15,875 nt of DNA from an uncultured bacterium. GTDB taxonomy: Bacteria; Lernaellota; Lernaellaia; Lernaellales; Lernaellaceae. Position 1 is the first letter of the stretch, and every line of letters starts with the position of its first letter. The stretch covers positions 1 to 15,875 of the forward strand of contig CAZHPN010000146.1 in the NCBI GenBank assembly GCA_964534375.1, given 5' to 3'. Positions 1 through 15,875 of this stretch are shown here, piece by piece. The notes under the pieces were generated by a model. The model searched no databases and had not been told where the DNA came from. It saw nothing but the letters and a program-made list of their open reading frames with translations. The position numbers and the translations under genes are program-made.

Positions 1-65
1 AAATCCCAAAACTTCAATCATTTGCAAGTCAACATGCCGGAGCCCTGGGCGGAATCGCCGCCGGG

Positions 66-93
66 TTGACTTAACCTGCGATTCTCTTATATT
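66..93 (+). promoter_or_regulatory. putative sigma70 promoter for ffh (TTGACT-16 bp-TATATT)
   Basis: TTGACT at 66-71 and TATATT at 88-93, in an AT-rich patch about 110 bp upstream of the ffh ATG. Confidence 0.5.
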
Positions 94-199
94 TCCTCGT
101 TCTCGCCGGCCGGCGAGTGGTGTGGGGGCTTGTCCCGACGCGGGCGCCGCCGCATTTTGCCAGGGGTTCGTCGGGGCGTCAGGGAACCACGAGAAGGCG

Positions 200-1615
<1,416 letters not shown>

Positions 1616-1669
1616 GCGCGAAGGGCGTCGGGGCGCACCATAACTTCTATTTGAGAGGATTGACGGACG

Positions 1670-1924
1670 ATGTCGCTGAAAATGAGATTGAGTCGGTTCG
1701 GGGCGAAACAAAAGCCATTCTACCGCATCGTCGTGGCGAACTCGGAATCGCCGCGCGACGGCCGCTTCATTGACCAGGTCGGGCATTACGACCCGAAACT
1801 GGTCGCGAACAAGGTGACCCTCGACGAAGAAAAGATCGTCAAGTGGCTGGCCCGCGGCGCGCAGCCCACGGACACCGTGCGCAGTTTCCTGAAGGAAAAA
1901 GGCCTGCTGAAGAAGAAGGTCTAG
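1670..1924 (+). CDS. rpsP: 30S ribosomal protein S16
   Basis: [31 protein letters not shown]...GAQPTDTV signature; lies directly after ffh. Confidence 0.98.
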
Positions 1925-1946
1925 TCCGGGCGAGACGCCGGACTTT
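1923..1946 (+). terminator. weak hairpin, possible attenuator after rpsP
   Basis: AGTCCGG (1923-1929) pairs with CCGGACT (1938-1944); only a short T-run follows. Confidence 0.3.
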
Positions 1947-2064
1947 GCCGTAAGAGCGCCCTTCCGGGTGCGATCCGTGTCCGATGCAAGAGCGCCTTTC
2001 CAGGCGCGATTCCAAGAAATGGCGCCCAGCAGGGTGCTCTTACAGGCGAGGAGGCTGGTGAGCA

Positions 2065-2295
2065 ATGAAAGCTTTGGTCGAATACATCGCCCGGGCGCTG
2101 GTGGACAACCCGGACCAGGTGCGCGTCAACCAAACCGAGGACGACGCCGTGTCGGTCATCCAACTCAGCGTCGCGCGCGAAGACCTGGGCAAGGTGATCG
2201 GTAAGAACGGCCGCACGGCGCGCGCGATGCGCACGCTGCTCTCCGCGGCCTCGCTGAAATCGCCCAAACGCGTCGCACTGGACATCGTCGAGTGA
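2065..2295 (+). CDS. khpA: KH-domain RNA-binding protein KhpA (YlqC/UPF0109)
   Basis: 76 aa; LVEYIARALVDNPDQV...DLGKVIGKNGRTARAMRTLL with GxxG KH loop; canonical position between rpsP and rimM; GAGGAGG upstream. Confidence 0.95.
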   Translation: MKALVEYIARALVDNPDQVRVNQTEDDAVSVIQLSVAREDLGKVIGKNGRTARAMRTLLSAASLKSPKRVALDIVE

Positions 2296-2313
2296 AGGCG
2301 AGGCTGAGAGGTC

Positions 2314-2488
2314 ATTGCGGATTGCGGATTGCGGATTGCGGATTTTCGGACCTCACACAGAGACACAGACTGGAAACCTCTTCCTTTGGGAGAGGTCGCG
2401 GCGCATTGCGCCGCGGATGAGGGCTTGGCCTCACGCGGAGATCCGGAGGGCGCGGAGGTTTGATTCGCCCGAATCCCGAATCCCGAAC
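2314..2488. repeat. heptamer tandem arrays in the khpA-rimM spacer
   Basis: (ATTGCGG)x4 at 2314-2341 and CCCGAAT-CCCGAAT-CCCGAAC at 2468-2488. Confidence 0.8.
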
Positions 2489-2527
2489 CCCGTTCGCCGT
2501 TACGCCTGATATCAAGGGGCAACCGTC

Positions 2528-3028
2528 TTGCTAATCTCGCTCGGTAAAATCGTCAAACCGCAAGGCCTGAAAGGCGAATTCCGCGTCTTTCCGCACGGCG
2601 GCCAATCCGAAAATCTCGCCGCTCTGGAACGTGTCACGATCGCCGAACCGAACGGCAAACAATGGGAAACGGCGATCCGTTCGTGCCGCGTCAAGGGCAG
2701 CCTGTATATCTTGTCGGTGCTCGGCGTCGACGTCATCGAACAGGCGGAGCGGCTGGTGGGCGGCGAAATCCTCGCCCGCGAGGAAGACCTCGAGCCGCTC
2801 GCCGAGGGCGAATTCTATTGGTACGAAGCCGTCGGCATGGAAGTCTACGCCGACGACGGCCGCCTTCTCGGCCGGGTGGCGTCGCTGCTCGCGACCGGCG
2901 CCAACGACGTGCTGCAGGTGCAGGACGGCGACCGCGAAATTCTTCTGCCGAATATCCCCGACGTGATTCTCCACGTCGACCGCGAACAAAAGCGGATCAC
3001 CGTGCGGCTGCTGCCCGGATTGATCTGA
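2528..3028 (+). CDS. rimM: 16S rRNA processing protein RimM
   Basis: TTG start; LGKIVKPQGLKGE...LAEGEFYWYEAVGMEV...TGANDVLQV...EILLP; N-terminal domain plus PRC barrel; conserved gene order. Confidence 0.96.
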   Translation: MLISLGKIVKPQGLKGEFRVFPHGGQSENLAALERVTIAEPNGKQWETAIRSCRVKGSLYILSVLGVDVIEQAERLVGGEILAREEDLEPLAEGEFYWYEAVGMEVYADDGRLLGRVASLLATGANDVLQVQDGDREILLPNIPDVILHVDREQKRITVRLLPGLI

Positions 3029-3082
3029 GTACGGGCGAACCTCGCCCCTTTCCCCGCGCTTCCGCCCGCTGTTCGCCCCCGC

Positions 3083-3131
3083 AAAATAAAAGCCGCCTGC
3101 TTCCGGGGCTGGGCCCTCCGAAGCAGGCGGC
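3083..3131 (-). terminator. rho-independent terminator of the Cys-repeat lipoprotein gene (may also act on rimM)
   Basis: 12-bp arms GCCGCCTGCTTC (3092-3103) and GAAGCAGGCGGC (3120-3131), followed on the minus strand by TTTTATTTT (3091-3083), 24 bp past the stop at 3155. Confidence 0.8.
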
Positions 3132-3154
3132 GAAGCTACGCGTGGTTATCTAGC

Positions 3155-6169
<3,015 letters not shown>

Positions 6170-6804
6170 TCTTTTCTCCTTCGTGGCCATCAACCGGCCG
6201 GCTGGCGTTCCAGGTTATTTTCTGCTGCCTGATCCAGATTCGTTATTTTTCACCTTACCCGGCGATCCGCCCGTTGCGCATCCGGGTATTCCTGATTTTC
6301 AGTGTCAAAAAACCTCAAGCAGCGCCGTCCGACGCCCCCGCAACCCGAGATTGATCGGGTGCGAAGCGGCGGAGATTCGCTATTGTTCAAGACGCCTCCC
6401 ACAGGTGTCAGTTACTACATATCAAATCCCGCGGCGCCGCACAAGGCGCAAATAAAGAGTCGGGCCAGCGTCAGGAAAGTGGGCGTTCGTGAATACTGGA
6501 GGGAATTGGGGCTCGCGTGGAATACGTAGTGCAACAGGCCTTCGTTACGCCCTCGCCACGAAGTTGGAGAGGGGGTTGGGGGTGAGGACGAATTCATCGA
6601 CAGTCTCTACGCGAGGCATGCGACCTGTAGAGAATTTCGGGCGGCGCCGCCGATTCTTCATTCGCCATTCGCCATTCTACGTCGGCCGGCCCCGCGCCGA
6701 GCGAGCGGTTTGTTTGACCGTGCGGCCCGGCTTTGGTAAAAACGTCGTACGCGGTGCGGCAGCCGTTGATGCCGTCTGCCGTCAAAAGAAAAGGATGCCT
6801 CGCC

Positions 6805-8922
6805 GTGAAGCGCGTTCGTTGGTTTCTGTTCCGTTTGCCCACGATTATCTTGCTGGTCTGCGCGGTCGCCTGCAGCGGCGGCAAAAACACGACGATCAAC
6901 TACTACATCACGGACGATGACGGCTCGCCAGGCGACGATGACGGCTCGCCGGGCGACGACGACGGCTCGCCCGCCGACGACGACGGCTCGCCCGCCGACG
7001 ACGATCAGTCGCCGGGCGATGACGACGACGACGCCTCTGCGCCGCTGCATTGCAGCGCCGACGGAACCGTCTGCACCGACCCCTTCACCGGTCTGATGTG
7101 GCAGAACGGCGCGTCGGTCGGCGCCAACTATCTGGATTGGACGGCGGCGCAGAATTACTGCGCGGCCCTGACGTGGGGCGGCTACGGCGGCTGGCGCCTG
7201 CCGGGTCTCGATGAGTTGCGCAGCCTCATCCGGGGTTGCCCCGCCACGCAAACAGGCGGTTCCTGCGGGGTGACCGACGAGTGTTTGAGCTGGTCGGGTT
7301 GTGCGAATGAGACCTGCGGCGGGTGTCCTTACTTGGGCGGCCCCGGGACGGGCGGCGCCTACTGGCCGCCGGGAATGTCCGGCGCCGTCGGCGTTGTCTA
7401 TTGGTCGTCCTCAACGGTTGCCGACATCGGCAAGTACGTGTGGGAGGTCGGCTTCAACCTCGGCAATTTAAGCTACAACGCCCCCGGCTACGGCTTCTCC
7501 ACCCGCTGCGTGCGTGGGTCGCCGGACGACGACGACGACGACGCTTCGCCGGATGATGACGACGACGACGACACGTTCGCCTGCGACGTCGTTCATCCCG
7601 ATTCGACCGTCGGCCTGCTCTCCTGCCTGCCCGGCGCCGCCAACGGCTACACGCTGTTCGCGCCGTTCCTCGCGGAAACGACCTATCTCATCGACATGGT
7701 CGGGCGCGTCGTCCATACCTGGCCGAGCCAATACCTGCCCGGCGACGCCGTCTACCTGACGGAAACCGGCCAACTCTTGCGCACCGGCAACGTGCTCAAC
7801 GACAACTTTCCCGGCGGCGGGCAAGGCGGCATCGTGATGCTGCAGAATTGGGGCGGCGACGTAGCGTGGAGCTACGTTTTGTCCACCAGCGAGGTCTGCG
7901 CGCACCATGACGTGCGGATGCTGCCCAACGGCGACGTCTTGCTGATCGTGTGGGAGAAGATACCGGGGGCGGAGGCCGTGGCGGCGGGCCGCAATCCGAG
8001 CACCCTGCCCGCCGTCGGCTTGTGGGCCGATTACTATGTCGAGATCGCGCCGGTCGGGACGAACGACGCCGAAATCGTCTGGCTGTGGCGCGCCTGGGAC
8101 CACCTCATTCAAGACTACGACCCGACGCAGGCGAACTACGGCGTCGTCGCGGACCACCCGGAGTTGATCGACGTCAATTACGACGTGGTGTCGGGAACGG
8201 ACTGGATGCACACCAACAGCATCGACTACAACCCCGATTTCGATCAAATTCTCGTCAGCGTCCACGAGTTCAGCGAAGTGTGGGTGATCGACCACAGCAC
8301 GACGACGGCCGAAGCCGCGTCCCATAGCGGCGGCGCGTACGGCCGCGGCGGCGACTTGCTCTACCGCTGGGGCAATCCAACCACCTACCGTCAGACGTCA
8401 CCCGCGCAGGATTTCTACGAGCAGCACAACGCCCGCTGGGTCGCCGACGGCTTGCCGGGCGCCGGCCATATCACCGTCTTCAACAACGGCCTCGGCCGCC
8501 CGGCCGGCCAATATTCGTCGGCGGACGAATTCGCCCCGGCGGTGAATCCCGACGGCAGCTATCCGGCCGCCGATCCGGCGTACGCGCCGGCGAACCTGTT
8601 CTGGACTTTCGCCGCCACGCCCATGAACCGCATCTATTCGGCGGCCAAAGGCAGCGCCCAGCGCCTGGCCAACGGCAACACCTTGATCTGCGTCGGCGAC
8701 GCCGGCGCGATCATGGAAGTCACCCCGGCGGGGGCCGTCGTCTGGCAGTTTGTCAGCCCGGTCACCGAGGCCGGCGTCATCCCGCAGGGCACGCAAGTCC
8801 CCCTCGCCTTCGAAGGCCTGGCCAACATGACCTTCAGCGCTCACCGTTATGCGCCCGACTACCCCGGCCTCGCCGGCCAGGATTTGACGCCCGGCCCGTG
8901 TTTGGTCGAGCCCTGCGAGTGA
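6805..8922 (+). CDS. lipoprotein with DUF1566 (Lcl C-terminal) domain fused to an arylsulfotransferase (ASST-like beta-propeller) domain
   Basis: Probable GTG start at 6805 after AAGGA (ORF-track start 6733); lipobox AVAC. DUF1566 motifs TDPFTGLMWQ, WTAAQNYC, GWRLPGLDEL, YWSSS, RCVR (about 7066-7515). ASST motifs GYTLFAP, HHDVRMLPNG, DWMHTNSIDYNP, IDHSTTTAEAASHSGG, LLYRWGNP, QHNARW, SAQRLANGNTLIC. Confidence 0.85.
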   Translation: MKRVRWFLFRLPTIILLVCAVACSGGKNTTINYYITDDDGSPGDDDGSPGDDDGSPADDDGSPADDDQSPGDDDDDASAPLHCSADGTVCTDPFTGLMWQNGASVGANYLDWTAAQNYCAALTWGGYGGWRLPGLDELRSLIRGCPATQTGGSCGVTDECLSWSGCANETCGGCPYLGGPGTGGAYWPPGMSGAVGVVYWSSSTVADIGKYVWEVGFNLGNLSYNAPGYGFSTRCVRGSPDDDDDDASPDDDDDDDTFACDVVHPDSTVGLLSCLPGAANGYTLFAPFLAETTYLIDMVGRVVHTWPSQYLPGDAVYLTETGQLLRTGNVLNDNFPGGGQGGIVMLQNWGGDVAWSYVLSTSEVCAHHDVRMLPNGDVLLIVWEKIPGAEAVAAGRNPSTLPAVGLWADYYVEIAPVGTNDAEIVWLWRAWDHLIQDYDPTQANYGVVADHPELIDVNYDVVSGTDWMHTNSIDYNPDFDQILVSVHEFSEVWVIDHSTTTAEAASHSGGAYGRGGDLLYRWGNPTTYRQTSPAQDFYEQHNARWVADGLPGAGHITVFNNGLGRPAGQYSSADEFAPAVNPDGSYPAADPAYAPANLFWTFAATPMNRIYSAAKGSAQRLANGNTLICVGDAGAIMEVTPAGAVVWQFVSPVTEAGVIPQGTQVPLAFEGLANMTFSAHRYAPDYPGLAGQDLTPGPCLVEPCE
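6913..7017 (+). repeat. 21-bp coding tandem repeat x5 (DDD[G/Q]SP[G/A])
   Basis: GACGAYGACGGCTCGCCNGSC units read directly from the sequence. Confidence 0.9.
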
Positions 8923-8966
8923 ACGGGACGCCAACCGCGAATGAACGAGGATGGGATGTATCGCGT

Positions 8967-9593
8967 TCAGCAATTGTTCAAGCAATTGAGCAGCGCCTGG
9001 GTTTGCGCGCTGGTCGGCGGACTCGAACACGGGTTGTCCGCGACGCACGTGGCGTTGCAATTCCAGAGCGTCGCGTTCTCGGACGCACACACGGCCTCCA
9101 GGTCCATCAGCGGGATCCAGTACGCGGTGGCCCCGGTGTTCGAGTAATTGCTGATGATGCCGCAGTAATAATAGTGGTACGCGGTTTCCTGGCAGCCCGA
9201 ACCGCCCGGGTCGCCCGGCCAGATGCAGTTGTTGAAGCAAGTTGACGAACAATTGGATTCGGTGGCGCATTTGGCGCAGCAGGCCCAGAACGGCGACAAC
9301 GAGGGGCTGCCGAGAAAGTGCTCGGAATCGACGCACCAGGCGGCCAAATCGGCCTGGTCCGCCTTGCTTCCGCTGTTTTCTTGCAGCGGCTCCCCGCACG
9401 CGGTGGCGAGCCAGCCGGCGAGAGTGGCGCAACTAGCTGCGGTGTCGTCGTTGTCGTCGTCGTCGCCGGATGGATGACCCGCCGAATCGTCGTCATCGTC
9501 GCCGTTGTTGAGGCTGTCGTTGCAAGCGAAGACGACGAAGGTCTGGAGCAGCGCCGCCGCCACGCCGAGGAACACCATCCGCCTTTTTCCCAT
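8967..9593 (-). CDS. Cys-rich lipoprotein of unknown function with poly-Asp linker
   Basis: GGAGGAGG RBS; MGKRR plus hydrophobic stretch and VFAC lipobox; Asp tracts; 17 further Cys in two similar halves. Confidence 0.8.
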   Translation of the reverse strand: MGKRRMVFLGVAAALLQTFVVFACNDSLNNGDDDDDSAGHPSGDDDDNDDTAASCATLAGWLATACGEPLQENSGSKADQADLAAWCVDSEHFLGSPSLSPFWACCAKCATESNCSSTCFNNCIWPGDPGGSGCQETAYHYYYCGIISNYSNTGATAYWIPLMDLEAVCASENATLWNCNATCVADNPCSSPPTSAQTQALLNCLNNC

Positions 9594-9629
9594 TGTCAGC
9601 CCTCCTCCGTGCGCGTTGGTTGCGCTGCT

Positions 9630-9658
9630 TGGATATCAGACTTCCGCCTGGCGGTCAA
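9630..9658 (-). promoter_or_regulatory. putative promoter for the 208-aa lipoprotein
   Basis: Minus strand TTGACC (9658-9653), 17 bp, TATCCA (9635-9630), preceded by TGn (extended -10). Confidence 0.4.
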
Positions 9659-9662
9659 GCCG

Positions 9663-9755
9663 GCGGCGGCGCGCCCGCGAAATTCCGCGCTTGACAATCA
9701 CCGCCGCGGCGGCGCGCCCGCGAAATTCCGCGCTTGACAATCACCGCCGCGGCGG
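9663..9755 (+). repeat. perfect 43-bp tandem duplication containing TTGACA
   Basis: GCGGCGGCGCGCCCGCGAAATTCCGCGCTTGACAATCACCGCC at 9663-9705 and 9706-9748, plus 7 bp of a third copy. Confidence 0.95.
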
Positions 9756-9762
9756 GCACGAT
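9734..9762 (+). promoter_or_regulatory. putative sigma70 promoter for the Tyr-rich precursor operon
   Basis: TTGACA at 9734-9739, 17 bp, CACGAT at 9757-9762 (keeps the conserved A2 and T6). Confidence 0.45.
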
Positions 9763-9933
9763 AAGTGTCAAGCAAACGGCCTACGCCATAGATTCGCCAC
9801 CCAGTTGCAGCCGTAAACGTGAAATGCGCTCCGTTCGCGCGCGCGAAAAGCAGGCGCGCGCGGAAGAGCCGAGTCACCGCCGCTCGGAAACCGCGCCGCG
9901 GTTTCCGGCAGGCGCCGCAACGGGAGGCGTCTC

Positions 9934-10383
9934 ATGTCGGAACGGATCAGGCAGAAGGGCGAGCCATCGCCGGAAAAGGTGGACCTGTCGCGCCGCAAAG
10001 CCCTAAAACAGATATTCACGTTCGGCGCCGGGGCGCTGGCCATGGTCGGCGGGGTCGTCCTCGCCGGCGGCTGCGCCGACAAGGAGTCTACGCCGGCGGC
10101 CATGGCCGGCTATTATTCCGACTACGATAATTATGCGAATTACTCCAATTACCACAATTCCGGCGGCCACTCGAACGGCGGCTACGGCAACGGCGGCGGC
10201 TACGGCAACGGCGGCTATGGCGACGGCTATGGCGACTATTGCGACGGCTACACCGACGGCTATTGTTGTTACGACAACTACAGCAACAGCTACGGCTGTT
10301 ACGGCAACTACGGCGACGGCTACGGCGACGGCTACGGCGACGGCTCCGCCGACGACACGGCACGACGCCGCCGGCCGCGATAG
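9934..10383 (+). CDS. Tat-signal lipoprotein with Tyr-x-Asp/Asn repeats; putative radical SAM-modified RiPP-like precursor
   Basis: GGAGG RBS; SRRKALK twin-arginine motif, hydrophobic h-region, AGGC lipobox (Cys47); core of residues 60-137 has 20 Tyr, 17 of them in Y-x-[DN]. Confidence 0.8.
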   Translation: MSERIRQKGEPSPEKVDLSRRKALKQIFTFGAGALAMVGGVVLAGGCADKESTPAAMAGYYSDYDNYANYSNYHNSGGHSNGGYGNGGGYGNGGYGDGYGDYCDGYTDGYCCYDNYSNSYGCYGNYGDGYGDGYGDGSADDTARRRRPR

Positions 10384-10391
10384 GGGGGGCC

Positions 10392-11138
10392 ATGAGATCG
10401 ACCGTCGCGCCGGCCCCGGCGGCCCAGAAAGCGGGCTTGGTTTCGCCTGACTCCAGCGCGGTGGGGATGGCGGGAAACGCGAAATCTTCCGTTCCTCGGC
10501 TCGGGAGGCCGCGCGGCAGGCGGCGGATGGCGGCGTGGCTCGCGCTGCTGTTGGGCGCTCTGGCGTTGCTGTCGCCGTTGGTGAAGCCCGGCCTCGCGTC
10601 GGCCGACGGTTACGCCGGTATTGATTTCGGCACGCTTTATCCGATCGGCCGGGGCGAGGTGACCTATTATCCGTTCGCCGGCCTGGATGTGGTCGTTTGC
10701 CCGGGCGTCGGCAACCAACGGGTGCTGGTCCTCGGCGCCATGTGGGGCAGCGGCGTTCTCGCGGAAAAAGCGAAGTTCCGCGATCCGAACACGCAGAATA
10801 TTTACCTGAAAAAGATCCACGGCCCGCTGCAAGAAGGACTGTTCGAGACCGGCTATGGCTATTTTTACCATTTTAGCCAGACTAGTCGCGGCTACGTTTA
10901 CGGTTTTTACCTGGGCGGGGGCGCCCGTGTCATGTACGAATACGCCGAAGCGACGGTTCCTCAGCAGCGCGGCGAGCGCCGCTTGAACCTTTCCGGCTTC
11001 GGCTTCGCGTTCGAACCCGGCCTGGGCTATCAGACGGAAGCAGGCTTCAATGTCCACCTGAGTTACTTGTTTTTCCCGACCGGCGCGAACACCGACGGGG
11101 CGATCACTTTGACCATCGGCGGCCTGTGGGGATTCTGA
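10392..11138 (+). CDS. putative small outer-membrane beta-barrel protein
   Basis: Start uncertain (ATG at 10392, 10467 or 10527); signal peptide WLALLLGALALLSPLVKPGLASA; alternating aromatic/Gly strands (GFYLGGGARVMY, GFGFAFEPGLGYQ, FNVHLSYLFF); ends ITLTIGGLWGF with a terminal Phe (beta-signal). Confidence 0.7.
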   Translation: MRSTVAPAPAAQKAGLVSPDSSAVGMAGNAKSSVPRLGRPRGRRRMAAWLALLLGALALLSPLVKPGLASADGYAGIDFGTLYPIGRGEVTYYPFAGLDVVVCPGVGNQRVLVLGAMWGSGVLAEKAKFRDPNTQNIYLKKIHGPLQEGLFETGYGYFYHFSQTSRGYVYGFYLGGGARVMYEYAEATVPQQRGERRLNLSGFGFAFEPGLGYQTEAGFNVHLSYLFFPTGANTDGAITLTIGGLWGF

Positions 11139-11147
11139 GCGGCGGGA

Positions 11148-11996
11148 ATGTTTGCCGGAAAAATCACGCGGTCCGTTTGCCGATGGCTGCTCGCCGCGTT
11201 GGCGTGCGGGCTGGCCGCCTGCGCCGGGCGCGCGGCGGTCGCCCCGAGCCCCGAGGCCGCCCCGTCGCCCGCGCCGGCATTCGAAAAGCCGCCGGCCACC
11301 CCCGCGGACCGCACGGAGCCGACGTTCTGGCTGAACCAGGGCGCGCAAACCGCCGCGACCGAGGACATGCGGCGCCTGGCCGGCGAGCTGGTGCCGCCGG
11401 GCCCGCGCGACGTGAACGGCCTCAAGTCAATCTACACCTGGATGAAGACGCATCTGCACGCGACGGCCGCCGGCGGCGCGAACATCGGGGCCGTCACCGC
11501 CGCCGACATCTACCATTCCCGCCAGGCGACCGGCTGCCATGATTGGGGCCTGCTGTTCGCCTCGTTGGCGCGCGAGGCCGGCTACCCGGTCCGGATGCTC
11601 GACACGTTTTCGGTGGACTGGCTGCGGCGCGGCGGCACGTCGCGCGTCGGGCACGTGTTCTTGGAAATCTACCTCGATCCCGTTGGCTGGAAGCTTATCG
11701 ATTCGACGCACGGTCTGTTCTTCCCCGCCTACCCCGGCGAGGCCGAATTCGTCACCGACGGCAAGATCGTATATTACGTGTGGCGCCGCGGCCTCGATTC
11801 GTGGGACATGGGGATCACCTCCAAGACGGCGTTAGACGCGCGCATGGATCACATGGCCAGGATGAATTCCTTCCCGCCGCCCGCCGAATTGGACCAGCGG
11901 TGGTTTCACGCCCGCGAACCGCTGGCCCCCGGCTTACGCCGGCGCGTCCCGGCCGCCGCGGCCGCCGCCGCGCCGTCCCCGGCCGCGAGGCCCTGA
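11148..11996 (+). CDS. transglutaminase-like (Cys-His-Asp) domain lipoprotein
   Basis: Lipobox LAAC; GCHDWGLLFASLAREAGYPVR (catalytic Cys), GHVFLEIYL (His), GWKLIDST (Asp); starts 9 bp after the barrel stop. Confidence 0.85.
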   Translation: MFAGKITRSVCRWLLAALACGLAACAGRAAVAPSPEAAPSPAPAFEKPPATPADRTEPTFWLNQGAQTAATEDMRRLAGELVPPGPRDVNGLKSIYTWMKTHLHATAAGGANIGAVTAADIYHSRQATGCHDWGLLFASLAREAGYPVRMLDTFSVDWLRRGGTSRVGHVFLEIYLDPVGWKLIDSTHGLFFPAYPGEAEFVTDGKIVYYVWRRGLDSWDMGITSKTALDARMDHMARMNSFPPPAELDQRWFHAREPLAPGLRRRVPAAAAAAAPSPAARP

Positions 11997-13091
11997 CCCG
12001 CAGGGGCCGCGCGCGCCAGACTGCGGCGGATCGAGGCACGTCTCAAAAAACAGGCGCAGTCCGTCGCACCAGTGCGTCTTGGCGAAAACGTCGCCGGATG
12101 AAAGATAGGCGTCGTTCGGACAGCCGCCGTGGCAGTAATCCCACCAGCGGCATTCGGCGCAATCGTGGCGCCGCAGGTAGTCCCCGCGCTGCCGCAGGCG
12201 CTGCTTGCCGGCCGACGCGAGCACGTGCGCGCTGTCGTCGCTGAACAAGTTGCCGCAGCGGAAGGCGTTCGAGTCGGTGAACCGGCCGCAGTTGTAAATC
12301 TCGCCGCTCGGCGCGACACCCACGTGCGTGTCCGCGCACCGCCCAGCGACGTCGCAGCACAAACTTTTGGGCGGGCCGCCGCCGCCCACGTACTGCCGCA
12401 ACGGCTCGAATTGCCCGCGCCCGCCGTCCGCCGCCGTCAGACCGTGAAGCTCCACCAGGAACCGGCCGTATTCCTCGGGCGTGATGTGCAGCGGCCCCGG
12501 CTCCTTGGCGCGCCCTTCCGAATAGAGCGGATTGATCCGAATCGACGGCCGGTCGGGCAAGTTGCGATAAAAATAATAGATCTTTTCCGCCTGAGCCAAA
12601 TGGCCGCGATGCAGCACGAGAATGACGCCGTAGCGAATCTTCCGCCGCTGCACAAAACGCAGGCCGTCCAACCAGCGGTCGTCATAGGACTCGCCGTTTC
12701 GCAGCAGCCGCACGCCGGGCGTCAGATCGTGCGAAGTGCCGATCGGCCGCCCGTGCAGCAGCTTCTCCAGCGCCGCCGCGAGCCGGTCGTCGAGCAGCGT
12801 CAGGTTGCTCTGGATCAGGTGCCCCACGCGCGAGCGGAGCGGGCCGAAAACCCGCGCCTCGAGGTCCGGCAGCATTTCGTAAAATTCGGGCCCCAACAGC
12901 AGCGGCTCGCCGCCGTGCCACGTGAAATCGACCGTGTCCTGCGGCGTCTCTTCCAGATAGCGCCGGAAAAACCGGAACAGCGCTTCGATGGTTTCCGGCG
13001 ACATGCGGCATGTTTGCTTGCCGGCGGTGAACGCCGAACAATAGCGGCAAGCGCCGTTGCACTCGTCAGTCGGCTTGACGATGACCTGCAT
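11934..13091 (-). CDS. radical SAM/SPASM domain protein (anSME-like peptide maturase family)
   Basis: True start MQVIVKPT (ATG at 13091). CNGACRYC (CxxxCxxC), FTWHGGEPLL, QSNLTLL; SPASM: CC-x5-C...GEIYNC...CAECRWWDYCHGGC-x17-C. Confidence 0.92.
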   Translation of the reverse strand: MQVIVKPTDECNGACRYCSAFTAGKQTCRMSPETIEALFRFFRRYLEETPQDTVDFTWHGGEPLLLGPEFYEMLPDLEARVFGPLRSRVGHLIQSNLTLLDDRLAAALEKLLHGRPIGTSHDLTPGVRLLRNGESYDDRWLDGLRFVQRRKIRYGVILVLHRGHLAQAEKIYYFYRNLPDRPSIRINPLYSEGRAKEPGPLHITPEEYGRFLVELHGLTAADGGRGQFEPLRQYVGGGGPPKSLCCDVAGRCADTHVGVAPSGEIYNCGRFTDSNAFRCGNLFSDDSAHVLASAGKQRLRQRGDYLRRHDCAECRWWDYCHGGCPNDAYLSSGDVFAKTHWCDGLRLFFETCLDPPQSGARGPCGSGPRGRGRRGGGRGGRDAPA

Positions 13092-13878
13092 CTTTGGCTC
13101 CGGCCTGCGCGCCGGTCCGGCGGCAGACCTCCGCGTCGAATTCGCGCATCTCCTCGCAAAACGGCGCGCCGCTCGCGCCGCCGAATTGGAAATACCCCTC
13201 GCAACAAAGAAACGCCGCGCAGACCGTGCACGGATGCCGCGCGCGAAACAAGCCGTTGACGAAGTCGCGCGGCTCGCGGTCCGGCCCGGCCGGCGCCGCA
13301 ACGCAGCGCCGCCCGTGCGTCAACTGCCCGCCGTCGTTCACGTAGCACGCCGCGTCGGGGCTCTCGTGATAGATCGTCCACAGCGTCGCGCGCCGCCGCA
13401 CGCCGTCCTGCTCCTTGATCGTCGCAAACGGCTCGATCCGCCCCGCGAGTTCGTCGTTGTACAGCTCGTAGAAATACGCCTCGCGAAAACCCTCCGCGTC
13501 GAAAGCCGCCGGATCCAGGCAATAGACGACCGCCCGCACGCCGAGCGACGCCAGCAACTTCAGGTGCGTCGCGTCCGCCCGAGTCGGGTCGACGAACAAA
13601 AGCTGCAGGCCCGTGTCTTTAATCAGGCGCAGCTGGTCCAGATAAGAATCGATCATCCCCGCGGCGTACCGAGCCGTCAGCCGGCGAAACCGCGGCGCCG
13701 TCCGCAACGCTTCCAGCGGCCCCGCCGCCGTCTCGAATTCCAGCCCGCAAACCGCCCGCGGAAACTCGACCGGCGCCTGCGCGAATTGCTTGAGGCTCGG
13801 GAACCGCACGTTCAATTCCAGCCCGGGTTCCTGCGCGAACCGGGCTAGGCCGGCAGCGGGGATGGACAGCGTTTTCAT
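13066..13878 (-). CDS. hypothetical protein with C-terminal SPASM-like Cys cluster and no radical SAM motif
   Basis: ATG at 13878 overlaps the upstream TGA (ATGA coupling); C-terminal HPCTVCAAFLCCEGYF...PFC; 3' end overlaps the next gene's start by 26 nt. Confidence 0.75.
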   Translation of the reverse strand: MKTLSIPAAGLARFAQEPGLELNVRFPSLKQFAQAPVEFPRAVCGLEFETAAGPLEALRTAPRFRRLTARYAAGMIDSYLDQLRLIKDTGLQLLFVDPTRADATHLKLLASLGVRAVVYCLDPAAFDAEGFREAYFYELYNDELAGRIEPFATIKEQDGVRRRATLWTIYHESPDAACYVNDGGQLTHGRRCVAAPAGPDREPRDFVNGLFRARHPCTVCAAFLCCEGYFQFGGASGAPFCEEMREFDAEVCRRTGAQAGAKDAGHRQAD

Positions 13879-14855
13879 GCGCGGCGCCTCGCGCGGGCGA
13901 TCGCGAAGGCCGTGCAGCCGCCGTGGCACTGGCCGCGCTTGTACTGGCGGCAACGGCCGCATTTTTCGTAGATTACCGCGGGTTCGCCGGCGAGTTCGTC
14001 GGCAATGCGCTTCTGAAAATGAGCGGTGATTTCGGGCAGCGAGCGGAATTGAAAAATGTCCGGCGCGGTGAACGCGGACAGCGGAAAACAGGGCCAGAGG
14101 TCCATGTTCGGGCCGATATCAATGATGACGTTGCAGACGAATTTCAATTGCGCGCGGCGGCGGTGCAGCGCGCCGAGCTGCTCGTCGGAAAACGCGCACA
14201 GCGGAAAACCGCAATCGAGGTCGATCCGCACGTCCTGCTCGTCGGCGGCGCGGGCGAACTCCGTCAGCCGGCGGCCGATTTCCTCATAGTCGCGCGGGTC
14301 GAGGTGCGCGTTGCGCCGGCCGACGATCGGCTGCGCGAGGCCGACGCGGATTGACTTCGCCAGGCGCCGCCGCTCGATCACGTCGAGCAGGAACGTCATC
14401 GAGAAATCGCGGCGGTAGATGTTGAAGCCGGGCATGCAAAATTCGCCGTAGGCCGCGAGAAAATCGTCGAGGCGCACCGCCTCCGCCGCGTCCCCGACCG
14501 ACGGCTCGTTGATATTGACGACGAACAGGAAGTTCTTGACGGCGCCGCGGTTGGCCGCGCGGAACAGCTCCGTCAGGTTCGCGCACTTGTCCGGCGCCAT
14601 GCTGCCGTTGGTGAACGCCCGCACCTGAAAACGCCGCAACAGCAGGTATTTGACAATCAGCGGAAAATCCGGGTGCAGCGTCGGTTCGCCGCCGAGCAGG
14701 GAAAACCGCTTGTGGCGCGACCGCGCGAAGAAGTCCGCCAGGTAGATGATGTTGTCCAGGCTCATGAAATGCTCGGCGCCGTCCGTCAGTTTCTCGCGGG
14801 CGAAGCAATACGGACAGGCGCGCGTGCATTTGTCGGTGAGCAGAACGTTGGGCAT
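13875..14855 (-). CDS. radical SAM protein with C-terminal auxiliary Cys (SPASM/twitch-like) motifs
   Basis: CTRACPYC, LLGGEPTLHP, FTNG; LDCGFPLC, CNVIIDIGPNMDLWPCFPL, CGRCRQYKRGQCHGGC; AGGA RBS. Confidence 0.92.
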   Translation of the reverse strand: MPNVLLTDKCTRACPYCFAREKLTDGAEHFMSLDNIIYLADFFARSRHKRFSLLGGEPTLHPDFPLIVKYLLLRRFQVRAFTNGSMAPDKCANLTELFRAANRGAVKNFLFVVNINEPSVGDAAEAVRLDDFLAAYGEFCMPGFNIYRRDFSMTFLLDVIERRRLAKSIRVGLAQPIVGRRNAHLDPRDYEEIGRRLTEFARAADEQDVRIDLDCGFPLCAFSDEQLGALHRRRAQLKFVCNVIIDIGPNMDLWPCFPLSAFTAPDIFQFRSLPEITAHFQKRIADELAGEPAVIYEKCGRCRQYKRGQCHGGCTAFAIARARRRA

Positions 14856-14932
14856 CGTGTTCCTGCGGTCGGGAGCTGCGCGAAATGAACCCGGCCCGAA
14901 CGTGGTCGAAAGTTCCGGATCGACGATTGTTA

Positions 14933-14967
14933 ATTTTATCTCTACGTCGCCGGTTCTTTCTTGTCAA
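14933..14967 (-). promoter_or_regulatory. putative promoter of the radical SAM operon
   Basis: Minus strand TTGACA (14967-14962); TAGAGA at 17-bp spacing and TAAAAT (14938-14933) further on; AT-rich patch. Confidence 0.35.
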
Positions 14968-15308
14968 GCGAAAACTCGCGGCGGAGTTTCGCCCGAAGCG
15001 TTCGGCGGCCGTCCCGCCCCATGATCTTCCGCCACAGGAAGGCGCTAAGAACCGCCCCATTACGCGAATGACCGCGAATCACTGGGGAGAAACGGCAAAC
15101 AACCGCAAATCGCCGCGGGCGCGATTTTTTCGCGTGCATTCGCCGCTTGCCCGACGAAGCCATGCGAAGTCGGGTGCATTCGCGTGAATTAGCGGCTCAT
15201 ATTGGCGTTATCAGAGGCCGGCGAAGCGCCGCCGGCGTCTCGCCGGCCCCGGCCGTGCCGGCCATTGCCTGGCATTATCATTGCGGCAGCCCCACGCGCC
15301 TGCCCTCG

Positions 15309-15388
15309 GCCCGGGGTCAAAAACCCCGGGCTAAGAGCATGCTGTCCCATGGGGACGCAGTGAAAACACCCCGGGTTTCACCCCGGGG
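15309..15388. repeat. REP-like palindrome cluster
   Basis: GCCCGGGGT-caaaa-ACCCCGGGC (15309-15331), GTCCC-atg-GGGAC (15344-15356), CCCCGGG-tttcac-CCCGGGG (15369-15388). Confidence 0.6.
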
Positions 15389-15444
15389 CGCGAAAACATG
15401 GGGTGTCGATTGCGCTCCACGACGACAAGGCGCCGCCTCTTTAA

Positions 15445-15875
15445 CCCGAAGTTCCCCGTCGATTTCGCGCTAGAGATTTCATAAAGAACTGTAGGAACGA
15501 GGAGTTGTCACCGTTCGTGCGGCGGCAAATGTAGCCAGAATAATATGGGACTAGCGCTTGACATGAAATTGAATATATTGAAGTTAGCGGTTATGAAAAC
15601 AAAAATCACGGCGTGTCATGTAGCCAGAGTGTCCCGCCGCCAGAACGGCAAGCTCTACACCTCGGTGTTGCTTCGACGCACCTATCGCGAGGGCGGCAAA
15701 GTCAAGCACCAAACCCTGGGCTCGCTCACCGGCCTGCCCGAGACGGCGATCGAAGCCTTGCGCCGGTCGCTCAATGGCGAGGAGCTGATCCCGGCGGATG
15801 AGGCCTTCGGCATTGAGCGTTCGACGCCGCACGGCCACGTGCGGGCGGTGCTGGGCACGATCAAACGCCTGGGGC
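15445..15875 (+). mobile_element. IS1634-family insertion sequence, left part (runs off the window)
   Basis: Transposase ORF from 15593; shift to AT-rich sequence; candidate left end CCCGAAGTTCC at 15445, uncertain because the right end is not visible. Confidence 0.7.
15593..15875 (+). CDS. IS1634-family transposase, N-terminal 94 aa (partial)
   Basis: Manual translation: MKTKITACHVARVSRRQNGKLYTSVLLRRTYREGGKVKHQTLGSLTGLPETAIEALRRSLNGEELIPADEAFGIERSTPHGHVRAVLGTIKRLG. LLRRTYREGGKVKH and PHGHVxAV are typical of IS1634 N-termini; absent from the ORF track because it has no stop in the window. Confidence 0.85.
   Translation, partial: MKTKITACHVARVSRRQNGKLYTSVLLRRTYREGGKVKHQTLGSLTGLPETAIEALRRSLNGEELIPADEAFGIERSTPHGHVRAVLGTIKRLG

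Follow-up and report, generated by a model that had tools for sequence, protein, structure and literature searches.

Radical SAM enzymes are well known to act on ribosomal peptides and, to our knowledge, such pathways almost always combine a short peptide with an RRE and a dedicated exporter. The closest analogues of the locus described here are the triceptide maturases, the anaerobic sulfatase maturase (anSME) and the HXS system. Triceptide maturases are anSME-like radical SAM/SPASM enzymes without an RRE domain whose substrates are Gly-rich, repetitive precursors with recurring aromatic-x-x motifs; in triceptides an aromatic ring is joined to the C-beta of the residue two positions further on. 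QhpD, also an anSME-like radical SAM/SPASM enzyme, introduces cross-links into a small protein which is still in the cytoplasm and is later transferred to the periplasm. The dynobactin and darobactin maturases (DynA, DarE) make aromatic cross-links as well, their precursors being short, Trp-containing and accompanied by exporters. The protein substrate of anSME is modified in the cytoplasm and exported afterwards, which is also what is proposed below for the present cassette. The HXS system is reported to consist of the radical SAM enzymes HxsB and HxsC, the protein HxsD and the exported HxsA (Nat Commun 2026, PMC13128918), the His-x-Ser repeats of HxsA being modified in the cytoplasm and the product acting in the periplasm (PMC13128918).

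The window, i.e. the whole 15,875-nt stretch of DNA that was analysed, carries the following features:

9645..9730, plus strand: tandem direct repeats, 2 x 43 nt, 81% alike, 5' of the precursor gene
9878..9914, plus strand: inverted repeat with 18-nt arms, 83% complementary, directly 5' of the GGGAGG ribosome-binding site
9934..10383, plus strand: precursor, 149 aa, with a Tat-like leader, an h-region, a lipobox-like Cys, a Tyr-rich core and a basic tail
10111..10341, plus strand: precursor core, residues Y60-D136, Tyr-rich with Gly, Asp and Asn, the presumed substrate region
10527..11138, plus strand: orphan secreted protein, 203 aa, alternative start at 10392, C-terminus ...LWGF
11148..11996, plus strand: transglutaminase-core lipoprotein, PF01841 at 34.2 bits against 23, signal ending in L-A-A-C
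11934..13091, minus strand: radical SAM/SPASM enzyme, 385 aa, anSME-like, with C11-x3-C15-x2-C18
13066..13878, minus strand: partner protein, 270 aa, with a predicted radical SAM/SPASM-like fold without CX3CX2C
13875..14855, minus strand: radical SAM enzyme, 326 aa, with C10-x3-C14-x2-C17 and eight further conserved Cys
15545..15875, plus strand: 5' part of a DDE transposase gene, truncated by the contig end and situated some 690 bp upstream of the radical SAM operon

An earlier note on this DNA had described six tightly packed genes in two convergent blocks, and both the spacing and the coordinates of all six ORFs (9934..14855) check out. On the plus strand the precursor gene stops at 10383. 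Two starts, 10392 and 10527, are possible for the next ORF, which extends to 11138 and is followed by the transglutaminase gene from 11148 onwards. On the minus strand the gene for the 326-aa enzyme (14855-13875) overlaps the partner gene (13878-13066) by 4 nt, and the latter overlaps the start of the radical SAM/SPASM gene (13091) by 26 nt; the two convergent blocks share 63 nt (11934-11996). The second copy of the 43-nt repeat contains TTGACA, and the repeats at 9645..9730 are a possible promoter region, in which the promoter scan returned no consensus site. The GGGAGG site before the precursor ATG at 9934 is rated good. Contigs from four RNA libraries of two studies match pieces of five window genes (precursor, barrel, transglutaminase, SPASM and 326-aa radical SAM) at 99-100%, which, given the possibility of DNA carry-over, amounts to no more than a weak hint.

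In our view, and with a probability of roughly 0.6, the regions 9934-10383 and 11934-14855 are one instance of a cassette that matures exported tyrosine-repeat proteins and is widespread but uncharacterised. The conserved unit consists of four genes, coding for the precursor, the 326-aa radical SAM enzyme, the 270-aa partner and the 385-aa radical SAM/SPASM enzyme. It was delineated in 80 fetched loci with a relative of the 326-aa enzyme, in which the partner was called by HMM at E<=1e-5 and the precursor by a strict rule, namely a match to the leader HMM together with at least 8% Tyr. The partner gene was present in 49 of the 80 loci, 43 of which also had the SPASM enzyme. The strict rule found a precursor in 36/49 partner-positive loci (about 42 with those added by eye in L005, L008, L014, L046 and L062, and in L034, which is cut at the leader) versus 1/31 partner-negative ones, with the reservation that content is shared among relatives, which makes the loci non-independent samples. 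The lone partner-negative locus with a precursor (L023) is cut directly after the radical SAM gene. Among the 13 partner-positive loci without a strict-rule precursor, inspection revealed no Tyr-rich ORF at all in L013, L026, L028 and L076, nothing beyond an ORF that is poor in Tyr and matches the leader weakly in L068, and a leader-bearing variant without the hydrophobic stretch in L030, while L042 is cut just after the SPASM gene. The precursors share the leader [ST]RRxA[LIM]KRI across loci. The neighbourhood check proposed in the earlier note, i.e. whether the homologues lie next to a Tat-signal Tyr-repeat protein, is thus positive, and its suggestion that this protein belongs together with the three minus-strand genes is supported by the recurrence of the set in many phyla and in several gene orders.

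The usual order is radical SAM, partner and SPASM gene, with a gap of about 900 bp; it differs in L033, L062 and L076. A GT9 glycosyltransferase gene follows in 26/49 partner-positive loci and is absent from the window. No ABC/PCAT exporter gene and no protease family recurred among the trio-flanking ORFs scanned in the relatives, and none of the six window proteins matches PF05402 (PqqD) or an exporter, in agreement with the absence of both from the window reported before. Both enzymes begin at the SAM-cluster motif. A small ORF lies upstream in some distant relatives of the 326-aa enzyme, and one of the nine tested reaches PqqD. The cassette occurs in Fibrobacterota, Bacteroidota, Spirochaetota, Acidobacteriota, Nitrospirota, Planctomycetota, Elusimicrobiota, Thermodesulfobacteriota and others, plus one Thorarchaeota MAG, and one locus (L052) is labelled Draconibacterium orientale. 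The literature searched gave no description of the four-gene system, which is widespread and apparently undescribed.

The window precursor has no Pfam or NCBIfam match. Its leader motif, S19-R20-R21-K-A-L-K-Q-I, is followed by a hydrophobic stretch ending in L-A-G-G-C47. With 31.2 bits it is the only such match to the leader HMM in the 6.3-Mb genome, the runner-up and the ordinary Tat signals of this genome reaching at most 17.1 bits. When the window leader is aligned with those of 31 relatives, R20 is found without exception and R21 and A23 in at least 90% of the sequences; the RR pair is retained in 31/32 precursors. The 77-residue core contains 20 Tyr and 4 Cys, and 17 of the 20 Tyr stand in Y-x-[D/N], compared with a mean of 5.1 (sd 1.7) in shuffled cores, none of 10,000 of which had 17 or more. 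Tyr makes up 34.7% of core residues and is the sole residue found in every core. Position Y+2 is mostly S, Y, N or D in 40 precursors, and spacings other than 3 occur in many relatives, so a uniform Y-x-[D/N] cyclophane is not a family-wide rule. The precursor is 149 aa long in the window and reaches more than 200 aa in relatives. The lipobox of the window protein is imperfect (A-G-G-C, with L-A-G-G-C47 one residue off the classical [LVI][ASTVI][GAS]C), and since a permissive pattern finds a lipobox-like Cys in only 12/32 precursors, lipid anchoring is not a family trait.

Both radical SAM enzymes named in the earlier note are borne out by Pfam and NCBIfam matches. The 326-aa enzyme scores 55.2 bits and the 385-aa enzyme 41.6 bits against PF04055 (cut-off 29.5). 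The extra Cys of the former (positions 215, 220, 241, 256, 299, 302, 310 and 314) are conserved in 20 sequences and suggest a compact SPASM-like domain, which neither SPASM profile (TIGR04085, PF13186) matches. No informative relative of this enzyme was found. Its full-length homologues number more than 500, are about 40-45% identical and come from many phyla; it is the founding member of a large family without a curated model. SPASM domains are C-terminal, rich in Cys and house auxiliary 4Fe-4S clusters. The 385-aa enzyme exceeds the cut-off of the SPASM model TIGR04085 (50.5 bits versus 27) and stays below that of PF13186 (18.1 versus 21.5); no N-terminal RRE domain was found in it. Neither enzyme reaches the cut-off of any curated family beyond the generic radical SAM and SPASM models, and their chemistry is therefore not predictable from family membership.

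The best full-length NCBIfam matches of the 385-aa enzyme are DynA (NF041298, 146.9 bits, cut-off 450) and the anaerobic sulfatase maturase (TIGR03942, 143.4 bits, cut-off 349.45). The latter is also its closest and, by sequence, only solved relative (PDB 4k36, E 2e-18, full length), and no sulfatase gene is present in the window. The short Trp-containing precursor and the exporter that go with DynA and DarE are not seen in the window system. QhpD (TIGR03906, the maturase of the quinohemoprotein amine dehydrogenase gamma-subunit) is matched with 52.3 bits versus 453, and the window has no dehydrogenase subunits and a different substrate. The earlier note had likened this enzyme to the triceptide maturases and suggested that it could install Tyr-to-Asp/Asn cyclophanes; membership of a triceptide family is not supported, as the enzyme scores below the cut-offs of GrrM/OscB (TIGR04261, 57.4 bits in the N-terminal half only versus 310), XyeB (TIGR04496, 62/450), FxsB (TIGR04269, 40.1/370), YhhB (58.4/445) and AmcB (82.8/425). 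By its sequence it is anSME-like and outside the triceptide families. What the window has in common with the triceptide systems is a core that is a run of Y-x-[D/N] triplets; it differs from them in the second radical SAM enzyme and the radical-SAM-fold partner without a SAM cluster, and its family differs in the Tat-like leader and in the protein-sized, often lipobox-bearing substrate. In the SPASM-enzyme tree the window groups with L033, L062 and L076 (support 99), and the L033 and L062 precursors, from other phyla, are likewise Gly/Asp-rich Y-x-D repeats, the SPASM-enzyme subtype tracking the precursor type. The window locus is a divergent Gly/Asp-rich subtype with a rearranged gene order and a transposase upstream. 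Its precursor gene lies on the strand opposite to the enzymes and 1.5 kb away, unlike that of most relatives.

The partner has no Pfam or NCBIfam match, and neither a PF04055 match nor a CX3CX2C motif. The earlier note had left it as 'unknown', and its fold comes from structure prediction. Its model (pLDDT 85.7) is most similar to anSMEcpe (Z 11.3, 245 residues aligned), followed by ChlB (10.3), TigE (9.9) and CteB (9.6), so that a radical SAM/SPASM fold minus the SAM cluster, i.e. a degenerate third radical SAM protein, is predicted with confidence. The Cys cluster noticed before, C217-x2-C220-x5-C226...C241, proved to be conserved in 39 sequences, with the first three Cys invariant and C241 present in about 90%, and probably holds one auxiliary Fe-S cluster.

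Taken together, the two radical SAM enzymes and the degenerate third one probably modify the Tyr-rich repeat protein. The 149-aa precursor would be synthesised in the cytoplasm, where its [ST]RRxA[LIM]K[RQ]I leader may serve as the enzyme recognition handle and the twin-arginine signal at once. The two Fe-S radical SAM enzymes, with the degenerate partner that keeps its four Cys, would then modify the Y-x-[D/N] triplets of the core, the most likely chemistry being triceptide-type aromatic-to-C-beta cross-links made by the anSME-like enzyme, and the 326-aa enzyme would add a second modification of unspecified kind. The modified and therefore, as we propose, bulky product would leave through Tat, and cleavage of the signal at the lipobox-like Cys47 would yield a membrane-anchored envelope polypeptide.

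The same architecture might instead carry out another chemistry without Tyr cyclophanes, such as anSME-type C-H oxidation, epimerisation, hydroxylation, Cys thioether formation or Tyr-Tyr coupling, which we consider possible, if rather unlikely. The even split of the 385-aa enzyme between DynA and anSME, the latter as its only solved relative, and the 326-aa enzyme without an informative relative speak in its favour, as do the 4 Cys of the window core and the many precursors that are Ser-rich or have paired Cys. Nevertheless, no residue other than Tyr is shared by all cores, many of them lack Cys, and no C/S-x-P-x-R sulfatase motif was seen in the precursors of the window and its relatives.

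The product could also be an HxsA-like envelope defence effector that works in the periplasm and might, for instance, counter phage entry. The logic reported for the HXS system (PMC13128918) is shared, with two radical SAM enzymes, an accessory protein and a substrate built of tripeptide repeats, which is exported there and has an export signal here. The window family differs in having Tyr-x-[S/N/D/Y] instead of His-x-Ser repeats, a Tat-like leader and a 270-aa accessory protein with a radical SAM fold. Moreover, the HxsB model (TIGR03978, cut-off 370) gives only 37.4 bits with the 385-aa and 15.3 bits with the 326-aa enzyme, the HxsC model (TIGR03977, cut-off 267.9) gives 18.6 bits with the 326-aa enzyme, PADLOC returns only generic viperin-like N-terminal matches, the precursor has no match to a peptidoglycan-binding domain, its core is acidic and neutral rather than basic, and no defence genes were seen in the window or among the trio-flanking ORFs of the relatives, making this role improbable.

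The two remaining plus-strand genes had been counted as parts of a six-gene system in the earlier note. That count has to be reduced to the four conserved genes, as tblastn found counterparts of the barrel and transglutaminase genes in 0/80 related loci; they are local accessory genes outside the conserved system. The transglutaminase-like lipoprotein itself is confirmed by PF01841, which is present in 98-100% of the members of its atlas neighbours, and the triad can be read by eye (Cys in TGCHDWG, His in GHVFLE, Asp in KLIDS). For the 10527..11138 product, the beta-barrel called earlier, a small one of the outer membrane, is plausible but only weakly supported: the single-sequence model is all-beta though poor (pLDDT 42), TraO and OMP_b-brl clusters are its neighbours by language model (0.96-0.97), no Pfam or NCBIfam match exists and a word-index search gave no homologue at all. 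The two genes, seemingly co-transcribed, may process or hold the product in the window organism only, with the transglutaminase protein possibly acting on the exported product as a periplasmic protease or cross-linker.

Transglutaminase-like folds often act as proteases, and one could suppose that the repeat protein is a multi-core precursor from which the transglutaminase-like lipoprotein excises modified peptides after export, the barrel releasing them. The plus-strand genes are only 9-10 nt apart (or as much as 143 nt with the barrel start at 10527) and the transglutaminase core retains its Cys, His and Asp; even so, the absence of both genes from the related loci and of any recurring protease family, and the lipobox-like Cys, which argues for a retained product, render this scheme quite improbable. 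A chance neighbourhood, with a Tyr-rich ORF that has nothing to do with the convergent radical SAM genes or does not represent a gene, is disfavoured and hardly credible: the ORF is a low-complexity sequence on the opposite strand, with two unrelated genes in between, in a G+C-rich genome full of spurious ORFs, but its leader is the single match in this genome to a profile from other phyla's precursors, a good GGGAGG site precedes its ATG, RNA-library contigs fall on it, and opposite-strand precursors occur in L006, L049 and L050 too.

As to export of the product by the cassette proposed here, the window precursor has S-R-R-K-A-L-K and an h-region, compared with the motif S/T-R-R-x-F-L-K before a hydrophobic stretch in substrates whose export depends on TatABC, and the Pfam TAT_signal model matches only 1/32 precursors (E 0.039). 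A TatC gene (150 bits versus a cut-off of 132.7) follows the precursor in the spirochaete loci L015, L004 and L054, and in L015, the sole locus examined for tatA, tatA lies between the two, an arrangement which fits export by Tat. The window genome has two tatC genes. The Tat reading thus draws on the RR motif, the h-region and the linkage to Tat genes in 3/49 loci.

A bolder joint reading, which we offer tentatively and regard as rather doubtful, is that of poly-tyrosine envelope proteins which are matured by radical SAM enzymes, depend on Tat and form a new class. Here the twin-arginine signal would double as a RiPP-style leader, the dead radical-SAM-fold partner with its one Fe-S cluster would replace the RRE or proofread export as a chaperone, only the cross-linked product (GT9-glycosylated in most lineages) would reach the Tat pore, and spirochaetes would use a dedicated TatA/TatC set and a TatB-like-radical-SAM fusion.

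The substrates of the cassette are protein-sized tyrosine repeats with an apparent Tat signal, which would explain why no exporter is needed. The cassette would link Fe-S radical chemistry to the sole export path that accepts finished, bulky cargo, and it brings together three uncharacterised protein families, i.e. the 326-aa enzyme, the fold-retaining partner and the precursor. With the locus labelled Draconibacterium orientale (L052), a cultured genus supplies at least one candidate host. If true, cross-linked or glycosylated poly-Tyr envelope polymers would be an unrecognised cell-surface component of many anaerobes.

The six genes that the earlier note had proposed as a RiPP-like system, forming Tyr-to-Asp/Asn cyclophanes on a Tat-exported poly-YxD/N lipoprotein, are indeed present in two convergent blocks, as is evident from the ORF list and the sequence itself.

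Features of the window
9934-10383, plus strand: precursor ORF, 149 aa, with GGGAGG in front
10392 or 10527 (alternative starts) to 11138, plus strand: putative barrel ORF
11148-11996, plus strand: 282-aa ORF with a transglutaminase core (34.2 bits vs 23; Pfam/NCBIfam)
13091-11934, minus strand: 385-aa ORF, radical SAM (rSAM) and SPASM domain TIGR04085 (50.5 bits vs 27)
13878-13066, minus strand: 270-aa partner ORF, its ATG overlapping the preceding stop (ATGA)
14855-13875, minus strand: 326-aa ORF, radical SAM enzyme (Pfam/NCBIfam)
15545-15875, plus strand: DDE transposase fragment at the right end of the window (PF01609, 23.9 bits vs 23), continuing in L092:1-987 (minus strand), an identical metagenome contig

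The 385-aa and 270-aa genes overlap by 26 nt and the convergent blocks by 63 nt at their 3′ ends. Neither Pfam nor NCBIfam gave a family match for the 149-aa, 203-aa (barrel) and 270-aa proteins. Some 690 bp separate the rSAM operon from the DDE transposase gene upstream of it, which is complete in the metagenome contig; this fits a rearrangement that may have shifted the precursor from its usual position.

The remaining genes of the window are ffh, rpsP, a KH-domain gene, rimM and three genes for lipoproteins with similar Asp-rich linkers. The first lipoprotein (3155-6193, minus strand, 1012 aa) combines an extended Asp/Ser/Pro linker (DDDSSPDDD...) with some 30 Cys-rich repeats on the pattern C..GCC.. 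G.C..G....CG..G..C..C., with no Pfam family; the second (6733-8922, plus strand) carries Lcl_C (DUF1566-like) and arylsulfotransferase propeller domains; the third (8967-9593, minus strand) is a Cys-rich protein of 208 aa with no family. Ahead of the precursor gene there are tandem 43-nt direct repeats (9645-9730), the second copy containing TTGACA, and an inverted repeat with 18-nt arms (9878-9914), possibly a promoter duplication and a 5′ hairpin. Promoter and terminator scans of the window gave nothing above shuffles, and Rfam had no match in it.

The precursor begins with a Tat-like leader in which S19-R-R-K-A-L-K-Q-I is followed by a 20-residue hydrophobic stretch reaching L-A-G-G-C47. 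Its 77-residue core contains 20 Tyr, 22 Gly, 10 Asn, 9 Asp and 4 Cys. The claimed Y-x-[D/N] repetition is borne out, with 17 of the 20 Tyr in this context compared to 5.1 ± 1.7 in shuffled cores; as none of 10,000 shuffles reached 17, the enrichment is real and goes beyond composition.

The 32 precursors compared, the window's included, are alignable in the leader only, where R20 is invariant, R21 and A23 are conserved in at least 90%, and the consensus is [ST]RRxA[LIM]K[RQ]I[AS] followed by the hydrophobic stretch. A lipobox-like Cys closes the h-region in 12 of them and the remainder end in an Ala-x-Ala-like manner. When the leader HMM was run against the whole 6.3-Mb genome, the window precursor scored 31.2 bits and the next matches, Fe-S and molybdoenzyme-like proteins with ordinary Tat signals, at most 17.1 bits. 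The leader thus appears to be Tat-like yet more specific than a Tat signal, and this suggests that it is read by the enzymes too. Variant precursors at two loci (L030:6662-6832; L048, frame 2817-3009) keep the leader TRREA[TM]KRIA and lack the hydrophobic stretch (...KRIAE[KR]P.. TYMGKVVDVT.GQGGDSKDYGGYCIPV), which likewise suggests a motif read by enzymes and not by Tat alone; neither the full-length L030 nor the short L048 has a SPASM homologue, while both retain the partner and a GT9 match. In L033, a locus with two SPASM enzymes, two adjoining precursors (3520-4820) contain repeats CGYCDG.GRDY.HCDG.YCDYINY.D with 8 and 16 Cys, a Cys-rich elaboration of the window's DYCDGY and GYCCYD motifs.

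Full-length relatives of the 326-aa enzyme, a single-copy protein in its genome, number more than 500 at about 40–45% identity (567 at E ≤ 0.001 among 8,000 candidates scored) and occur in Chitinivibrionales, Elusimicrobia, Thermodesulfobacteriota, Isosphaeraceae, Gemmatimonadota, Terracidiphilus and others. The family alignment, in which C10/C14/C17 and eight more Cys are kept, served to fetch 80 genome loci; these are related to one another, so that counts over them describe a family and not independent trials. By TBLASTN with the window proteins, 49 loci have a homologue of the 385-aa enzyme and 19 a weak 270-aa match located between the two enzymes; the precursor is matched immediately 5′ of the rSAM gene at L020, L022 and L027. 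Neither the barrel nor the transglutaminase gene was matched at any of the 80 loci, to which comparison both are unique to the window, so the six-gene system as originally drawn does not hold; the other window lipoproteins had no match there either.

A word-index homology search with the 270-aa partner returned only itself, and an exhaustive HMMER search ten weak matches, five of which (273–303 aa) look like true relatives. Because homology searches yielded so few, the family was gathered from gene neighbourhoods: at 40 loci the rSAM gene is followed, in a constant gap of about 900 bp, by a gene for a protein of about 285 aa and then by the SPASM gene. The 39 partner sequences obtained share 13–22% identity with the window's protein; S111, C217, C220 and C226 are invariant and C241 is about 90% conserved.

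Counting with HMMs of the middle protein and of the leader divided the 80 loci into 49 with a partner and 31 without. A SPASM enzyme accompanies the partner in 43/49 loci and is found in 1/31 of the others (L064), and a GT9 gene (by TBLASTN) in 26/49 and 1/31 (L040), respectively. A precursor under a strict rule (leader of at least 17 bits, tail with at least 8% Tyr) is present in 36/49 versus 1/31, the latter (L023) being cut right after the rSAM gene, so the proposal that homologous trios should have a Tyr-rich neighbour is upheld. Among the six partner-positive loci with no SPASM enzyme, L019, L048 and L058 are short. The 13 failing the strict precursor rule comprise five with a Tyr-rich ORF and a variant leader (L005, L008, L014, L046, L062), one cut inside the leader (L034), one ending just past the SPASM gene (L042), L030 with its variant precursor, L068, whose sole candidate ORF is poor in Tyr and matches the leader weakly (16.7 bits), and four in which no precursor was seen (L013, L026, L028, L076).

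The precursor lies upstream, downstream or, as in the window, on the opposite strand (L006, L049, L050). L033 and L062 have the genes arranged as precursor(s), SPASM, partner, rSAM, and L076 as rSAM, SPASM, partner. Since the three genes are not separated by such changes and a small ORF of one type recurs close by, they and the Tyr-rich ORF are, on genomic grounds, parts of one system. A full cassette (rSAM, partner, SPASM, GT9, Tyr-rich precursor) also occurs in L073, a contig of an Asgard archaeon MAG labelled Candidatus Thorarchaeota, which could reflect gene transfer or a binning error. In L052, labelled Draconibacterium orientale and so a culturable carrier, there are two precursors as well as the GT9 gene.

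The partner possesses no CX3CX2C motif, none of its 39 family members matched Pfam, its family profile found nothing meaningful among PDB sequences, and profile-profile comparison with the 326-aa enzyme family gave no match. An AlphaFold2 model built from the family alignment (pLDDT 85.7, pTM 0.82) had no Foldseek match in PDB below E 1e-3, with weak TIM-barrel-like rows only. In a wide VIA-align search of 48,161 chains the top-ranked structures were all radical SAM/SPASM enzymes: anSMEcpe 4k36 (Z 11.3, 245 of 270 residues aligned, rmsd 4.0), ChlB (Z 10.3), TigE (Z 9.9) and CteB (Z 9.6), all above the best Z of 7 to 8 typical of models without a clear Foldseek match, and the whole chain was covered. 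On the strength of this model the partner is read as a putative radical-SAM-fold protein which would have lost the SAM chemistry and kept one auxiliary-cluster site; its role may be to bind the substrate or the leader, to act as a scaffold or to transfer electrons. The predicted complex with precursor residues 8-75 scored 0.00, a value obtained without controls and neutral on binding.

The 385-aa enzyme matches DynA (146.9 bits), anSME (143.4 bits) and TIGR04083 (122.1 bits) over its full length and, more weakly, the cyclophane maturases AmcB, XyeB, YhhB, GrrM/OscB and FxsB, all far under cut-offs; its only notable solved sequence relative is anSME (E 2e-18). It begins at the SAM-cluster motif and therefore has no RRE. 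Matches of the 326-aa enzyme are confined to the generic N-terminal halves of viperin, MoaA and others. Several of its more distant relatives, at loci that lack the partner (L066-L081 and L053), have an 86–110-aa ORF directly ahead of the rSAM gene, about 300 bp upstream, and one of nine tested (L071) reaches Pfam PqqD at cut-off. In a quick maximum-likelihood tree of 44 SPASM enzymes, the window enzyme groups (support 99, with long branches in this clade) with those of L033 (Planctomycetota), L062 ("delta proteobacterium") and L076. In the precursors of L033 and L062, as in the window's, the Y-x-D repeats are rich in Gly and Asp and there is Cys or a lipobox; the cores that go with the other 40 enzymes are dominated by Ser, Asn or Tyr. 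Precursor classes change 17 times on the tree compared to a shuffle mean of 26.4 (0/200 as low), a contrast inflated by relatedness. Because the class tracks the tree and the Gly/Asp clade spans phyla, the SPASM enzyme is pointed to as the probable reader of the core.

An accessory gene, for a glycosyltransferase of the GT9 family (about 300 aa; PF01075, 23–45 bits vs 22), lies 3′ of the SPASM gene in the 26 partner-positive loci and the one other counted above; it is found neither in the window nor in the other three loci of its clade (L033, L062, L076). No homologue of the barrel was found. Its single-sequence model is all-beta and too poor for a structure search, and in feature space it lies nearest to TraO and OMP_b-brl clusters. 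The tight spacing of the barrel and transglutaminase genes to the precursor suggests co-transcription with it and a local role. Two studies provide four RNA libraries whose contigs match parts of five genes at 99–100%, namely the precursor (9981-10156, 10222-10409, 10279-10419), barrel, transglutaminase, SPASM and 326-aa genes, only a hint of expression, DNA being possible in such libraries; 12318-14028, including the partner gene, is almost uncovered, and contig gaps prove nothing.

Profile support for Tat export is lacking, Pfam TAT_signal having matched 1 of 32 precursors. The best support for the Tat reading is genetic linkage: in L015, from a spirochaete, the genes downstream of the precursor (10014-10265) are tatA (10298-10486), tatC (150 bits vs 132.7) and one for a 566-aa protein with a TatB-like N-terminus (TIGR01410 at 22.2 bits, under cut-off) and a third radical SAM enzyme as its body. 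Two more spirochaete loci have tatC at the same position, the precursor, tatC and 543–566-aa protein genes extending over L015:10014-12912, L004:3702-6662 and L054:9961-12859. The window's genome has two tatC genes.

It is rather probable (roughly 60%) that the core would be modified in the cytoplasm by both enzymes and the partner, the product then being exported by Tat and cut at C47. Within this frame, triceptide-like cross-links from Tyr to C-beta at Y-x-[D/N] are our tentative choice of chemistry, at somewhat below even odds, and other radical chemistry on the core is possible, though unlikely. The nearest published architecture is the HXS system (PMC13128918), and a corresponding defence function is improbable: family membership was not found, PADLOC gave no support beyond generic matches to viperin-like N-termini, and the repeats are not basic. 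The transglutaminase-like protein has a lipoprotein signal and, by eye, a Cys/His/Asp triad and might, in this genome only, free a diffusible multi-core product, which we regard as quite improbable; no protease or ABC exporter recurs among the ORFs scanned beside the trio in relatives. Chance adjacency of the precursor and rSAM genes is nearly excluded.

Cytoplasmic modification followed by Tat export would be carried out by a cassette for which neither NCBIfam (June 2026) nor Pfam has a model of the 326-aa family, the partner or the precursor. It was not found by term search in the rSAM-RiPP compendium PMC10288494, nor is it described in the openly accessible literature covered by full-text search. 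The general kind, radical-SAM maturation of an exported repeat protein, is already known; the unusual parts are the Tat-like leader, the inactive partner retaining the fold and the frequent coupling to GT9.

Follow-up and report, generated by a model that had tools for sequence, protein, structure and literature searches.

A Tyr-rich protein with a Tat-like signal, encoded near a radical SAM/SPASM cassette, is a candidate substrate for triceptide-type cross-linking

Introduction

Triceptides are defined (PMC11499958) by aromatic-X-X triplets (Omega1-X2-X3) and a radical SAM (rSAM)/SPASM maturase. According to PMC11002830, Y-x-D is a proven cross-link site in the Yxd system, where YxdB links Tyr C3 to the Asp C-beta, and the bond formed by OscB runs from Trp C7 or Phe C4 to the C-beta of Asn/Asp. 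PMC12912966 describes a Tyr C3 to Lys C-beta ring in minviopeptin and states that the 3-CyFEs and the daropeptide maturases share an origin.

The locus described here was found in a window of 15,875 nt (the whole stretch of DNA that was analysed) and, by analogy, appears to have its nearest functional counterpart in the Yxd-type triceptide systems. As in triceptide systems, aromatic-X-X triplets are repeated in a ribosomal precursor, here the Tyr-rich protein P0001, and the gene of an rSAM/SPASM enzyme (hereafter the SPASM enzyme) is linked to it (in the window at 1.55 kb, convergent). The SPASM enzyme scored below every curated 3-CyFE cut-off and is likened to YxdB (WP_226048651.1) by described chemistry, not by sequence. 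Unlike the Yxd leader, which is cut before the first ring, the N-terminus of P0001 is a Tat-like signal with a lipobox; P0001 also differs from the Yxd system in having 18 sites in 149 aa, a conserved 270-aa partner protein and a second rSAM enzyme.

The GrrA/GrrM (OscA/OscB) system shares with P0001 a Gly-rich repetitive core, aromatic-x-Asn/Asp sites and an rSAM/SPASM enzyme, but its aromatic residue is Trp/Phe whereas that of P0001 is Tyr, and the GrrM/OscB model scored 56.6 bits against a cut-off of 310; to our knowledge, no Tat signal has been described in that family. The His-Xaa-Ser system, in which the HxsA precursor is accompanied by HxsB, HxsC and HxsD, resembles the P0001 system in its three-residue grammar, its two rSAM enzymes and its extra conserved protein, and differs in the aromatic and X3 residues and in the scores obtained (HxsB 38.1 bits, cut-off 370; HxsC 18.6 bits, cut-off 267.9). 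Among curated families, the daropeptide maturases DynA (146.1 bits, cut-off 450) and DarE (98.7 bits, cut-off 650) gave some of the highest scores with the SPASM enzyme, but no Y-x-Y occurs in the P0001 core (count 0). Finally, the anaerobic sulfatase-maturating enzyme (anSME) is an rSAM/SPASM enzyme that modifies a protein in the cytoplasm prior to its export. The closest solved structure to the SPASM enzyme was an anSME (4k36, E 1.7e-18), but the anSME model TIGR03942 gave 142.6 bits against a cut-off of 349.45, the window contained no sulfatase gene and P0001 contained no C/S-x-P-x-R motif.

The Tyr-rich protein P0001

The P0001 gene (positions 9934..10383, + strand; 149 aa) was delimited from its open reading frame and translation, from its GC3 (0.82-0.84 in frame) and from like-built relatives that adjoin the same enzymes. 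A Shine-Dalgarno sequence (GGGAGG, 9922-9927) is located 6 nt 5' of the ATG. The core comprises residues 60-137 (78 aa; 10111..10344, + strand), in which the triplets follow one another first with period 3 and are then Gly-spaced. Behind it, the translation continues into a C-terminal tail, SADDTARRRRPR (10345..10380, + strand), with a basic end.

Twenty Tyr residues are present in the core: 17 begin a Y-x-[D/N] triplet, two begin Y-x-C (Y110 and Y120) and one is outside this grammar (Y60, in Y-Y-S). The sole H-x-N triplet (H79-S-N) brings the aromatic-x-Asp/Asn triplets to 18. When the core was shuffled with its composition preserved (200,000 times), a mean of 5.06 Y-x-[D/N] triplets was obtained (sd 1.69, maximum 13), and 17 were reached in 0/200,000 shuffles. 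Asp/Asn was found at +2 of 17/20 Tyr and at -1 of 7/20, and the remaining offsets in the range -3 to +4 gave 1-8/20; because these counts peak at +2, the rule is Y-x-[D/N] and not [D/N]-Y. Conversely, 18 of the 20 Asp/Asn of the core stand at +2 of Y or H, and the X2 position is filled by seven residues (S, D, A, H, G, C, T).

At the DNA level, the 12-bp unit TACGGCGACGGC is present in three exact copies at 10309..10344 (+ strand), which encode (YGDG)x3. TRF reported this array as 10308-10354 (period 12, 3.9 copies, 94% matches), together with several imperfect arrays of period 9-33. Part of the core is young tandem DNA; copying of one unit explains neither the period-3 stretch (YSDYDNYANYSNYHN) nor the seven X2 residues.

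These results bear on an earlier note on the same DNA, whose triplet counts (17 Y-x-[D/N], one H-x-N, two Y-x-C, one Tyr outside) were reproduced identically and whose exact threefold 12-bp repeat is real. Its argument that the grammar is not simple slippage holds for the period-3 stretch and the varied X2 residues; another part of the core is recent tandem DNA. Its idea of thioether links at the Y-x-C sites is speculative. Its suggestion that the core may still be expanding fits the exact 12-bp copies and the copy-number spread, with contraction as well as expansion. At the genomic level, the enzyme that it supposed to read the triplets has a counterpart in the radical SAM/SPASM peptide-maturase-like gene that neighbours P0001.

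A word-based homologue search with P0001 returned 636 candidates, none at E<=0.01. No family was assigned by Pfam and NCBIfam to P0001 or to 15 relatives, and every Atlas look-alike of P0001 was below 0.9.

The radical SAM cassette

Three genes on the - strand form a cassette 1.55 kb downstream of P0001, with two genes between. Its first gene encodes the second rSAM enzyme (13875..14855, - strand; 326 aa), which matches PF04055 and PF13353 and carries a C-terminal Cys cluster motif. The gene of the partner protein, P0003 (13066..13878, - strand; 270 aa, start checked), shares an ATGA overlap with this upstream gene. The SPASM enzyme (11934..13091, - strand; 385 aa, start checked) has CxxxCxxC at residues 11-18 and matches PF04055 and PF13186; for queries, a version one codon longer (11934-13094) was used.

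Against NCBIfam, the top matches of the SPASM enzyme were DynA and anSME (scores as above), followed by DarE, DarW, AmcB (82.6 bits, cut-off 425), XyeB (61.9, cut-off 450), YhhB (57.5, cut-off 445) and GrrM/OscB, all below their cut-offs; FxsB scored 39.4 bits (cut-off 370). The cut-off of no curated cyclophane-synthase family in NCBIfam was reached, and in the copies of NCBIfam and Pfam that were searched, no family was found at cut-off for the precursor, the partner or either enzyme.

P0003 belongs to no named family and is recognised by an IEPF motif and a C-terminal CxxCx5C...C pattern. In its alignment (A2), P150, C217, C220, C226 and C241 were invariant. Among clusters formed at 50% identity, 676 had a representative that matched P0003 at E<=1e-3; the number fell to 515 at <=1e-10 and to 279 at <=1e-30. 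In some relatives, L010 among them, the partner and the SPASM enzyme form a single fused protein. An AlphaFold2 model of P0003 had a mean pLDDT of 62.7 and, when searched with Foldseek against the PDB, gave 0 matches at E<=0.001, the best being TIM-barrel enzymes at E about 0.03-0.1; the Atlas model had a TM of 0.63 to an rSAM cluster. With hhalign, A2 matched only the C-terminal extension of some SPASM enzyme homologues (A1; probability 93%), and P0003 gave no match to the second rSAM enzyme (probability 0.5%). Given these results, the idea that P0003 might be a 'pseudo-rSAM' is kept as a lead only. A predicted complex of P0003 with precursor residues 10-75 scored 0.00 and counts neither way.

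Related loci

Because the word search with P0001 gave no homologue, the SPASM enzyme was used as bait. Its homologues are at most 43% identical, and 25 of them were aligned with the query (alignment A1). Genome contigs were scanned with the SPASM enzyme alone, and the best 80 of 174 confirmed loci were analysed; all 80 come from MAGs, and they span many phyla (Myxococcota, Planctomycetota, Bacteroidota, Spirochaetota, Acidobacteriota, Elusimicrobiota and others). In these best 80 of the 174, the 270-aa partner was present in 77 loci and a second rSAM enzyme in 63.

A Tyr-density screen of the loci yielded 58 ORFs, 54 of which (in 45 loci and the window) had an RR leader, [ST]-R-R-x-[AF]-[LIM]-K; these 54 are referred to as the family ORFs. 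When one rule was applied throughout (RR leader followed by a hydrophobic stretch, six or more Tyr, Tyr content of 8% or higher), 64 ORFs were obtained in 54 of the best 80 loci. When both screens were joined, RR-leader Tyr-rich ORFs were present in at least 58 of these 80 (best 80 of 174), and 22 were without a Tyr-rich ORF, six of the 22 spanning less than 8 kb. The nearest relatives of the enzyme, L001 and L004, had no Tyr-rich ORF within the retrieved locus DNA.

The family ORFs lie beside the cassette: 51/54 were within 2.5 kb of it, at a median distance of 103.5 bp. Their density was 15.3 per 100 kb within 2.5 kb and dropped to 0.45 per 100 kb over the 664 kb of flanking DNA farther out, an enrichment of 34-fold across many phyla. 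The cassette strand was used by 46/54 and the opposite strand by 8/54, P0001 being on the opposite strand. K/R was found among the last four residues of 22/54. In L003, L008, L010 and L012 (clade A, see below), a Y-x-D precursor occurs with the SPASM enzyme and the partner, and no second rSAM gene was seen in the retrieved DNA; the smallest gene set seen with Y-x-D precursors consists of these two, the SPASM enzyme and the partner.

Triplet grammar across the enzyme tree

A tree of 78 SPASM enzyme rows was built with IQ-TREE (quick mode) and was divided into two clades (SH-aLRT 100 each). The window falls in clade A (22 rows), where all 11 detected precursors, with 13 to 58 Tyr each, keep Y-x-[D/N/E]. 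Counted as Y-x-[D/N] or Y-x-[D/N/E], the grammar covers 13/13 Tyr in L008, 14/16 in L009, 42/44 in L012, 51/57 in the core of L016, 14/17 in L010 and 28/38 in L006; in L003, with E included, it covers 16/19.

Clade B has 56 rows, of which 17 were labelled D/N, 14 S/T and 8 Y-x-Y, and 17 had no precursor class detected. Within it, 20-22 of 22-25 Tyr are in Y-x-[D/N] in L035, L050, L059, L069 and L078, Y-x-[S/T] is found at 50/54 Tyr in L062, and Y-x-Y is found in the Bacteroidota loci. In the sister clade, the register thus shifts to other C-beta-bearing residues. Across all D/N-class precursors, D/N/E stands at +2 of 506/668 Tyr and 14/22 Trp, and X2 is occupied by all 20 residues.

Mapped on the tree, the +2-residue labels required 25 changes against a mean of 38.9 after shuffling, and 0/200 shuffles were as low. 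This clustering is no proof of co-evolution, because kin share labels. The earlier note had proposed alignment of orthologous precursors, with retention of Asp/Asn at +2 despite copy-number change as the expected outcome. In clade A the expectation was borne out (11/11, with E admitted at +2); because +2 in clade B is often S/T or Y, the Asp/Asn preference is clade-specific and not universal.

Signal peptide, lipobox and export genes

The N-terminus of P0001 (9934..10074, + strand) has the make-up of a twin-arginine (Tat)-type signal: S19-R20-R21-K-A-L-K, a hydrophobic stretch and L-A-G-G-C47. The S/T-R-R-x-F-L-K-type motif is thus represented as S-R-R-K-A-L-K followed by a hydrophobic region; R20 and R21 are invariant in 30/30 aligned precursors, and in clade A the leaders have the form RRxF[LFI]K. 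The model TIGR01409 (TAT_signal_seq) gave 12.7 bits for P0001, below its cut-off of 16.7, and among six relatives gave 16.1, 15.3 and 11.3 bits in three and no match in the other three. Among P0001 and 15 relatives, QcrA_N gave weak matches over the Tat region (E 0.03-0.3).

The segment MVGGVVLAGGC of P0001 fits a PROSITE-style lipobox pattern, and a lipobox-like Cys is present in 22/54 family ORFs (P0001 and 21 of the other 53). By eye, the family ORFs that have no such Cys look like signal-peptidase-I substrates. With a Tat-like signal and a lipobox Cys in the place of a conventional 'leader', P0001 is more likely to be exported and anchored by lipid than to be released as a small peptide by leader cleavage. 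The Tat-like signal and Cys47 were overlooked in the earlier note.

Export and lipidation genes also occur at related loci. TatC adjoins the system in six of the 80 loci (best 80 of 174), and none is encoded in the window; a third rSAM enzyme in L071 carries a TatB-like N-terminus as a fusion. The SPASM enzyme of L046 is part of a fusion protein that also contains a GT9 domain and Lgt (prolipoprotein diacylglyceryl transferase; PF01790, 2.5e-42); the same SPASM-GT9-Lgt arrangement occurs in L043, and an Lgt-like stretch lies close by in L049. GT9 is located 3' of, or fused to, the SPASM enzyme in 39/80 loci (best 80 of 174), none of them among L001-L023.

Proposed maturation pathway

On balance, P0001 is probably a substrate of a conserved rSAM maturation system, in which triceptide-type Tyr-C-beta cross-links would be followed by Tat export and lipidation. 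From the grammar, the gene association with its conservation and the Tat/Lgt links, all of which are observed, we infer the substrate status of P0001 and the chemistry, order of events and final location that follow. The first steps would be cytoplasmic: the SPASM enzyme, acting together with the 270-aa partner, would take H from the C-beta of the +2 Asp/Asn and would bond this C-beta to the Tyr ring, giving one three-residue cyclophane per triplet, as in triceptide chemistry. The second rSAM enzyme (13875-14855, - strand) may make an additional change of unspecified kind. The stiff, cross-linked chain would be exported by Tat, its signal peptide doubling as the 'leader'; the signal peptide would be cut at Cys47 and Cys47 lipidated, leaving an acidic poly-cyclophane strand tethered to the cell envelope.

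In favour of this explanation count the register-specific grammar, far above chance, the clustering of family ORFs at the cassette, the +2 residue that tracks the enzyme tree, the minimal set of SPASM enzyme and partner, the matches of the SPASM enzyme to peptide cross-linkers (DynA, DarE, DarW, AmcB, XyeB, YhhB, GrrM/OscB), the chemical precedents (YxdB, OscB, minviopeptin) and the export features of precursors and relatives. Against it count the scores of the SPASM enzyme below every curated cyclophane-synthase cut-off, the opposite strand of P0001 (8/54 family ORFs), the gap of 1.55 kb with two genes between, the 22/80 loci (best 80 of 174) with no Tyr-rich ORF, L001 and L004 included, the Tat score below cut-off and the restriction of the lipobox to 22/54 family ORFs. 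One chemistry for all clades is an assumption, because S/T or Y stands at +2 in cores of the sister clade.

Alternative explanations

P0001 could instead be a substrate of the cassette that undergoes other chemistry: a daropeptide-like ether (ring-O-C-beta), Asp/Asn/Ser beta-carbon oxidation (anSME-like), epimerisation or priming for GT9 glycosylation. We regard this as rather unlikely, although several of the results above agree with it. The top-scoring families include DynA/DarE (ether and C-C) and anSME (C-beta oxidation), the latter also providing the closest structure; sister-clade cores are Y-x-[S/T] or Y-x-Y; and there are two rSAM enzymes, which would therefore carry out more than one reaction. 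The frequent GT9 neighbour (39 of the best 80 of 174 loci) would suit glycosylation, but GT9 is absent from the window and from clade A (none of L001-L023). The daropeptide aromatic-x-aromatic motif is likewise missing from the window core (0 Y-x-Y), and the direct precedent for Y-x-D is the C-C link of YxdB (PMC11002830).

Peptides containing Tyr are also the source from which rSAM/SPASM enzymes produce PQQ and mycofactocin. By this parallel, P0001 might be a poly-precursor that a protease, for example the product of 11148-11996, cuts into small Y-x-D/N units or a Tyr-derived cofactor. The 18 near-identical units in one chain and a Cys-protease-fold gene in the + strand trio, seen again in L004, would suit such a role; it is nevertheless improbable, since the transglutaminase-like gene is found in just 1/80 loci (best 80 of 174), no conserved cleavage residues stand between the units, which abut directly where the period is 3, and the Tat signal, the lipobox and the Lgt fusion in relatives favour an intact exported chain.

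Least probable by our estimate, and very unlikely, is an unmodified low-complexity Gly/Tyr/Asp/Asn-rich lipoprotein (structural, adhesive or metal-binding) with a grammar derived from repeat expansion and with unrelated rSAM neighbours: tandem DNA arrays underlie much of the core, P0001 has no word-search homologue or family match, the layout is convergent and not operonic, and the window is full of acidic low-complexity lipoproteins, but the 34-fold enrichment of such ORFs beside the cassette in many phyla, the persistence of the grammar with 20 X2 residue types (D/N class) and different repeat units, and a +2 residue class that follows the enzyme clade all argue against it.

Implications of the proposed triceptide-type cross-linking

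If P0001 is cross-linked in the triceptide manner and exported, such cross-linking would not be limited to small secreted peptides and would extend to lipid-anchored proteins that are exported with as many as dozens of rings. A Tat signal would then be the handle of a RiPP-like pathway, and the use of Tat would be explained, because the cross-linked chain would be finished in the cytoplasm. The change of the +2 residue with the enzyme clade (D/N, S/T, Y) would offer a natural series for learning how the enzyme chooses its sites.

A more far-reaching reading is tentative. The system may represent a new class of protein-sized, exported products, made by the ribosome and modified by rSAM enzymes, with the Tat signal as recognition leader and signal peptidase as leader protease; the SPASM enzyme and a pseudo-rSAM partner might convert the Tyr-x-(D/N, S/T or Y) ladder into a rigid poly-cyclophane rod, to which relatives might add GT9 glycosylation and a dedicated Lgt, and the product might be a new cell-envelope material in at least a dozen phyla.

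We rate the site grammar and the probable chemistry as already known; apparently new are the Tat/lipoprotein coupling, the involvement of the partner protein and a product of protein size. No description of Tat-signal Tyr-rich rSAM substrates was found in the open-access literature; the supplements of a JACS 2022 triceptide paper reportedly list about 3,900 precursors, possibly including some of the P0001 type. Although many uncultured anaerobes carry the system, no curated family covers it.

Neighbouring genes on the + strand

Two co-oriented genes separate P0001 from the cassette. The first (10392..11138, + strand; GC3 0.81-0.83) begins 9 nt past the P0001 stop and encodes a protein that ends in GGLWGF; its start is uncertain (10392 or 10527, for 248 or 203 aa). 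The protein has an internal signal-peptide-like stretch, appears outer-membrane-barrel-like (by eye only) and has no Pfam or NCBIfam match; a different barrel-like ORF occupies its position in L004. The second, the third gene of the + strand trio, follows after 10 nt (11148..11996, + strand), encodes a transglutaminase-core-like (Cys-protease-fold) lipoprotein (PF01841, E 3.3e-08) and overlaps the - strand cassette convergently by 63 nt. A homologue that is 33% identical and likewise convergent on the cassette was found at one of the 80 loci (L004; best 80 of 174).

When the 80 loci (best 80 of 174) were searched with tblastn, 0 matches were obtained for P0001, the barrel-like protein, an ASST-like protein and two Cys-rich lipoproteins; the P0001 family is visible by architecture only and not by alignment score. 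Further acidic low-complexity lipoproteins are abundant in the window.

Tyr-rich precursors of the related loci

Many of the loci retrieved with the SPASM enzyme as query carried Tyr-rich precursors, which differed in architecture. The Planctomycete and delta-type precursors were made up of modules of approximately 33 aa (NCGYCDG.G.DY.HCDG.YCDY.NY.D), each containing four Cys residues, as in loci L002 (9354-9776), L006 (8461-9794), L010 (9540-9974) and L007 (8770-9939). Y-C-D was the most frequent triplet in these four proteins, and their Cys-bearing modules are relevant to the Y-C-D and Y-x-C sites of P0001, the 149-aa Tyr-rich protein of the window (9934-10383, plus strand). The S/T-class precursors, built on Y-x-[S/T] triplets, shared a conserved C-terminal motif, approximately SYYTSYRSHY(S/T)SVPPPYSSR(R/K), in L030, L032, L033, L037, L044, L055, L056 and L070; this motif was non-repetitive, whereas the cores found elsewhere were built of repeats.

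An Atlas look-alike of P0001 (score 0.82) was a Bacteroidota cluster annotated as 'Modification target Cys-rich repeat domain-containing protein'. PF27846 (tSAM_targ_Cxxx_rpt) occurred in 74% of the cluster members. The likeness of P0001 to this cluster is treated as a lead only.

Genes surrounding P0001 and the cassette

A lipoprotein combining an Lcl_C domain with an arylsulfotransferase (ASST) beta-propeller was identified with Pfam at 6733-8922 (plus strand). The proximity of a phenol-acting enzyme to the Tyr-rich P0001 is suggestive; however, no ASST-like lipoprotein was detected by tblastn in any of the best 80 of the 174 related loci. DDDGSP linkers were also present in this protein. 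On the minus strand, a 1012-aa lipoprotein (3155-6193) contained approximately 25 Cys-rich modules (C..GCCD..G.C..G......CG..G..C..C) following (DDDxSP)n acidic linkers, and a Cys-rich lipoprotein of 208 aa (8967-9593) included a poly-Asp stretch; neither matched a family in the Pfam and NCBIfam scans. A 995-aa plus-strand ORF over the 3155-6193 region was ruled out, because GC content at third codon positions (GC3) marked the minus frame as the real one.

At 14856-15875, upstream of the minus-strand rSAM cassette, the GC3 signal disappeared, and an ORF running off the window edge (15545-15874) had no match in Pfam or NCBIfam.

A barrel-like protein with a final F and a transglutaminase-core lipoprotein were encoded at 10392-11996 (plus strand), convergent on the cassette, and the transglutaminase-like gene shared its last 63 nt (11934-11996) with the 3' end of the minus-strand SPASM gene. 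The Myxococcota locus L004 carried such a pair, likewise convergent on the cassette (9096-11054, minus strand). The transglutaminase-like proteins of the window and L004 were 33% identical, and the barrel-like proteins could not be aligned. The two genes may constitute a clade-specific export or processing pair.

Enzyme fusions and Tat components in the related loci

Single ORFs in L046 (9992-12838) and L043 (about 9992-12813) joined the rSAM/SPASM enzyme, a GT9 glycosyltransferase domain and Lgt. Fusion of a peptide maturase to a lipoprotein diacylglyceryl transferase is not known to have been described. Among the best 80 of the 174 loci, the spirochaete loci L071 (11619-14045), L072, L077, L038, L065 and L074 had their own TatC adjoining the precursor. 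A 566-aa protein of L071 carried an rSAM domain, and its N-terminus was TatB-like (E 1.5e-4).
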